Assembly: GCA_963782285.1 (NCBI GenBank)
Contig: CAWAJH010000010.1
Span: forward strand, 138,682-202,681
DNA length: 64,000 nucleotides
Source of the DNA: an uncultured Acidobacteriaceae bacterium
GTDB lineage: Bacteria > Acidobacteriota > Terriglobia > Terriglobales > Acidobacteriaceae
Reading direction: 5' to 3'
Part shown: positions 1 through 64,000 of the stretch, piece by piece
Layout: every line of letters starts with the position of its first letter
Position numbering within the stretch: the stretch's first letter is position 1
The notes under the pieces: generated by a model
The model's input: only the letters and a program-made list of their open reading frames with translations
What the model was told of the DNA's origin: nothing
Database searches by the model: none
Translations under genes and position numbers: made by a program

Positions 1-188
1 TTTGGAGGGCGGAGCGATCATCCATTATCGTTGCCAGTTTACGCAAGCGCGGGCAGGAGAAGGCGGTCAAGTTCGCGCCCAGTGTTCCTTATGCGAAGAA
101 GAACGGCGAGTCCCACCGCCAACGCGCCGGAGCCTGGATTCAGGCATTGTGTCAAGGGAGTTACTGAAGAACAGCACAAACAGCGATC

Positions 189-986
189 TCATTGATCATC
201 ATGCTTCCGCGGCTTGTTGGTCCGGGATTCAGTGAGAGCAACACGAGTCGTGCGGGCCGCACCGGCCATGGCCAAAAGGAAGCTTTCCATCTGGGGGGTG
301 AATTCGCGGCGCGCAGCCTCTTTCTGCGAGAAAGAGAAGATCCAATAGAACAAGGAACAGAGAGCAGCAAGCGACGCCCACCGCTCCAGGCGAGACCACT
401 GCAAATGGGTGTTTTGATGCGCCTGCAGGATTGAGACGACCACACTGACCAGCGAATAAAACCCAAGCCCCGCGGCTACTTGCAATTCGCGATCGCGCCA
501 GCCGATCGATAGCAATTCGCTACCTGCGGCCAAAATGAGAAAGAGCAGGATCCTGAGAATGGACACTGTCTGCTGCAGTTGAACCATAAAGAGCCACTGC
601 CGTGACGAGTCATGCGCAAGAGCGGGGACGGCGGCGAAGGGCCAGATGGCCGCGCCCGCTGCCAGAATCAAGACAGCCACAATGACTAAAACGCCGCGCG
701 ACAGGGATGCCTGGATCGGCCGGAGAGTAGACCAGGCGATTTCCACCATAACGCAGACGAGGAAAGCCGAATCGATCGCGATCTGGATGAAGTACGTGTC
801 AAAATATTTGCTGGGGTAGTGGCGCATGACTGAGTACACGACAATATCGCTCAAAATGTCCCAGACAACATAGGAACAAAAGACAGGCAGAATGCGCCAT
901 ACGCGCCTATAAATGAGCAGCACAATCACGACGGCATCGGTCAAAATGACAGCCGCGAAAACCGCGTTGTCAAAACTTATTGACAT
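189..986 (-). CDS. 7-TM integral membrane protein of unknown function (candidate peptide receptor)
   Basis: ATG 986 (MSISFDN) with a G/A-rich RBS; seven hydrophobic segments joined by short charged loops; hydrophilic C-tail; downstream of and co-oriented with the repeat-peptide gene. Confidence 0.85.
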   Translation of the reverse strand: MSISFDNAVFAAVILTDAVVIVLLIYRRVWRILPVFCSYVVWDILSDIVVYSVMRHYPSKYFDTYFIQIAIDSAFLVCVMVEIAWSTLRPIQASLSRGVLVIVAVLILAAGAAIWPFAAVPALAHDSSRQWLFMVQLQQTVSILRILLFLILAAGSELLSIGWRDRELQVAAGLGFYSLVSVVVSILQAHQNTHLQWSRLERWASLAALCSLFYWIFSFSQKEAARREFTPQMESFLLAMAGAARTTRVALTESRTNKPRKHDDQ

Positions 987-1276
987 CCCGTCCGCTCCCC
1001 CCAATTGGTTGACTCGAGGATAGCAGCATTATCGGTGAGGCGAGAGGAACGAACGCGGCGCATGTACCCAAATAATATAGACGGGTAGAAGGTAAAATAC
1101 CCACGTGCCAATACAGGCGGGACTCAACACAGACAATGAAAACAACCTGGAAGCGATCTGTGCGCCGTCCGACCTTCAGTCACGAAACAACGTCGGGCTG
1201 AGAAGACAGCCGAGCGTGGGAATTGGTTCTTGCACCCGCCGTTAGCATGCGAAGCGGCGAACCCCGCCGTATTTGC

Positions 1277-1696
1277 CTAGCTGACTGCGAGCGCGCCAGC
1301 AGAGGGCGGTATGGGGAACGGAAATGCGTTTGCCGCGCTGGCAGAGGGCGGTATGGGGAACGGAAATGCATTTGCCGCGCTGGCAGAGGGTGGTATGGGA
1401 AACGGAAATGCGTTTACCGCGCTGGCAGAGGGCGGTATGGGGAACGGAAATGCATTTACCGCGCTGGCAGAGGGCGGTATGGGGAACGGAAATGCATTTA
1501 CCGCGCTTGCAGAGGGCGGTATGGGGAACGGAAATGCGTTTACCGCGCTGGCAGAGGGCGGTATGGGGAACGGAAATGCATTTACCGCGCTGGCAGAGGG
1601 CGGTATGGGGAATGGAAACGCAAACCCCGTGCTGGCGCAAGCCAATAACACCGTTAAAAAGGCAACTTTAACTAGGTTCAAATCATTCGTACGCAT
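1277..1696 (-). CDS. Secreted multi-core peptide precursor (signal peptide + 8 x FPFPIPP cores with SASA(V/A)NA spacers)
   Basis: GGGAGA RBS before ATG 1696; Sec-type signal MRTNDLNLVKVAFLTVLLACASTGFA ends exactly at the first core; repeat variation is synonymous except one V/A change. Confidence 0.85.
   Translation of the reverse strand: MRTNDLNLVKVAFLTVLLACASTGFAFPFPIPPSASAVNAFPFPIPPSASAVNAFPFPIPPSASAVNAFPFPIPPSASAVNAFPFPIPPSASAVNAFPFPIPPSASAANAFPFPIPPSASAANAFPFPIPPSAGALAVS
1298..1618. repeat. 42-bp coding tandem repeat, ~7.6 units
   Basis: Unit GCAGAGGGCGGTATGGGGAACGGAAATGCRTTTRCCGCGCTG repeated head-to-tail with no spacers. Confidence 0.97.
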
Positions 1697-2696
1697 TGAC
1701 ACATCTCCCAGCAGCAGACAGCCGCCATACAACGTTTGCTCAATAAGAGTAACCCAAACCGACCAGGCCTGCTACAACAAAAGTGCAATTGCAAATATTT
1801 TTTTCCGGTAGTACTCATTCGGCTGTCCTTATGGTAATCAACGCTAGGTTACCTGGCATAAGTTTTGTTGAATCTTCGCCTTATCGGGGCGAAAGAGACG
1901 CAAAAGTTTCGACTTACGCGTAGCGATGGGGAAACTTCCTCGCGCGAAGACTGCACGCGATCCGGTGCAAGGCGAGGTTTCGCAGCTGGTCTGCGCGCCC
2001 AATCAAGGTCGTATCAGCGTGCTGGCTGAGTTACGCAAGGATCAGGGCGCGATTACTGTCCAGGAATGCCCATCGAATTGCGTCCGGAAGGGAAAATGGG
2101 CGTAAATCCGAAGCGCGACTCTTAGGTTTCGCAGGGTAAATACCAGCAATCATCTATCTGTTTCGATCTGCTGCCAAAGCCAGTGCGATTGATTTCACTC
2201 GGGGGAGATGCAGCGAGTTCCATACGCTTTGTTCGCGCGATACTTTGCCAGAGCAGCTTTGCCGCAGACCAAGGGACGCTCCGCGATCCATCAAACGGCC
2301 AATCGAGTGGCGGAAGTCGAGACCGATCGGACGAAACAACTTTAGATTGAGTTCCGACTGAATTTGACGAGCCAGCGGTGCGGGGATGACGAGCGCGGCG
2401 AGAAGGCGATAAAGCGCAGTGGAAGAGCGCGGCTGCGGTCAACAGATAAAAGGTTTTGTGCCGCCAAGAACAGTCGCTGAAGGGTTCACCAATTTCAGTT
2501 TGCGATTCACGCTCTCACCGGAGGGATCCGTTTGCAGTGAGCGGATTGGAAGGGCAAAAGATTCGAGATTTGGGGAGTGGTAAGGGGCGTTTCAAAGACG
2601 CTGCCGGAAGGTTACTACTCTGGAAACTTTCGTGCCCTATGGTAAATAAGGAAAAACAGTTACAGTGACACCAGGGTACATACTCAGGTCAAGCAT

Positions 2697-3065
2697 ATGA
2701 GTTCTCCCAATCCAGATTCACCGCTTCCGCCCGGTTCGCCTGCGCCCTCACAAGGACGGCAAGAGGTTCGTTGTGCGGTGCGATTTCCCCTTTCTTTGCC
2801 GGTGACATTAACGGCTCGCGAGGAAGAGGGTGAGGTCGCTGCGTCCACCAGAAATGTTTCCGCGAGCGGTGTCCTTTTTTCATTGGACCGGGACTTAGAG
2901 GTTGGAGCCGACATTCGCTTTTCAATGCGAATGCCCCATACGGTGCTTGGCTCCCCCAATGATGTTATGGTCCATTGCAAGGGGCGTGTGGTACGCTGCT
3001 CCTCAAGCCATAATGAGCATCTCGCTGCTGCCACTATCGACGATTATCGATTTGCGGAGCATTGA
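2697..3065 (+). CDS. Stand-alone PilZ domain protein (c-di-GMP receptor)
   Basis: RxxxR (RCAVR) and D/NxSxxG (NVSASG) motifs; GRVVR strand. Confidence 0.85.
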   Translation: MSSPNPDSPLPPGSPAPSQGRQEVRCAVRFPLSLPVTLTAREEEGEVAASTRNVSASGVLFSLDRDLEVGADIRFSMRMPHTVLGSPNDVMVHCKGRVVRCSSSHNEHLAAATIDDYRFAEH

Positions 3066-3095
3066 GAATGCGGTTGGCTTGAACTGCAGCCGGAT

Positions 3096-3842
3096 ATGGA
3101 AATCCTAGACGATAAACCTGAAGGCGAAGCTGTCGAAACCCCGATCAAGCCCGGGACAATCCGCGTGATTCTTGCGGATTCCCAGGCGATTTATCGAGTC
3201 GGGATTCGCAAAGTGTTCGCCCTAGAAGACGATATTCGCGTCGTAGCACAGGCAGATTCTCTGGAGAATCTGCGCGCGGCGATCGAGCGCTATCCGAGCG
3301 ACGTTGTCCTGTTAGAAGGAAGCATGCTGGCGGGCACGTCGAACGTGATTCCAGAATTACTGCGTCTTGCGCCGAGCGTGAAGCTGATTGTGCAGGCTGT
3401 TCAGGCAGACGAGAACCACACGGTTGAGCTTTACCGTCGTGGCGTGCGCGGCATTGTTTCGCGCTCGATTTCGCCGGATCTGCTGGTACGCTGCGTGCGC
3501 CGCATCGCCGCAGGCGAAACCTGGATCGACAACCAATCGGTGAATTGGGTGATTGAGGCTTATCGCGCCCAGGCAGCCTCGCTTGTGAGCCCGCGGAGTC
3601 AGCCGCGCCTTTCTCCCAAGGAAATGTCGATCATCACCTGCATCACGCAAGGGAAGCGCAACAAAGAAATCGCTTTCCAACTGGGCACCACGGAGCAGGT
3701 GATCAAGAATTATTTGCGCAAGATTTACGACAAGCTCGGTGTGTCAGACCGGCTCGAGCTCGCTCTCTATTGCCTGCACAACAAAATCATCCAGTCCGAA
3801 CTAGACGAGGAGACGGTGGCGCACAAGATCGTCACCCAATAG
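3096..3842 (+). CDS. NarL/LuxR-family response regulator with atypical receiver domain
   Basis: REC-like N-terminus; LSPKE...GKRNKEIA...KNYLRKIYDKLGV LuxR HTH. Confidence 0.92.
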   Translation: MEILDDKPEGEAVETPIKPGTIRVILADSQAIYRVGIRKVFALEDDIRVVAQADSLENLRAAIERYPSDVVLLEGSMLAGTSNVIPELLRLAPSVKLIVQAVQADENHTVELYRRGVRGIVSRSISPDLLVRCVRRIAAGETWIDNQSVNWVIEAYRAQAASLVSPRSQPRLSPKEMSIITCITQGKRNKEIAFQLGTTEQVIKNYLRKIYDKLGVSDRLELALYCLHNKIIQSELDEETVAHKIVTQ

Positions 3843-3900
3843 CGCAATCCGAATACCCACTACGACAAGGGAACGGTCGCAGAAGATTTTGATTGCCGGG

Positions 3901-4386
3901 CTATTCACGTAGCTCCGGCTCGCCGCAGGTTTGCCGGGCAAGTTCCAACAACCGGATCATCTCTGACAATTCAAACTCATTGAGATGCCCGAGAAGTTCG
4001 ATGGGCATGCGATGAATGGTCGGATCCATGGCGCGGAGTATGTCCAGCCCGGATTGGGAAATTTGCGTCCGGACGACACGACGATCCTGGCGGTCGCGAT
4101 GCCGGCGGATCAGTTTGAGGCGCTGGAGGCGGGCTAGCAGGCGGGTAATGTCTGGCTCCGCCGTGATCATGCGAGCCCCGATGGCGGCGCAGGTGAGCCC
4201 CTCCGGCGGTGCACCGCGCAGGATTCGTAAGACGTTGTATTGGGTCGAGGTCAGTCCCCAGCCGCGGGTTTTTTGCTGGAAGGCTCGCTGCAGGCAATCG
4301 GAAGTGCGCATGAGATTAAGGATCGCCTCTTCCTCCGGACTGGAGAAGGGTGCCGACTGAGCAATTTCAGATTTCAAGTTCGTCAT
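3901..4386 (-). CDS. MarR family transcriptional regulator
   Basis: LTSTQYNVLRILRG...PDITRLLARL...DRR motifs. Confidence 0.92.
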   Translation of the reverse strand: MTNLKSEIAQSAPFSSPEEEAILNLMRTSDCLQRAFQQKTRGWGLTSTQYNVLRILRGAPPEGLTCAAIGARMITAEPDITRLLARLQRLKLIRRHRDRQDRRVVRTQISQSGLDILRAMDPTIHRMPIELLGHLNEFELSEMIRLLELARQTCGEPELRE

Positions 4387-4432
4387 ATAGATCCTTCGCG
4401 CGCTCTGCCCTTCACTGTACCCGAATGCTAAG

Positions 4433-4756
4433 ATGCATCAGAGTAAATACTCGTTGCAACAAGTATTCTCTGCCGGCTTCGCTATCGCTGCGCTGATGCA
4501 GTTCATGGTGCAGGACGCCTGGGGCGGAGTTCCGGCATACCTTACCGAGTTGTCGCCGGCTCCAGTGCGCGCCACCGCTGCCGGCTTGGCGTGCCAGCTG
4601 GGAGCGCTCATCTCGTCGTGGAATGGTGAAGGGCAAGCTCTGGCAGCGGAGCGCTGGGGCAACTATCCATCGGTGCTCGCGATCACCGTTGCAGTGGTGC
4701 ATTGGCCCTGGCAGGCCTGGCAGCATTGGGCCGCGAAGCGGTGGGCACGGAGATAA
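4433..4756 (+). pseudogene. C-terminal remnant of an MFS (Jen1/NanT-like SHS family) transporter
   Basis: MQFMVQxAWGxVPAYLTELSPAPVRAT..GLAxQLG motif; N-terminal part absent and motifs degraded. Confidence 0.7.
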
Positions 4757-5116
4757 CCGAGACGTAGATTCTCTGGCGAGCAAACGACAGATTCGGTGAG
4801 CCGCCAACAAATTCAAATCGAACAACTCTGTTCCGCGATTCGCCGTTTTGCGGCTCCAATCGACCTTTCGTACAGCGCACGCAAGCACTCCGGCAGTGGC
4901 AGGTAATCACATTGTGTTACTTGTTCGCTAAAGCCTCATATGACCAAGCGCGCAGTGTCGGCCCTCTCCATTCCCACCTTTGCGGCATTGTTCGGGTTGG
5001 TTCAAACAGCTAGCTTCAATGCAACGGAAACCCGGATCCATGGACCTCGAATGCGATTGCGCGGCGGGCGAGAAGGATCGCGGTGCCGATGAGGCAAGTT
5101 CCGACGGTCTGATTCC

Positions 5117-6073
5117 ATGTTGGACAAAACAAATCTGGTGATGCTGCTCTTCGGTCTCATAGTGCTTGGAGTGAGTGCCATCGGGGTCGTGCTGATCCGA
5201 ATGAAGAGGGCGAAGGCTGTTGCGAGATCCCGCATCTCGGATGAAGTCAGTGGGCAGACTCGACCAAAGAATGCACAGGATCTGCAGGCTCTCGATACTC
5301 TGCGCTTCGCGGTGGAGATGGGCCGGGCCAGCCTGGAGCCTGAGGTCGCCCTGACAGGCAGCGGAGCCGGCGAATTGCAGGGAGAGATGCAATCGTTTGC
5401 CGCGCCTGCGGAGCAGAAGGTCGCGATGACTGCGCCAGCATCGCGAAAGGGACATGAGCCCGGTGCAAGCTCCGTTGCACCGGACAGGGCGACGACGGCA
5501 AACGACATTCCGTGGTGGCTTGCCGAAGCTCCGCCACGGTCGGATACGTCGCTCACGCAGTCGCGCGTTCCGAGAGTCGGGAGCTCTCAACCTGAGCCGA
5601 ACGGCGTGCAAGGCGGCGGTCTGGAGCAGGAGCGGACCGAGAGAACACCGGAAGAGGCCAGAGCAGTGCGGGTGCCGCGATTGACCGAACTCAGGGGCAC
5701 GCTGTTCTCAACGGGGATCAAAGAGTTGGATCATGCGAGGCACGAAAACGAGCACGCGGCCGAAACGAAACAAACGGCGAACGAGATGGCGCCACTGGAG
5801 GCATTTCTAGGCGCCGCAGAGCTCCAAAGGAACGCGACTCCGCCGCAAACGGCAGATGCGGAAACCATGGGGCCGATTCTTCCGGCGCCGCGAGAACGGG
5901 TTGAGCCCGTAACGCGAAACGACGAAGAACGGAAGAGTGCTATGCAGTCGCGGCTGTTTCTCCCGAGGCCTGCGAAGCCGGCGAAGGGTAAACCGCGCCA
6001 GGATGCGCGCACGCCGATTGACAAGGTGGAGATTTTGCCCTCGCGGCGCGGGCAATACAAGAGGAAGGACTGA
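5117..6073 (+). CDS. Hypothetical membrane-anchored, low-complexity protein
   Basis: N-terminal TM helix, Pro/Ala/Glu-rich body, basic C-terminus ILPSRRGQYKRKD. Confidence 0.7.
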   Translation: MLDKTNLVMLLFGLIVLGVSAIGVVLIRMKRAKAVARSRISDEVSGQTRPKNAQDLQALDTLRFAVEMGRASLEPEVALTGSGAGELQGEMQSFAAPAEQKVAMTAPASRKGHEPGASSVAPDRATTANDIPWWLAEAPPRSDTSLTQSRVPRVGSSQPEPNGVQGGGLEQERTERTPEEARAVRVPRLTELRGTLFSTGIKELDHARHENEHAAETKQTANEMAPLEAFLGAAELQRNATPPQTADAETMGPILPAPRERVEPVTRNDEERKSAMQSRLFLPRPAKPAKGKPRQDARTPIDKVEILPSRRGQYKRKD

Positions 6074-6172
6074 CGGCGGAGAGATGAGAGGAAATGCCGG
6101 GCTCCGCGGAATGAGAGCCGGCGAAACTTTTCAACGAGCTTATTATCCATAGCTTAATGAACGGAAAAGCCC

Positions 6173-6219
6173 AGCCTTCCACTTTCCAGCAATACGGGAG
6201 GTGGGAGGCTCGGTTTTTT
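6173..6219 (+). terminator. Rho-independent terminator
   Basis: AGCCTTCCACTTTCC/GGGAGGTGGGAGGCT stem (with G-U pairs) followed by a T-run. Confidence 0.65.
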
Positions 6220-7091
6220 ATGGCGCGAAGAAGGGTGAGGGGAACGTCTGGCCGGACTCGTATCGCGGCATGCTGTGTAGATTTCAGTTACTCCCCCCGC
6301 CCCCCTATGTTTTGGGGCTAAAGGGTTTAGTTTCAGTTGCTTGTACCCTCGATCATTTGCTCCATCCCATTGATTCTAAAGGAGGTAAAAGCTAATATAG
6401 GCAGAATCAACGACTTAGCAGCGTGGACCGTGAACCGTGGTCGGCGATGTTTTTGCCCCAAAAAACGGGCGGCCCGAGGAGTGCCGACCATGCCAAACCG
6501 GCATCCCCGAGCCGCCTGATGAAGGAAACTGCTCTGTCTATTTCGAGTGTAGGGAACCCGTGGAAATAATCTGCAAAGTCCCGGAGAGGAATAGCGGGTT
6601 TTGGAATGAGGGGGAAGCGAGGTTGTGGGAGGACTGAGAGATTGACAGAGGCAGAGGAAAGGCTGGCAGCCAGGCGCGAGAGTGAGACGTGCGGCGAGGT
6701 TGGAGGCCGCAAGGGCGTTTGAATTAAGCCGCTGGCGCGGCGGACGCTATGCGTGCGATACTTTCGACATCGTGGTCTGCTTCGTGTCCGGAATCGCATC
6801 TCGCCTGTTTCCTCTATCGCTTTATTATTCTATTCGTTGCGGGCAGGAAATGATTCAATTCCCATAGCGCGACCGCATCCGCCGCAAACGCCACCGGCTC
6901 ACTTCAAACGACCCTATCGAAACTGCCCCGGAGAAGAACGTGGGTCATCCCTGCTCATCGTGTCGGGGCAGTCCCGATAGAGACCTAACGTTTGTCGGGA
7001 GTTAACTGTGATCCCGAATACTCGCGTGGCCCCCGAAGGAGGGCCAAAGGGTTGGCCCCAAGCCTTCGGATGGCAATGCTCGTTTTTTTGA

Positions 7092-7649
7092 TCAGCTGAC
7101 CGCTTCCAGAGTTCTGCGTGCTGCCACAGAGTACATGAGCCGGGTGAATCCGCTCGTGATGAGGTTGATGCCGAGGATCGTTCCAATAGCCCAAATCGAA
7201 CTGCCCGGCCAGGGACGCCAGATCAGATACGCCAGGAACAGAGTCACGATGCCGTCGAACAGCGCCCATCCGGAGCCGGGCAATGTGCGGAACTGGAAGA
7301 ACACAACAGTCTCCAGCAGTCCCTCGATGAAGAACATCACCGCCATCGCCAGCGTAAGAGACTCCAGTGCGAGTCCCGGATTGAAGGCCAGGTAGAGGCC
7401 GCCAAGAATATAGACCGCGCCGATCAGTAGGCGCCACAGGAATGATCCTGCGCTTCGTGCCGCGAAGGCGGACGCCACGTAAGCGATGCCGCCGAAAACG
7501 ATGATCCAGGCGACCGCGATGGAGACGCCGATGCCGGTCGCGAGCGGTAGAAACAGCGCCAGAACTCCCAATATGACCATGACGATGCTCCATCCGATAG
7601 AGGCCCCGGCAGTTTGCTTGAAGATGTTTGTTGTGCTTTGTGCATTCAT
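7092..7649 (-). CDS. HdeD/DUF308 family membrane protein
   Basis: AGGAGGAG RBS; six TM segments; WPGSSIWAIGTILGINLI motif. Confidence 0.9.
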   Translation of the reverse strand: MNAQSTTNIFKQTAGASIGWSIVMVILGVLALFLPLATGIGVSIAVAWIIVFGGIAYVASAFAARSAGSFLWRLLIGAVYILGGLYLAFNPGLALESLTLAMAVMFFIEGLLETVVFFQFRTLPGSGWALFDGIVTLFLAYLIWRPWPGSSIWAIGTILGINLITSGFTRLMYSVAARRTLEAVS

Positions 7650-7827
7650 GTTTTCTCCTCCTTTTCTTGTGAGCCGTGAGACGCGGACTCGAAGCCTCGC
7701 GTTCTTGCGGCAGTTGTATCGGCTGGCCGGCTCAGCCACGAGGGCGGGAGTCTGTTGCCCGCCCTCAACGTCCAAGTCGGGGCCGATGTTTCGATGTGAA
7801 TTGCGAAGGACGCTACACGCGTCGCTC

Positions 7828-8127
7828 CTAGTGTGCCTCGGCCTTCGACTCGATCCCCTTGAGCAACTTCTCAAACTCGACGATATCGGCTTCGAGATCG
7901 GTTTTCGCCTGGTTCCAGGCTTCACCGCTGGACTTCTTCAGCTCCTGCAGTTTCCGCTGGATTGACTGTTTCTTCGGAGCCAGGTCGGCGATCGCCTTGA
8001 TCTCGGCGTTCGCTTTGGCGTTCTCCGCCTGTGCCTTCAACGTGTGCAGCTTGGCCTCAGCTAATTTGATCTGGGACTCAAGCTTGTCGTGGACTGCTTG
8101 CTTTGCAACGATTGTTTCGATGGTCAT
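7828..8127 (-). CDS. Small coiled-coil hypothetical protein
   Basis: GAGGAG RBS; helical heptad pattern, LQELKKSSGEAW motif. Confidence 0.8.
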   Translation of the reverse strand: MTIETIVAKQAVHDKLESQIKLAEAKLHTLKAQAENAKANAEIKAIADLAPKKQSIQRKLQELKKSSGEAWNQAKTDLEADIVEFEKLLKGIESKAEAH

Positions 8128-8184
8128 GATTTCTCTCCTCTTTCTTCGCTGGTTAATTGGGTGTGGGTGCGCGGTCGATCTGGC

Positions 8185-8895
8185 CTAAACGTGGGCTTCG
8201 ACGGCTTTCGATTTCAGTGCGGCTGCCTTTGCCTTGAGGGCTTCTACCTTGGCTTTGGCCTGGAGTTCAGCCGCATGACGCCGCTCCCTCGCGTTCTGCA
8301 CGCGTGCCTCTATCTTCGCGTCGAGTTGGTTGATCTTCTCCTGCAGTTTGGCCCTGCGATCAGCGTGCGCTTGTGCGAGTTCGGCCCTCATCTGCGCGAG
8401 GTCGGCCTTCATGGCGGTGATCTCTTCCTCGTGCTGGGCGTGCTTCACGTCCGACAGGGCGCGGCGAATCACTTTGCCGCCAATCGCTTCCATGCTGACA
8501 TCCACCGGAGTCGTCCAGTCTTCCCGGACCTCCGCGAGGACGGCGAACTTGCCCGGCAACAGTTCCCTGGTCACATCATCGACGAAATCGCTGCCCACTC
8601 CGGCGTTGTACAGATCGGCCGTGCTGCCTGCCAGCAGTCCGACCGTTGCGCCGATCGCCAGCCCAGCGGGTCCGCCGAGCAGGCCGATGAGGCTACCCAG
8701 CGAGGTTCCAACCAAGGTCCCGAACGGACCAGAGTCGTCCCCCTGCTTTACCGTCGCGGTATTGTCTGCGTTTTTTGCTATCACTGCGTAGGCGAAGACA
8801 GCGATGCTGCCTTCGTTTTCCAATTGCAGCAGGGCGTTCTTTCCCTCGTAGGCCTTCACTTCGTTGTCGAATACTACTACCAACATTCTGTCCAT
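8185..8895 (-). CDS. DUF1269 family membrane protein
   Basis: MLVVVFD start, Gly-zipper GSLIGLLGGPAGLAIGA, EDWTTPVD..M...GG.VIR, C-terminal coiled coil. Confidence 0.88.
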   Translation of the reverse strand: MDRMLVVVFDNEVKAYEGKNALLQLENEGSIAVFAYAVIAKNADNTATVKQGDDSGPFGTLVGTSLGSLIGLLGGPAGLAIGATVGLLAGSTADLYNAGVGSDFVDDVTRELLPGKFAVLAEVREDWTTPVDVSMEAIGGKVIRRALSDVKHAQHEEEITAMKADLAQMRAELAQAHADRRAKLQEKINQLDAKIEARVQNARERRHAAELQAKAKVEALKAKAAALKSKAVEAHV

Positions 8896-9019
8896 GATTT
8901 TGTGCTCCTGTTTTTGATTTGTCGTACGACTCTTTCAAAGCACGAGGAGCGCCAAATGGTAACCAACTCAAAACGCTGAATGTCCCCATAGAAAGCGAGC
9001 GATATCGTTGTACAAACGG

Positions 9020-9100
9020 TCGCCAATTGGCGAAACTTCGCCACGATTAAGATCGGGAAGGGACTGTTGTCAGCAACTTACGATTGGAACTTGAATTGCG
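9020..9100 (+). promoter_or_regulatory. sigma54 promoter with upstream palindromic enhancer
   Basis: TGGAACTTGAATTGC (GG-N10-GC) at 9085-9099; perfect palindrome TCGCCAATTGGCGA at 9020-9033; bEBP gene nearby. Confidence 0.7.
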
Positions 9101-9127
9101 ATGTAGTTGGCCAAGAGGGCCAGGCGG

Positions 9128-9439
9128 ATGCTGAAGATTCAGAGGTTTGCAAACGGGAAAGTGGTCTACATTTTGAGCGGCCGGATGGATACGAAACAGG
9201 CAGGAGGATTGGACAAGCTCTTCAGCGGTGAGTCTGAGGGAATCCGAATTATCGTGGACCTGAAAGACTTGACCTTGGTGGATCGAGATGCTGTTCGATT
9301 CCTCGAACGATGTGAAGCGGGTGGCGTCACGCTGGAGAACAGCCCTGCGTACATACGACTGTGGATTGACAGGGAACGGAGCCATGCAAAGTTGCGGAGT
9401 GAACATCGAAACCTCCCAGACGCGACACGGGAGGATTAA
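9128..9439 (+). CDS. STAS-like (anti-sigma antagonist-like) small protein
   Basis: LSGRM...IVDLKDLTLVDRDAVRFL...YIRLWI pattern. Confidence 0.8.
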   Translation: MLKIQRFANGKVVYILSGRMDTKQAGGLDKLFSGESEGIRIIVDLKDLTLVDRDAVRFLERCEAGGVTLENSPAYIRLWIDRERSHAKLRSEHRNLPDATRED

Positions 9440-9453
9440 AGCTTTGGCCGTTC

Positions 9454-10917
9454 TCAGCCGTTGAGGGATTTGAAGCGGTTCTTGTCGATTTTCAGCGACC
9501 TGATCTTCGACTCCAAGGTGGACCGTGGGATGCCCAGCCTGGTTGCAGCGCCCAGCGGTCCGAAGACCCGGCCTCCTGTCTCCTTCAGCGCACTCTCAAT
9601 CATCTCTTTCTCCTGCTCGGCAACCTTCTGAGAAAGTTCAGCCTGTGCCTTCGACTCGGCTGCCCGGGGCTGCCGAGATAGCCAACTATCATCGATCGAG
9701 AAGTTCTCCGACTCGCAAACGATCACCGATCGCTCAATGACGTTCTGCAGCTCGCGTATATTGCCAGGCCAGGGATAGGCTTGCAGCAGCTCCAAGCTGC
9801 GCTTGCTCATCCGCCGGATGGTCCTGCCCATTCTCCTTGCGTAGCGGTTGATGAAATACTCAACAAGCAAGGGAATGTCCTCTCTACGCTCCCGTAGCGG
9901 CGGAACCTCGATGGGAAAGACGTGTAGCCGGTAGAAGAGATCGCTGCGGAAGGCACCGTCGGCCACCGCTGCTTCCAGATCGCGGTTGGTCGCGGCAATC
10001 ACGCGCACTTCGGCGCGGATGTTGGCGTTTCCGCCCACGCGTTCAAACTCGCGCTCTTGCAGGACACGCAGGAGGGCGACCTGGGTTTCAGGCGGAAGCT
10101 CGCCAATCTCGTCGAGAAAGATCGTACCTCCTTCGGCCAATTCGAAGCGGCCGAGGCGGCGCTGAGTGGCCCCTGTAAAAGCTCCCTTTTCATGGCCGAA
10201 CAACTCCGAAGCGATCAGATCGCGAGGGACCGCTGCACAATTCACACTCACAAAGGCTCGCCCGGCGCGCCGGGAACGCTTGTGGATGGCGCGGGCGATC
10301 AACTCCTTGCCGGTCCCGGTCTCGCCGGTGACGAGGACAGTGGAGTCGGTTGGCGCGACTTTGGCGACGCGCGCGAGCACCGAGTTCAAGGCGGGCGAAG
10401 CGCCAACGATCTCCTCAAACATCGATGCCTGGTCTATTTCGTCGCGTAAGGCGATGTTCTCTCGGAAGAGTTGGTCCCTCAACCTCTTAATTTCATCGAG
10501 AGCATGTCGGAGACTAACTTCGGCCTGCTTCCGATCCTCTATGTCTATGCTCGATCCAAACCATTTGACGATGGCGCCGTCCTGGTCGCGGAAGGCATCC
10601 TTTTGGTGGATCATCCAGCGATATTGCCCGTCCGCCCGGCGGACGCGCGATTCTTCCTGAAAGGGCTCACCCGTCGCGATGGAAGTACGCCACTTCTCTA
10701 CGAAAACCTCGACATCTTCGGGATGAATACAGGCAGTCCACCGCCAGCCGAGTAGATCCGCTTGCGATAGACCAACAAAATCCAGCCATCTCTGATTGAA
10801 GAAATCGAGATGGCCATCCGGCCGAGCAGTGTGGATCAGCGCCGGGGCTGAATCAATGACACGTCGAAGGTCGACGGCCTGCCAGGGCGGTTCTGAGCTT
10901 GGCCCGCCAGGAGTCAT
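9454..10917 (-). CDS. PAS-domain sigma54-dependent Fis-family activator (FhlA-like)
   Basis: PAS domain, GETGTGKE Walker A, GAFTGA, FLDEIGE, WPGNIREL, C-terminal HTH. Confidence 0.95.
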   Translation of the reverse strand: MTPGGPSSEPPWQAVDLRRVIDSAPALIHTARPDGHLDFFNQRWLDFVGLSQADLLGWRWTACIHPEDVEVFVEKWRTSIATGEPFQEESRVRRADGQYRWMIHQKDAFRDQDGAIVKWFGSSIDIEDRKQAEVSLRHALDEIKRLRDQLFRENIALRDEIDQASMFEEIVGASPALNSVLARVAKVAPTDSTVLVTGETGTGKELIARAIHKRSRRAGRAFVSVNCAAVPRDLIASELFGHEKGAFTGATQRRLGRFELAEGGTIFLDEIGELPPETQVALLRVLQEREFERVGGNANIRAEVRVIAATNRDLEAAVADGAFRSDLFYRLHVFPIEVPPLRERREDIPLLVEYFINRYARRMGRTIRRMSKRSLELLQAYPWPGNIRELQNVIERSVIVCESENFSIDDSWLSRQPRAAESKAQAELSQKVAEQEKEMIESALKETGGRVFGPLGAATRLGIPRSTLESKIRSLKIDKNRFKSLNG

Positions 10918-11422
10918 GCTGTGAATATTACCGGGAACCTGGCTGTGCGGGATAGCGAAATCAGGCGGGGCGTCGCTTGTTCCAATCTCAGCGTATCTAA
11001 GGGATTTTTTGCCAAAAAGCCAAATTCAACCGGACATTACTAATGAGAAGTCGGCTTTGCGGGCGGGAAGTTGATCGTGATGGCCGGGGATGAAATCGAT
11101 CGGTTTTGGGGCAGGGTAAGAACGCGGCTGCGCCGCGTGGATTGTTTTTCAAAATATGTTTGGCGCGAGGCTCCCAGGCTTGCGCCGTGGGGCTAACGTC
11201 TGTCGCGTGCTGAAGCGTGCGATATCCCACCCTAGCCGGGTGCCACATCAAAGCTTTGCTAGGGCCAGATGGTCTTTGCTGGCTCGCTCCCCGTCCTCTC
11301 GTACCTCGCTCCACTCCCTCTTTCAGTCAAGCCCCAGTTCCTGTGACTCGCTCCATCCAAGCCACTTAACTTTGCGGGATATTGCGCCGTTTCCCGCACA
11401 ATCAAGATGAGCGCAGGAACCA

Positions 11423-11767
11423 ATGAGAAACATCACCGTAGCCATAACCGCCGGACACCTGCTACCGGCTCGCATCTGGCCCGCAAAGCACATGACTTCC
11501 GTCTCACGCATCGTCGCCAAAACCGCGCGGCAAATCGCGGAGCAATCCCCCACCGGTGCCCCTCCCGCTTTTTTTAATCCGGGCTGTGAAACTGTGGGCC
11601 GCGCCGAATCAACAACTTGGGGGCCACAGTTTCACAGTTCCACAGGCTCCACAGGCTCACCCACCGGCATACCCGATCGTGGCAACCATCGAGGCGCCTT
11701 ACTGCCTCTACGCCGAAGAGCTGCACTGAAAGTGGTGCGCGCGGTAACCCACCCTGGCGGAGCTTGA
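11423..11767 (+). CDS. Possible degenerate ribbon-helix-helix (DUF6364-like) protein
   Basis: AGGA RBS; MRNITVAI...ARIW.AK..TSVS.IV resembles an RHH N-terminus; the tail runs into CTGTGAAA repeats. Confidence 0.4.
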   Translation: MRNITVAITAGHLLPARIWPAKHMTSVSRIVAKTARQIAEQSPTGAPPAFFNPGCETVGRAESTTWGPQFHSSTGSTGSPTGIPDRGNHRGALLPLRRRAALKVVRAVTHPGGA

Positions 11768-11890
11768 ATCCTTCGGCTGCGCTCAGGACAGGCTTCGGGC
11801 ACCCCCGAGGTTTGGACACGACCGAAGTCGCGCCCTTTCAGAACGGCATTTATGCAACCGGTTCTGAGGTGATGAGACCGCGATGCAAGG

Positions 11891-13957
11891 CTATCGGGGT
11901 GCGAGCAGCCGGTAAATGAGAAGGCAAGCGTCACCGCGTGTGAGTGCGGCGTCGGCGGCCAATGTTTGCCGGGCCATCTGGGCCTGGATGGCGGCCATTC
12001 CGGCATGTTTCGCAAACGCATCGCCACTCGTAAGCATTTGGGCGAAGGCTTCCGCGTTGATTGGGCTGCCTGCGGGGGCAGAGGCAGCCAGTGTGCGTGC
12101 GCGCAGATTACCGTCTGAGTTGCCGGCCGCGATTTCATTTGCGCTGGCCGCCCAATGACCGGCGGTGAATGCGAGAAGCGGATCGGCGGGACGGGCGTTG
12201 AAGGAATCGAAGAATCCTTTTGTCGCGAGGGCATTGACGGCCGGAACCCATGGGGCGTCGGTGCTCATATCGAAGTCATTAAAGAACGACAGCATCATGC
12301 GGTGGTCGGCCAGGTCACGCTGCAATTCCGCGACCGGGATGAGCGCGGGATCAACGCCACGCCTGCGAGCATGAGCGGCCGCGAAACCGGCGGCCTCGCC
12401 GATGTGCATCCATGTAGGCTCGAGGCGGACGGTTCCCCAACCGACGTGGGATGTGGAGATGCAGACCGTGACGAGCAAATTGTCGATGTCCTTGGGCAAT
12501 AGCGTTCGATATGGAATTTGCGAGGGACGAGTGAGTTCGGAAAGGCTCAACAAGCCTTCATCGCTGCTGCCGGGCTGGCGTTCGCGGCTGACCTGCTGCA
12601 GGTCGATATACCAATCCGCTATAGCGATGCCGTCATCCTGGATGGGCGGACGATCGTAACCGCGGGCAAAGGTCGCATCTTGCTCTTCGAAGATGTAGCG
12701 TCCGACGATGCGACGGGCTTCGCGGACGTAAAGTTCGTAGGGGAAGTTCTGGTTGTCGACGAATTCGTCGTTGGCCAGACCCCACTGGCGAGCCTCCTGG
12801 CGGCGCTTTTCCGGGACCCAGGGATCGTTCTGCAAAAAGTACATGCGGCCCAGCGCGAAGTCGCGATAACGCGCTTCGATTTTGTGGCGCGTGGGCCAGT
12901 CGCCGTTCGGATAGGCGTAGTTGGCAACGGTCAGATTCTCCCACCAAGTCGTCTTCTGATTGATCAGGTGCTTGCCGACGCGAGGGAAGTTCTCAGAATA
13001 AGTGTCGATGAACTCCTGGCGATCGTAGCTGGCAGGCTTTTCAGGATAGCGGCGGTTGTTGGGATCGCAAGAGACCCAAAGACGATAGTTCCACGCTTCG
13101 ACCTTGTTGTCGCCCTCACCGGTGCTGCCTGCGAAGGTTTCGCCGGAGATTGCGCTGACGGGACGGAGATTGAGGTCGCCGGTGACCGCCGCACGCGGGA
13201 AGAGCGCGTCATCAGACGATGGCCGGCGTTGCAGCGAGAAGATCCGGCCGGCGTGAGGCTCGTTGAACTCGTTGCGATCTTCGCGCCCTACGCGGTGCTC
13301 GACGCTAGCTGCGGCCGCGAGATCCGCGGTATAGGTTGCGTCGACAAAGATCTTTGCCGCGACTCGGACATTGCCGTGAACGGTTTCACTGGCGAGTGTG
13401 ACGGATTGGATGATGCGGCCGTTGCGTTCGACATGTGCCGGGTAATAGCCCTTGAGGACGGTGATGTTCTTCTCTGCGGCGACCATGGCGTTGAGCACCG
13501 CCTCGCCAACGCTGGGCTCGAAGCTCAGACGACTGTCCGGCGCCAAGCGCGGGCCGGGACGCGCGGTCTTGTATTGAGGCGAATTCTCGCCGTACTTCGA
13601 GCGATAGAAATCGAGGACGCGCTGCTGGAATTCGTCGAGGATGATCGCGCGTTTGCCGCCGTACATGGCATCCAACACGCCGATCCCGCCGCTGATCATT
13701 CCGCCCAAATGCGCAGTGCGGTCGACCAGCAGGACACGGAGCCCTTCTCTCGCAGCGCGGACGGCACAGGCAATCCCTCCGGGTGTCGCTTCGATCACGG
13801 CGAGGTCGTACGTGATCGCAGCGATGCGGGCGGGATCGGATGCCGGGCTGGAATCGATCTGACCGGCAAGGGCCGCCGGAGAAAGGTCAGCCGCGATGAT
13901 TGGAGCAGCGGCGGCCATACTTGCCTTTTTCAAGAAATCCCGGCGTGAATCACTCAT
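11891..13957 (-). CDS. Tat-exported FAD-dependent oxidoreductase (FAD_oxidored family)
   Basis: SRRDFLK Tat motif; GGIACAVRAAREG, FVDATYTADLA, LYVREARR, IPYRTLLP, RLEPTWM motifs. Confidence 0.9.
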   Translation of the reverse strand: MSDSRRDFLKKASMAAAAPIIAADLSPAALAGQIDSSPASDPARIAAITYDLAVIEATPGGIACAVRAAREGLRVLLVDRTAHLGGMISGGIGVLDAMYGGKRAIILDEFQQRVLDFYRSKYGENSPQYKTARPGPRLAPDSRLSFEPSVGEAVLNAMVAAEKNITVLKGYYPAHVERNGRIIQSVTLASETVHGNVRVAAKIFVDATYTADLAAAASVEHRVGREDRNEFNEPHAGRIFSLQRRPSSDDALFPRAAVTGDLNLRPVSAISGETFAGSTGEGDNKVEAWNYRLWVSCDPNNRRYPEKPASYDRQEFIDTYSENFPRVGKHLINQKTTWWENLTVANYAYPNGDWPTRHKIEARYRDFALGRMYFLQNDPWVPEKRRQEARQWGLANDEFVDNQNFPYELYVREARRIVGRYIFEEQDATFARGYDRPPIQDDGIAIADWYIDLQQVSRERQPGSSDEGLLSLSELTRPSQIPYRTLLPKDIDNLLVTVCISTSHVGWGTVRLEPTWMHIGEAAGFAAAHARRRGVDPALIPVAELQRDLADHRMMLSFFNDFDMSTDAPWVPAVNALATKGFFDSFNARPADPLLAFTAGHWAASANEIAAGNSDGNLRARTLAASAPAGSPINAEAFAQMLTSGDAFAKHAGMAAIQAQMARQTLAADAALTRGDACLLIYRLLAPR

Positions 13958-14046
13958 CGAGTTGATCTCCCTGTATCGATTTTGCGACCGTTTTGAGCTT
14001 ACCTTGAGACGATGCCTTAGCGAATCGTCCTGGCTCGCCGGGTGAA

Positions 14047-14088
14047 TTGACAAGGGACAACAAGTTGAGTTACTTTGCGATGTAAAGT
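14047..14088 (+). promoter_or_regulatory. sigma70 promoter overlapped by operator ACTTT-N7-AAAGT
   Basis: TTGACA-N18-TACTTT; palindrome ACTTTGCGATGTAAAGT at 14072-14088; second copy at 15107-15123. Confidence 0.7.
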
Positions 14089-14097
14089 GAGACAGGA

Positions 14098-14712
14098 ATG
14101 CAGGACCTGAATAAGGCGCTGGGCGACATTAGCAGCATCCGGATGCAGGTGGCGCGCAGCACGGATTTTCGTGGCTACGGTCCGGCGACGCTGGCGGCGA
14201 CGGGAGTGCTGGCGCTGGCGGCGGCGACGGCGCAGTGGCGATGGCTGCCCGACGCAAGGCGGCATGTCTGGATCTATCTGGCGGTATGGATTGCGACGGC
14301 AGGGGTGAGCGCGGCGGTGATTAGCGTGGAGATGTATGCACGGACGCGGCGAATCCACGAGGGCATGGCCGACGAAATGATCCGGATGGCGGTGGAGCAA
14401 TTTTTGCCGTCGGTGGCGGCGGGATTGTTGATGACGTTTGTGCTGGTGCGGTATGTGCCCGCGGCGGCGTGGATGCTGCCGGGAGTATGGCAGGTGATTT
14501 TCAGCCTGGGAGTGTTTTCATCCTGCCGGTTTTTGCCGAGGCCAATGCTGGCGGCGGGCGTGTGGTACCTGATGACGGGGGCGTTCTGCATTTCGCTGGG
14601 AGGCGCACGCGCATTTTCGCCTTGGGCGATGGGGATTCCTTACGGCGTGGGACAACTGCTGGTGGCGGGCGTTCTGGTCTACGCATCGCGGGAGGTGAGA
14701 GATGAAGGCTAA
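14098..14712 (+). CDS. Integral membrane hypothetical protein
   Basis: AGGA RBS; ~6 TM segments; overlaps start of the HTH gene. Confidence 0.85.
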   Translation: MQDLNKALGDISSIRMQVARSTDFRGYGPATLAATGVLALAAATAQWRWLPDARRHVWIYLAVWIATAGVSAAVISVEMYARTRRIHEGMADEMIRMAVEQFLPSVAAGLLMTFVLVRYVPAAAWMLPGVWQVIFSLGVFSSCRFLPRPMLAAGVWYLMTGAFCISLGGARAFSPWAMGIPYGVGQLLVAGVLVYASREVRDEG

Positions 14713-15091
14713 GGCGCGGCCCAGCGAAGGGCGTTTTGCGTATGAGGGGTTGGACAGGGTCATCCATGAGCGGGCGCGATTGAGCGTGTTGACGAGCCTG
14801 ATGACGAATGCGAAGGGACTGACCTTTAACGACCTGAAGGAGTTGTGCGCGCTGACCGACGGCAACCTGAGCCGCCATTTGCGGGTATTGGAACAGGCAA
14901 AGATGGTGGAGATTGTGAAGGGACACGACCGCAACCGGCCGCTGACGGTTTGCCGGATTACGGCGTCAGGGCGGAAAAGCTATCTCGAGTATCTGACGAC
15001 GCTGGAGCAGGTGATCCGGGATGCTGCGAGCGGAAAGAAGGCAGAGGGCGCGGCACGGCTGGTGCGGGGCTGGGCGGAATCGCAGGCGTGA
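14702..15091 (+). CDS. Winged-helix transcriptional regulator (HTH_34/ArsR-like)
   Basis: LDRVIHERARL...LTDGNLSRHL...T.SGR motif. Confidence 0.9.
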   Translation: MKAKARPSEGRFAYEGLDRVIHERARLSVLTSLMTNAKGLTFNDLKELCALTDGNLSRHLRVLEQAKMVEIVKGHDRNRPLTVCRITASGRKSYLEYLTTLEQVIRDAASGKKAEGAARLVRGWAESQA

Positions 15092-15135
15092 GTTTTTTGT
15101 GGAATGACTTTGCGACGCAAAGCGGAGGAGGACGG

Positions 15136-15204
15136 CCCTCGGCGGCTAAAGCCGCGTTGGTATGGGATGGAATACGGCACGGCTTAAGCCGAGCCCTTTC
15201 AAAA
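15136..15204 (+). repeat. REP-like intergenic element (GGCTAAAGCC...CGGCACG...GCCCTTTC family)
   Basis: Related copies at ~11790-11845, 22338-22408 and 50192-50261. Confidence 0.65.
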
Positions 15205-15298
15205 AGGCGAGGCACAGACGGCTTTGAGGAGGCGGTACGGTCGTGCTTTTTCAAAAGAATTTCATGTCGAGAGTTTGCTTAGCGGAGGCATAGAGGGA

Positions 15299-16096
15299 AT
15301 GGCAGGTGAAGGCAGGAATGGATTGCACGTGGCGATCATTATGGATGGGAACGGGCGCTGGGCGACGCGGCGGGGGTTGCCTCGCGTGGCTGGGCATCGG
15401 GCGGGAGTGTTGGCGGCACGGCGGGTTGTGGAGCGTGCGAGCGAGGCCGGGGTTCAATGCCTGACGCTCTACGCGTTTTCGTCGGACAACTGGCGGCGGC
15501 CGGCGGCGGAAGTAGAGCGCGTCTTCTGGCTTCTGCGAGCGTTTCTGCGGATGGAAATGGCTAGGCTGCGGGCGCGCGGAGTGCGGTTTGAGGCAATCGG
15601 GCGGCGCGATCGGGTCCCTGAGGCGGCGCTAGGCGCGATTGAGAAGGCTGAGACGGCGACGGCGGGCGGGCGCGGATTACATTTGCGCGTAGCGATTGAC
15701 TACTCAGCCCGCGATGCCATTGCTCGTGCAGCGTGTGGGGCAGCGGGCGGCGAAGAACTGACGCAAGCAGAGCGGATGCAAGGCTCGATGACACGCATTC
15801 TGACCGGAGACTGCGGCGACGTGGATTTGCTGATTCGCACCGGAGGCGAGAAGCGGCTGTCGGATTTTCTGTTGTGGGAGTGCGCGTACGCGGAACTGGA
15901 GTTTACTGAGCGGATGTGGCCGGAGTTCGATGGGGCGGATCTGGATGCGGCGATTGCGGAATTCCGGCACCGTGAACGGCGATTTGGGGGAGTGTCTGAA
16001 GAGCAAGGAGAGAGGGCCAGAGGGACCAAGGGAGCCTGCGAGCGAAAAGCACAGATCGAAGTGGCAGGAATCTGCGTGCGCGCCGGCATGGCTTAA
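15299..16096 (+). CDS. uppS: cis-prenyltransferase (undecaprenyl/polyprenyl diphosphate synthase)
   Basis: HVAIIMDGNGRWA, LYAFSSDNWRRP, DLLIRTGGEKRLSDFLLWE, RRFGG. Confidence 0.95.
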   Translation: MAGEGRNGLHVAIIMDGNGRWATRRGLPRVAGHRAGVLAARRVVERASEAGVQCLTLYAFSSDNWRRPAAEVERVFWLLRAFLRMEMARLRARGVRFEAIGRRDRVPEAALGAIEKAETATAGGRGLHLRVAIDYSARDAIARAACGAAGGEELTQAERMQGSMTRILTGDCGDVDLLIRTGGEKRLSDFLLWECAYAELEFTERMWPEFDGADLDAAIAEFRHRERRFGGVSEEQGERARGTKGACERKAQIEVAGICVRAGMA

Positions 16097-16702
16097 CGGG
16101 CGCCCGGAACGGCCGGTATCCTGCTCGTTGTTCCGGAGGAATAGTAATAGGACGGCGGCTGATCGATTGAAGCTTTGGTGTGCTGGGGAGTGTGCCTTGT
16201 GCATCTCTAGGCGTTGGGTTGGGATGATGGAAGGGCAGCGGAACCCGGAAGAGGGATCAGGGGTCAAAGGGCAGGTCAGCGAATCTGCAGGTTAGCAAGA
16301 CCCGAGCGGTAGAGAAGAGCCGCCACCTGGGAGCGTAACTTTTTCAAGTTTTGGCAAGTTGGCGCGGTGCTCGGCAAGGCGAGTTGGCAGGTAGGCAAAG
16401 GGTTTTCTAATGCGTGGGATGCGCCGGCGTGGGAGAGACTTGTGCTGTGAGTTCGGGGGAAAGTTTCGGTAATGGAACGAGAAGCGAGTAGGCCGGCCGG
16501 ACAACGGCGGATAGGAAAGGAGGGCAAATTGAGACCGCCGAGCATTTTGGGCTTTGCAAGACCTGAGGGGGTGAGACTAATATAGCGGCTGTCGGTTGCC
16601 TCATTCCCCTTCGGTGCGGCAAAACGAACTCCACAGCCCGGAGCAACCGGGCCACTGCAACGCAAGCCAACTTCGAACGATCCTGAACCCGGAGACAATG
16701 CC

Positions 16703-17329
16703 ATGCCGGAGATGGAAGATCCCAATACGATTGAGACCCAAAGTCACCAGGTCACACGCCGCAGGTTCATCCTGGGCGTGATCGCAGGCGGCGCCGTGGT
16801 AGGCGCAGCGAGCTACAAAATTCTGTCGCCCGGCCATGCCAGGAGCTTCAACAGCGAGCGGCTGATCACGCTGAACGTGAACGGCAAGCCACGCCGCGTG
16901 GAAGTAATGAAGCAGGAGACGCTGGCGTGGACGCTGCGCTACAAGCTGGGGCTGACGGGCACCAAGCTGGGCTGCGACCGCGCCGAATGCGGAGCCTGCA
17001 CGGTGCTGCTGGACGATGTGCCGCACTATAGTTGTTCGGTGCTGACGAACACGGTCCGGGGCAAGCAGGTAACGACGATCGAGGGTTTGGCGGCGGCGGA
17101 TGGAACGCTGCATCCCGTGCAGAAAGCGGTGGTGGATGAGCAGGGATTCCAGTGCGCGTTCTGCATGTCGGGCTTTGTGATGTCTGGGGTCGGTTTCCTG
17201 AAGAAGAATCCCAACCCGACCCGGGCGGAACTGGCGCATGGCATCAGCGGCAATCTGTGCCGCTGCCAGGACTACTCCAAGATTCTGGACGCGATGATGC
17301 AGGGCGCAGAGAACATGAGGAGGGCGTAA
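16703..17329 (+). CDS. XDH/PaoA-family 2x[2Fe-2S] subunit with twin-arginine signal
   Basis: TRRRFI + hydrophobic stretch; GTKLGCDRAECGACTV, QCAFC, GNLCRC. Confidence 0.93.
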   Translation: MPEMEDPNTIETQSHQVTRRRFILGVIAGGAVVGAASYKILSPGHARSFNSERLITLNVNGKPRRVEVMKQETLAWTLRYKLGLTGTKLGCDRAECGACTVLLDDVPHYSCSVLTNTVRGKQVTTIEGLAAADGTLHPVQKAVVDEQGFQCAFCMSGFVMSGVGFLKKNPNPTRAELAHGISGNLCRCQDYSKILDAMMQGAENMRRA

Positions 17330-17331
17330 CC

Positions 17332-19863
17332 ATGGCGGAGCATGCTCTTTCCGATGCAACAAAGGCGCAATCTCAGCAGCCGCGGCCATTCGGCGAAGGT
17401 TACAAACTGATCGGCAAGGACTACCCGACGGCTGATTTGATTGCGAAGGTGACGGGAAAGTCGAGATACGCTGAGGATTTTCGCGCCGAGGGGATGCTGT
17501 TTTGCCGCCTGGTCTTGAGCCCCATGCCGCATGGACAGATCAAGCATGTGGATGCGAGCGAAGCGCTGAAGATGCCCGGCGTGAAAGCCGTCATGACCGC
17601 GGACGATATTCCTCCCCAGGCTGATTACATCGACGATAACGGGAGAACGATCAAGGCGAACAAGTGGGGAGAGCGTGCGCTTACCAATGAGCCGCGGTAC
17701 CAGGGCGATCCGATCCTTGCGGTGGTGGCAGTGGATGAGCTGACCTGCGCCGAAGCGATTGAGAAAATCAAGATCGATATGGAGCCGCTGCCGTTTGTGA
17801 TCGATCCACTGGAAACCTTGCGGCCAGGCAGTTCGAACCCGCATGCCGACGGAAACGTGTGGACGCGGCCGAAGGGAGTTACTGTCGGGCCACAGCAACT
17901 CGGCGAGTTGAAGTGGACGAGCGAAGATTTTGCCGATTACGACCAGGGAAAGCTGCCGATGGGCGAAGTTCCGGACAAGTGGTCGTATGGAGATGTGGAA
18001 GCGGGATTCAAGGATGCGGCGCTGATTCTGGACGAATCGTTTGTGACGCCGGACGTGAGCCACCAGTGCCTGGAGACGCGGACGGCGATGGCGTTCTGGC
18101 AGAACGGCAAGCTCTACATGCACACAGGCACGCAGAGCACGTTTCAGACGGTGCCGGCGATTGCGCGCTGGATGAACATGTCGACCGAGGATGTGGTGCT
18201 GATCAGCGAGTACACCGGCGGCGGCTTCGGAAGCAAGATCACGGGCGGCGTTACGATGATCATTCCCGCGATACTTTCGAAGAAGCTGAATGCGCCGGTG
18301 ATGATGCGCATCAGCCGCGAGGAAGAGCACTTCATCGGACGGGCACGGCCAAGCATCGATGGGCGCGCAAAGATTGGATTCGCGAAAGACGGCCGCATCA
18401 CGGCGATCGACATGTTCACGGTGTGCAACACGGGCGCCTACGATGCGGCGGGCGACGGCGCGACGTCGGGACGCATCACGTCTCTGCTCTACCAGGCGCC
18501 GGCGATGCGCTGGCGCGGCGTGACAGTGATGACGAATACTCCGACGCGCAGCGCGCAGAGCGCTCCGGGTGGGATGCAGGCCATTGCCATCATCGAGCCG
18601 ATTCTGGCAAAGGCGGCTCGCAAACTGAACGTGGATCAAGTGGCGTTGCGGCGCGTGAACTGCCCGGAAGGGAAGGCGCCCTATGGACCGCCGAATCCGG
18701 CGGGAAAGCGCGCGTATACGACGAGCTGCTTCCTGAAAGATGCGCTCGACCGCGGCGCAGAGCAATTTAAATGGCAGGAGCGCGCGGCGCAACCGAAGCG
18801 GAACGGCACAAGGGTACGAGGTGTGGGTGTTTCGCTGAGCTGCTATGTGGGCGGCACCATCGGGTTCGATGGGCTGATCGTGATTACGCCGGATGGGCGG
18901 GTGCGATTCCACTCCGGGATTGGAAACCTGGGAACCGAGTCGGTGATCGATGTGCATCGTGCTGGCGCTGAGGTGCTGGGTGTGCCGTGGGAGGCTTGCG
19001 ACGTGGTGTGGGGCGATACCGCGAAGAACTTCCCATACACGTGCGCCTCGGGCGGCAGCCAGACGACGCACGCGATGACGCGCGCGGCGTGCGCGGTGGC
19101 GACGGAATGCAAGCAGAAGCTGAAGGAAGTGGCGGCGAAGTCGCTGGGCGGCAGCCCGGAGAGCTACGACGTGGTGGATGGGCGCGTGGTGCACAAGGGC
19201 GGAGGCACAGCGCTGACGCTGGCGCAGGCCGCGCAGAAGGCGATTGCGCTGGGCGGCATCTACGACGGGCACGAGCCGCCGACAGACGTACACAAGCAGA
19301 CCGCCGCAGCGGTAAAGGCACTGGCCGGGCAAGGGCTGGTTGTGGCGTCGAAAGACAAGTTCGGGCGCGACGGCGACACCTATTCGTTTGTGGCCAGCTT
19401 TGCCGAAGTGGAAGTCGACATGGAGACAGGCAAGTACTACATTACGGATTTTCTGGCGTATGCCGACGTGGGGACAGTTCTGCACCCGCATGCGCTGGGC
19501 GGGCAGGTACTGGGGCGATCGACCCTCGGCATCGCACATGCGATCGGTCAAAAGTGGGTCTACGATCCGGAGTATGGATTTGTGGTGGCGAAGCGTTTCT
19601 ACCAGAACAAGCCGCCAACGATTCTGGACGTGCCGGTGAATATGCAATGGAATGCATTGAATATTCCCGATCCGGAGACGCCGGTAGGCGCCCGTGGAAT
19701 TGGCGAGCCGCCCGTGGGCGGAGGATGCGCGGCAATCCTGAACGCGTTGAGCGACGCGCTGGGTGACGAGGTCTTCCAGCGCGCGCCAGTTAACGCGGAT
19801 ACGATCCTGGCTTCGCTGGAAGCGGGCAAGCCGATGCAGCATCCGTTGATGGCGAACATTTAA
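17332..19863 (+). CDS. Xanthine dehydrogenase family molybdopterin-binding subunit
   Basis: KVTG, GGGFGSK, SGGSQTT, GARGIGEP (catalytic Glu). Confidence 0.95.
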   Translation: MAEHALSDATKAQSQQPRPFGEGYKLIGKDYPTADLIAKVTGKSRYAEDFRAEGMLFCRLVLSPMPHGQIKHVDASEALKMPGVKAVMTADDIPPQADYIDDNGRTIKANKWGERALTNEPRYQGDPILAVVAVDELTCAEAIEKIKIDMEPLPFVIDPLETLRPGSSNPHADGNVWTRPKGVTVGPQQLGELKWTSEDFADYDQGKLPMGEVPDKWSYGDVEAGFKDAALILDESFVTPDVSHQCLETRTAMAFWQNGKLYMHTGTQSTFQTVPAIARWMNMSTEDVVLISEYTGGGFGSKITGGVTMIIPAILSKKLNAPVMMRISREEEHFIGRARPSIDGRAKIGFAKDGRITAIDMFTVCNTGAYDAAGDGATSGRITSLLYQAPAMRWRGVTVMTNTPTRSAQSAPGGMQAIAIIEPILAKAARKLNVDQVALRRVNCPEGKAPYGPPNPAGKRAYTTSCFLKDALDRGAEQFKWQERAAQPKRNGTRVRGVGVSLSCYVGGTIGFDGLIVITPDGRVRFHSGIGNLGTESVIDVHRAGAEVLGVPWEACDVVWGDTAKNFPYTCASGGSQTTHAMTRAACAVATECKQKLKEVAAKSLGGSPESYDVVDGRVVHKGGGTALTLAQAAQKAIALGGIYDGHEPPTDVHKQTAAAVKALAGQGLVVASKDKFGRDGDTYSFVASFAEVEVDMETGKYYITDFLAYADVGTVLHPHALGGQVLGRSTLGIAHAIGQKWVYDPEYGFVVAKRFYQNKPPTILDVPVNMQWNALNIPDPETPVGARGIGEPPVGGGCAAILNALSDALGDEVFQRAPVNADTILASLEAGKPMQHPLMANI

Positions 19864-19940
19864 AAGCAGGGAACAGGGATCAGGGGTCAGAAAGACAGGA
19901 CCAGGCACTGGAACACCTCAGATCCGAAATGGAGTGAGCG

Positions 19941-21011
19941 ATGGCGGTCATACGAGATGTGATGCCGGCTTTTGATCTGCTGCAGCCGAGCAGTGCAGCG
20001 GAGGCGCAGCAATTGCTGGCGCAGAATGGTTCGGACGCGTGGGTCATGGCCGGCGGTATGGATAGCTTTGACTGGCTGAAAGACCGCATCAAGAAGCCGA
20101 AGGTGCTGGTGGACCTGAGCGGCGTCGACGAGCTGAAGGGAGTCCGCACGACCAGCGACGGCGTAGAGATTGGGGCGATGACCACACTGACCGAGATTGC
20201 GGAAAATCCGGCGATCCGGAAGGATTATGGCTTGCTGGCGGACGCGGTCGAGTTGGTGGCGTCACCGCAGATTCGCAACCAGGGCACTCTCGGCGGCAAC
20301 GTATCGCAGGATGCGCGCTGCTGGTACTACCGCGACGGATGGCCATGCTACCGGGCGGGCGGCAACATTTGCTACGCGGATACGCCGGTAGGGCGCAACC
20401 GGGAGCATGCGATCTTTGGCGCGGACCGGTGCGTCGCGGTGCACCCGTCGGACTCTGTGCCTGCGCTGATTGCCCTCGATGCGAAGTTCGTGGTGCAGAC
20501 GTCGAAGGGTGAGCGCGTAGTGGATGCGGAGGATTATTTTGTGGGGCCGGAGACGGATATTACGCGGCTCAATATTCTTCAGCCCGGCGATCTGCTCACA
20601 GCGATTCGAATTCCAGCGGCATGGGCGGGCGCGAAGTTCTATTTCGAGAAGGTGCGCGACCGGAATGTTTGGGATTTCCCATTGATGAATGTGGCATCCG
20701 CGATGAAGCTGAGCGGGAACAACATTGACCAGATGAGAATTGCGGTGAATGCGGTATCTCCCAAGCCGATGCGACTGAAAGCGGTAGAAGATGCGGTGCG
20801 CGGCAAGCCAGCCAATGCGGAGACGGGCGAAATGGCGGGCAAGCTCGCCGTGCAGGGCGCGGTACCGCTGCAGTTTAATGCCTACAAGATTCCGCTGATG
20901 CGCAATCTGGTGAAGCGGGCGATTGCGGGCGCGCAACCGTCACAGCAGGCGGGAAATGCAGTGTTCCCGGGGACCAGACGCACCGATGCACAGGAGGCGA
21001 CATGGAGCTGA
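19941..21011 (+). CDS. XDH family FAD-binding subunit (PaoB/YagS-like, with Cys-rich [4Fe-4S] insert)
   Basis: AGG motif, ASPQIRNQGTLGGN, RCWYYR...CYRAGGNIC...CVAVHPSD. Confidence 0.93.
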   Translation: MAVIRDVMPAFDLLQPSSAAEAQQLLAQNGSDAWVMAGGMDSFDWLKDRIKKPKVLVDLSGVDELKGVRTTSDGVEIGAMTTLTEIAENPAIRKDYGLLADAVELVASPQIRNQGTLGGNVSQDARCWYYRDGWPCYRAGGNICYADTPVGRNREHAIFGADRCVAVHPSDSVPALIALDAKFVVQTSKGERVVDAEDYFVGPETDITRLNILQPGDLLTAIRIPAAWAGAKFYFEKVRDRNVWDFPLMNVASAMKLSGNNIDQMRIAVNAVSPKPMRLKAVEDAVRGKPANAETGEMAGKLAVQGAVPLQFNAYKIPLMRNLVKRAIAGAQPSQQAGNAVFPGTRRTDAQEATWS

Positions 21012-21864
21012 TCCAATGGGCTACAAGTCCCTGGGGGAATTCTGTCCCGATTCACATTGCGTGGGGACTGCTGTGGGTCGCGGTGATTGCAGGGTTCTTC
21101 TTCATGATCGTGCACTCGCTGTACCTGATGATTGTGAAGCCGCCGAAACGATTTGCGGAGCGCAAGGCTGAAGCGGGCGCGGCGGCGATTCCGGAGCATG
21201 TGCCGAGGCATACGCTGACGGCGCGGCTATTTCACTGGATCATGGCGGCGTCAATGATCACGCTGCTGGTTACCGCGTTCCTGCCGAAGGTGGGAGTTCA
21301 GTTCAACTGGGTGCTCTACCACTGGATCGCCGGCGTGGTGCTGACCGTTTCGATTCTCTTCCACATCGTGCATTCGACGTTTTTTCTGGACTTCTGGTCG
21401 ATATGGCCGGACGGACGGATTTGCGCGACGCGATGAACCGGACGCGGCGGTTTTTCGGCAAGGATGCGCCGCTGCCCAGGAAGTTTGCGAAGTATCCGCT
21501 GGAGAACAAGCTGTATCACGGCGTGGTGATGCTGGCCGGGCTGGCGGTGATCGTTACCGGCTTGTTCATGATGAAGCGCGTGCAGACGGGAATTTTCACG
21601 CGCAATCCATATCTCTTCAGCGATATGACGTGGGGCCTGATGTACGTGCTGCACGGGCTGTGCGGCGTGGGATTGATTGCGTTGGTGATGGTGCACGTGT
21701 ACATGGGCATGCGGCCGGAGAAGTTCCCCATCACGAAGTCGATGATCTTCGGCTGGATGAGCCGCGATTTCTATCTGGAGGAGCACGACACCGACCGGTG
21801 GGCAGTGAAAGGAACCGCGTCCTCTGCCGCGAAGCGAGGTCTAGCCGCAAACGATGGCGACTGA
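21002..21864 (+). pseudogene. FdnI-like cytochrome b subunit, one frameshift near 21410 (probably a sequencing error)
   Basis: RLFHW, HWIAG, KYP..NK, LHG, HVYM heme-ligand motifs split across ORFs 21002-21436 and 21403-21864. Confidence 0.82.
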
Positions 21865-22291
21865 GATCGAGCAACAATGCGAAACGATTGAGGAGTGCTA
21901 CGAGTTCACGCTCTCTTATGCCGCGCGGGGAGTTTCGGGCGAGGGCACGGGAGACGCCAGCGGACAGATGCGCGATCATTTGACGCGGGCGGCCGCGGCG
22001 ATGCGCGGGCTGGCGCGGAGTTATGCGGAGACGATTCAACAGGAACAGCTGGCGCCGGCGGAAAAGTACGAAGCGTTTTTCGCGGTGCTGAAGCGCGATG
22101 CGGAGAACGCGGTTGCGGCGGTGGAACTGGTGCTGGCGCAGCCAGCGATCGGTTCGCAGCTTGTCGACAATCTGAATGCGTCAATCCATCTGCGGGCGCT
22201 GCTGGCGGATTTGTTTCTGGTGACGGAGATCCTTGCAGTGCGGCATGCGCGCCCGGCTGCGGCGACGGATGGAGCCGGTGGAGCGCGCTGA
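21854..22291 (+). CDS. Helical hypothetical protein in the molybdoenzyme operon
   Basis: Overlaps the cytochrome b stop; host-like codon use; IEECYEF..SYAA and DNLNASIHLRALL motifs. Confidence 0.8.
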   Translation: MATEIEQQCETIEECYEFTLSYAARGVSGEGTGDASGQMRDHLTRAAAAMRGLARSYAETIQQEQLAPAEKYEAFFAVLKRDAENAVAAVELVLAQPAIGSQLVDNLNASIHLRALLADLFLVTEILAVRHARPAAATDGAGGAR

Positions 22292-22495
22292 GCGGCGTTT
22301 CGGCGTGGTACCGAACTTAGAATTCTCATCGGCATTTCCGCAGGCGCTGAAGCCCTGTCTCCTTTTGTGGATTCGATTCGGCACGAGTGAACTCGTGCCC
22401 TGATACAAGAATCTTGCCGAGCATTTTTCTTGACTTGCGGCAAGCTGCTTCATTGCAATGCAATGAAGCTCAGCGCAAATCCATGGATAACACGC

Positions 22496-22861
22496 ATGTA
22501 TTCGCCACAAGTTCTCGAACATTTTGAGCACCCGCGCAATGCGGGGACGGTTGCCGATGCCGATGCGTCGGCGCGAATCGAGAATCCGGCCTGCGGCGAC
22601 ATTCTGGAGCTGACAGTGAAGGTTGTGGACGGGCGGATTGCGGAGATCCGCTTCCGCGCGAAGGGGTGCGTGGCCGCGATGGCGTGTGGGTCAGCGTTGA
22701 CGGAGCTTGTTCGTGGAAAGACGGTAGACGAGGCGAGAGCGCTTCGCCGGGACGAACTGGTGCGCGCGGTGGGCGGGTTGCCGCAGGCGTCGAGCCATGC
22801 GGGGCATCTGGCGATGGACGCGCTGGCGGCGGTGCTGGGGAAGGTCGCGGATCGGCAGTAA
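22496..22861 (+). CDS. IscU/NifU-N-like Fe-S scaffold protein
   Basis: YSPQVLEHFEHPRNAG, NPACGD, FRAKGC. Confidence 0.9.
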   Translation: MYSPQVLEHFEHPRNAGTVADADASARIENPACGDILELTVKVVDGRIAEIRFRAKGCVAAMACGSALTELVRGKTVDEARALRRDELVRAVGGLPQASSHAGHLAMDALAAVLGKVADRQ

Positions 22862-23060
22862 GGATGCGTCCGGAACGCATTGTTGCGTTGCACTAAGCTG
22901 CTGCGACCCGAGCCTCGCAATCGGGCAGCATCAACGAACGCATTTACGAGAAGCAAAAACAGGGGCCACCGCAGATCCATCGCCTGCGCCTCTCGCGGGA
23001 AACCGCGGGAGGCTTTGCTCAGGATGACAGTCTTGAATTGAGCGCATCAACGTAGTTGTT

Positions 23061-23708
23061 CTAGGACGAGGGTGGAGTCTTCACGAGAGCGGAGTAGTCG
23101 TGCGGCGTGTTGAGGCCGGCTTTGGCGAGCGCGTCGGGGACAGAAATGTATTCAATGCGCTGTGCGTTAGCGTGGAGGACTTCGCGGGCATTGCCGGTGA
23201 CGGGGGCGGCGAGGAATGCGTCGATCAGATCGCGATTCACGAGCAGCGGATGGCCGTGCTTGCCGTTGTTTTCAGGAGCGATGGCCCAGAGCTCGCGGGT
23301 GAGGACAAGCTCGAAGCGGTCGCGAAGCAATTCGAGTGATGCGGCGTGCAGAGGCGGGCAATCGACCGGTGTGATCATGGCCGCGTTGTAGCCTCGGTCG
23401 AGAAGTTCGCGGAGGCCGGACTGCAATGAGCTGAACTGGCCCCGCTCGGGGTTCGGATTGCGGGCGAGGATTGCGCCGTTCGCATCGACGATCGGAGCGA
23501 GAGATTCCGCGTTTCGTCCGGCGACGACAACGACAGCCCGGGTGAGCGGTTGGAGAGCAAGGATGGCAGCGGAGAGGAGGGTTTGTGTGAAGGCGGCCGT
23601 CGAGCCGGATTGCTGGGGAGGCCAGGGAAGCAAGGCTTTGTCAGAGCCCATGCGCGAGGACTGGCCGGCGGCTAGGATGAGGCCGCAGAAGTGAGGGGCG
23701 GTGGGCAT
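23061..23708 (-). CDS. MocA/MobA-like nucleotidyltransferase (Mo cofactor)
   Basis: LILAAGQSSRMGSDKALL, GQFSSL, PVDCP, GHP, NTP motifs. Confidence 0.9.
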   Translation of the reverse strand: MPTAPHFCGLILAAGQSSRMGSDKALLPWPPQQSGSTAAFTQTLLSAAILALQPLTRAVVVVAGRNAESLAPIVDANGAILARNPNPERGQFSSLQSGLRELLDRGYNAAMITPVDCPPLHAASLELLRDRFELVLTRELWAIAPENNGKHGHPLLVNRDLIDAFLAAPVTGNAREVLHANAQRIEYISVPDALAKAGLNTPHDYSALVKTPPSS

Positions 23709-23727
23709 AGAAAGACGATAGCGCGAT

Positions 23728-23773
23728 CCCACCCTAGGCACAAAAACAAAGACCTGCCGAGAGTGGGGCACCC
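23728..23773. repeat. Palindromic intergenic element CCCA(C/G)...TGGGGCACCC
   Basis: Related copies at 24768-24808, 28616-28650 and 32041-32071. Confidence 0.7.
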
Positions 23774-23780
23774 ATTCTGT

Positions 23781-24647
23781 TTACGTTTCAGCAGGTGTCG
23801 AAATGGGATCGTCTTGCGGAGCAGCGGCGGCGTGGCGGGCGCTGTGGAACCAGCCCATGTGAGGCAGGGCGCGCTCGGCGTGGCGGCGCATGGCGATGAG
23901 CTCGGCGAGGATGGACGACGGCGATCTCTTCGGGCGTGACGGCGCCGATATCGAGCCCGATGGGAGAATGCACGCGGTCGAAGAGTTCGGGCTTGAGACC
24001 CTCGCGTGTGAGTTCGCGAAAGACGGTAATGGCTTTGCGTTTGGAGCCGATCATGCCGATGTAGCGCGCGGGGGTTTGCACGGCCCAGCGTAAAACTCGC
24101 ATGTCGTCGCGGTGGCCGCGGGTGGCGATGACGATATAGGAGGACTCGCTGGGGCGTAGCTCCTTGAGCGCTTCGTCGAAGTCTTTGGCGATGACTTCGA
24201 GCGCGCCGGGAAAGCGCTCGGCGTTGGCGTAGGCGTCGCGGTCGTCGGCGACGATGCAATCGAAGCCCGCGTTCCGCGCGGCCTTGAAGAGCTCGACGGC
24301 GACGTGGCCGGCGCCGAAGATGATAAAGCAGCGGCACGGGCAGTACAGGCTCGATGAAGATTTCCAAGCGTGCCTCCGCAGACGAGGCCGGTATCGTATT
24401 TGGGATCCTGGTTGAGATCGAAGGACAGGGTTCGCGGCTTTTCCTGGGCGATGACTTCGCGCGCCGCCTGCCAGACTTCGGCTTCGACGCAGCCGCCGCC
24501 GATGGTGCCGGCGATGGAGCCGTCGTCGCGGACGAGCATTTTGGCGCTTTGAAACGAGGGGATGGAGCCGCGCGAGTTCACGATGGTGGCGACGGCGCCG
24601 CTGCGGCCCTCGCGCTGCAGCTTGACGATCTCCTCGTAGATGTTCAT
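23781..24647 (-). pseudogene. xdhC: XdhC/CoxI family Mo-cofactor chaperone, with about 3 frameshifts
   Basis: GTIGGGCVEAEV, CGG, GAGHVA, TRGH, YIGMIGSKRK, PIGLDIGAVTPEEIAV spread over several frames. Confidence 0.85.
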
Positions 24648-24891
24648 CTCATATCGATTATTGGATTGGGCGGGAACGAAGTCAAACCGAAGGAGGCAAG
24701 GAACAAGGGATCAGGGACCAAGGGGACGAAGGAACGAGCAACCCTGGGAACAGGTATCCGTTGCCGTCCCACCCTTTTCGCAAAGAGCACGAAAAGGATG
24801 GGGCAACCTTTCAACCGAGGAACTATTGCCGAAAGGCGTTGATTGCGCTAACTTCAAAGACTCAGTCACTTTTCGAGGGAGGTAGCTGAGG

Positions 24892-25762
24892 ATGCCCCGT
24901 ATGGTTCGATGTTCCATTATTCAGGCCTCGAATGCGGTGCCTGCGACGGAGCCGCTTGCCCGGCAGAAGCAGGCGATGGTGGAGAAGCATGTGGGATTGA
25001 TTCGCCAGGCGGCGAAGGCGGGAGCGCAGATTGTGTGCCTGCAGGAGATCTTCAACGGGCCGTATTTTTGCGCGGAGCAGGAGACGAAGTGGTACGAGAT
25101 GACGGAGCCCGTTCCCGATGGGCCGACGGTGACGCTGATGCGCGGGCTGGCGAAGGAGCTGCGACATCGCGATGGTTGTGCCGGTGTACGAAGTGGAGCA
25201 GGAGGGGATTTTCTACAACACCGCGGCGGTGATCGCGAAGGATGGATCGTATCTCGGGAAATATCGCAAGACGCATATTCCGCATGTGGCGCCGGGGTTC
25301 TGGGAGAAGTTTTATTTTCGGCCGGGGAACCTGGGGTATCCGGTATTCGATCTGGGTTTCGCGAAGATCGGCGTCTATATCTGTTATGACCGGCATTTTC
25401 CTGAAGGCGCGCGGTGCCTGGGATTGAACGGCGCGGAGATTGTATTCAATCCTTCGGCGACGGTGGCGGGATTGAGCGAGTACCTGTGGAAGCTGGAGCA
25501 GCCGGCGCACGCAGCGGCGAATGGATATTTCATTGCGGCAATCAATCGAGTGGGAACCGAAGCGCCGTGGAACATCGGCGAGTTTTACGGGTCGAGCTAT
25601 TTCTGCAATCCGCGCGGGAAGATTATCGCTGAGGCTAGCCGCGACAAGGACGAGGTGCTGACTGCCGACCTGAACCTGGATGAGATTGCCGAGGTGCGGC
25701 GGACGTGGCAGTTTTACCGCGACCGGCGGCCGGATTTGTATGGGCCGCTGGTGGCGGGGTGA
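24892..25762 (+). pseudogene. Nitrilase-family beta-ureidopropionase, one frameshift near 25165
   Basis: CLQE, YRKTHIP, FWEKFYF, ICYDRHFPE triad motifs; located in the pyrimidine cluster. Confidence 0.88.
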
Positions 25763-25843
25763 TGAGGCAGGGAACAAGGGACCGAGGGAACAAGGGAATG
25801 AGACTTCGGACCTCGGCCGCCCCCAAATTCTCACGAGGACCGC

Positions 25844-27180
25844 ATGAGCACGAACGCAATACCTGACGATCTGCAAATCAGGGAGCGGTTTAGCGAGCTG
25901 AAACCGGCGCTCGACGGCGCAGGCAGCGGTGATCGAGGCCGATCGCTGCCTGAACTGCTTTGATGCGCCATGCACGGCGGCGTGCCCCACGCATATCGAT
26001 GTGCCGGGATTTATCAAGCGGATTGCTTCGGGGAATCTGCGCGGGTCGGCGGTGAGGATTCTGGATGCGAATATTCTGGGCGCGAGCTGCGCGCGGGTGT
26101 GCCCGGTGGACGTGTTGTGCGAGGGCGCATGCGTGATGGTACGGCAGAACAGAAAGCCGATCCAGATTGCGCTGCTGCAGCGGCACGCGATGGATGCCTT
26201 CTGGGGGTCGGGTGAGTTACTTCCGGTGAAGGCGGTGGGAACGACGAAAGCTGCGTGTGGCGTGCATCGGTGGGGGCCCGGCGTCGCTGGCGTGCGCGGC
26301 AGAGCTTTGCCGGCAGGGCGCGCAGGCAACGGTGATTGAGCGGCGCGAGCTGCCGGGCGGATTGAACACGTATGGCGTGGCCGAGTACAAGCTGCGGGCA
26401 GCAGAAAGCGTGCGCGAGGTGGAAATGATCCGGCGGCTGGGCGTTGAGTTCCGCTGCGGAGTGGACGTGGATTCGGCGCCGGTGCTGGAGGCACTGGAAG
26501 CGGAGTTCGACTTTATCTTTCTCGGACTGGGGCTGGGCGCGATGCAGCGGCTGAGTATTCCCGGCGAAGACGCCGAAGGCGTGATGAATGCGCTGGAGCT
26601 GATTGCCGCATACAAGACCGGACATTTGCGCGAGCTGCATGGGACAGTAGTGGTGGTCGGCGCGGGAAACACGGCGATTGACGCAGCGAATGCTGCGCGC
26701 AGGCTGGGCGCGGAGACGGTGTATATGCTCTATCGGCGCGGCGAGAACGAGATGTCGGCGTTCGACTTTGAGTATGAGCACGCCAAGCAGGAGGGCGTGC
26801 AGTTTTTGTGGCGCAGGGTCCCGGTGGCGATCCAGCCCGGTCCGGATGCGAAGCGAGGACTGCTGCTGGACACGGTTGAGATGCGGCAGGCGGATGGAAG
26901 GCTTGAGGCAGTCGATGGCTCTCATTTAGGGATCATTTGCGACTTGGTGGTGCCGGCGATTGGGCAATCTCCGCTAACGGAGCTTTTGCAAAAGCTGCGC
27001 GGCGTTGAGGTGCGCGACGGCCGGATTGTGGCCGACGCTCGGACGGGCGCGACCGGCAATTCACGCTACTATGCCGGCGGCGATTGCGTGAACGGCGGGC
27101 GCGAGGTGGTGGATGCGGTGGCTGGGGGGAAGCGCGCTGCGCTGGCGATGTTGAAGACGGCGGAGGTGGCCCATGCCTGA
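25844..27180 (+). pseudogene. preT: Dihydropyrimidine dehydrogenase subunit PreT (GltD-like), with frameshifts near 25915 and 26255
   Basis: EADRCLNCFDAPC..ACP, CARVCP, IGGGPAS, VGAGNTAID, YRR, AGGD. Confidence 0.85.
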
Positions 27181-28573
27181 TATCAGCGTGAAGGGTTTTG
27201 CGGGCGGGATCGACTCGCCAAATCCGTTCTGGCTGGCTTCGGCGCCGCCGACCAACACCGGTGAAATGATCATGCGCGCGTTCGACGCGGGCTGGGGCGG
27301 CGCAGTGTGGAAGACGATCGGCGAGCCGATTACAAATGTGAGCTCACGCTACTCGGCGACGGACTGGAACGGGCAGCGCATGATGGGCTTCAACAATATT
27401 GAGCTGATCAGCGACCGGACCGTCGAGCAGAATTTGAGCGAAATGGCGGAGGTGAAAAAGCGCTACCCGAAGAACGCGGTGATCGCCTCGCTGATGGTGG
27501 CGTCGACGCGCGAGGCGTGGCACGAGATTGTGACCCGCACTGAGGATGCAGGAGCGGACGGACTGGAGCTGAACTTTGGCTGCCCGCACGGGATGAGCGA
27601 GCGCGGCATGGGCTCGGCCGTGGGGCAGGTGCCGGAGTACGCGGAGATGATTACCGCCTGGGTGAAGGAGAAGGCGAAGACTCCGGTGCTGGTAAAACTG
27701 ACGCCGAATATTACGGACATTCGCGCGGTGGCGCGGGCGGCGAAGCATGGTGGCGCGGATGGGCTGTCGGCGATCAACACGATCAATTCGATTACGGGGA
27801 TCGATCTCGATACATTTGTGCCGCGGCCCAATGTGGACGGGAAGAGTTCGCACGGCGGCTATTGCGGGCCGGCGGTGAAACCGATTGCGTTGAACATGGT
27901 GGAGCAGATTCTGGCCGATCCGGAAAGTGCGCTGCCGCTCTCGGGGATCGGCGGAATCGGGTCGTGGCGGGATGCGGTGGAGTTCATGCTGCTGGGCTGC
28001 GGGACGGTTCAGGTGTGCACGGCGGTAATGCACTACGGCTACCGGATCGTCGAGGACATGGCCGAGGGCCTGGACAACTGGATGCGCGATAAAGGATTCA
28101 AGACGCTCGAAGATTTTCGCGGGCTGTCGGTTGCGAAGGTTACCGAGTGGAAGCACCTGAATTTGAATTACAAAATTGTGGCGCGCATCGACGAGCAGAA
28201 GTGTATTGGCTGCGACCTGTGCCACATTGCTTGCTGGGATGGCGCGCACCAGTGCATTCATCTCGATCGCGTAACGGGGCCGGTGGATGGGCACGTGGAA
28301 CTGCATCCGATTCCGGCAGTGAAGGAAACGGAGAGCCGGGCCTCGATGGCGGAGACTCCGGTAACGCGCAAGGAGCGTGCGGTGGCGTTTGCAGAGGGGC
28401 CGTATCCGACGCCGCTCGATCGCATTCCGCGGGTGGATGAGACGGAGTGCGTGGGATGCAATTTGTGTTCGTGCGTGTGTCCGGTGGATGGATGCATCAC
28501 GATGGTCGAGGTGGAAACGGGACTGAAGCCGGAGACTTGGGAAGAACGGACGAAAAGCGCCGCGTGTGGATAG
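27173..28573 (+). CDS. preA: Dihydropyrimidine dehydrogenase subunit PreA
   Basis: NPFWLASAPPT, ELNFGCPHGM, KLTPNIT, two 4Fe-4S Cys motifs. Confidence 0.96.
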   Translation: MPDISVKGFAGGIDSPNPFWLASAPPTNTGEMIMRAFDAGWGGAVWKTIGEPITNVSSRYSATDWNGQRMMGFNNIELISDRTVEQNLSEMAEVKKRYPKNAVIASLMVASTREAWHEIVTRTEDAGADGLELNFGCPHGMSERGMGSAVGQVPEYAEMITAWVKEKAKTPVLVKLTPNITDIRAVARAAKHGGADGLSAINTINSITGIDLDTFVPRPNVDGKSSHGGYCGPAVKPIALNMVEQILADPESALPLSGIGGIGSWRDAVEFMLLGCGTVQVCTAVMHYGYRIVEDMAEGLDNWMRDKGFKTLEDFRGLSVAKVTEWKHLNLNYKIVARIDEQKCIGCDLCHIACWDGAHQCIHLDRVTGPVDGHVELHPIPAVKETESRASMAETPVTRKERAVAFAEGPYPTPLDRIPRVDETECVGCNLCSCVCPVDGCITMVEVETGLKPETWEERTKSAACG

Positions 28574-28698
28574 GACGGAGAGTCGGGAACAGGTTTCTTG
28601 GAAGGTTCGTGGAATCCCAGGTCCCCAAATGCGGGGGACCTGGGGCACCCAGCGAGTCAGCAAGTCAGCGAGTTCGTAAAGGGCGAGGACGAAAGATC

Positions 28699-30093
28699 AT
28701 GTCCACTGTATTGATCCAGAACGGAACAGTTGTGAACGCGGACGCCAGCGTGAATGCCGATCTGCTGATCGACGGCTCAGTGATCAAGGAAGTGCGCGCG
28801 GGGATTCCGGCGAGCGCGGCGGACAAAGTAGTGGATGCGACGGGGCTGCTGGTGATGCCGGGCGGCATCGATGCGCATACACATCTGGACATGCCGTTTG
28901 GCGGGACGAAGTCGGCGGATGATTTCGAGACGGGGACGCGAGCCGCGGCGATTGGCGGAACGACGACGATTGTGGACTTTGCCATCCAGGCGCGCGGAAC
29001 GAAGATGCGCGCGGCGCTGGACACTTGGTGGAAGAAGGCCGAGGGCAAGGCGTGCATCGACTACGGGCTGCACATGATCGTGACGGACCTGCCGGATGCG
29101 GGACTGGAAGACATGGACGACCTGGTGCGCGAGGGCGTGGCGAGCTTCAAACTGTTCATGGCCTATCCCAATGTGCTGATGGTGGACGATGCCACGATCT
29201 TCAAGGCGTTGCGGCAGACGGCGAAGAATGGCGCTCTGGTTTGCATGCACGCGGAGAATGGATCGGTGATCGATGTCATCGTGCAGCAAGCGCTGGCTGA
29301 TGGAAAGACGGCGCCGATTTATCACATGCTGACGCGACCCACGAAGGCCGAGGCAGAGGCGGTGCACCGCGCGATTGCGATGGCGGAGATGGCCGGCGTG
29401 CCGATTTATATCGTGCATCTTTCAAGCGAGGACGCGCTCAATCAAGTCAGGGAGGCACGCGACCGTGGACTTCCAGCGTTTGCAGAGACGTGTCCGCAGT
29501 ATCTGTTGCTCTCGATTGAAGACATGGCGGATAAAGGATGGGAGGCGGCGAAGTACGTGTTTACGCCTCCGCTGCGGGAGAAGAAGAATCAGCCGAAGTT
29601 GTGGGAGGGACTGAAAAAGGACAATCTGCAGGTGGTTTCAACGGATCACTGCCCGTTCTGCTTTGAAGATCAGAAGGCGTTGGGCAAAGACGATTTCACG
29701 AAGATTCCCAACGGAGGGCCGGGCATTGAAAACCGGCTGCAACTCTTGCATCACCACGGCGTGGGCGAGGGGAATTTTTCGATTAACAGATTTGTGGAGT
29801 TGGTGTCGACGGCGCCGGCGCGGATCTTTGGGATGTATCCGAAGAAGGGCGTGCTGCATGCAGGCAGCGACGCGGACCTGGTGCTGTGGGATCCCAAGGA
29901 GGATTACACGATCAGCGCGAAGACGCACCATATGAGGGTGGACTACTCGATGTTTGAGGGGTTCAGGGTGCGGGGGAATGCGCGCGATGTGTATTCGCGC
30001 GGCGAGCTGATTGTGAGCGGCGGAGAGTTTGTAGGCAAGGCGGGGCGAGGGAAGTATTTGCGGAGAGAGGCACGGGGCGGGGCGTGGAAGTAA
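28699..30093 (+). CDS. hydA: Dihydropyrimidinase
   Basis: PGGIDAHTH, SFKLFMAY, HAENG, STDHCPF, IPNG. Confidence 0.96.
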   Translation: MSTVLIQNGTVVNADASVNADLLIDGSVIKEVRAGIPASAADKVVDATGLLVMPGGIDAHTHLDMPFGGTKSADDFETGTRAAAIGGTTTIVDFAIQARGTKMRAALDTWWKKAEGKACIDYGLHMIVTDLPDAGLEDMDDLVREGVASFKLFMAYPNVLMVDDATIFKALRQTAKNGALVCMHAENGSVIDVIVQQALADGKTAPIYHMLTRPTKAEAEAVHRAIAMAEMAGVPIYIVHLSSEDALNQVREARDRGLPAFAETCPQYLLLSIEDMADKGWEAAKYVFTPPLREKKNQPKLWEGLKKDNLQVVSTDHCPFCFEDQKALGKDDFTKIPNGGPGIENRLQLLHHHGVGEGNFSINRFVELVSTAPARIFGMYPKKGVLHAGSDADLVLWDPKEDYTISAKTHHMRVDYSMFEGFRVRGNARDVYSRGELIVSGGEFVGKAGRGKYLRREARGGAWK

Positions 30094-30559
30094 GGCAAGC
30101 CGCTAGCCGCTAGCTACAGGCCAGCGGCTACAGGTTGCCAGCCATCCGGACGCCCAAAAAATTTCCACCGTGATTTGCAGATAATTTCCCCCTTCAGGCG
30201 CACAATAAAGCAAGAGATCAGAAGGTTGAGATCGATCAGGTTCAGCCCCGCCCTCCTGCCGCGCACATCTCTGCAGTTTCCGCCTCCTAACCTTCTTGGC
30301 GGCTCTCAGCTTCCTGTGTAAACCCGCTCGCCCCCCCAAAACGGAAATTTTGGCCTGTGAAACTGTGAAAGTCATGCAAGCTGTACAAATAAAAAGAGTT
30401 AATCGCACAATGCCCCAAACTGTGAAACTGTGGAACTGTGAAACTGTGCTCAGCAGCCTGGAATGTCCTCATAGCTCTTTTCGCGCACATTTTGTTATAA
30501 GAGCCTTATTGTTTTTGAATTGCTCGTTGACATAAGGCGCTTATCACGAAGGAGGTCCC

Positions 30560-31975
30560 GTGAGTTCAGTCGATCCGTCACTATCGAACCAGGACCTGAG
30601 GCCGGTGCCGCTGGAGAAGCGCACGTGGACTTTCTACAACTACATGGCGCTGTGGTTCTCAATGTGCATGGAGATCACGACGTACCGACTGGCGTCTGGG
30701 CTGATCGCAAAGGGGATGGATTGGAGGCAGGCGATCGGAACGGTGCTGCTGGGCAATTTGATCGTGCTGGTTCCGATGCTGCTGAATGCACATGCGGGCG
30801 CGAAGTATGGAATTCCGTTTCCGGTGTTTCTGCGCGCGTCGTTTGGCGTACGCGGTGCGAACCTGGCGGCGCTGCTGAGGGCGGTGGTTGCGTGCGGCTG
30901 GTTCGGGATCCAGTCGTGGATCGGGGGAAGCGCAATTGACGCGATGCTGGTGGTGATGTGGCCGTCGCTGGAGGGAAATCGCGGTGTTTTGTGGACGTGC
31001 TTTCTGGGGTTCTGGCTGCTGAATATGGCAGTGGTTTGGCGCGGTGTGGAATCGATCAGGCGGCTGCAGGCGTTTGGCGCGCCGTTCATGTTCGTGATGG
31101 CGGCGGCGCTGCTGATTTGGGTGCGGGTGAAGGCGGGAAGCTTTGGCGCGATGCTTTCGACGCCGAGCCAGTTCCACACACGCGGCGAATTCCTGAGTGT
31201 GTTCTTTCCGTCGCTGACGGCGATGGTGGGCTACTGGGCAACGCTGGCCTTGAACATTCCCGATTTCACAAGATACTCAAAGTCGCAGAGCGCGCAGTCA
31301 TGGGGGCAAGCGTTTGGATTGCCGGTTGCGATGGTGCTGTACACGTTTCTGGGGATTGCGGTGACGTCGGCGTCGGTGGTGTTGTTCGGCAAACCGATAT
31401 GGGATCCAGTGCAATTGATCGGGATGTTTCATCAGCCATTGGTGGCGTTTATTGCGATGATCGCGGTGCTGGTGGCGACGCTGAATGTGAATATAGGCGC
31501 GAATGTGGTTTCGCCGTCAAACGATTTTTCGAATCTCTATCCACGGCTGATCAGCTTCAGGACGGGCGGGCTGATTACCGGGTTTCTGGGACTGGCGATG
31601 TGCCCGTGGAAGCTGCTGGCCACGCCGGACGCGTATATTTACGGGTGGCTGGTGGGTTACTCGGGACTGCTGGGGCCGGTGGCCGGCATCATGGTGTGCG
31701 ATTACTTCTTCATTCGCGGAACAGAGCTGGATGTGAACTCGCTGTATCACCGCGAGGGCGCGTACCACTACACGAAGGGAGTGAACCCGCGGGCACTGAT
31801 CGCGCTGGGACTAGGCGTGGCGATTGCGCTGGTGGGCATGTTTGTGCCGAGCCTGCATTTTCTCTACGATTACGCGTGGTTCGTTGGATTCTTTACGGCG
31901 GGTGCGACGTATGTGGCGATGATGAAGCTGATGGCGCCGGCTTCGATTACCGAGAGTGCTGAAGAAGTAGCATGA
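30560..31975 (+). CDS. NCS1 nucleobase:cation symporter
   Basis: GGAGG RBS + GTG; GIPFPVFLRASFG, GWFGIQ, LNIPDFTRY; ~12 TM segments. Confidence 0.95.
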   Translation: MSSVDPSLSNQDLRPVPLEKRTWTFYNYMALWFSMCMEITTYRLASGLIAKGMDWRQAIGTVLLGNLIVLVPMLLNAHAGAKYGIPFPVFLRASFGVRGANLAALLRAVVACGWFGIQSWIGGSAIDAMLVVMWPSLEGNRGVLWTCFLGFWLLNMAVVWRGVESIRRLQAFGAPFMFVMAAALLIWVRVKAGSFGAMLSTPSQFHTRGEFLSVFFPSLTAMVGYWATLALNIPDFTRYSKSQSAQSWGQAFGLPVAMVLYTFLGIAVTSASVVLFGKPIWDPVQLIGMFHQPLVAFIAMIAVLVATLNVNIGANVVSPSNDFSNLYPRLISFRTGGLITGFLGLAMCPWKLLATPDAYIYGWLVGYSGLLGPVAGIMVCDYFFIRGTELDVNSLYHREGAYHYTKGVNPRALIALGLGVAIALVGMFVPSLHFLYDYAWFVGFFTAGATYVAMMKLMAPASITESAEEVA

Positions 31976-32116
31976 AGGCAGTTGCTAGCTTCCAGCTTTT
32001 GTGTCCCTATTACATGACCCATTGGTTGAGGTTTGTACGACCCACCCAAGCGGAGCTCGGATGGGGCACCCCCCAATCGACGCAGGCCGATTGAATTCAG
32101 AGTGGGAGCGGCTCAC

Positions 32117-32737
32117 TTACAACTTTTCGAACAGGCGCAGAATCTGCAGTTGCTGGGCTTTGGCTTCTTCGCTTCCGCTGCCGCCTCTTCCGGTGTTCAT
32201 CTTGGCAAGTTTCAACGGCGTCGAGCCGTTCTTGTTGGTGAGCGTTGGGTCTGCACCCTGGTCCAGCAAAGTTTCTACCGACGCCGCGCAGCGCGTGCGC
32301 ACAGCGATGTGCAGCGGCGTTACTCCGCGCTTGTCGGTTGTGTTGGGGTTGGCGCCTGCAGCGATAAGGAGCTTGACCATTTTGGACTGCGCGGACGGGT
32401 TCCAGTTGCGTGAGCCCGGCAGCCCTGCTGCGGCCGCGTGCAATGGCTCGTAGCCGTGGCGGTTTTTGGCACGCACGTCGGCTCCCGCATCAATGAGGAC
32501 GCGGGCGATCTCTGTCTGGTACGCAGCCGCCGCCAGGTGGAGTGCGGTGTCGCCGGCAACGATGTATCGCGCCAGATCGGGAAGAAAATTCTTCTTTGCG
32601 GTTTGACGCGTCGCGCCTTCGTGAAAACATGCCTTTGCCAGATCCGGGTAGTCTTTGATTATTCGCGAGCAGGTTTCAGGATCATTGGCGACGATTGCAT
32701 CTATGAGCCGGCGTAATGCCACGTCATCGGTCTGCAT
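32117..32737 (-). CDS. Ankyrin repeat protein
   Basis: GDTALHLAA, EPLHAAA, GVTPLHIAV, GSTPL repeats. Confidence 0.92.
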   Translation of the reverse strand: MQTDDVALRRLIDAIVANDPETCSRIIKDYPDLAKACFHEGATRQTAKKNFLPDLARYIVAGDTALHLAAAAYQTEIARVLIDAGADVRAKNRHGYEPLHAAAAGLPGSRNWNPSAQSKMVKLLIAAGANPNTTDKRGVTPLHIAVRTRCAASVETLLDQGADPTLTNKNGSTPLKLAKMNTGRGGSGSEEAKAQQLQILRLFEKL

Positions 32738-32741
32738 GGCG

Positions 32742-34100
32742 CTATTCCACGAGTGCGTCGGCAATGGAAAGGTGCTCGTCGAGCGCGGCGATGCCGAGGT
32801 CAAGTTCTTCTTTCGTCACGATTAATGGCGGAGCGATGACGAAATGGCTGATCCAGGCCTGAATGAAGACTCCCTGCGCCATCATCTTGGCGGCAATCTG
32901 ATCGACAACGAGCGGCTTGCCTTCAAATTTGTCGCGCATGGTGTTGAAGAGCTGCTTCGTCTTGCGGTTCTTGACGAGTTCGACGGCAAAAAAGAGGCCG
33001 AGCCCTCGCACGTCGCCGATGGAGGGATGTTTCTCCTTGAGGGCTTCGAGCTTCTGGCGGACATAAGGCTCGAGCTCGGTTGCGCGGTCGACGAGCTTGA
33101 GGCGCTGCATCTCCTCAATGGTGGCGATGGCCGGCCCGAGGGTGAGCGGATGGGCCTCGTAGGTGTGGCCGTGCGCGAAGACGTGCTCCTCAAAGTAAGA
33201 GGCGACTTTGGCAGTTGTGGCACAGAGGCCGAGCGGCACGTAGGCAGAGGTGATGCCTTTGGCGGTGACGAGGATATCGGGCTTGAGGTTCCAGTGATCG
33301 ACGGCGAACCACTTGCCGGTGCGACCCCATCCAGCCATTACTTCGTCGGCGATGAGCAGGACGCCCTGACGATCGCAGATTTCGCGCAGGCGCGGGAAGT
33401 ACTCGGGCGGAGGAACGAGAACGCCATTGGTCCCGACGACGGTTTCGACAATGATGGCAGCAACGTCGTTTTCGTTGCGGATCATGTGCTCGATGTAGTC
33501 GGCGCAAGCGATGTTGCAGGACGGGTAAGTGTGCTTGATGGGGCAGTCGTAGCAATTGGTCTCAGGCGCGAAGATAACGCCGGCAACTTTGCCCGCGGGT
33601 TCGATGGGCCAGCGGCGCGGGTCGCCCGTGGCTGCGATGGAACCCGAAGTTGAGCCGTGATAGGAGCGGTAGCGCGAGATGATCTTGCTTTTGCCGGTGG
33701 CGAGGCGGGCGATTTTGAAGGCGGCCTCGTTAGCTTCAGTTCCGCTGGTGCAAAAGAAGAATTTGTTCAGACCTTCGGGAAGGACCTCGAGGAGCTTGGC
33801 GCTGAGCTTGGCGCGTGACGTGGTGGCGTAGCTTGGCATGATGTAGGCGAGCTCGCGCGCCTGCTGGGCGATGGCTTCGACGACGCGTGGGTTCTTGTAG
33901 CCGAGATTGACGCACATGAGCTGCGAACTGAAGTCGAGATAGCGCTTGCCCGCTCCGTCAATGAACCAACAACCTTCTGCATCAGCGACATGGAGTGGCT
34001 TCCAGGTTTTCCCGATGCGCCAGGTGCCGTAGTTGGTTTGGCGAGTGATGGTCGAGACCTGGTCGGTGCTGAGCGGCGTGGTGGAGGAATTGTCAATCAT
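32742..34100 (-). CDS. Class III aminotransferase (probable beta-alanine/omega-amino acid transaminase)
   Basis: YLDFSSQLMCVNLG, SGTEANE, SYHG, LIADEVMAGWGRTG, AKGITS, HGHTY. Confidence 0.93.
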   Translation of the reverse strand: MIDNSSTTPLSTDQVSTITRQTNYGTWRIGKTWKPLHVADAEGCWFIDGAGKRYLDFSSQLMCVNLGYKNPRVVEAIAQQARELAYIMPSYATTSRAKLSAKLLEVLPEGLNKFFFCTSGTEANEAAFKIARLATGKSKIISRYRSYHGSTSGSIAATGDPRRWPIEPAGKVAGVIFAPETNCYDCPIKHTYPSCNIACADYIEHMIRNENDVAAIIVETVVGTNGVLVPPPEYFPRLREICDRQGVLLIADEVMAGWGRTGKWFAVDHWNLKPDILVTAKGITSAYVPLGLCATTAKVASYFEEHVFAHGHTYEAHPLTLGPAIATIEEMQRLKLVDRATELEPYVRQKLEALKEKHPSIGDVRGLGLFFAVELVKNRKTKQLFNTMRDKFEGKPLVVDQIAAKMMAQGVFIQAWISHFVIAPPLIVTKEELDLGIAALDEHLSIADALVE

Positions 34101-34389
34101 GATGGCGGCCCTCCCAGGGGGACGCAACCCATCGTAACAAAGGCGGGGACCAAAGGGAGACAGGGACCCAGGGGAGCAAGGGCGCGAGGGGGGACTGGCC
34201 CACTGTTTCGTTCGCCTCTTCGATCGAAAAGAGTAGACAACCCTGGAGTTTATTGAATTCGGCCGATTTGGCAATGGGCCCATAAGGTTGATTTGGGATG
34301 GGTGACCCGAAATGGGCCACTCGAGAAGGAAAAGATTAAAGTTTTTAATTCGTTCGCCGATAGATCGCGGTAGGAATCGGGTGGTGAAG

Positions 34390-34644
34390 ATGGAGATCGG
34401 TCCATTACCCGGGATTCGCGCACTGCCGGCCATGAAGACTGGAAGGGCGGGTCTCGAACCTCCGGCGGTGTTTGACGTGGAAGCCTCGGCGAAACCGGGT
34501 GACAGCGACAGGCAGGGAACCGGGAGAAAGGGCGCAGGGGCAGAGGAGAACGACAAGGACGATCTGCTAACGGGCGGCGAGGGCGAGCCGGGTGACGATG
34601 GGCAGGATGGAATCCCAAAGCGAACCGTGGACTATTTCGCCTGA
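34390..34644 (+). CDS. Small acidic hypothetical protein
   Basis: MEIGPLPGIR...acidic low-complexity region...TVDYFA end. Confidence 0.6.
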   Translation: MEIGPLPGIRALPAMKTGRAGLEPPAVFDVEASAKPGDSDRQGTGRKGAGAEENDKDDLLTGGEGEPGDDGQDGIPKRTVDYFA

Positions 34645-34735
34645 CGATCAAGAAGAAGCGTTAGCGTGGGACCGCGTTAGACTTTGGATCCTTTGCGTAT
34701 CCGCACACCATTTCCAAAACTGCAGTAGGTCGGCT

Positions 34736-36157
34736 TCAGGCGGTCACTGACTCGCGCAGGTTGTGCTCCGCGTAGATCTGCTCGGTTTCAGCCAGGCGGA
34801 GCAGGCGGTGCAGATAAGCCCGCGAGATGCAAAGGCTGCGAGCTGCCAGTGTTTTGTTGCCATTGTTTTCGCGAACCGCTGTGACGGCAAGCCTGATCTT
34901 GTAGTCGCGGAGCTGGCGCTCGAAGGAGCCTGAAGGATGGTAGTCTGCGATGTCGACGACTTCGTCGAAGGCGGCGGCATCCTCTTCGGGTTCCTGCGAT
35001 TTGAGGCACAGGTCCTGAGCACGAACCGCTCGCCCAGGCGCGAGGATAATCGCCCGCTGCATGACATTCTCGAGCTCGCGGACATTTCCGGGCCAGGAGA
35101 AGCTTTGAAGCATTTCGAGCGCTTCAGGCTCGATGGCGTCAACGGATTTTTGAAAGACGCCGGCGTAGTGACGCAAAAAGTGACGCGCGATAAGTGGAAT
35201 GTCTTCGACCCGTTGGCGGAGTGGAGGCATTTCAATCGACATGACGTTGATGCGGTAATAGAGGTCCTGGCGGAACTTACCTTCGGCCACCAACTTCGAG
35301 AGATCCTGGTGAGTGGCGAAGATGAGGCGGGCGCGCAAGGGTGTAAGTTTGCTGGAACCCAGGCGGCTGAATTCCATCTGCTGCAGGACGCGCAGCAGTT
35401 TTACCTGAGTAAAGAGGCTGAGGTCGCCAATTTCATCGAGAAAGAGCGTCCCGTCAGCGGCCTGCTCAAAGTACCCTTCGCGGGCGCCAACAGTTCCGGT
35501 GAATGCGCCCTTCTCGTGGCCGAAGAGTTCGGCTTCGATCAGAGTCTCAGGGATGGCTCCGCAGGACACGGCGACGAAGGGCTTACTGGCCCTGCTGCCA
35601 AGATTATGGATGGCGCGGGCGATCAACTCCTTTCCGGTTCCACTTTCGCCGGTAACGAGCACGGCGGCGTTGAGATTGGTCACGCTGCGTACGAGCTGGT
35701 AAACGCGCTGCATGCCCGAGCTGGAGCCGATCAGGCGATCGCAGGTGCCCGGCTCGTCGGTCCGCTGCTGCACAGTGAAAAGCTGCTGCTTGAGGGTAAA
35801 GGTCTCGGATGCCCGCGTGAGCATCGTCTTGAGATCGCGAATGGAGGGCGGCCGGCGGCAGTACCCGAAGGCCCCAGAGCGCACCAGTTCGAATGCAGTG
35901 GAGCGTAAGTTGTCATCTGCCATCAGGATAGCCGGTACATTCGAAGCGATCAGGATGCGCGCGTACTCGATACGGGTTTGCAGCGAACTCTCTTTGGAGT
36001 GGAGGTCGACGATCATCACATCGCACCCGCCCGCAGACACCAAGCAGTCCATCGCATCGCCATCCGGCTCGAGCAGGACTTCGTAGTCCTTACCAAGGGC
36101 AGAAGAGAGAAGCGAATGCAAAGTGCGATCTTCGGAAAACAACCCAATTTTGATCAT
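34736..36157 (-). CDS. NtrC-family sigma54-dependent activator (degenerate receiver), divergent from the Tad locus
   Basis: GESGTGKE, GAFTGT, FLDEIG, WPGNVREL, Fis HTH. Confidence 0.95.
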   Translation of the reverse strand: MIKIGLFSEDRTLHSLLSSALGKDYEVLLEPDGDAMDCLVSAGGCDVMIVDLHSKESSLQTRIEYARILIASNVPAILMADDNLRSTAFELVRSGAFGYCRRPPSIRDLKTMLTRASETFTLKQQLFTVQQRTDEPGTCDRLIGSSSGMQRVYQLVRSVTNLNAAVLVTGESGTGKELIARAIHNLGSRASKPFVAVSCGAIPETLIEAELFGHEKGAFTGTVGAREGYFEQAADGTLFLDEIGDLSLFTQVKLLRVLQQMEFSRLGSSKLTPLRARLIFATHQDLSKLVAEGKFRQDLYYRINVMSIEMPPLRQRVEDIPLIARHFLRHYAGVFQKSVDAIEPEALEMLQSFSWPGNVRELENVMQRAIILAPGRAVRAQDLCLKSQEPEEDAAAFDEVVDIADYHPSGSFERQLRDYKIRLAVTAVRENNGNKTLAARSLCISRAYLHRLLRLAETEQIYAEHNLRESVTA

Positions 36158-36857
36158 TTGAATGCGATTACCGTCTCGCGGAATTCACAATGCAGAACGA
36201 TGCGGGTCAGAGATGCAACTTTATGATCGTCAACGGGTACCTTAGCCGCTATTCCTCTTTCGTGCTAGAAAGAGCGACCCTGGTGACGACGGTCACGTCA
36301 CCGGGAAATACAGGACCTGGGAGCCCTCGCGGGTTAAAAGAAAGCAAGCCGAATAGATCTAAAGATTTGCAGCAAACCAAAAGAGACATATTGGGCCTTT
36401 TATCGCGCCTCATATCATTCATATGCATGAATCCCCGACGCAGGCGATACGGCGAATGGAATGGCAACCGACGCCGCCGACTCCGCAGAAGTGATCACGT
36501 CCCATGGGGAATAGGATCGCGTCATCTATTTGGGGTCCAAGTGGTTCATATTGTGCGTGATTCGCCGCGAAAGGTCAAGGGGAAAAGGGAGAGGTTTCGG
36601 TTTCAGAATCTCGTCGCTGGTATATCCAAAGGAGCACTCCCCCAAAAATGCAATTTTGAAGCACTCATACTGGCTGTAGACTTGCATTCTCAGCGCTTTT
36701 TTCAACGGTATTCGCCAGGTTTTTTGGCGTGCGGGCATTTGGCGCACGAAACGGTTTGCTGACGGTTGCAGCGCTCGAGAATGGGATCCGGTTGAATTGA
36801 GCAGGGGACAGACTGCTCGATAAGTAGCACCGGCACTAGAAGTTGGAGCGGAGATTT

Positions 36858-36986
36858 GGGTGTATACGGCTCACTCCAAAACCGGGACGGGCAGTAAACT
36901 GGCGTGTACACCACGGGAAGCCATGAAGAGCTATCTTATTGAAAGAAATAGATTTCATCGCGTGAGAGTTTGGCCGGGCAATTGCT
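36858..36986 (+). promoter_or_regulatory. sigma54 promoter of cpaA with upstream UAS
   Basis: TGGCCGGGCAATTGC (GG-N10-GC) at 36971-36985; TGTATACGGC at 36861 and GTAAAC-N6-GTACAC at 36894, as upstream of flp1. Confidence 0.75.
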
Positions 36987-37034
36987 CGTAAGGAGGGTAA
37001 TCCCGGAACCCGCACGGGAAGAGGAGTTGAGCCG

Positions 37035-37535
37035 ATGCATTCGTTTGCCTGGTGGCCGACCGTGATTGTCCTGAGCGTGGCGACATTCACAGATCTTCGC
37101 AGCAGGCGTATTCCGAATTGGCTTGTGCTTCCTTTTTTTGCCTGCGGGATTGCGGTTTCGAGCTGGCTGCACGGATGGCACGGCGCTGTCCAGAGTTTGG
37201 AGGGCGCGGGATTGGGGATTCTGATCTACGGATTGCTTTTTTGGATGGGCGGGATGGGCGCCGGCGACGTGAAACTTTGCGCCGCGATCGGGGCGTGGAT
37301 TGGCCCGGCCCAGTTATTTATCGCGTTAGTGCTGACCGGCCTGGTGGGAGGGGTGATGGCGCTCATCTGGGCGGCCTGTGGCGGATTCCTAAAGGAACTG
37401 TTTCAGCATACCGGCGACCTTGCGTTCAGAACGAAAGAGCGCAGGGAGGCGGTCCTCAGCAACCCGCTGCGGCGGAAGATGCCGTATGCACCGGCCATCG
37501 CAATCGGGACGTTGATCTCGTTTTTTGCACGGTAA
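37035..37535 (+). CDS. cpaA: Flp prepilin peptidase (A24, CpaA/TadV)
   Basis: TDLRSRRIPNWL, MGAGDVKL, MPYAPAI. Confidence 0.93.
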   Translation: MHSFAWWPTVIVLSVATFTDLRSRRIPNWLVLPFFACGIAVSSWLHGWHGAVQSLEGAGLGILIYGLLFWMGGMGAGDVKLCAAIGAWIGPAQLFIALVLTGLVGGVMALIWAACGGFLKELFQHTGDLAFRTKERREAVLSNPLRRKMPYAPAIAIGTLISFFAR

Positions 37536-37631
37536 GAAACGAGAGACAACGTCCAGCCCGGTTCAAGCAGGGAACGAACCCAAGGGCGTAGGTGAACACG
37601 CCCGCAAGTATTTCGAGGAGTAAACCGCGCA

Positions 37632-38849
37632 GTGGCTACCAACGCATCATCGCACCCGTTGAACCCGTATCCCGACTCGATCGGGTCGAAGCAGCTTTCG
37701 ATTGCTTTGATCAGCCCCAGCATGGAACGCCGCGCGGCCGCAGCATTAGCCCTGACCCGGTGCTCCGGCGGCGAGGTGAATGAATTTACAAGCTATCCGC
37801 CGGGATTGGACGATCTGCCCGGGATGCTGGACCAGAAGTACGATGTGGTCATCATTGATCTGGACAGCGATCCGGAGTATGCGCTGGAACTGGTGGAGAG
37901 CATTGGGAGCGACGGGATGGCGACGGTGATGGTGTACTCGGCAAGCGCCGATCCGGAGCTTCTGGTGCGCTGCATGCGAGCCGGAGCGCGCGAGTTTCTG
38001 ACGCTTCCGTTGGCGCCGGAGGTGATGGCTGAGGCGCTGGTGCGGGCTGCGGCGCGGCGACCGATGATGCAAACTCGCCAGGAAGACCAACGGGAAGTTG
38101 CTGGCGTTCATGGGGTCCAAGGGCGGCGCCGGCGCGACCATGCTGGCCTGCAATTTTGCCGTGGCGCTGGCCAAGGAATCGGAACAGAAGACGCTGCTGA
38201 TCGATCTCGATCTGCCGCTGGGCGATGCGGCGCTGAACCTGGGGATCGTGGCCGAGTTTTCGACCATCGATGCCCTGGATGCGGCGGACCGGCTGGACGC
38301 GCGTTTTCTGTCGCAGCTTCTGGTAAAGCACAACTCGGGGCTGTTGGTGCTGGCGGCGCCGGGAAGGTTTATTCATTACAAGGCCAGCGACGAGGCCATC
38401 GACCGGCTGCTGCAGGTGGCGCGGCAGGAGTTCGACAACGTGGTGGTGGATCTGGGGTCGAAGCTGGACTTGATGGGGACGGCGGCCTACCGCGATGCCA
38501 CGGCGATCTACCTGGTGACGCAGGCGAGCATTCCCGAGCTGCGCAACTCGAACCGGCTGATCTCGCAGTTTTTCTCGGGCGCCGGGCCGAAGCTGGAGAT
38601 CGTGATCAACCGGTTTGAATCGCGCGCGCTGGGCGTGCCGGAGGAGCACATCACCAAGGCGCTGACCAGGCCGGCGCAGTGGAAGATTCCCAACGACTAT
38701 GCGTCGGTGCGGAAGATGCAGATCAACGCCACGCCGCTGGTGCTGGCGGACTCGCGCGATTGCGCGGCAGATCCGGCAGATGGTGAGGGCGGTGACCGGC
38801 AAGAGCCCGGAGCAGAGGCAAAGAAGAAGGGCTTCAGCTTTTCGGGTGA
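37632..38849 (+). pseudogene. cpaE: CpaE/TadZ (receiver + MinD-like ATPase), frameshifted
   Basis: MRAGAREFL; GSKGGAGAT; LLIDLDLPLGD; IPNDY; KKKGF tail; frameshifts near 38075 and 38755-38840. Confidence 0.87.
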
Positions 38850-38898
38850 AGGGTGGAATCAGCGAACAGAATTCCCCAAGTGGAGTGGAAGGTAAAAC

Positions 38899-40180
<1,282 letters not shown>

Positions 40181-40204
40181 GGAGAAAGGAGGCGAGACGC
40201 AAGG

Positions 40205-41193
40205 ATGGGATTGATTGCAGCGTTGGTATTCATTGCGGCGTATTCGCGCTCATCGCGCTGCCGCTCGCTGTCGCGGAAGCGTCCTCCGGCACAGTCCAAG
40301 CAGGCGCTGGCCACGCTGGACTCGGCGCTCAAGACCGAGAGCCAGTCGCATCTGCGCGAGCAGAACCTGAACCTGCGCAAGGACGAGCAGCTGAGCAGCA
40401 TTCCCTGGCTGAACAAAAAGCTGCTGAAGCTTGACATTGCTGCCCTATTTGCGCAGGATGCTGAGCCAGGCCGGCTCTGAATTGGAGCCCGGGCCGCTTG
40501 CTGCTGATGAGCAGTGGCTGTGTTGTGCGATTCCGTCGTATGCGGTCTGTACATACTGGGGTTCGACTGCTGTTCGCGCTGGCGCGCATCGGAGCTGTCG
40601 TGACTGGGCGCAGCGCCGTTTGCCTGGGTGTTGTTCAAGCGCAAGCAGGCGCTTTGCGCATTTGAAAAGATCTTGCCGGAGGCGCTGGATCTGATGGTGA
40701 GCGGACTGCGCGCCGGCCACAGCCTGCTGGCGGCCATGGCGCCTGGTGGCCCGCGAATGCCCGGATCCGGTGGGAAGCGAATTCAGGATCTGCTTCGAGG
40801 AGCAGAACTACGGCCTGGAGATGAAGTGCCGCTCTGGAGAACCTGCTGAACCGGGTGCCGCTGCAGGACCTGAAGATCACGTGCACCGCGATCATGATTC
40901 AGAAAGGAGAGCGGCGGCAACCTGGCCGAAGTGCTGGACAAGACGGCGCACGTGATCCGGGAGCGTTTCCGGCTGAAGCGGCAGATCAAGGTGCACACGG
41001 CGCAGGGGCGGCTGACGGGCTGGATTCTGACCGCTGCCGATCGTGCTGGGCATCGGAATTTATTTCGTCGACCCGGGAATGATCAGCATTCTGTGGCATC
41101 GCAAGATCGGGATCAAGCATGATGGGGCGCCGCCGGACTGATCTGTTCTGGGCGGATTTGTGATTCAACAAGATCGTCGACATCGACGTGTAG
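40205..41193 (+). pseudogene. tadB: TadB type II secretion F-family protein, multiple frameshifts
   Basis: LPEALDLMVSGLRAGHSL, EEQNYG, GGNLAE, IRERF, TAQGRL, KIVDIDV fragments. Confidence 0.85.
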
Positions 41194-41202
41194 GGGAGAG
41201 AT

Positions 41203-42119
41203 ATGGCATTTGCAGTTTTCGCATTTCTGGCGATGTTCTTTCTGATCGGAAGCGCGGGGCTTCTGCTGTTTTACCGCGAGGTAATGCTGAAGCGCATCAG
41301 CGAGGCAATCAACCCGCGCCGCGAACAGAAGCGCCTGACTGACGGCCATCAAGCAGACAGGGTTCTCGATCGGCAACGTGGTGGAGCGCTTCGAGAACCT
41401 GATGCCGAAGAGCGACAAGGAAGTGTCGGTCATCAAGCAGCGGCTGGTTCGCGCGGGATTTCGCAACGAGTCCGCGGTGAAGATTTTTTACGGCTGCAAG
41501 GTTGTGCATTCCTCTGTGCTGTTATGCCTGGCTGGTGCTGGTATCGGGATTGGCCATCTGGCGCCTTTTTTTATGTATCTTGGCGCGCTGGGCGGCGGCT
41601 TTCTGGCGCCCGACTTCTGGCTGGGCAAGAGGATCGAGAAGCGGCAAAAGCGGATCACGCAAGGGTCTGCCGGACGTGCTCGATCTGCTGGTGATTTGCA
41701 TGGAGGCGGGCCTGAGCCTGGATCAGGCGACGGCGCGGACGGCGCAGGAGCTGGACAAGGCGCAGCCGGATATCTGCGACGAGATGGAAGTTGTGGTGCT
41801 GGAACAGCGCGCTGGACGGGCACGTTCGGAAGCGTGGAAGGAGCTGGCGGATCGCACAGGTGTGGAGCCTTTGCGCAACCTGGTTTCAATGTTGGTGCAG
41901 ACGGAGCAATTTGGGACAAGCATTGCGAAAATGCTGCGTGTACATGCTGACACGCTGCGAACGCAACGCGTGCAAATGGTGGAGGAGATGGCAGCTAAGA
42001 CATCGGTAAAGCTGGTGTTTCCCCTTGTGTTCTTTATTTTCCCGTCGCTCTTTCTGGTTACACTGGGTCCAGCCGCGATCGTGATGATGGAGTCATTTAC
42101 GCAATTGACCAACCACTAA
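41203..42119 (+). pseudogene. tadC: TadC type II secretion F-family protein, frameshifted
   Basis: LPDVLDLLVICMEAGLSLDQA, QTEQFGTSIA, VKLVFPLVFFIFP. Confidence 0.88.
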
Positions 42120-42141
42120 CGCAGGAAAGGGGGGAAAAGCC

Positions 42142-42237
42142 ATGGGGAGTGACACGATTATCAGGGTTGTTGCCGGGGTTTTGGCAGTCGTTATTCTGGT
42201 GATTTTGATTCAGCGCCGCCGCACTCGGGTAAAGTAG
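42142..42237 (+). CDS. 31-aa single-TM small protein (MGSDTIIRVVAGVLAVVILVILIQRRRTRVK)
   Basis: G/A-rich RBS, directly after tadC, TM helix + basic tail; too short for the ORF track. Confidence 0.65.
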   Translation: MGSDTIIRVVAGVLAVVILVILIQRRRTRVK

Positions 42238-42439
42238 GCGGCATTCAAACCGCGGCGTTTTGAAACCGTGTGGCGCCACGGCGAAGGGTTAACTTTCATT
42301 GCCCTCGGCCAGCCGGTCAGGCGGCAACTGTCGCGATGGCCTGCGAGGGCAGTGGAGGGGTGGAGTGCACCCTTTCGCAAGCCGTTGCGCCGAGAGAAAG
42401 GGCAAGGGTTGGGATGGATGTAATGGATCAGACCAGGCG

Positions 42440-43474
42440 ATGAAGTCTAGAAAGGCAGAGAGCGAGGCGCAGGTGGCGTCAGGAATTGAAGCTCTGGAGT
42501 CACGGACGCATTGCGCCTATAACCAAACGCGCGAATGCTTTCTTGGTCTGGATGTGAAAGTTGCCGACCTTCCACCCGGGCGCCTCGGGGAATTCCTGGC
42601 AGCACGACCATTGAAATCGGGAGAAGGGGTGTGGATGAATCCGTTTCGAGGGATCCAAGCGACAGGGATGCCCGCCCCGCTTGATTTGATTTACCTTGAC
42701 GAGGACTGCCGGGTGATCGACGTTGTAGAGTCGTTTCCGACCTTTCAGGTGAGTTCATTCAGCCCGGAGTCGAAGAGCGTGCTGGCCCTGCCGGCACACT
42801 CGATCTACACCTCGCAAACACAGCTTGGCGATCAGCTTGTGCTTTGCGTGGCAGAGGAGATGGAGCGTCAACTGCAGGAGTTGACCGGTTCACGCAATGA
42901 ACCCGAGACGGTTCCTATTATTGCGGGCGCGGCCGTGCTGCGGGAAAAGCCGCTGTGGAGCGGCGGTCCCGGACTGCTGGAGTTGGGAAACCGCGCGACA
43001 CAAGAGGATCAGAACTCGCAGAAGACACACCTGATGGATCTGAGCGATCCGGGTTCAACGAAGATCAAACAGCTGCGCAAATGGCTGGGACGCTGGTGGT
43101 CGCCCGATCCGCGGAAGGCTCCGCGCATCAAAGAGCCGGGACTGGCTGCATATTACTGGAACGGCGCCGCACCCGATGCGAAAGCAGTTCGCGACATCAG
43201 CGCGTCAGGGCTGTATGTGGTGACGGAGGAGCGCTGGTATCCGGGAACTCTGGTGCTGATGACGCTGCAGCGGACCAGCTCAGGAGAAGCAATGGAGGAG
43301 CGGTCGATTGCAGTGCATTCGCGGGCCGTACGCTGGGGACCCGATGGCGTGGGGCTTCAGTTTGTCTTGGCCGACGACGAAAAGGATCCCGACCGCGCAA
43401 AGATCACGATGCTCGAGGCGGCCAGCAAAGCGGATGTCGAGCATTTCCTGGAACGACTGAAGCAGGGCCAATAA
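42440..43474 (+). CDS. DUF192-like domain + PilZ domain fusion
   Basis: N-terminal GEGVW...PLDLIYLD...SVLALPA; C-terminal RKAPR, DISASG, VRWGPDGVGLQF. Confidence 0.85.
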   Translation: MKSRKAESEAQVASGIEALESRTHCAYNQTRECFLGLDVKVADLPPGRLGEFLAARPLKSGEGVWMNPFRGIQATGMPAPLDLIYLDEDCRVIDVVESFPTFQVSSFSPESKSVLALPAHSIYTSQTQLGDQLVLCVAEEMERQLQELTGSRNEPETVPIIAGAAVLREKPLWSGGPGLLELGNRATQEDQNSQKTHLMDLSDPGSTKIKQLRKWLGRWWSPDPRKAPRIKEPGLAAYYWNGAAPDAKAVRDISASGLYVVTEERWYPGTLVLMTLQRTSSGEAMEERSIAVHSRAVRWGPDGVGLQFVLADDEKDPDRAKITMLEAASKADVEHFLERLKQGQ

Positions 43475-43561
43475 CCCCTGCCAGGAGCGCCTGAATGGTG
43501 TGTTGAAAGTCGGCGCGGACGAACCGGGATTTCGGGAGTCGGCTCGCCGAGAGGAAGAAGA

Positions 43562-44101
43562 ATGAATATGGGTTGGGAACTGTGCAAGCTGGCCCATTCT
43601 TGTGTGCGCAAAATGATGCGCGCCGTTGGTTTCAAGGGCCATGAAGGAGCGGCACTGGTTGAGTTTGCAGTTACGTTGCCGCTGTTTTTGACGGTGCTGA
43701 CGGGGACGGCTTCGTTTGCGCTGGGGCTGTATTTTCTGCAACAGATCGGGAGCGCAACCTCGTCTGCGGCGATGGCTCTTGGAGGGGAGGCGGGATTGTT
43801 TCCGAATAACGATCCTTGTCTCGCAGCCAAGAACTTCATCACCGGGGCGCTGCCGAATCTGGATCCAGCGAAGATGTCTATCAGTTTGACGTTGACGGAT
43901 ACCACTCTGGGGTCCAACAACAACTTCCAGACTTACTCGCAGTCGGGGACTGGAAGTTCATTTAACTGCAGTACAGCGCCTCCGATGGAAGCAAATTATC
44001 CAGTTACACTGACAGTTACCTATAACTACTCGTGGATGCCTATATTGAAGTTCAGTCCGTCGAGCAGCTTATCCTCAACGCAGGCGGCGATCCAGGAATA
44101 A
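43562..44101 (+). CDS. TadE-family pseudopilin 1
   Basis: HEG|AALVEFAVTLP class III signal; V.Y.Y motif; 2 Cys in the mature domain. Confidence 0.88.
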   Translation: MNMGWELCKLAHSCVRKMMRAVGFKGHEGAALVEFAVTLPLFLTVLTGTASFALGLYFLQQIGSATSSAAMALGGEAGLFPNNDPCLAAKNFITGALPNLDPAKMSISLTLTDTTLGSNNNFQTYSQSGTGSSFNCSTAPPMEANYPVTLTVTYNYSWMPILKFSPSSSLSSTQAAIQE

Positions 44102-44237
44102 GGGTGAGCGGCGTCGACGTAACGCTCATGCCGTACCTACGAATTCAGACATGCAGAGCACCGCAGCCCAAGCCAATGCAGGCACCTACGAGATCATTCC
44201 TTTCGTTAACGATTACCGGCAAAACGATGACCTGACA

Positions 44238-44262
44238 ACGGGGCTCAATTCGTGCCCTTTTT
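44238..44262 (+). terminator. Terminator-like hairpin (GGGC...GTGCCC-TTTTT family)
   Basis: Same design at 47980-48010 and 50113-50145. Confidence 0.6.
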
Positions 44263-44550
44263 GCTGGCGGCCGTTGGATAGGCTGGCACGACGGCGCGGT
44301 CCGGCAAACAGCGGGATAAGCGCATGATTGGGTGGGGTGAGGCGACCAGGAACGCAGGTTCGAGCTTGCAGCGGAAGACAAGCAACGGAGCGATTCCAGC
44401 ACCAAACGGCTCTAAGCAAGCGGGTTCTCCGCTATCCTTTCGCCTTGGCGGTCGCAATGTCACCAGGGTGTATACGGCAGATAGTTACCCCGGGCATCAG
44501 GGGTAAACCCCCAAAGTTACACAAATTATTGACGATTGTCAGGTAGGGTC

Positions 44551-44596
44551 TTGCACAAAAGTGCAATGGATTCGCCACAACTGATCTAAGATGATA
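44551..44596 (+). promoter_or_regulatory. Conserved promoter: TTGCAC-N4-GTGCAAT-N20-AAGATGATA
   Basis: Same motif with identical spacing at 48091-48136 and 50445-50490. Confidence 0.72.
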
Positions 44597-45064
44597 AGAA
44601 TAATTCCCCAGGTCCGTGGGAAGGACGCCGTGTCTTTGTAACGATTGGACGGCGGAGCTAGCTCAGGGGCATAGCATTCAGAGGTTTTATGGCCGGGGCG
44701 CAACCTTCCCCGGCAGCGCAATTAATGACTTATCAGTAAGGACATCGGAAGTTTGTTTCCTTGAATTGAGGACAGCGAAGGTGAGCCGGATGGAAACCGT
44801 CAGGGCTAGAGCTTGCAGTGCGGACTGCCGGCATGGAGTTCCGCAGTGTAAGCGCACATGCCGGGCGAGCGCTTTCGAGGCGGCACGAGAGTTCCTTGAA
44901 TGCGCGGGTTCCTGAAGGAGGAGTTGGACCGGACGGCGGCAATGGTGGCGGTCACGATCGGTTCGCTTGTTGCTCTCACGGGGTCATCGGTTGAGGTGAA
45001 GACGGTTTGAAGGAAAGCAGGGCCGAACCAGAATTGGGAGTCGAGCCCGCCGGGAGGTAGATCC

Positions 45065-45622
45065 ATGACGAAGGTTTGGGGCCTGAGGAAGCGGGCCGAA
45101 TCGTATCAGTGCAGGCTGAAGCGCGGCGATGGTTTCAAAGTCGAGGAAGGCTCGGCGCTGCTCGAGTGTGCGGTGACATTGCCTTTGTTTCTGGCCGTGA
45201 TCATGGGCACCGCGTCGTTCTCCCTGGCGTTCTACGAATTGCAGGAACTGGGCAACGCAGTTTCGGCGTCGGCGTCGGAACTTGGCGCGACCGCGGGCAC
45301 GATAGCCGACCCCTGCGCCCAGGCAGTTTCGCAGGTGACAGCGAATTTACCAAACTTCAATACCGCGAACCTAACCTATACGGTCACCATTACAAACGCC
45401 GCGGGAACGGCAGCAACCTACGGGCCGACGACGGGCAGCCTGTCTTGCACGGCAGCAGGCGATGGAGGCGGGGCGTCGACGGCAGAAGCCCCGAACCAAC
45501 CCCAGACGGTGACGGTGAGCTATACGTACCCGTGGATGCCGGTATTCACTTTTGGTTCGTTACTGTCTTTCAAGACTCCCACGAGCAAACTGTCTGCAAC
45601 GCAGACGGTGATCGGCCAGTGA
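45065..45622 (+). CDS. TadE-family pseudopilin 2
   Basis: GGAGG RBS; EEG|SALLECAVTLP; DPC; VTVSYTYPW. Confidence 0.88.
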   Translation: MTKVWGLRKRAESYQCRLKRGDGFKVEEGSALLECAVTLPLFLAVIMGTASFSLAFYELQELGNAVSASASELGATAGTIADPCAQAVSQVTANLPNFNTANLTYTVTITNAAGTAATYGPTTGSLSCTAAGDGGGASTAEAPNQPQTVTVSYTYPWMPVFTFGSLLSFKTPTSKLSATQTVIGQ

Positions 45623-45725
45623 AGCCGGAGATGTGTGAGATGCAAGAACTGAGGGTTGTGCACGAAGACGGCTCGACAATGACACCGCGGCGGAAGCGGA
45701 AGCGAGTGCGCCAGGAGGGACAACG

Positions 45726-46259
45726 ATGATCCAATTTTGCAACTTGCGAATCCTGCGATCGATGTGCGCCCGTGCCGCGAAGCGCCTGGCGCGATTGCGC
45801 AGCGAAGAAGGCGCAACACTCATGGAAACTGCGGTGACGCTACCGGTGTTTTTAGGGGCGCTGGCCGTGGGGGCTTCAGTCTCGCTGGGGCTTTACAACG
45901 TGCAGCAGCTCTCGAACGCATCTTCTATAGCGATAACTGCTGTTGCGGAGAATCGTGGGCTGACCGCGGACCCCTGTAAGCTGGCAGTTTCGTCGATCAC
46001 AGCAACGTTGCCGCACTGGACAGCAGGGAATTTCACTTACACGCTGACGATCTCGTACCCGACCTCGACGGGTACTACAAGTACCGTGACTTACGGCCCT
46101 ACGACGGGGAGCGGGTTTACCTGCCCGGCCGGCGTGGGTTACCAGGCGGAAAACTATGCGGTGACGCTCAAAGTAGGTTATGCGTATTCATGGTTACCCA
46201 TTGTGGGATCCCACTCAACGGGCACGATTGCAGCGACGGAAGGAACGATGTCGTACTGA
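45726..46259 (+). CDS. TadE-family pseudopilin 3
   Basis: EEG|ATLMETAVTLP; DPC; VGYAYSW. Confidence 0.88.
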   Translation: MIQFCNLRILRSMCARAAKRLARLRSEEGATLMETAVTLPVFLGALAVGASVSLGLYNVQQLSNASSIAITAVAENRGLTADPCKLAVSSITATLPHWTAGNFTYTLTISYPTSTGTTSTVTYGPTTGSGFTCPAGVGYQAENYAVTLKVGYAYSWLPIVGSHSTGTIAATEGTMSY

Positions 46260-46296
46260 GAAGGAACGATGTCGTACTGAAAGGAGAACGAGGCCA

Positions 46297-47940
46297 ATGA
46301 AACGCCCAGGAATTTCGTATTTGCAGAGATCATTGAAGGACACACGGGGCCAATCGATGATTGTCATGGCAATCAGCCTGGCGGGCGTGATGGCGGTGTG
46401 CGGGGCCGGCCTCGAATCGGGGCATGTTTACTACGCGTACCGGCTTCTCGTATCGTCAACAAACGCGGCGACGCTGGCAGGCGCGCAAACCATGTCTACC
46501 GCGCTCCTGACCGCGACTTCAAGCCAAATTTACAATAATGACGTCGACAGCGCAGTGCAGGAATACAGCTCTGTGACGGGCGGATACAACGCCAACAGCT
46601 TTTTGCACAGTGCACAGATCGTGACGACGAACCTCTCCTGTTCCACGACGCTCGAAGGCACCCCATTCAATGTGGCGTGCGTAACCCCGCCAGGCGGTTC
46701 CACGGGCTACAACGCCATCACGGTGACGCAAACGGCAAAGGTGCCGCTGTGGTTTGGAGGCCTGCTGGGCATGCCGATGATGACCTTGGCGGCCTCATCG
46801 GAGGCGGCGATCAGGGGCGGACAGGACATCCCTTACAACCTCGCGATCATCATGGACACGACAGCTTCGATGCAGGACTCGATCAAGGGTGATTCAGACT
46901 GCACGACGTCGCAGATCTCGTGCGCGGTCTCGGGTTTCACGACGATGCTGGAGAATATGGATCCCTGCGCGACGGACACAACCTGCACTGCAAGCACGCC
47001 CTACGTGGACGGCGTGGCGCTGTTTGTGTTCCCCGCGATCAGTACGAAGTACAGCGCAAATGACTATAAACAGGACTATTGCTCTACTTTGGGCTCATCA
47101 GATAGCGTGCCGTACAACTTTACAAACGTGACACCGGGGAGCAGTCAGAACCTCGACATGGAGACTACTGGCACGAATGCGGGTTCGTACGAACTCATTC
47201 CGTTCAATGATATTTACAAGACAAGCGACGGTACGACGAATCTGGCTCTTTCGTCGGCTTTGGCTATGGCGGTAGGCGCGAGCGGCAGCGGGTGCAAGGG
47301 ACTTTCGGCGCCGGGCGGGCAGGGAACCTATTATGCGCAGGTCATCGACATGGCCCAGGAGGCGCTGGTTGCGCAGCAGGCAACATACCCGGGATCGAAA
47401 AACGTGATGATCATCCTGAGCGACGGCGATGCGACGGCCTCGGCGTCATCGGGGCAGATCGTGGCAGACAACGCCTGCAGCAAGACTGCCGGCAGCTGCC
47501 TGAACGGAACAGGGACGAGCAGCTCGAATCCTGCCGGCTCAGCCAGCGGCGTTTGCTACGGCTATAACTGCCCTGCGTACCCCTCGGCGGTGGGAATGTG
47601 CGGGCAGGCTGTGTGGGCGGCGCAGCAGGCCACGAAGGCGGGGACGCTGGTCTACACCATTGGTTTCGGGTCGGAGACGTCAGGGTGCACGTCGGACCAA
47701 ACCTATACCTTAACCGGATTGAACGGCGGCGGGGAGGCCTGGCCTGGTGGTTCATACGCGCGCACACCTTGCAACGCGATTGCAGCGATGGCCTCGGATT
47801 CAACGAAATTTTATTCCGATAATTCAGGCGGGTGCCCTACGCTTGATGCCGCAAACGCGGACTTCAAGTCGATGGCCCAAATCTTCCAGGCGGTTGTAAC
47901 CAGCCTCACATCGCCGCGGCTGGTTCCCAGCGGCACATAG
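46297..47940 (+). CDS. TadG-like vWA pilus-tip protein 1
   Basis: TRG|QSM class III-like leader, TM helix, NAATLAGA, MIDAS-like DTTASM, ILSDG, VYTIGF. Confidence 0.85.
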   Translation: MKRPGISYLQRSLKDTRGQSMIVMAISLAGVMAVCGAGLESGHVYYAYRLLVSSTNAATLAGAQTMSTALLTATSSQIYNNDVDSAVQEYSSVTGGYNANSFLHSAQIVTTNLSCSTTLEGTPFNVACVTPPGGSTGYNAITVTQTAKVPLWFGGLLGMPMMTLAASSEAAIRGGQDIPYNLAIIMDTTASMQDSIKGDSDCTTSQISCAVSGFTTMLENMDPCATDTTCTASTPYVDGVALFVFPAISTKYSANDYKQDYCSTLGSSDSVPYNFTNVTPGSSQNLDMETTGTNAGSYELIPFNDIYKTSDGTTNLALSSALAMAVGASGSGCKGLSAPGGQGTYYAQVIDMAQEALVAQQATYPGSKNVMIILSDGDATASASSGQIVADNACSKTAGSCLNGTGTSSSNPAGSASGVCYGYNCPAYPSAVGMCGQAVWAAQQATKAGTLVYTIGFGSETSGCTSDQTYTLTGLNGGGEAWPGGSYARTPCNAIAAMASDSTKFYSDNSGGCPTLDAANADFKSMAQIFQAVVTSLTSPRLVPSGT

Positions 47941-47979
47941 ATAATCGGGTTAAAACGAAGAATACAGGCAGGATGGCGA

Positions 47980-48010
47980 GGGGCACGGGGGAATCATCCG
48001 TGCCCTTTTT
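47980..48010 (+). terminator. Rho-independent terminator
   Basis: GGGCACGG...CCGTGCCC followed by TTTTT. Confidence 0.8.
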
Positions 48011-48090
48011 GCTGCGCGGAAGCGGGCCCTGCGGCATTCTTTTATGCTGTTTATTCGCCCCTAGCTTTTTCTATTTGGTAACCACGAATC

Positions 48091-48136
48091 TAGCACGAAA
48101 GTGCAATGGTACGGTTACTGCCGAACCAAGATCATA
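48091..48136 (+). promoter_or_regulatory. Conserved promoter copy 2
   Basis: TAGCACGAAAGTGCAAT-N20-AAGATCATA. Confidence 0.72.
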
Positions 48137-48434
48137 GATGAGATCCCCAAGTGTCCCTGAGAGGGCGCCGCGGAGCCAGGACAAACAAGCGGCGAATTCC
48201 ATCGGGGCGAAGTAGCAGAGCGCTTACTTCCCCAGCGGCGCGGATTCAGCTTTACAGCCAGGCACCGGAAGTTCGTTTCCTCGAGTCGAGGACAGCGAAG
48301 GTGAAGCGGAGCGAAACCGCCACGGCGAAGGATTGCTGTGCGTCCTACCGGTTCCCCGTAGCGCATGAAAGCGCGCCGAGCAAATTGGTACCGCTTGAGA
48401 CGGCACAAGCTGAGCGAGAAGAGAGGTCTTTCCT

Positions 48435-50069
48435 ATGAAACGGTTTGAAATTCCTTTGTTGCGCAGGTTCCTGAAGAGTGAACAAGGCCAGACCGCGGTC
48501 ATCGTGATGGTGACGGCGGGGACGATGATGAGCCTGGCGGGAGCATCGATCGAGAGCGGTCATGTTTATTACGCGTATCAGCAACTGGTGGCATCGACGA
48601 ACGCGGCGGCCATGGCCGGGGCGCAGGCCATGCCCAACACGACCCAGGCTTCAACCAACGTGACACTCTACAGTTCTCAATCGGGCGAATTGAATGCCAA
48701 TCCGATGCTGCAGAATGTGACGGCAACTCCGAGCTTTCTGTGCCTGAGCACTGTGACGGACAGCCTGAACGTGCCGTGCAGCACGTCAACGGGAGCGAGC
48801 GGCGGCTACAACGCGCTTTCTGTAACGCAGACCGCAAAGGTGAACCTGTGGTTTGGCGGGATGATCGGGCTGCGCACGATGAACCTGGCGGCGACGGCGA
48901 CGGCGGCCATGCGCGGTGGAACGAACGCGCCGTGGAATATCGCTGTCATCCTGGACACGACGGCGTCAATGAACGACAGCGATAGCGGCGCACAATGCAG
49001 TGGAACGCAGGAGACTTGCGCACTGCAAGGGCTGCAGATTCTGCTCGAGGATCTTTATCCCTGCGGACTCGGGCAGACGTGCACCTCGACGAACCCGGCT
49101 CCGCCGGCTGTAGACAGCGTAAGTCTTTTCGTGTTCCCGGCCGTGACCACGGGGACGGCGCAGGACGACTATACCTGCCCGACCAGTAATCCATCGATCG
49201 TGGCGTACACGATTCCCGATACGACGCCGGCGTATACGAATGGAACCGCGCCAGCTTCGAATCTGATGCTTCCGTCCGGAGACACATACCAGGTGATCGG
49301 GTTCGCGAGCAATTACAAGACCACGGATACGGCAACAAGCCTGAACCAGAACTCGGAGATTGCGATTGCGGCGGGCGACGGCGGAACCTATACGGAAACG
49401 ACCGGCACCGGCAGGAACCAAAGAACCCAAACCGTATCCTGCGGAGGGATCGAGGCGCCGGGCGGCGAAGGAACTTATTATGCGCAGGCGGTTTACGCAG
49501 CGCAGGCTGCGCTGACGGCACAGCAGACGGCGAATCCGGGCACGAAGAACGCAATGATTATTCTGAGTGACGGCGACGCGACGTCCTGCGCGTCGAATGC
49601 CAATACAACGGCGGGCGCGTGCAACAGCAACGGGCAGATTATGGCGACGGAAGGGACACTGAACGGGACCGGAACGCACACGACCAACCCCGATGGCTAC
49701 GAAAATCCCACTTACCCATCGGCGCTGGGCGAGTGCGGGCAGGCCGTACTGGCGTCGCAGTATGCCGCGAGTGCAGGAACGGCGGTCTACACGATCGGCT
49801 ACGGCGCGGAGACTTCGGGCGGTTGCCTGTCTGATAAGACCTATAGCGCGACGGTGACGACCAACGGAGGAAGCTGGGCACCGGGCGACCAGCCGTGCCA
49901 GGCGATTGCGGCGATGGCATCGGCCGAGATAAATTTCTACTCCGACGACGGTCAAGGGTGCGAAGCAACGGCGCCGACCAACCAGAGCATTACGAAGCTG
50001 ACGGCAATCTTCCGGCAGATCTTAGACAATCTGACCACGCCGCGGCTGATCCCGAACGGTACCTCATAG
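48435..50069 (+). CDS. TadG-like vWA pilus-tip protein 2
   Basis: EQG|QTAVIV, DTTASM, ILSDG, VYTIGY. Confidence 0.87.
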   Translation: MKRFEIPLLRRFLKSEQGQTAVIVMVTAGTMMSLAGASIESGHVYYAYQQLVASTNAAAMAGAQAMPNTTQASTNVTLYSSQSGELNANPMLQNVTATPSFLCLSTVTDSLNVPCSTSTGASGGYNALSVTQTAKVNLWFGGMIGLRTMNLAATATAAMRGGTNAPWNIAVILDTTASMNDSDSGAQCSGTQETCALQGLQILLEDLYPCGLGQTCTSTNPAPPAVDSVSLFVFPAVTTGTAQDDYTCPTSNPSIVAYTIPDTTPAYTNGTAPASNLMLPSGDTYQVIGFASNYKTTDTATSLNQNSEIAIAAGDGGTYTETTGTGRNQRTQTVSCGGIEAPGGEGTYYAQAVYAAQAALTAQQTANPGTKNAMIILSDGDATSCASNANTTAGACNSNGQIMATEGTLNGTGTHTTNPDGYENPTYPSALGECGQAVLASQYAASAGTAVYTIGYGAETSGGCLSDKTYSATVTTNGGSWAPGDQPCQAIAAMASAEINFYSDDGQGCEATAPTNQSITKLTAIFRQILDNLTTPRLIPNGTS

Positions 50070-50444
50070 AAAGAGCCTTTGCACAAAGCGGAGGATAGCC
50101 CGGGGAGAACAGAAAGGGCACAGGTGACGAGCTTGCGCCCTTTTTGCTTGTGCAAGATGGGGGATCGAGGACGAAGCTCAGGAAAGACCAGCCTCAGATC
50201 CTGAAGGCCGGATCGATCCTGTTCGGTTTACGGCACGAATGAATTCGTACGCCCTTTCAGACCGTCGATTCATCAACAGGGTGAAGGGCATGGGCGCACA
50301 TGCTGTGCCGTTTTGCCTGTCTGAGGGCCGTAAACGGTCGCTGCGGCAAGAAAGGGGCAGGAGAACGTGCTCTTTTGCTGTGTGGCGAATGGCCTTCGAT
50401 ATTAACTAGATAGCTACCTAATGATTACCGAAATAACTCAAAAA

Positions 50445-50490
50445 TAACACCAAAGTGCAATTTCGGGTTACCTAGTTAATCACGATCATA
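50445..50490 (+). promoter_or_regulatory. Conserved promoter copy 3
   Basis: TAACACCAAAGTGCAAT-N20-ACGATCATA. Confidence 0.7.
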
Positions 50491-50811
50491 AGGTCAGTCA
50501 CCAAAACTCCCCAAGAGGTCAACGTAGCGTCCGCGAGGCCGTTCGATGGTATCGCATAGAGACGAACGTGACAGCTTCGATGCGTTCAACACGCATTCGC
50601 AGCCGTGTTCCCTGCACCCTTGGGTCTTTCCAGCCGAATCGGGGTCCCCTCACATCTGGCAGCGAGCGGCATTTAGCGCGGATAAACCCGCGTCGAGTAA
50701 AGATGCCGTCCGCTGCGCGAATCCATTGCTCCCGATCCTGCATGCAATTCGACCGAACAGCATTGTGCCGGCGGATATGGCGCTCGCTGAGTGAAAGGAG
50801 GAATTTGCCTC

Positions 50812-52401
50812 ATGAAATGCCTTGGAATTCCTTTGATGCGCAGGTTCCTGAAGAATGAATGCGGACAGACAGCGGTGATCGTTATGCTCACGGCTGGTAC
50901 GATGATGGCGCTTTCGGGAGCGACGGTTGAGACCGGCCACATTTATTACGCCTACCAGCAGTTGGTGGCGTCGACGAATTCCGCCGCCCTTGCGGGAGCG
51001 CAAGTGATGCCGAACACGACCCAGGCGGCGAGCAATGTGACGCTCTACAGTTCGCAGTCGGGGCAGTTGAACGCGAACCCATTTTTGCAGAATGTGGTTG
51101 CAACGCCGACATTCGTTTGCTCGAGCGGGGTGACCAACAGTTTCAATGTGGGGTGCGAGAGTTCGACCGGCGCAAGCGGAGGGTATAACGCCATTTCGGT
51201 CACGCAGACTGCGAAAGTGAACCTGTGGTTCGGCGGGTTGATCGGAATCCGCAGCATGAACATGTCCGCGACAGCCGAGGCGGCGATGCGGGGCGGGACA
51301 AACTCGCCCTGGAACATCGCCATCGTGATGGACACGACGGCGTCGATGGGCGACTCGGACGGCGGCACGCAGTGCTCGGGCACGCGGGAATCTTGTGCGC
51401 TCGAGGGGCTGCGCATTCTGCTGGGCGATCTATATCCCTGCGCACTGGGCCAAACCTGCAACTCCTCCGGCAGTGCCGCCGTGGACAGCGTGAGCCTACT
51501 TGTGTTTCCCGCAGTTACCACTGGATCGGGCGGAGCGGCGAACGACTACACCTGCACCAACGGCAAGATGTCGAACCCGGCGATTGTTGCGTACACGATT
51601 CCCGATACAACGCCGGCCTACACGAATGGAACAGCGCCCGCTTCGAATCTGATGCTTCCTTCCGGAGACACGTACCAGGTGATCCCATTTGTGAACGATT
51701 ACAAAACGACGGACACGACGGCAAGCTTAAACGCGGGTTCGGATATCGTGATTGCGGCCGCCGGAAAGACCGGATGCGCAGGCCTGCAGACGCCGGGAGG
51801 CGAGGGAACGTATTACGCGCAGGTGATCTATGCGGCGCAGGCAGCTCTGGCAGCGGAGGCGACGGCGAACCCGAACTCCAAGAATGCGATGATCATCCTG
51901 AGCGACGGAGACGCGACCTCTTGTGCGTCGAATGCTTACACGACGGGCGGCGCTTGCAATACGAAAGCTGAAATTGTAGGAACGGAGGGAACACTTAACG
52001 GGACCGGCACGAGTTCAACCAATCCAAATGGGTACAAAAACCCCACCTACCCGTCGGCAGTGGGCGAGTGCGGTCAAGCTGTTATGGCGGCGCAATATGC
52101 CGCAAGCGCGGGGACGACGGTGTACACCATCGGATACGGCTCACCAACATCGGGAAGTTGCGCGACGGACAAGACTTACAGCGCGACAGTGACGACCAAT
52201 GGCGGCAGCTGGGCGGCGGGCAAACAGGCTTGCGATGCGCTGGCAGCGATGGCGTCGTCACAGGTGAATTTCTACTCCGACGACGGGAACGGCTGCCAGG
52301 CGACCGCCCCGAGCAATCAGAACTTCACGAAGCTGACGGCGATCTTCACGGCCATCACGGACAACCTGAGTACTCCGCGGCTGGTTCCGGCCGGTACATA
52401 A
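50812..52401 (+). CDS. TadG-like vWA pilus-tip protein 3
   Basis: AGGAGG RBS; ECG|QTAVIV; close paralogue of 48435-50069. Confidence 0.87.
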   Translation: MKCLGIPLMRRFLKNECGQTAVIVMLTAGTMMALSGATVETGHIYYAYQQLVASTNSAALAGAQVMPNTTQAASNVTLYSSQSGQLNANPFLQNVVATPTFVCSSGVTNSFNVGCESSTGASGGYNAISVTQTAKVNLWFGGLIGIRSMNMSATAEAAMRGGTNSPWNIAIVMDTTASMGDSDGGTQCSGTRESCALEGLRILLGDLYPCALGQTCNSSGSAAVDSVSLLVFPAVTTGSGGAANDYTCTNGKMSNPAIVAYTIPDTTPAYTNGTAPASNLMLPSGDTYQVIPFVNDYKTTDTTASLNAGSDIVIAAAGKTGCAGLQTPGGEGTYYAQVIYAAQAALAAEATANPNSKNAMIILSDGDATSCASNAYTTGGACNTKAEIVGTEGTLNGTGTSSTNPNGYKNPTYPSAVGECGQAVMAAQYAASAGTTVYTIGYGSPTSGSCATDKTYSATVTTNGGSWAAGKQACDALAAMASSQVNFYSDDGNGCQATAPSNQNFTKLTAIFTAITDNLSTPRLVPAGT

Positions 52402-52492
52402 TTAGTGGGGTTGACATCCAAGGGGAAAACCGGTAACAACGATTCAGAAAAACTGTGGCAACGCGGCACAACCGAGGAAGGGAGTCTCCCCC

Positions 52493-54463
52493 ATGCGTAA
52501 TTCCTGGCCGATTGTGGCGATTTCGTGTGCTCTTTTGTTGTCTGGCTGTTCGGGCGTGCAAGTCGCGCCCCCAATCGAGACCAATCCGATTTCCGGCCAA
52601 GCACTTCGGGGCATCGTGCACGGCGGTCAGCAGCCGATTGTAGGCGCGCACGTATATCTCTACGCCGCGAATACAGGCGGCTATGGCGGCGCGTCGATGT
52701 CATTGTTGACCAAGGGCGACGGCAAGGACGGCAACCAAAATTACTATGTGACCACCCAAACGGGCGGGACCTTCAACATTTCCCCCGATTACACCTGCCC
52801 GGGCGCGAACACCCAAGTTTATTTGTATGCGATTGGAGGCGACCCGACGCCTAGCGTGCCAAACGCGGCAGCCGGATTGCTTGCGGGTTTGGGATCGTGC
52901 GACACAGTGGGGTTCTCGTCCGAATACGTAGTTGTAAATGAGGTATCAACAATAGCAACAGCGTTTGCTTTGGCCGGTTTTGCGACGGACACGACCCACA
53001 TATCGAGCTCAAGCAGTGCGTTGGCAACGATGGGTATGGCCGATGCGTTCAACAGCATCACGAACCTGGAAACGCTCACTGGATTTGCGCTGGCGACGAC
53101 GCCGGCAGGCAACGGGACGGTTCCGCAGAGCGAGATCGACACACTTGCTAATATCCTGGCGGCTTGCGTGAATACGAACGGATCGACCGCTCCCACCGAC
53201 CCTTGTGGAGAGCTGTTCAGCTACACGACGGTGGGGAGCACGGTGCCGAGCGACACGGCGATGGCGGCGATCAACCTTGCGCACAATCCAGGCGCGAATG
53301 TCGCGGGCTTGTGCTCTCTGCAAGTGGCGAATGGACCTTTCCAGCCGTCGCTGCCATGCGCGTCGCCGAATAACTTGCCGAACGACTTCACCATCGCGAT
53401 CAACTACACCGGGGGCGGCCTGGATGGAAGCGGATTTGCGCCGGAAGGCATTGCCATTGATGGACTGGGGAACGTCTGGGTGCCGAACTACGACTCAAGC
53501 AGCGTGAGTGAATTGAGCCCATTGGGAGTCGCTATTTCGGGGTCTTCGGGAATCACCGCGTCAGGAGGAATCCTAAAGAATCCGACAAGCATTGCGATCG
53601 ATACCAACTACAACGCATGGGTCGCGAGTTTTAACAGCGCCACGATGACGGAAATCAACCGGTTTGACACTGTAGTTACTTCGGGTCCGCCTTATTACAC
53701 AGGCGCGGGATTGGCGGGGCCGTACGGCGCCGGCATCTTCAGCGCCGGCACATCGACGTACGTGTGGGTGACGAACGAAGGAGGCAACACGCTGAGCGAG
53801 TTTGAAGGGAATGGAGTGGAACTCTCTGGAAACTCCGGCTTCACAGACGGCGCCAGCGTGGACGGTCCGGCGGGCCTTGCCATGGATACTTCGGGGAATG
53901 CCTGGTATGCAAACCTTGGCGCGTCTCCTTCGAGCATTGGCGAAGCCGTTCCAAGCGCTGTACCCGGTTCGATCTCTGCGTATCATGAATTTGCAGGCGG
54001 CGGTTTGAACTCTCCTTATGGCATGGCCGTCGACGGGTCAGGGAATATCTGGGCGACGAACACTGGCGGGAACGGAAGCCTCAGTGAGTATTCGCCTTCG
54101 CAAAGCAAATGGCTCTCTCCCGATCCAGCCGGATTCGCCGGCGGCGGAATCGACGTTCCGTACGGTGTCGCGATCGACGGGGCCGGCAATGTGTGGACGG
54201 CAAACAACGGCGGGAACAGCAACAGCATCAGCGAATTCAATGCGAGCGGAGTGGCGATCTCCGGCGCGAATGGGTATGTGGGCACGGGTCTTTACCCCTA
54301 TGGCATCGCCATCGATCCCTCGGGCAATGTGTGGGTAGCGAACAACAGCGCAAAGGCGCCAGTCACGAGTGCGCCACTCACTGAATTTGTGGGAGCGGCG
54401 ACTCCTGTGGTGACTCCTCTGGCGGCAGGCGCAGCGAACGGCGAGCTGGGTACCAAGCCGTAA
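52493..54463 (+). CDS. NHL-repeat beta-propeller lipoprotein
   Basis: LSGC lipobox; VHGGQQPI N-domain; repeated P.GIAIDG.GNVWV.N. Confidence 0.9.
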   Translation: MRNSWPIVAISCALLLSGCSGVQVAPPIETNPISGQALRGIVHGGQQPIVGAHVYLYAANTGGYGGASMSLLTKGDGKDGNQNYYVTTQTGGTFNISPDYTCPGANTQVYLYAIGGDPTPSVPNAAAGLLAGLGSCDTVGFSSEYVVVNEVSTIATAFALAGFATDTTHISSSSSALATMGMADAFNSITNLETLTGFALATTPAGNGTVPQSEIDTLANILAACVNTNGSTAPTDPCGELFSYTTVGSTVPSDTAMAAINLAHNPGANVAGLCSLQVANGPFQPSLPCASPNNLPNDFTIAINYTGGGLDGSGFAPEGIAIDGLGNVWVPNYDSSSVSELSPLGVAISGSSGITASGGILKNPTSIAIDTNYNAWVASFNSATMTEINRFDTVVTSGPPYYTGAGLAGPYGAGIFSAGTSTYVWVTNEGGNTLSEFEGNGVELSGNSGFTDGASVDGPAGLAMDTSGNAWYANLGASPSSIGEAVPSAVPGSISAYHEFAGGGLNSPYGMAVDGSGNIWATNTGGNGSLSEYSPSQSKWLSPDPAGFAGGGIDVPYGVAIDGAGNVWTANNGGNSNSISEFNASGVAISGANGYVGTGLYPYGIAIDPSGNVWVANNSAKAPVTSAPLTEFVGAATPVVTPLAAGAANGELGTKP

Positions 54464-54481
54464 TCGAAATTGCAATGGGAG

Positions 54482-55996
54482 CTAATCGAGCTGTGCCGGG
54501 ATAATGATGAGCACTTCTACCCGGGTCGACTGCCCGCCCTGCAAAGCCGGCCTGAATTGCCATTTTTCTAGAGCGGCGAGGACGAACTGGGCCTGCGGAA
54601 ATGCGGGCGGAACGATCATGTTGAGCATCTCAAAGCGGCCTGATTGATTGATGAAGCCGTGGACCATGATGGCGTCGGCATCGATGGAGTCGGGACTAAG
54701 ATTGGGGCGCACGATGCTGTAGGGCCAAGGAGCGTCAAGACTGACGACGGTTCCGGCGTTGGCGGCGTCGACGTTGCGCGGAAGCGCGAATTGCATGATC
54801 CAGTTTCGGCTGAGGCCTACGTGCAAGTAGACGGTGTAGGCCAGGCGTCCGCCCCAAACTCCGGCCACTTCAGGATACTCATCCGAGAGCGAGTCGCCGA
54901 CCACGACGGCCCCGAAGCGCCCGTCTTTGGGCAGCGAGATTTGCGTAGAGGTGAGTTGTCCACTTTGATCGGAACCGGTTTGAGAGCCCGGCGCGGAGCT
55001 GGCGGCATTGGGTTGACTAGAGGCAATGGCCGGACCTGAACCGTTTGGTTTGCCTTCGGCACCCTGGCCCGAACCAGCGCCGACGTTTTTCGCATTGCCG
55101 GACGAACCTTGACCTGAGCTGGGGCCAGCGCTATTCGCATTTCCAGCCGATCCCTGACTCGAGCCCTCTCCCGGATTGCCGACGGGAATGTTCTTCACGG
55201 GCAGAGCGAGACTCTGCACACGGTCGGGCGTGAGCACTCCCGGAGCAACTGACATCGCAGATTCGCTCACGGGCGGCAACGCGACGGTTCCGTTTTTCAT
55301 GCGCAAGTCAGACAGCGAGACAATTGCGGCCGGCGTGGGCTGCGCCGACGGTTGCGAAGCGGTGATCGGCGGCAACTGAACCTGCTGCGGAATCGGGATC
55401 GCGACGGGGGAAGTCGTGCTTGGAGGAACGACAGACTTGAGTGAAGGGTGAAAACTGGAAGCGATGTTGACGTCAGCGAGATTCATTTCCTCATTGGGCC
55501 GCTCCACGCTCGGCTTCACGTTGGCCGCAGTGGCTTTTTCGGGCAACGGAGGAACGACTTTTTTGACGATGGTTTTGCTTGGCGACCAGATGACCACCTG
55601 AGGTAAAGGAACCTGTTCGGGAAGGATGATCGGCTTCTGGAGATCAGGCTGGATCAATGTTTGCGGGCCAATCCTGGCCTGTGTGATGGGGCGTGGGACT
55701 GGCGGACTCGGCGATGTGCGGCCAGCGGAAGCAAGCGCCCGAGGTCCGGGATGCGAAGCAGGATAAGGAATGAGGTTTCGAACGGCACGCATGTGCTGGT
55801 CATCGAGGTGCAGATCCAGTTCGCGGACCGAATAATGCTCCAAGACCAATCTGGTGACAGGCGGTTTGTAAGCGAGGCCGAAGAGGACCAGTGCCATCGT
55901 CAGGCCATGAAGCAGGATCGAGGCAGCAAACGAAGTAGGCCTCGGCCCGAAGTCGGTCTGTCGTGTAAAGAGAGTGATCGTTTGAGAAGCCATCAT
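54482..55996 (-). CDS. TonB-like Pro-rich membrane protein
   Basis: TM helix with SILLH; Pro-rich linker; C-terminal ALEKWQFRPA. Confidence 0.7.
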   Translation of the reverse strand: MMASQTITLFTRQTDFGPRPTSFAASILLHGLTMALVLFGLAYKPPVTRLVLEHYSVRELDLHLDDQHMRAVRNLIPYPASHPGPRALASAGRTSPSPPVPRPITQARIGPQTLIQPDLQKPIILPEQVPLPQVVIWSPSKTIVKKVVPPLPEKATAANVKPSVERPNEEMNLADVNIASSFHPSLKSVVPPSTTSPVAIPIPQQVQLPPITASQPSAQPTPAAIVSLSDLRMKNGTVALPPVSESAMSVAPGVLTPDRVQSLALPVKNIPVGNPGEGSSQGSAGNANSAGPSSGQGSSGNAKNVGAGSGQGAEGKPNGSGPAIASSQPNAASSAPGSQTGSDQSGQLTSTQISLPKDGRFGAVVVGDSLSDEYPEVAGVWGGRLAYTVYLHVGLSRNWIMQFALPRNVDAANAGTVVSLDAPWPYSIVRPNLSPDSIDADAIMVHGFINQSGRFEMLNMIVPPAFPQAQFVLAALEKWQFRPALQGGQSTRVEVLIIIPAQLD

Positions 55997-56488
55997 CGAT
56001 GGTGAAGCTCCCTCCTTGGCATGTCGAAAGCGACGGAAGCGGTCGTACCCGTATACCAGAGGGGTTTGGTATGACGATTGTGCCACATTCGCACGTAACG
56101 GGTGACGCGCCTATAACACGGAAGATGCAATTGCGACCTCTGGACATCGAGCAAAGTGACGGTAAACTTGCGTTAGTGTAGTCAGCGAACAGCCTGCTGG
56201 ATGAAAGCCGGTTTTTGCAAGGCAAGTATTGCAGCCGGTTTTAGAATCGCGCATTCTGGCGCTGTACCCCATAGCACTTTTGATACCTCATGAACGAATG
56301 GAACAATTCGGGCTGCATGCGGCAAGTTTTAGAGGAATACACTGGGAACGCGCTCAACCCTATCGCACACCATGCGGCACACCCCTCGGGGAGAAGCGTG
56401 CAAAGCAGAGCCGATTGCCGACAAGCGGCGACCGAAGAGGCGCGAGAAAGGCAGGACCGGTGAACGGCCGGTTCGAACAGGCTAAGGG

Positions 56489-57337
56489 ATGAATCGAAGA
56501 CTTATAACGATCCTTCTCATCGCATTGGTGGTTGCTGGCGGCTGCACCTGGCTGGTTGTTCGCCTGGTGGGCGTCAGAATCGCGACATCGAAACCGATGC
56601 AGACAACACAAGTGGTAGCGGCTGCGAAGGACATTCCGTTGGGCGCGGTGCTGACAAGCGCGGACCTGACGACGATGACCATCGGTGGCGCAACTCCGAA
56701 GGGTGCGATTCTTAAGCCGGAGGATGCGATTGGCCGCGGGGCGGTGATGCAGATTTCTCAGGGTGAGCCGATCCTTGAGAGCCATTTGGCGGTTCTCGGC
56801 TCGGGCGGCGGATTGGCGCCTACGATCCCGACGGGCATGCGGGCGTGCGCGGTGAGGGTGGATGAGGTTGTCGGCGTGAGCGGATTTGTGACCCCCGGGA
56901 TGCGGGTGGATGTACTGGTATCTGGTAATCCACCGGGCGAAGGAGCGTCAGAAGGCGTGGTGACGAAGACGATCCTGCAAAACATCCAGGTTCTTTCCGC
57001 CGGCACCGACATTCAGAGAGACTCCGAGGGAAAGGCACGGCAGGTGCAGGTCGTGAACCTGCTGGTGACGCCGGAGCAGGCTGAGATGTTGAGCCTGGCG
57101 AGCAACTCACTGAAGGTTCAACTGGTGCTGCGCAACCCGCTGGATACGCAGATCGCCAAGGTTCCTGCGACGGCGATGAACACACTGTTCGGGGGAGTGA
57201 CACCTCCGCCGGCAGAGCATCCGCAGGCAGCAGCGAAGAAAGCGCCCAAGCCAGTGGCGAACACGTATTCGATCCAAGTCATCAACGGGTCTAAATCCAC
57301 CGAAGAGAAATTCTCTTCACCTGAGGGACAGCATTGA
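56489..57337 (+). CDS. cpaB: Flp pilus assembly protein CpaB (RcpC)
   Basis: SAF domain VVAAAKDIPLG; GMRA; GVSGFVTPGMRVDVL; LQNIQVLS; LVLRNP. Confidence 0.95.
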   Translation: MNRRLITILLIALVVAGGCTWLVVRLVGVRIATSKPMQTTQVVAAAKDIPLGAVLTSADLTTMTIGGATPKGAILKPEDAIGRGAVMQISQGEPILESHLAVLGSGGGLAPTIPTGMRACAVRVDEVVGVSGFVTPGMRVDVLVSGNPPGEGASEGVVTKTILQNIQVLSAGTDIQRDSEGKARQVQVVNLLVTPEQAEMLSLASNSLKVQLVLRNPLDTQIAKVPATAMNTLFGGVTPPPAEHPQAAAKKAPKPVANTYSIQVINGSKSTEEKFSSPEGQH

Positions 57338-58953
57338 GAGCGAAGGCAGGGGTCACCATCGTATCTTGCGGCGCGCTGTCGCTAGCGCTTTGTGCAGGGC
57401 AGGTCGTGCGTGCACAAGCTGCACCGTCTACGCCGACATCCGCGGGAGCTACGTTTGAAGATTCGACGAACGAACTCTCAGTGGTAGTAGGCAAAGCGGT
57501 GCTGGTTGACTGCGCGCAGCCAATCCAGCGCGTTGCCGTGGGATTGGGCGAAGTAGCGGAAGTGACGGCTGTGAGCCCAACCGAAGTCATGGTCGACGGC
57601 AAGGCTCCCGGACAAACGAGCCTGATCATCTGGGACATTCGCGGCGGACGCCAGTTTTTCAACGTCACGGTGCGGCCGACTCCCGCGATATCGAGCGAGA
57701 ACCTCGACGCAGTGCGACGGGAGCTGAGGACTGAGTTGCCGGGTCAAGCGATCAGGGTGAGCTACAACAACAACAACATCTTTCTGCGCGGTACAGTGGG
57801 CGACCTGACCGACTCGGCGAGGGCGGTGGAAATTGCGTCGACGGCTGGGAAGGTCGTAAACCTGCTGGATGTGAGCCTCCCGAAGTCGAAATCGCAAATT
57901 CTTTTGAGGGTACGAATTGCCAGCGTGGACCGTAACCGGGCACGTCAGCTCGGCATCAATCCTTTCAACCTCGGACTTGGAAACGCAGTTGGGCTAGTTA
58001 GCACTGGGCAATTTTCACCGCCGCAGATCTCGAACAGCGGCACCTCGTCTGGCCAGGAATCGCTCTCGGTTGGGGGCGGGTCGGCGACATTTACCCAGGA
58101 GCTGAACCTGCTTGCATTCTTTCCCGGCCTGGGCACAGGCGCCAGCATCGACGCACTGGAAACGAGGGGCGTGGTTCAAGTGCTGGCGGAGCCGAATCTG
58201 ATGGCAGCGGACGGTAAGGAAGCCAGCTTCCTATCCGGCGGGCAGTATCCATACCCGGTTGTGTCGGGAACGTCGGGGGGGTTGCCTGCGGTGAGCATCG
58301 AGTTTAAGGAATACGGCATCCGGCTCAACTTCATCCCAACGATTACTCCGCGGGGAACGATCCGACTGCAGGTGGCGCCCGAAGTGAGCGCCCTTGACTA
58401 TACCAATGAGGTGCAGATTTCGGGGTTTACCGTACCGGGGCTGACCACGCGAAGAGTGAACACCGAGGTGGAGCTTGCCGACGGCGAAAGCTTGCTGATC
58501 GGCGGGCTGCTGGACAAGGGCCTTACCGATACGTTTGAGAAGATTCCGTTTATTGGCGACATTCCCATCCTTGGCAAGCTGTTTCAGTCAGATTCACGGA
58601 CGAGGAACGATACCGAGCTGATTGTGCTTGTGACACCGGAAATCGTTTCGCCGATTCCAGCGGGCAAGCCGATTCCGGAGCTTCATTATCCTCTGCCATT
58701 TCTACCGCCCAACTCGAATATTCCGATGCGCCAACCAGATGAGAAGACGGCAGAGAACACGCTTCCTCCGCCACCTGCATCAATACCCGTGGAAAAGCTG
58801 ATTGAGAGTATGAAGCCCGAGCAACCGCTGGTGATCGAGAGTGGAACGGGCGGGTTCGGCACGAGTTCGAGTGCGATCAATCAAGGTGGTGGCGCGTCGA
58901 GTTCTGCGGGAATGGGAGCTGCCGCTGCAGGAACGGGAGCTGCGCCACAATAG
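57334..58953 (+). CDS. cpaC: Tad secretin CpaC (RcpA)
   Basis: GKAPGQTSLIIW, LAEPNL, ASFLSGG, APEVS, IPFIGDIPILGKLF, TELIVLVTP. Confidence 0.93.
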   Translation: MRAKAGVTIVSCGALSLALCAGQVVRAQAAPSTPTSAGATFEDSTNELSVVVGKAVLVDCAQPIQRVAVGLGEVAEVTAVSPTEVMVDGKAPGQTSLIIWDIRGGRQFFNVTVRPTPAISSENLDAVRRELRTELPGQAIRVSYNNNNIFLRGTVGDLTDSARAVEIASTAGKVVNLLDVSLPKSKSQILLRVRIASVDRNRARQLGINPFNLGLGNAVGLVSTGQFSPPQISNSGTSSGQESLSVGGGSATFTQELNLLAFFPGLGTGASIDALETRGVVQVLAEPNLMAADGKEASFLSGGQYPYPVVSGTSGGLPAVSIEFKEYGIRLNFIPTITPRGTIRLQVAPEVSALDYTNEVQISGFTVPGLTTRRVNTEVELADGESLLIGGLLDKGLTDTFEKIPFIGDIPILGKLFQSDSRTRNDTELIVLVTPEIVSPIPAGKPIPELHYPLPFLPPNSNIPMRQPDEKTAENTLPPPPASIPVEKLIESMKPEQPLVIESGTGGFGTSSSAINQGGGASSSAGMGAAAAGTGAAPQ

Positions 58954-58995
58954 AACTTGCGTTGACCTGCACGCTGAAAACGCCGAGGCGCCCGG

Positions 58996-59436
58996 ATGAA
59001 TCTGTTGCTAAGGATAGCGAAGGGGCTGCAACAGTTTCTGGCGCCTCAGCCGCAGTCAACCTACTCGGGCCCACTGCAGGTCCAGAATCTGACCCGAGGC
59101 ACGGTGCTGGCGGTGCGGCTTGAGGCGGCGCACACTGGGCCTTCGCGCAGAAAAGGGCTGCTGGGGCGCCACGGCCTTCAACCCGGCGATGGACTCTGGA
59201 TTTCTCCCTGCGAATCAGTGCACACATTCTTCATGAAGTTCCCCATCGATCTTGTTTATCTGGATCGGAACCATCAAGTAAAGAAAGTGCGAAACGAGGT
59301 AGGCCCGTGGCGTCTTTCAGGATGTCTGGCGGCGCGGAGCGTGCTTGAGCTTCCCGCAGGCACGATTCGCGAGAGCTGCACCGAGCGAGGAGACGCGGTG
59401 GAGATAGGGCCGGCGCCTGCTCTATCCAGCGAATAG
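58996..59436 (+). CDS. DUF192 family protein
   Basis: RRKGLLGR, GLWISPCESVHTFFMKFPIDLVYLD, SVLELPAG. Confidence 0.92.
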   Translation: MNLLLRIAKGLQQFLAPQPQSTYSGPLQVQNLTRGTVLAVRLEAAHTGPSRRKGLLGRHGLQPGDGLWISPCESVHTFFMKFPIDLVYLDRNHQVKKVRNEVGPWRLSGCLAARSVLELPAGTIRESCTERGDAVEIGPAPALSSE

Positions 59437-59440
59437 AGGG

Positions 59441-60601
59441 TCAACCTGCAACGGCGGGCTCGGCAACAGAGCGAGCGGAGGCACGAGCGAAGAGATACCA
59501 AATGAGCCACGCTGGAGCGGGCCAAAGGTAAGCAGCCGAATGAAGCCCGAACGGCGAGACGATTTGAATCTCGATAAGGATATAGATTAGAGCGAGGATA
59601 GCCAGCAGAGTCCCGGAAAGACCCCGCGACACAGCATACAAAATGGCAGGGATCGCCAGGGACTGATCGAAGATCCATCCGAACGGGGCGACGAAAATTG
59701 AAACCAGCATGAGCGGGCTGCCGTTTTCAAGCCAATCCCACGAATACCGGCGCGGCCAGAAGTAGACCAGAGCCCAGATGCAGCCGAAAGCGGCAGGCAC
59801 GAACGCAAGCCACTCGGCACTGGGTTTAATCGAATCGCGCAACACGTCACCGAGACAAGGCGTGAACTCGCGCATGAGGACCGAAGTGCGCACATAGTAG
59901 GCGTACTGTGCCCATGCGGCGGGGTCGATCAACGTAGTGATGATACAGCTGGTGGCCATGGCGGCCAATCCGCCAGCCAGGATGCGATAGCAGCGCGAGA
60001 CGAAAATCCACGCCAGAAGCACGGCGGCGAAAGGAAGAAACAAGTGGGGCTTCAGAGCGCAGAACCAGAGTGCGGCTCCCGCCGCGAACGGCGAGGTCTT
60101 GTGAAGGCGGAGAAAGAGGACTAGGCCGAAGAGCATGAGGATTGAGGTCTGGCCGAGAATGACGCAAAACAATGCCGGGGGAAAGCAATATCCAATCCAG
60201 TCGAAGTGGCTGCCGGGAGGTCCGAAGAGCTTCCATAAGACGCGCACGGATGCAATGAGAAGGCCGAGCATCAGCAGCGACCATGGGAGCGCCGCGGGCA
60301 CGGCACCGAGGTAGCCCAGCGGAAGAGCGAGCGGCAGGGCCCATGGCGGATTTCGCATGTAATAGGAGGCTCCGCCCTGGAATCCGGCATGCCGCTCGAT
60401 GCGGTCGACCGCGCCCGGATCATACGGGTTTGCATGATGAGCCAACTGCTGACCGGCAGCCCAGTAGGTGATGAAATCGCGCCGGGCTACGATGGACCGA
60501 TTGAAGGGCATGATGCTGAGAAACAGGGTGGTAAAGACCACCCCCACCGCGCATGCAATCGCAATGAGAAGAACGGGGAAGTCGCGTTCCTTCTTTGGCA
60601 C
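59441..60601 (-). CDS. GT87/DUF2029-like GT-C glycosyltransferase 1
   Basis: RDFITYW..G...NPYD, RNPP, GQTS, LKPH; multiple TM segments. Confidence 0.87.
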   Translation of the reverse strand: MPKKERDFPVLLIAIACAVGVVFTTLFLSIMPFNRSIVARRDFITYWAAGQQLAHHANPYDPGAVDRIERHAGFQGGASYYMRNPPWALPLALPLGYLGAVPAALPWSLLMLGLLIASVRVLWKLFGPPGSHFDWIGYCFPPALFCVILGQTSILMLFGLVLFLRLHKTSPFAAGAALWFCALKPHLFLPFAAVLLAWIFVSRCYRILAGGLAAMATSCIITTLIDPAAWAQYAYYVRTSVLMREFTPCLGDVLRDSIKPSAEWLAFVPAAFGCIWALVYFWPRRYSWDWLENGSPLMLVSIFVAPFGWIFDQSLAIPAILYAVSRGLSGTLLAILALIYILIEIQIVSPFGLHSAAYLWPAPAWLIWYLFARASARSVAEPAVAG

Positions 60602-60731
60602 GAAGACACCTTTCTATTTTCGGTCTTGGCAATTATATCGGCCGTGCTGAATCGAAATACGGCAACGGCAATTGCAGCGTCTCGATGCAGGAGGCACAGG
60701 GTTGCGGTGCCGAGCAGGTTTCGTCTTTGCG

Positions 60732-61919
60732 TTAAGCGCCGGCGGCGGCAGGCTCCATGGACTCTTTCCGGGCCGAGGCACGCGCGAAGAGATACCAGGC
60801 GAGCCATGCGGGGGCAGTCCAAAGAAAGAGCGGCGATACGATTCGGACCAGGCTGATTTCGATGTCGGTGGCGAAAATGAGCAGGGCTAGCGCAGCAAGC
60901 AGATAACGCGAGCGGGTAGAGTATGCGCCGTCCAGGATTGCCGGAATTGCCAGGCACTGATCGTAGAGCCAACAGTAAGGCGCGGCCACAAGGGAAACCA
61001 ATATGAGCAGGCTGCAGTTTGTCGTCCAATCCCATACCGCGCGGCGCGACCAGAAATAGAAGACGGCCCAAAGGCAGCAAACTGCGGCGGGCAGATATTG
61101 CAGCCACACTGCCCCGGGGGCGAGCCAATGACGGATCGCGTCGGCAAGGCAAGGGATGAACTCATTTTCGACGGCCGGGGATCGCATCATGCGTGCGTAA
61201 TCAGTCCAGGCTTGAGGGGCAATCAGGCTCGCAACAGCGCTGCTGAGTACAAGGGCGGTAGCGGCGCCGGCCAAGACCCGATAACTGTGCGAGACGACGA
61301 TCCAAAGAACCAATGCGGCGGCGAACGGCAAGAACAATTGGGGCTTGAGGGTACATAGCCAGAGAGCGGCGCCCGCTGCAAATGGCCGGCTGCGATGCAG
61401 GCGAAGGAATAGGACCAGGCCGAATAGAGCAAACAAGGAGGTTTGACCCATGGTGAGGCAGATCAAAGCCGGCGTAAAAGCGAATCCCAGCCAGTGAATG
61501 CGATTGGGAGGATAGGCGTATAACTCGCGAAGAATACGTAAGGAAGCGAGCAGACAGGCGAGTAAGAGGAGTGTCCACAAGACGGCGGCGACGCGAAGCC
61601 CCAGAAAGCCGAGGGGAAAAGCAAGGAGGAGTGCCCATGGCGGATTGCGCATGAACAGGATGACCTTGTAGGTGAAGCCCGCTGCATGCTCGAGAGCAGA
61701 GATCGTTTCAGGGTCATACGGGTTTGCATGGCGGACAAGTTGATGGCCTGCGGCCCAATAGGAGACAAAATCGCGCGACGCCGCCAGATTGCCTGCAACT
61801 GGAATCGTAAAAATGAAGAGGACAACGAGTGCAAGCGCCAGACCGGCAACAATCGCAATGGACAGCTCAGCGAAATCGAAGCTTTCCCGCGCTGGGGGAT
61901 CGTCCTGGTTGGTTGCCAT
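60732..61919 (-). CDS. GT87/DUF2029-like GT-C glycosyltransferase 2
   Basis: RDFVSYW..G...NPYD, RNPP, GQTS, LKPQ, PY.W.YD; paralogue of 59441-60601. Confidence 0.87.
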   Translation of the reverse strand: MATNQDDPPARESFDFAELSIAIVAGLALALVVLFIFTIPVAGNLAASRDFVSYWAAGHQLVRHANPYDPETISALEHAAGFTYKVILFMRNPPWALLLAFPLGFLGLRVAAVLWTLLLLACLLASLRILRELYAYPPNRIHWLGFAFTPALICLTMGQTSLFALFGLVLFLRLHRSRPFAAGAALWLCTLKPQLFLPFAAALVLWIVVSHSYRVLAGAATALVLSSAVASLIAPQAWTDYARMMRSPAVENEFIPCLADAIRHWLAPGAVWLQYLPAAVCCLWAVFYFWSRRAVWDWTTNCSLLILVSLVAAPYCWLYDQCLAIPAILDGAYSTRSRYLLAALALLIFATDIEISLVRIVSPLFLWTAPAWLAWYLFARASARKESMEPAAAGA

Positions 61920-62097
61920 GCGGGCTATTCTACTGCAGTCTTTCATGCCGCCAGTCGGGGAGGCATTGGCGCAGCGGATACTTATTCCGCGGTGTGGGAG
62001 CAGGGAAGCCGCGAAGCCCCGGCTCATCGAAGTCGCAACGGGCACTTTCGCGACGACTGACGCCCCTAAACCATTCAAGCGACTACAACTTGAGTAA

Positions 62098-62236
62098 TGT
62101 ATACGGCGCCGAGCTATAAAGAAGAACCTGTAAACAGATGTATACACCGCCTTGGGTAACCGAGGAGTGGGGCAAGCGTAAGGCATTGATTCTAAATAAA
62201 GCGATATTTTGTCCGAGAATGGCACGCGAGGTGCTA
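62098..62236 (+). promoter_or_regulatory. sigma54 promoter of flp1 with UAS and IHF site
   Basis: TGTATACGGC at 62098; GTAAAC-N6-ATACAC at 62130; IHF consensus on the minus strand (AATCAATGCCTTA) at 62179-62191; TGGCACGCGAGGTGC at 62220-62234. Confidence 0.82.
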
Positions 62237-62290
62237 GGTTTAGGGTGCCCGGCTGAGGCTGGGAACAAAAAATTCTAGGAGAAAAGCAAA

Positions 62291-62476
62291 ATGAATAATC
62301 TGTTTCTGGCGCTCTATGTGAAGATGCAGAACCTGTTGGCTAACGAGGAAGGTCAGGACCTGGTTGAGTACGCGCTTCTGGTTTGCCTGATCGCTCTTGC
62401 CGCCATCACCGGTGTCAAGCAGGTCGCTTCGGCGGTCAACACTGTGTTCAGCAACATCAGCTCTTCGTTGTCGTAA
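62291..62476 (+). CDS. flp: Flp family type IVb pilin 1
   Basis: EEG|QDLVEYALL motif; AGGAG RBS. Confidence 0.95.
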   Translation: MNNLFLALYVKMQNLLANEEGQDLVEYALLVCLIALAAITGVKQVASAVNTVFSNISSSLS

Positions 62477-62717
62477 CTTCAGACACGAGACGCAATCCCA
62501 TTACCTCAGCCCCTTAGCAGGAGGAACGCGAATCTGTTAGAAGAAGCAGAACGTGTTCCCCCTGCAAAGGTTAACATTTTCAAAAGAGTTAATGAGCAGT
62601 TACTCACGGAGGACTGAATTCCCGTTATCTGCTCGTCGCTCTTAGACAGGACCATAGGCGGTCAGGTTAGTTGCGCAGGCCGATTCAGGCCTGGATCTCA
62701 CCCAGGGAGAAGGACCA

Positions 62718-62900
62718 ATGAACACACTCTTGATGCTGTATGTGAAAGTCCAGGACCTGAAGAACGGTGAGGAAGGTCAAGATCTGGTGGAATATGCATT
62801 GTTGGTTGCCTTGATCGCACTCGTTTGCATTAGCGGCGTCAACAGTGTCGCGTCATCAATTAACACAGTCTTCAGCACCATCAGTTCGTCGCTGTCGTAA
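62718..62900 (+). CDS. flp: Flp family type IVb pilin 2
   Basis: EEG|QDLVEYALL. Confidence 0.95.
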   Translation: MNTLLMLYVKVQDLKNGEEGQDLVEYALLVALIALVCISGVNSVASSINTVFSTISSSLS

Positions 62901-63152
62901 TTCGGGACAGCGAAATGTTCCCCGGGACCCAAGAATTTCAAGGGGGAGCTTGCCGCCATCTTAGTTGGAAGGCAAGCTCTCTCCGCATCATTGAAGCTTC
63001 CCCCAAGTAGGAACGGCAAACAACCAGGAAGAACCAAATGGAGTGGAAGGATAGACTCCAGCTTTTTTCATCCTTGAGAAACGCGAAGATTCTTGGAAGC
63101 AACGCACGCCGTAGACAGGCTTTGGCTGGAATCTCAATAATTGGGGGGAAAA

Positions 63153-63338
63153 ATGCAAAATACACTCTTGAAGCTGTTGATTAAGTACCAGAACCTGATC
63201 AACGATGAGCGCGGCCAGGATCTGGTCGAATATGCGCTGCTGTGCTCCCTGATTGCCCTTTCGCTGATCGCGGGCATTAAGAACATCGCATCTGCTGTAA
63301 ATACGGTGTTCAGCAACGTGAGCAGCTCGCTCTCGTAG
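63153..63338 (+). CDS. flp: Flp family type IVb pilin 3
   Basis: ERG|QDLVEYALL. Confidence 0.95.
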   Translation: MQNTLLKLLIKYQNLINDERGQDLVEYALLCSLIALSLIAGIKNIASAVNTVFSNVSSSLS

Positions 63339-63759
63339 CCGCGGAATCAGACGCTACACGAAGCACACGATGGCGACACTCGCATACGGCGGGTGCGGTC
63401 AAATGGTGCTTTTGTTCATATTGTTCCCACTACCCGGGAAACGTGAGCCAGCAGAGATGTTTAGCCGCCTGCTCACGCTCTGCCACGCCCTCCTTACATG
63501 CGGTTCGCTGCAGTTCAAAGAGATCAACAAATCTAGAAGTTGATGAAGCGGGTTCGGACACTATGGTCCGACCGGCTGAATGCTTCGATCTTGCCGTAGA
63601 ATCACGATGATCGAAGCGAGATCGTCAACGAACGATTTCGGACCGAACCGAGATGCTTTCGCCTTGCGTTGCAGCGCCTAACCAAATCTCCGTTGGAAAG
63701 TGACTGGGGCCGGATGGGGCAGCACTCGCCCGATTCGCAGGCGTACTAGAAGGTCCAGG

Positions 63760-64000
63760 ATGAAGTGGAAGACAACATCGAGACAGCAAAAGGCTCTGCT
63801 TTGCCTCGCATTGAGTGGCGCGATCTTCATCGCTTGGGGTTCGGTAATAGCGATGAACTCCTATTCCGGGATGGGGGCTTTCAAGGCGGTCTTCTACGGG
63901 GCTCGATGCCTGATGCAGCACAGTGATCCATACAACCCAAGCGTGATGCTTAAGGTGTATCGCGCCGAAGGGGGTACGCTTCCCTCCGATCCGGCCGAGG
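63760..64000 (+). CDS. N-terminus of a third GT87-like glycosyltransferase (truncated by window end)
   Basis: MKWKTTSRQQK, TM helix, GMGAFKAVFYGARCLMQHSDPYNP; frame open to the window edge. Confidence 0.7.
   Translation, partial: MKWKTTSRQQKALLCLALSGAIFIAWGSVIAMNSYSGMGAFKAVFYGARCLMQHSDPYNPSVMLKVYRAEGGTLPSDPAE

Follow-up and report, generated by a model that had tools for sequence, protein, structure and literature searches.

An uncultured soil member of the Acidobacteriaceae carries a gene for a small precursor, built of a predicted signal peptide and eight tandem proline-rich units, followed by a gene for a stand-alone seven-helix (7-TM) membrane protein. The precursor/7-TM pair is conserved in about 120 other genomes, which is more than a chance neighbourhood would explain, and the data support a conserved cognate pair. 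A third gene, encoding a 172-aa membrane-anchored protein, belongs to the same conserved set. Our preferred reading, which we offer tentatively and at chances somewhat short of even, is that the locus harbours this genome's copy of a three-gene, Acidobacteriaceae-specific envelope module engaged in the sensing of a self-made peptide. Full-text searches of the literature turned up no description of a precursor/7-TM/partner system, in line with the first-pass annotation of this DNA, which did not recognise the gene pair as a described system.

The precursor and its repeated units

Positions refer to the window, i.e., the whole stretch of 64,000 nucleotides that was analysed. The locus comprises the following features:

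189..986, minus strand: gene for the 265-aa seven-helix membrane protein, stop codon included (translation, alignment, AlphaFold2 model)
987..1276, no strand assigned: spacer of 290 nt between the precursor and 7-TM genes (fold z-score 0.06)
995..1000, minus strand: ribosome-binding site GGGGAG, 8 nt 5' of the ATG of the 7-TM gene (read from the sequence)
1277..1696, minus strand: gene for the putatively exported 139-aa repeat-peptide precursor, stop codon included (translation)
1280..1618, minus strand: eight tandem 14-residue units, each an FPFPIPP core with a SASA(V/A)NA spacer (Tandem Repeats Finder)
1619..1696, minus strand: predicted Sec signal peptide, residues 1-26, ending in ACASTGFA (sequence rules only)
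1704..1709, minus strand: ribosome-binding site GGGAGA, 8 nt 5' of the precursor ATG (read from the sequence)

The N-terminus of the precursor contains K/R residues and a hydrophobic stretch ending in ACASTGFA, directly after which the cores start. Judged by sequence rules, this region combines the basic n-region, hydrophobic core and small residues at -1/-3 of a signal peptide, a layout repeated in the orthologues, and the precursor is probably exported. Five of the spacers read SASAVNA and two SASAANA, and the last unit ends in the tail SAGALAVS. Tandem Repeats Finder placed the array at 1292-1622 (period 42, 7.9 copies, 94% matches, score 578). Translation and repeat analysis bear out the earlier description of a 139-aa ORF with a ribosome-binding site, a Sec-type signal ending in TGFA and eight FPFPIPP cores. 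A lipoprotein was considered and rejected: LLAC suits a lipobox, but the Cys is missing in most orthologues. Pfam and NCBIfam searches gave no match for either the precursor or the 7-TM protein. Precursor genes of this type are often missed or mis-framed by gene callers.

Comparison of the units within this gene gave pS of 0.18 and pN of 0.015; the corresponding within-gene values pooled over 36 genes were 0.25 and 0.027. Differences between copies of one gene are mostly synonymous, with pN/pS of 0.02 for the Pro core and 0.29 for the spacer, and these figures support the view that each copy is kept identical by selection. The cores, identical within one precursor, differ in nearly every species. 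Copy number ranges from 1 to 16 per precursor across orthologues, and spacer length differs even within single proteins. The existence of single-core precursors (genomes G035 and G236) and of a two-unit precursor (G065) speaks for the single unit as the functional entity. The units are short and Pro-rich and for the most part carry no charge.

The repeat protein may be cleaved into peptides. Its spacers contain no dibasic sites, and their examination for a processing motif identified no processing route. A signal-peptidase-like -3/-1 motif was observed in 26 of 40 cases against 23.7 expected from shuffled spacers (p 0.25); since it was not enriched beyond composition, this interpretation of the spacers was dropped.

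The seven-helix protein

The ATG at 986 is favoured over a TTG at 1004 as the start of the 7-TM gene because homologues begin at the equivalent Met. The AlphaFold2 model (pLDDT 78.8) shows seven membrane-length helices and a C-terminal helix (residues 231-256), with 7 residues ahead of helix 1 and a tail of approximately 45 residues. The mean net charge of the loops over 114 homologues is +8.3 on the predicted cytoplasmic side versus -0.8 on the periplasmic side, and this difference fits the predicted N-out/C-in topology. Model and loop charges, both predictive, agree with the seven transmembrane segments and cytoplasmic tail proposed earlier from the sequence, and the polar residues noted within the helices are present as D17, D43, D47, D72, E82, Q135/Q136 and R145.

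Conservation of the protein is strongly asymmetric. The inner (cytoplasmic) half scores 0.62 and the outer (periplasmic) half 0.42; the near-invariant residues fall without exception in the inner half (14/14), none of them facing the periplasm, and the cytoplasmic tail carries a near-invariant REFTPQM motif. No His or Cys is conserved among 26 aligned orthologues. As the first-pass annotation had stated, there is no enzyme, kinase or transporter signature, judged by Pfam, NCBIfam, PDB sequences and the relatives of the protein; a search of PDB sequences with the 7-TM profile gave nothing meaningful, only a chance-level hit to KdpB (E 0.9). The family comprises about 1190 representative clusters. 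All relatives among the matches listed are about 260 aa long, and no fused output domain was found in the top 150 of the 1190 representatives.

The predicted structure weakly resembles GPCR-type bundles. Its best 50 matches in the PDB were all GPCR-fold chains (Z 9.6-11.7, rmsd 4-5 A), values in the range of generic helical bundles, and Foldseek returned GPCR-type matches with E of 0.05-0.3 and TM of 0.3-0.5. Among the PDB matches listed, GPCR-type bundles were the only structural look-alikes, and weak ones. No match to a GPCR family was obtained at the sequence or profile level in Pfam, NCBIfam or PDB sequences. In the ESM Atlas the nearest named fold cluster was 7TMR-DISM (TM 0.55 over 209 residues). 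No rhodopsin appeared among the fold matches listed, and helix 7 (residues 194-220) contains no Lys that could bind retinal.

Conservation of the gene set across the family

The 7-TM gene lies downstream of the precursor gene on the same strand, at a distance of exactly 290 nt (987-1276), which matches the first estimate of about 290 bp. Within 987-1276 there is no convincing terminator, attenuator or special structure (fold z-score 0.06, no terminator-like site). The corresponding gap in relatives is 39-215 nt. Of 50 orthologous 7-TM loci inspected, about 48 have a same-strand gene combining a signal peptide with Pro-rich repeats directly upstream, and an independent set of named public MAGs has a repeat-peptide gene directly upstream of the 7-TM gene in 73 of 76 loci. 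The adjacent gene for a putatively secreted Pro-rich peptide, pointed out originally for this locus alone, is hence the rule among the homologues, the opposite of what the first-pass annotation had named as a refutation of its idea.

Orthologues of the 7-TM protein are encoded in 33 of 36 genomes of the same genus. The 7-TM profile, which picks up orthologues as well as distant paralogues, has matches in 131 of the 201 genomes of the family and in 97 of its 142 genera, and almost none elsewhere in the phylum. Across the family the locus is syntenic and vertically inherited, with a single copy per genome. The distant paralogues, too, are flanked by a small ORF with a signal peptide on the upstream side and by a partner-like gene on the downstream side, and in these modules non-repetitive peptides of 30-45 residues take the place of the repeats.

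The third gene encodes a 172-aa protein modelled with one N-terminal TM helix and a cytoplasmic bundle of 4-5 helices. Of 201 family genomes, 27 carry this gene, among them all 24 with an orthologous 7-TM gene. Normally it follows the 7-TM gene, which it abuts or overlaps in other genera (-7 to +50 nt); in the genome studied here it resides on another contig (G000 contig C5:200100-200612). Within the genus, the class of the 7-TM protein (orthologue or distant paralogue) matches the class of the partner in 33 of 33 genomes. The 172-aa protein is the third, obligatory component of the module. No named fold could be assigned to it, as only generic helical bundles were matched (vinculin tail, FAT domain, designed bundles and Rsd, the last with Z 7.8), and no recognisable signalling domain was found in either the 7-TM protein or this partner. 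Both the third component and the family-wide spread of the system were absent from the first-pass annotation.

The conserved neighbours of the locus include genes for PilZ, a LuxR-type regulator, MarR, the 172-aa partner and an aldo-keto reductase. In many genera (16/18 large loci) the module is adjoined by genes for a PilZ protein and for an atypical LuxR regulator resembling CsgD. Their role as dedicated partners was rejected: the regulator is encoded in 198 of 201 family genomes, many without an orthologous 7-TM gene, and in several genomes it lies on a different contig from the 7-TM gene. No recognisable protease, cyclase, YcaO-type gene, modifying enzyme or ABC exporter is conserved in the neighbourhood. 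Some loci have nearby an optional gene of 420-500 aa without family match; a search of PDB sequences with its 504-aa representative gave nothing meaningful.

Possible function, alternatives and known counterparts

According to the proposed peptide-sensing mechanism, the small precursor would be exported by Sec, delivering 1-16 identical Pro-rich copies separated by loosely constrained Ala/Ser/Gly-rich spacers. The stand-alone 7-TM protein would present a fast-evolving face to the periplasm and a nearly invariant one to the cytoplasm. The Pro-rich units, whether set free by some protease of the periplasm or kept together as a multivalent chain, might bind the periplasmic face. The conserved loops and tail on the cytoplasmic side could then relay the resulting change to the membrane-anchored helical partner, and this partner in turn would control some cytoplasmic output. 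In diderm bacteria a Sec product lands first in the periplasm, so that cell-to-cell signalling would need an extra export step.

Co-diversification of the peptide and its presumed receptor was addressed by several statistics. In raw form, the peptide core correlated with the outer half of the 7-TM protein given the inner half (partial Mantel, partial r 0.29, p 0.0002), and unit charge correlated with periplasmic loop charge (rho -0.31, p 0.0007). Partial Mantel tests are prone to over-calling. Co-variation and charge complementarity lost their significance under phylogenetic contrasts (r -0.06, p 0.53); a sign test gave 41 of 66 (p 0.06), and the independent pairs were without power. Co-variation and charge complementarity are kept here as weak hints, not robust to phylogenetic correction. 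Co-folding of the 7-TM protein with three precursor units, run without controls, scored 0.00, a value that speaks neither for nor against binding. The original idea of a secreted signal amplified eightfold and read by a cognate sensor has thus gained from the conservation of the pair and the selection on each copy, while the co-variation expected with it survives only as a raw signal.

Among the alternatives, the one that withstands the data best is a machine for maturation, escort or export. In this scenario the precursor would be the substrate of the 7-TM protein and its single-pass partner, which would process, modify, cyclise or hand it over at the membrane, and the product would be a bioactive Pro-rich peptide, e.g., a linear or cyclic hepta- to dodecapeptide, with a target elsewhere. 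A precursor gene followed by genes for membrane proteins is the usual layout of peptide natural-product loci, and cores hypervariable between species with simple flanks would suit it. Multi-core signal-peptide precursors with Pro-rich cores are known from sponge macrocyclic peptides (PMC10945851), and TMcin biosynthesis provides a case in which uncharacterised intramembrane proteins process a bacteriocin and escort it (PMC13712780). However, the near-invariant residues of the 7-TM protein are confined to its cytoplasmic side and do not include a Cys, His or Ser of the usual catalytic kind. The protein matches no enzyme family, AgrB, CPBP, rhomboid and site-2 protease included, its partner is a simple bundle of helices, and the neighbourhood holds no recognised conserved modifying enzyme, protease or ABC exporter. 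We consider this explanation unlikely.

Quite unlikely, in our assessment, is a structural role, with the precursor forming an intact, extended polyproline-type polymer of the periplasm or cell surface (a spacer, tether or matrix component), with the 7-TM protein and its partner serving to anchor, assemble or monitor it. Extended structural linkers typically show such tandem Pro-rich repeats, the spacers have no demonstrable processing motif, and the adjacency of PilZ and the CsgD-like LuxR regulator in many genera recalls matrix loci, although that regulator is near-universal (198/201) and not module-specific. Single-core and two-unit variants within a copy-number range of 1-16, spacers varying in length within one protein next to invariant cores (pN/pS 0.02), the lack of an anchoring or sorting motif, and the non-repetitive 30-45-residue peptides of distant paralogous modules all argue against such a polymer. 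A toxin/immunity pair, in which antimicrobial or otherwise harmful units would be countered in the producer by the 7-TM protein, acting as an immunity protein and diversifying along with the peptide, would match the many bacteriocin loci where the gene of a hypervariable secreted peptide precedes that of a polytopic membrane protein, as well as the fast evolution of the outer face, but is highly improbable given the short, mostly uncharged, Pro-rich units, the lack of a double-glycine leader, dedicated exporter or mobile-element context, the single syntenic and vertically inherited locus per genome across the family, and a strongly conserved cytoplasmic face with an obligatory cytoplasmic partner, not expected of an immunity protein.

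For the peptide-sensing reading, the closest designs are a 7-TM receptor with a separate transducer, as in sensory rhodopsin/Htr, which here would be fed by a self-made poly-peptide precursor, as in alpha-factor/Ste2. Yeast prepro-alpha-factor (MFalpha1) consists of a signal peptide and tandem identical short peptides with spacers, and Ste2 is an N-out/C-in 7-TM receptor without an enzymatic domain. The locus resembles this system in the signal peptide and tandem identical peptides, the predicted N-out/C-in 7-TM partner devoid of an enzymatic domain, and the species-differing peptide. It differs in the lack of any sequence relationship and of dibasic Kex2 or Ste13 sites in the spacers, in the adjacency of the genes and in the third, membrane-anchored protein of the set. 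To our knowledge, bacteria have no heterotrimeric G protein or arrestin partners. Sensory rhodopsin II is a stand-alone 7-TM sensor acting with a separate membrane-anchored helical transducer, HtrII, encoded by an adjacent or co-transcribed gene. The 7-TM protein without an output domain, the separate membrane-anchored partner with a helical cytoplasmic part and the adjacent genes are shared features; the missing helix-7 Lys for retinal and the presumed peptide stimulus are not, and HtrII is a methyl-accepting coiled coil, whereas the partner here has one TM helix and a small bundle of 4-5 helices.

Bacterial systems offer only partial parallels. 7TMR-DISM (PF07695/PF07696), too, is a seven-helix sensor module of bacteria, and its fold cluster is the nearest named one in the ESM Atlas, but the 7-TM protein lacks the extracellular DISMED domain and any fused kinase, cyclase or HTH output. 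Homology was rejected: hmmscan gave no PF07695 match, and hhalign against true PF07695 segments of the same genus gave a probability of 1.5%. The Agr system of Bacillota (AgrD/AgrB/AgrC) likewise places a small peptide precursor gene next to a gene for a polytopic membrane protein, with peptide and partner diverging into specificity groups. AgrD lacks a Sec signal and contains only one core, catalytic His and Cys residues occur in AgrB, and the Agr receptor is a histidine kinase. Here, in contrast, the precursor is multi-copy and of the Sec type, the catalytic His/Cys of AgrB are absent from the 7-TM protein (26 aligned orthologues), and Pfam gives no AgrB match.

Precursors of the sponge proline-rich macrocyclic peptides contain a signal peptide, up to 25 short Pro-rich core repeats, flanking recognition sequences and hypervariable cores, but are of animal origin, have conserved recognition sequences and vary their cores within one precursor (PMC10945851), whereas all cores here are identical. 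Cyclisation is not evidenced for the present units, and, unlike in RiPP multi-core systems of the cyanobactin or sponge PRMP type, no modifying or macrocyclising enzyme is encoded with the precursor. We know of no receptor gene for the sponge peptides.

A more far-reaching claim, possible but doubtful, is that the locus belongs to a new class of bacterial signal transduction in Acidobacteriaceae. In this class a GPCR-like 7-TM receptor and a single-pass helical transducer would serve a self-encoded, Sec-exported peptide, with up to 16 identical Pro-rich units in the main subfamily, and the peptide and receptor would co-diversify into species-specific 'dialects'. If the sensing reading is true, bacteria would here have their first described peptide-ligand GPCR-style receptor/transducer system, which would also be a rare example of peptide signalling from a diderm phylum and would parallel the poly-peptide pro-hormones of eukaryotes. 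Even under the rival explanations, three family-wide unannotated protein families (the 7-TM protein, its partner and the precursors) would gain a functional context. In acidic soils and peat, Acidobacteriaceae rank among the most abundant bacteria, and peptide 'dialects', if real, would bear on kin recognition or on envelope/biofilm regulation in these poorly cultivated organisms. The homologues analysed here came from SPRUCE, Stordalen and other bog, fen and soil MAGs.

Repeat-peptide and 7-TM genes in the window and in the family

The reverse strand of the window encodes a 139-aa repeat-peptide protein predicted to be exported (the precursor) and, downstream of it, a 265-aa membrane protein (the 7-TM protein):

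1277-1696, (-): precursor gene, 139 aa, from translation
1292-1622: tandem repeat (period 42, 7.9 copies, 94% matches), from Tandem Repeats Finder
189-986, (-): 7-TM gene, 265 aa, from translation

A ribosome-binding site, GGGAGA, precedes the precursor ATG by 8 nt. The precursor N-terminus is basic, then hydrophobic, and ends in ACASTGFA, directly followed by eight FPFPIPP cores with five SASAVNA and two SASAANA spacers and a SAGALAVS tail. The first-pass annotation had read this gene correctly from its ribosome-binding site to its TGFA-ending signal, eight cores and SASA(V/A)NA spacers, and its same-strand 265-aa 7-TM protein about 290 bp downstream is likewise borne out, the exact gap being 290 nt and the AlphaFold2 model having seven helices. 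No terminator-like site or unusual structure was found in this gap, and neither protein matched Pfam or NCBIfam.

By its named homologues, the genome of the window (G000) is Terracidiphilus-like and belongs to the Acidobacteriaceae; it carries the 7-TM gene in single copy. Orthologues occur in 33 of 36 genomes of the same genus and in 0 of 24 from the sister family. Profile matches extend to 131/201 family genomes and 97/142 genera, totals in which distant paralogues are counted and the first of which includes the unpublished genome G062; about 276 other Acidobacteriota genomes gave one weak hit. A library of 1.84 billion proteins yielded 1190 representative relatives, all of about 260 aa, and no fused forms were present among the best 150 of them.

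Wherever an orthologous locus held enough upstream sequence, a gene with a signal peptide and tandem Pro-rich repeats was found in essentially every case, on the same strand and 39-215 nt upstream: at 26/27 loci of the genus, 22/23 loci of other genera and 73/76 loci in an independent set of named public MAGs. The association that the earlier annotation had proposed to look for, a Pro-rich signal-peptide ORF 5' of 7-TM homologues, is thus present. A second and diverged 7-TM paralogue that lacks its own peptide gene lies directly 3' of the first in some members of the genus (L023 8375-9037; L024; L009 2307-3020; G031:C12; G122:C76).

The 7-TM protein and its proposed membrane-anchored partner

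The AlphaFold2 model of the 7-TM protein (pLDDT 78.8) has seven membrane helices and a C-terminal helix. Among 51 orthologues, mean conservation is 0.42 in the periplasmic half (loops and outer half-helices) vs 0.62 in the cytoplasmic half, and all 14 near-invariant residues fall in the latter, including the loop motif GWRDRELQ and the tail motif REFTPQM. Neither His nor Cys is conserved at any position among the orthologues, and no residue facing the periplasm is invariant, a pattern that speaks against an enzyme that faces the periplasm. Foldseek, a method that the first-pass annotation had suggested, returned GPCRs only from the PDB, and weakly (E 0.05-0.3), in the range of generic helical bundles. 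Exhaustive structure alignment put GPCR-fold chains in all of the top 50 places, including LYCHOS, EP2, taste and adhesion receptors and a designed GPCR-like fold, with Z of 9.6-11.7, values that for helical bundles can mean shared arrangement only. The nearest named cluster in the ESM Atlas was a 7TMR-DISM/LuxR protein (TM 0.55); homology to 7TMR-DISM was rejected, as profile-profile comparison with genuine segments gave a probability of 1.5%.

A third gene, encoding a 172-aa protein (the partner), follows the 7-TM gene in 12/18 large loci. It has no family match in Pfam or NCBIfam, and its model (pLDDT 79) shows an N-terminal membrane helix and a cytoplasmic bundle of 4-5 helices with generic fold matches only. 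The gene is distributed in parallel with the 7-TM gene: it is present in 27/201 family genomes, among them each of the 24 that carry an orthologous 7-TM gene; of the other three, one has a 7-TM gene fragment beside the partner and two are outliers of one genus. Within the genus of G000, an orthologous 7-TM gene is accompanied by an orthologous partner in 28/28 genomes, and the five genomes whose only 7-TM gene is a distant paralogue have a distant partner paralogue directly downstream of it. Outside the genus, the partner starts from 7 nt inside to 50 nt past the 7-TM gene end. In G000 itself the partner is split from the pair and stands beside an aldo-keto reductase gene, which flanks it elsewhere too:

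C5:200100-200612 (= L078:1501-2016), (-): partner gene of G000

The partner is likewise separated in the closest relatives (G025, G020, G016, G026, G017, G029, G011, G036), which suggests that this sub-clade underwent a rearrangement.

Distant 7-TM subfamilies of other genera show the same triad, with a small signal-peptide ORF upstream (L065, L067, L068, L071, L073, L074, L075, L076) and a partner-like gene downstream; these ORFs are non-repetitive and leave 30-45 mature residues, one example ending in DYASIVISVFGL. Several have a hydrophobic tail of this kind, and sometimes there are two tandem copies. A partner-like gene lies 3' of most distant paralogues, whose identity is 23-29% in same-genus examples; longer 7-TM forms of 303-328 aa (L066, L069, L072, L076, L077) occur without it.

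The best-supported reading of the triad, which we hold tentatively, is a self-peptide sensing module. Many identical copies of a Pro-rich peptide would be exported and meet the variable outer face of the stand-alone 7-TM protein, whose invariant inner face may work with the membrane-anchored helical partner. The precursor can be likened in design to that of alpha-factor, and the 7-TM protein and partner to the receptor-plus-transducer pair of sensory rhodopsin and Htr; no paper describing such a precursor/7-TM/partner system was found in full-text literature searches. The Pro-rich macrocycles of sponges (PMC10945851) and the membrane-localised biosynthesis of TMcin (PMC13712780) offer precedents for a machine that matures or escorts a bioactive peptide, a reading we consider unlikely here.

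Peptide units, their possible processing and the proposed link to the 7-TM protein

The core changes between species (VPAGPVHLPPP, APWGPTKFPPP, SPIIVPPPPP, IPAGPFPTPPP, GPGIPVPLPPTQPP, RPSAPAP), with FPFPIPP seen at no other locus compared, and the kinship of the signal peptides across species can still be recognised. Comparison of the units within each gene gave, for 36 genes together, a pS of 0.25 and a pN of 0.027, and several genes combined a pS of 0.4-0.5 with zero amino-acid change. High pS with low pN indicates that copy identity is held by selection on the peptide, and not only by recent DNA copying. With the four unit-defining residues left out, pN/pS was 0.02 for the Pro-containing core vs 0.29 for the longest Pro-free stretch, which marks the core as the constrained part of the unit. 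Spacer length differs within single proteins whose cores are identical, and genes carry between 1 and 16 copies: in G035 and G236 just one core follows the signal peptide, and the G065 precursor contains two units, so one copy can suffice. A function of the individual unit accounts for these properties better than a structural polymer does; a Pro-rich envelope protein, left intact and associated with a membrane complex, is quite improbable. A toxin/immunity pair strikes us as very doubtful. Runs of N break the repeat region in L048 and L054 (G121, G137), and in G025 the signal peptide is out of frame with the repeats; such repeats evidently assemble poorly, and MAG copy numbers are thus lower bounds.

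In many species the first unit begins at the predicted signal-peptide cleavage site. Ala, Ser, Gly and Val abound in the spacers, and a -3/-1 signal-peptidase-type motif at the spacer end occurred in 26/40 cases, where spacer shuffling led one to expect 23.7 (p 0.25); since shuffling nearly reproduced the observed count, the idea that the spacers encode a processing logic is unsupported beyond composition. No conserved protease was found in the locus neighbourhood.

Peptide/receptor co-variation, a further check from the first-pass annotation, appeared in the raw data and was lost after phylogenetic control. In a partial Mantel test of 41 genomes, core distance correlated with the 7-TM outer half given the inner half (r 0.29, p 0.0002; reverse test, r 0.03). 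Across 114 pairs, unit net charge was anticorrelated with periplasmic loop charge (rho -0.31, p 0.0007) and not with cytoplasmic loop charge. Neither signal survived: independent contrasts gave r -0.06 (p 0.53) and a sign test 41/66 (p 0.06), the independent-pairs test having too little power. It is hence from gene linkage and the outside-variable, inside-conserved pattern that we infer a putative contact between peptide and 7-TM protein.

Neighbouring genes

Upstream of the precursor gene lie three genes:

2697-3065, (+): PilZ-domain protein
3096-3842, (+): LuxR-type response regulator, atypical, with a sub-threshold receiver match
3901-4386, (-): MarR regulator

The three stand divergently upstream of the precursor gene in 16/18 large loci. 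The LuxR-type regulator was rejected as a module-specific component, being present in 198/201 family genomes (a total that includes the unpublished G062 and G085, of which the peptide, 7-TM-orthologue and partner claims are independent), many without an orthologous 7-TM gene. Because it is near-universal, and because several genomes have it and the 7-TM gene on separate contigs, the arrangement is read as inherited synteny and not as partnership. In 9/18 large loci a gene for 420-500 aa, divergent from the precursor gene, lies between the latter and the PilZ gene (for example L036:6901-8412(+)); it has no counterpart in the window and no match among Pfam, NCBIfam or PDB sequences. In relatives (L023, L024) the place of the window ORF at 4433-4756(+) is taken by a transporter-like protein of 516 aa; the ORF aligns with just the C-terminal ~100 residues of that protein, and the gene thus appears truncated in the window.

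Follow-up and report, generated by a model that had tools for sequence, protein, structure and literature searches.

The repeat gene described here is the first gene of an ancient module of the Acidobacteriaceae, the second gene of which encodes a seven-helix inner-membrane protein (7TM protein). Behind its signal peptide the array is built solely from one short Pro-rich peptide in tandem, and each copy of the core is under very strong purifying selection within genes, while the spacers are under looser selection and vary in length. From the sequences, we regard it as an even call whether the product is an exported peptide polyprotein, or a multivalent ligand, that signals together with the adjacent 7TM partner.

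Anatomy and reading frame of the repeat gene

The window analysed comprises 64,000 nucleotides from an uncultured Acidobacteriaceae bacterium, a Terracidiphilus of peat soil, and all coordinates refer to this stretch. The repeat gene (1277..1696, minus strand) was delimited by translation, the tandem repeat array, syntenic orthologues that have a homologous signal peptide, and a frame test. It encodes a protein of 139 aa, predicted to be exported, with a signal peptide and eight tandem 14-residue Pro-rich units. Tandem Repeats Finder detected a single array at 1292-1622 with a period of 42 nt, 7.9 copies, 94% matches and no indels (score 578). The array is thereby confirmed and the repeats of the window gene are real. 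In the minus-strand frame 1277-1696, MRTNDLNLVKVAFLTVLLACASTGFA is followed by five copies of the principal 14-residue unit FPFPIPPSASAVNA, two copies of FPFPIPPSASAANA, one copy of FPFPIPPSAGALAVS and a stop. The array itself (1277..1618, minus strand) reads as seven full FPFPIPPSASA(V/A)NA units, the final unit FPFPIPPSAGALAVS and the stop codon; the repeated cores FP-FP-IP-P and the spacers opening with SA-SA, as described in the original prediction, are present in this translation. The sites that vary among the units comprise five synonymous third-position sites and one nonsynonymous site (V/A). The mature part contains 33% Pro, 15% Ala and no K or R, the repeat unit is uncharged, and the AF2 model predicts the repeat part to be unstructured (pLDDT about 45).

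The Sec-type signal peptide MRTNDLNLVKVAFLTVLLACASTGFA (1619..1696, minus strand) was assigned from the AF2 helix and the alignment. It is composed of an n-region (MRTNDLNLVK), an h-region (VAFLTVLLA) and CASTGFA with its small-x-Ala end, and by sequence it has the features of a secretory signal peptide for signal peptidase I (SPase I). A confident helix spans residues 3-22 in the AF2 model; M1, L6, N7, K10, V11, L14, L17, A21 and A26 are invariant in the alignment with relatives, and 59 of 62 distinct relatives have small-x-small where the presequence nears its end. The window signal peptide reads LLAC ahead of its small-x-Ala site. A lipoprotein reading of this LLAC was rejected: with an invariant Cys and a signal peptide ending in [LVI][ASTVI][GAS]C as the criterion, a strict lipobox was found in 15 of the 62 distinct relatives, the Cys is missing in 21 of 62, and many have Val at -1.

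An array of this type could also be a 42-bp minisatellite with open frames as by-products, or the real product could be the Gly-rich antisense ORF at 1311-1811. In the window the array is open in all six frames, and a word-indexed protein search with the repeat protein gave no match at E <= 0.01 and so retrieved no relative. Exact look-ups in a 15-billion-protein collection were negative for the repeat protein, as they were for the 7TM protein. Furthermore, one antisense frame shares its third codon positions, and with them the synonymous excess, with the sense frame. Synonymous and nonsynonymous counts alone cannot separate these two frames, and the test was therefore dropped as a proof of the frame. 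The likelihood of codon usage, a crude test driven by amino-acid composition, was uninformative for the choice of strand and leaned slightly to the antisense frame. On the other hand, Met, signal peptide, repeats and stop are kept in the sense frame of all 88 related genes (88/88), whereas the coincident antisense frame has stops within the repeats in 22 of the 88 genes and within the signal-peptide region in 14. A Shine-Dalgarno-like GGGAG, recognised from the sequence, lies 8 nt 5′ of the ATG (1697..1712, minus strand), and 55 of 62 distinct related genes have an SD-like motif ahead of their ATG. These stop codons of the relatives and the motif upstream of the ATG are what points to the minus strand. 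As nonsynonymous changes are also kept out of the cores, and the gene keeps its place and orientation ahead of the 7TM gene across a bacterial family, we consider it extremely improbable that the minus-strand frame is not the gene.

Conservation of the module

Gene order and the translations of relatives indicate that the repeat gene belongs to a large unannotated family. About 100 loci in Terracidiphilus and other Acidobacteriaceae encode a canonical signal peptide, then 1 to 16 Pro-rich units and nothing but repeats, with the stop 2-3 residues past the last core, directly upstream of the 7TM gene. The units follow the motif x-P-x-x-P-Φ-P, of which the Pro-x-Pro core persists across genera. 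One relative has a single copy, and its predicted mature peptide is 17 residues long; a copy number of 1-16 that includes such a form is easier to reconcile with a peptide unit than with a fixed-length rod. Cores are identical inside one gene and different between species, so that change in the lineage-specific cores is concerted. The linkers differ both in sequence and in length, also inside a single gene (SF/VVSF/AMSF; S/SVAL; SA/SAIASA), and those of most relatives are devoid of dibasic sites. The units are hydrophobic with a net charge of 0 or +1, and R accounts for 0.9% of the residues.

Codon variants within genes were counted separately for cores and spacers. For the cores, 5 nonsynonymous and 129 synonymous variants were obtained (expected nonsynonymous fraction 0.70, p = 3e-61), compared with 31 nonsynonymous and 54 synonymous variants for the spacers (Fisher test, p = 2e-10). 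The original prediction had named homologues that keep the spacer rather than the core as evidence against it; the opposite was observed.

Pfam, NCBIfam and PDB sequence searches gave no match for the repeat protein, the 7TM protein or the third gene of the module. The ESM Atlas contained no usable match for the repeat protein and unnamed acidobacterial clusters only for the 7TM protein. A related-locus search with a narrower alignment yielded matches from uncultured Terracidiphilus and Acidobacteriaceae genomes only, and no description of a repeat-peptide/7TM system was found in literature searches.

The downstream partner gene (189..1004, minus strand; assigned by AF2 and synteny) encodes a seven-helix membrane protein of 271 aa whose cytoplasmic face and C-terminal helix are conserved; this conserved gene is absent from the original prediction. 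The AF2 model of the protein (mean pLDDT 81.7) shows seven TM helices and one further helix. The 7TM protein is present in 135 of 151 Terracidiphilus genomes and in 91 of 128 Acidobacteriaceae genera, and the module is syntenic in 83 of the 86 high-quality genomes of the genus. At 26 of 30 loci of the genus the repeat gene is located directly upstream of the 7TM gene and in the same direction, two more being added on inspection, and in most other genera it is likewise found just upstream. The 272-nt spacer between the two genes (1005..1276, minus strand) contains no significant RNA structure (z = 0.21) and no terminator-like site. An attenuator in this gap is unsupported, since the fold is not significant. 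From their orientation, the repeat and 7TM genes may be co-transcribed.

On the other side, the repeat/7TM pair is divergent to a gene for a PilZ-domain protein (2697..3065, plus strand; PF07238, E = 3e-11) and a gene for a NarL/LuxR-type response-regulator-like transcription factor (3096..3842, plus strand), the latter assigned by GerE, Response_reg and NCBIfam NarL-like matches and by synteny and showing 84-94% identity within the genus. The divergent intergenic region of 1 kb from the repeat gene to pilZ (1697..2696, no strand assigned) holds no convincing ORF, and an Rfam search of positions 1-8000 gave no match; the arrangement is conserved in relatives. The PilZ gene and the LuxR-type regulator lie beside the module at 22 of 22 Terracidiphilus loci and, within 1.5 kb, at no fewer than 9 (at least 9/29) of the loci from other genera. 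A gene for a single-pass protein of ~174 aa comes after the 7TM gene in other genera. Further neighbours include a GH5-like hydrolase, CrcB, DUF190, cytochromes and MarR; in relatives, the conserved neighbours are 7TM, PilZ and LuxR only.

According to the positive-inside rule, the 7TM protein probably has an N-out/C-in topology. With this topology, on which the comparison depends, the cytoplasmic half and the C-terminal helix are more conserved (0.80) than the periplasmic half (0.64; p = 2e-11), and the best-conserved columns are all cytoplasmic (35/35). When PilZ divergence was controlled, the divergence of the peptide correlated with that of the periplasmic half (partial r = 0.30, p = 0.002), compared with r = 0.14 (p = 0.09) for the cytoplasmic half, in partial Mantel tests that are liberal for related sequences. 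The distances of the peptide correlated with those of PilZ (r = 0.58) and LuxR (r = 0.60) at least as well as with those of the 7TM periplasmic half (r = 0.49), and thus most of the covariation reflects shared descent.

Fold searches with the 7TM model retrieved only GPCR-type 7TM bundles, and these weakly: VIA-align gave Z 10-11.6 (rmsd 4-5.6 A, 190-220 residues aligned), below the Z of roughly 13 advised for helical bundles, and the best Foldseek match had E = 0.02 and a TM-score below 0.5. Analogous repeat genes, with the motif G-x-G-x-P-x-P-P, occur in a second family of this order, where they are followed by a homologous membrane protein (hhalign probability 93%, E = 3e-7). This link was obtained with broad profiles only; a thin profile comparison of the two families (2 vs 3 sequences) gave a probability of 1.5%.

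Processing of the precursor and comparison with known systems

It was originally proposed that general periplasmic peptidases (SPase I, DPP-IV-type enzymes and S9 prolyl oligopeptidase) free FPFPIPP, as a linear or head-to-tail cyclic peptide, or a 14-mer. In the window gene, GFA, VNA or ANA precedes each FPFPIPP and SA-SA stands at the spacer starts, and Ala is the commonest residue ahead of the core in relatives. Thus small-X-Ala before every core holds for the window gene, but not for the relatives, many of which have F, T, M, S, V or E at -1. The boundary between core and spacer has to be drawn differently: SASAVNAFPFPIPP of the window aligns with SASFIPAGPFPVPP of the relatives, which makes ‘VNA’ the counterpart of ‘IPA’ inside their invariant core and not a signal at the end of the spacer. 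Moreover, spacers differ within one gene and are as short as 1-2 residues in some relatives (S, SA or SF). Trimming of X-Ala/X-Pro dipeptides by an enzyme of the Ste13/DPP-IV type does not agree with the 7-residue spacer SA-SA-VN-A, as VN is not a substrate and trimming would either halt there or slip out of register. A DPP-IV-type enzyme with X-Pro/X-Ala specificity would also consume FP-FP-IP and hence destroy the core, and the linkers SF, RLAAT, TTAVM and HVAET of relatives are off this pattern. For SPase I, a membrane-embedded h-region has to precede the site, and there is none at the internal spacers.

The genome does encode S9 peptidases (13 matches), but none is adjacent to the module, and since the family also occurs in 13 of 14 control genomes its presence does not discriminate. 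Neither a peptidase nor a RiPP-type enzyme is encoded within about 10 kb on either side of the repeat gene, in line with the earlier statement that a RiPP maturase is lacking nearby. The accompanying statement that dibasic sites and Cys are absent is correct for the mature part, while one Cys is located inside the signal peptide. Cyclisation is unsupported: neither a conserved recognition sequence nor a maturase was found, and many relatives are without a C-terminal Pro at a definable core end. A short Pro-rich peptide as the functional unit is plausible. The specific peptidase code is not conserved and should be abandoned, and we regard release of the peptide in this way as highly improbable.

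The layout proposed for such release matches that of sponge proline-rich macrocyclic peptide (PRMP) precursors, which have a signal peptide, up to about 25 units and Pro-rich cores of 7-8 residues (PMC10945851). The window core FPFPIPP, with its Pro at the end, resembles the sponge cores. In these macrocyclic RiPP precursors, recognition sequences are highly conserved and cores hypervariable even in one precursor (PMC10945851), the reverse of what is seen here. Unlike sponge PRMPs, many relatives of the window gene have no definable Pro-ending core. Other multi-core cyclic RiPPs are the orbitides, amatoxin MSDIN peptides and cyanobactins; from multi-core cyclic RiPPs the repeat genes differ in having identical cores per gene and variable linkers, with no linked macrocyclase or protease. 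Assignment to the multi-core macrocyclic RiPP precursors is not supported, as conserved flanking recognition sequences with hypervariable cores characterise that class and here selection acts more strongly on cores than on linkers. A dedicated subtilisin-like PatA/PatG or S9 prolyl oligopeptidase enzyme is not encoded alongside either, the 13 S9 matches lying elsewhere in the genome.

The repeat gene resembles the fungal pheromone polyproteins (the S. cerevisiae alpha-factor precursor MFalpha1 with Ste2; Kex2-processed repeat proteins, PMC7329392) in its signal peptide and identical peptide copies with short spacers, its variable copy number and species-specific peptide, and the seven-helix membrane partner. 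The system described here differs from them in being bacterial, with predicted export to the periplasm, an adjacent partner and no G proteins. In contrast to Kex2-processed repeat proteins, there are no dibasic (KR/RR) sites, the X-Ala phasing is inconsistent and no processing enzymes were identified here. The 7TM partner has no detectable sequence relation to GPCRs (no Pfam, NCBIfam or PDB sequence match).

In the Phr/Rap and PapR/NprX (RNPP) systems of Gram-positive bacteria, a Sec-exported precursor is encoded beside the sensor gene and general extracellular proteases release a short linear peptide. As a rule there is one peptide at the C-terminus of such a precursor; after re-import by Opp it is sensed by a cytoplasmic TPR receptor, and peptide and sensor diverge together between lineages. 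The repeat gene likewise encodes a small, predicted Sec-exported precursor beside a presumed sensor. It differs in its tandem array, its 7TM membrane partner and its occurrence in a diderm acidobacterium. With 7TMR-DISM proteins (RgsP, PMC6107284) the partner shares the seven-helix inner-membrane architecture, a presumed periplasmic cue and a link to c-di-GMP, here by way of the PilZ neighbour. It is a bare bundle with one C-terminal helix and no Pfam match, in contrast to the large periplasmic sensors and fused cytoplasmic enzymes of 7TMR-DISM.

Possible function of the module

In the mechanism that we propose, the precursor would cross the inner membrane and its signal peptide would be removed. 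The Pro-rich units ((VNA)FPFPIPP plus a short Ala/Ser linker here) would then serve the neighbouring 7TM protein as its ligand, either as units cut in the linkers by putative envelope proteases or as an uncut multivalent chain. The lineage-specific peptide might be recognised by the variable periplasmic half of the 7TM protein. Signal transfer to conserved partners in the cytoplasm would fall to the conserved cytoplasmic face of that protein and to its C-terminal helix; candidate recipients are the PilZ protein, the LuxR-type regulator and the ~174-aa single-pass protein. Because a Sec signal reaches only the periplasm in a diderm cell, the peptide may never leave the cell. What counts against a signalling role is that there is no linked protease and no recognisable output domain in the 7TM protein, and that the fold matches are below the informative level. 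We are more doubtful about a specific form of the idea, in which ancient, vertically inherited peptide signalling would run from a 1-16-copy polyprotein as ligand through a bare GPCR-like 7TM receptor to the PilZ/LuxR pair and the 174-aa partner. If this form is true, bacteria would have an equivalent of pheromone-polyprotein/7TM-receptor signalling, a kind of system that is undescribed in them.

Alternatively, an uncleaved polyproline-II-rich chain could serve as a periplasmic spacer, tether or matrix component with the 7TM protein as its anchor, chaperone or assembly factor; its regulation could even be curli-like, with the divergent LuxR regulator as a CsgD-like protein. The Pro/Ala-rich mature part with its predicted extended or unstructured conformation is consistent with this, as are the divergent LuxR-type regulator, the PilZ gene and the long intergenic region, the missing linked protease and the variable linker lengths, which are found in spacer proteins too. 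The (Glu-Pro)n(Lys-Pro)n linker of TonB is a Pro-rich extended periplasmic chain that joins two functional domains and tolerates sequence change. The repeat protein is similar in its high Pro content and in being predicted as an extended unstructured chain in the periplasm, but it has no flanking domains and every core residue is strongly selected. This selection acts per copy on the exact core residues, non-Pro ones included, which exceeds the needs of a spacer; the concerted change of the lineage-specific cores and the non-conserved Cys lipid-anchor motif speak against a structural chain as well, and a role that depends on length is difficult to reconcile with 1-16 copies and a single-copy form. 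We therefore think a structural role unlikely.

Improbable, in our view, is a toxin/immunity pair, in which the Pro-rich peptides would be Sec-exported antimicrobials, similar to multi-copy precursors of the apidaecin type, and the membrane protein would give the producer immunity. Insects have multi-copy precursors of Pro-rich antimicrobials, the gene order of peptide and then membrane protein is the usual one, and both the fast diversification of the peptide between species and the variable outer face of its partner would be in keeping with such a pair. Bacteriocin loci, however, are patchy or mobile, whereas the module is near-universal and syntenic in the genus (83/86) and old in the family. 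The peptides are hydrophobic and neutral or +1 per unit rather than Arg-rich, an exporter or outer-membrane release system is not linked, and so strongly conserved a cytoplasmic face and C-terminal helix would be unexpected in an immunity protein. Membership in the proline-rich antimicrobial peptides of the apidaecin/oncocin type was rejected, as the cationic Arg/Pro-rich PRP-type motif was not found.

Acidobacteria are among the most abundant bacteria of soil and peat, and to our knowledge no acidobacterial system for cell-cell or envelope signalling has been worked out. Most Terracidiphilus genomes and about 70% of the sampled genera of the Acidobacteriaceae have the module, whose proteins all fall outside the described families. 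Even with a structural role, the selection on the repeat gene would be unusual, since the cores are kept identical copy by copy, through many synonymous changes, and switch as a set from one species to another. Should the peptide prove to be the ligand of its 7TM partner, the module would be a bacterial example of a peptide/7TM-receptor pair that starts from a polyprotein precursor, so far known as a eukaryotic design, and it would provide a handle on c-di-GMP (PilZ)- and LuxR-linked regulation in these bacteria.

Coding strand and anatomy of the repeat gene

Tandem Repeats Finder returned one array only, at window positions 1292-1622 (period 42 nt, 7.9 copies, 94% matches, 0 indels). The corresponding minus-strand gene (1277-1696) is translated as MRTNDLNLVKVAFLTVLLACASTGFA, five copies of FPFPIPPSASAVNA, two copies of FPFPIPPSASAANA, a final FPFPIPPSAGALAVS and a stop codon, and a Shine-Dalgarno-like GGGAG is located 8 nt upstream of its ATG. 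Among its units, the changes are synonymous at five third-position sites and nonsynonymous at one site. The protein was absent from the protein collections searched. In an AlphaFold model, residues 3-22 form a confident signal-peptide helix, and the chain beyond the signal peptide (pLDDT ~45) is without secondary structure. This model fits an extended or disordered mature protein and gives no support to a folded repeat domain. The sole Cys of the protein sits in the signal peptide. Lipidation at this residue was considered and rejected as a conserved feature: the Cys is missing in 21 of 62 relatives and a strict lipobox is present in just 15 of the 62.

Since the array is open in all six frames, the coding strand had to be tested. 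A Gly-rich antisense ORF of 166 aa (MGNGNAF..., 1311-1811, plus strand) is open across the array and, because its third codon positions coincide with those of the repeat gene, carries the same synonymous-variant signal; such an ORF can mislead gene callers as well as synonymous/nonsynonymous tests. A crude codon-usage score did not separate the sense frame from this antisense frame. Among related genes, the sense frame yields Met, signal peptide, repeats and stop in 88 of 88, and the coincident antisense frame contains stops within the repeats in 22 and within the signal-peptide region in 14. Of 62 distinct related genes, 55 have a Shine-Dalgarno-like motif ahead of the ATG. Judged by these comparisons, the predicted minus-strand repeat gene is real, and a non-gene or an antisense product is extremely improbable.

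Conserved cores and the proposed peptide processing

The source genome is a Terracidiphilus (Acidobacteriaceae), as judged by the names that near relatives carry. Related repeat genes were gathered by searching with the seven-transmembrane (7TM) protein encoded directly downstream. Their units, for example VPMGPVPMPPASLAAA, AVPYGPLKLPPPSMAA, APWGPTKFPPPNVAVT, GPGIPAPIPPQTGIVNTVA (16 copies), SPILPHPYPTKSAAMQ and FPWFPTPLSAQAANT, have in common a core x-P-x-x-P-Φ-P, often terminated by PP or PPP, and behind it a linker of 1-12 residues rich in Ala, Val and Ser. At the syntenic position, one congeneric species encodes a homologous signal peptide joined to a different unit, IPAGPFPTPPPSF. Copy number ranges from 1 to 16, the single-copy case being a Terracidiphilus locus that encodes a signal peptide and one 17-residue peptide. 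The mature parts are rich in Pro (33%) and Ala (15%), Cys, Asp and Glu are nearly absent, and the units are neutral or have a net charge of +1.

Copies were compared within each of 26 genes, with core and linker scored apart. The cores showed 5 nonsynonymous and 129 synonymous variants (expected nonsynonymous fraction 0.70, p = 3e-61) and the linkers 31 and 54, respectively (expected fraction 0.74, p = 4e-13); the two distributions differ (Fisher p = 2e-10). Thus, the copies are not merely recent duplicates, and each core was kept while silent changes built up. Between species the core differs in all copies. Linker length varies even inside single genes (SF/VVSF/AMSF, S/SVAL, SA/SAIASA).

The original prediction had described the residues of the repeats accurately, as our translation agrees. 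It would have been contradicted by homologues that conserve the spacer instead of the core; it is the core that they conserve, and the functional unit may thus plausibly be a short Pro-rich peptide. The processing logic of that prediction does not, on the same comparative grounds, survive. VNA had been read as a spacer-end signal, but each residue of SASAVNAFPFPIPP pairs with one of SASFIPAGPFPVPP in close relatives, so that VNA takes the place of IPA, which is part of their invariant core, and F that of G. The boundary of the heptapeptide FPFPIPP is, by this alignment, arbitrary. The residue before the core is commonly Ala in relatives, but not generally: it can also be F, T, M, S, V or E. 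Trimming of X-Ala dipeptides could not finish at the core edge because the spacer (SA-SA-VN-A) has seven residues, and X-Pro trimming would eat FP-FP-IP. Signal peptidase I needs its cleavage site to be displayed by an h-region embedded in the membrane, and the internal linkers come without one. The S9 peptidases invoked for release gave 13 matches in the genome, none linked to the repeat gene, and the family occurs in 13 of 14 control genomes. The ~10 kb on either side of the repeat gene encode neither a peptidase nor a RiPP enzyme. The best comparison for cyclisation is offered by the proline-rich macrocyclic peptide precursors of sponges, in which a signal peptide is followed by up to 25 recognition-sequence/core repeats with highly conserved recognition sequences, hypervariable cores and a Pro at each core's end (PMC10945851). 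The Acidobacteriaceae repeats show the opposite conservation pattern and have no linked enzyme.

The 7TM partner and the genomic neighbourhood

The 7TM protein (271 aa, 189-1004, minus strand) is encoded in 135 of 151 Terracidiphilus genomes (83 of the 86 of high quality) and in 138 of 201 Acidobacteriaceae genomes, representing 91 of 128 genera; its distribution is thinner across the class. At 26 of 30 genus loci the 7TM gene is immediately preceded, on the same strand, by a gene for a signal peptide plus repeats; two more such genes were recognised on inspection, and two of the contigs end early. The same order was found at most loci of other genera and in 62 further distinct genes from public assemblies. 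Neither a Pfam or NCBIfam family nor a describing paper was found for this system in our database and literature searches. The closest 7TM protein, at 64% identity, is that of L139 (CAWDKT010000012.1), whose repeat gene, with the unit VPGTPLPLPPSVAAA, shifts frame within the array; either the gene is broken or the repeats were misassembled. At L083 and L086, from two other genera, the small ORF upstream of the 7TM gene consists of a signal peptide and only ~11-15 hydrophobic residues without the Pro-rich motif. These ORFs may be spurious, or else the module may tolerate widely differing peptides. Several Terracidiphilus carry a second, diverged 7TM paralogue (24-34% identity) directly 3' of the first (L035 2301-2999, L024 1104-1904, L028 2377-3171, L026 2506-3168).

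In a second family of the same taxonomic order, repeat genes such as NGIGDPMPPATIAK and SGTGLPIPGSGLR precede genes for a multi-pass protein of ~245 aa and a small protein with a single membrane pass. Broad profiles of the ~245-aa and 7TM proteins align with an hhalign probability of 93% (E = 3e-7, 209 columns); this homology rests partly on the unpublished genomes G050, G041, G046, G048, G055, G047 and G052, because their sequences are in the alignment.

The AlphaFold model of the 7TM protein (mean pLDDT 81.7) comprises seven transmembrane helices and a C-terminal helix. No sequence match was obtained in Pfam, NCBIfam or PDB, and fold searches returned GPCR-type bundles alone, weakly: the best Foldseek hit had E = 0.02 and a TM-score < 0.5, and VIA-align gave Z = 10-11.6 (rmsd 4-5.6 Å, 190-220 residues aligned), under the threshold recommended for helical bundles. 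By the positive-inside rule, the N-terminus is predicted to lie outside and the C-terminus inside. With this topology, conservation is clearly higher in the cytoplasmic halves, loops and C-terminal helix than in the periplasmic halves (0.80 versus 0.64 in the genus, 0.63 versus 0.45 in the family; p about 1e-11 to 1e-13), and 35 of the 35 best-conserved columns are cytoplasmic. Peptide divergence correlated with that of the periplasmic half, with r = 0.43 once the cytoplasmic half was controlled for and r = 0.30 (p = 0.002) once PilZ was, and the cytoplasmic half showed little residual correlation (r = 0.14, p = 0.09); tests of this kind are liberal when sequences are related. Correlations with peptide distance are also seen for PilZ (r = 0.58) and LuxR (r = 0.60) distance, and the tracking of the periplasmic half is suggestive only.

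Genes for this PilZ protein and a NarL/LuxR-type regulator (2697-3842) lie upstream and divergent from the repeat gene. The pair accompanies the module at 22 of 22 Terracidiphilus loci and, in other genera, at no fewer than 9 of the 29 loci for which 1.5 kb of flank was examined. Between species the regulator is 84-94% identical, far above the 7TM protein (about 50-60%) or PilZ (47-79%). The 1-kb intergenic region (1697-2696) has no convincing ORF and no Rfam match, and may hold regulatory sites of both operons; a syntenic relative (G017) has the same divergent layout with ~0.55 kb. Further along, a 107-aa ORF (4433-4756, plus strand) shares 84% identity across 61 residues with a portion of a 318-aa ORF of a syntenic relative (L009 13919-14875) and may be a truncated membrane-transporter gene. 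In other genera, the 7TM gene is directly followed by that for a ~174-aa protein without a Pfam match, in which a single N-terminal transmembrane helix is joined to a helical domain on the cytoplasmic side. The 172-aa homologue in the source genome is encoded on another contig (C5:200097-200615, minus strand), between ndk and an aldo-keto reductase gene, apart from the peptide/7TM pair.

A candidate exported peptide and its membrane partner

The module resembles in design eukaryotic pheromone polyproteins with 7TM receptors and bacterial Sec-exported signalling peptides, and by its defining features belongs to neither. An uncleaved structural protein of the envelope is an unlikely account of the repeat protein. 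It is improbable that the pair represents an exported toxin and its membrane immunity protein, as the module is near-universal, syntenic and vertical in its distribution. The specific peptidase scheme ending in a heptapeptide we consider quite improbable. There is about an even chance that the repeat protein is an exported peptide polyprotein or multivalent ligand working with the adjacent 7TM protein. In such a system, the variable outer half of the 7TM protein would match the lineage-specific peptide, and its conserved inner face would couple to conserved cytoplasmic partners.
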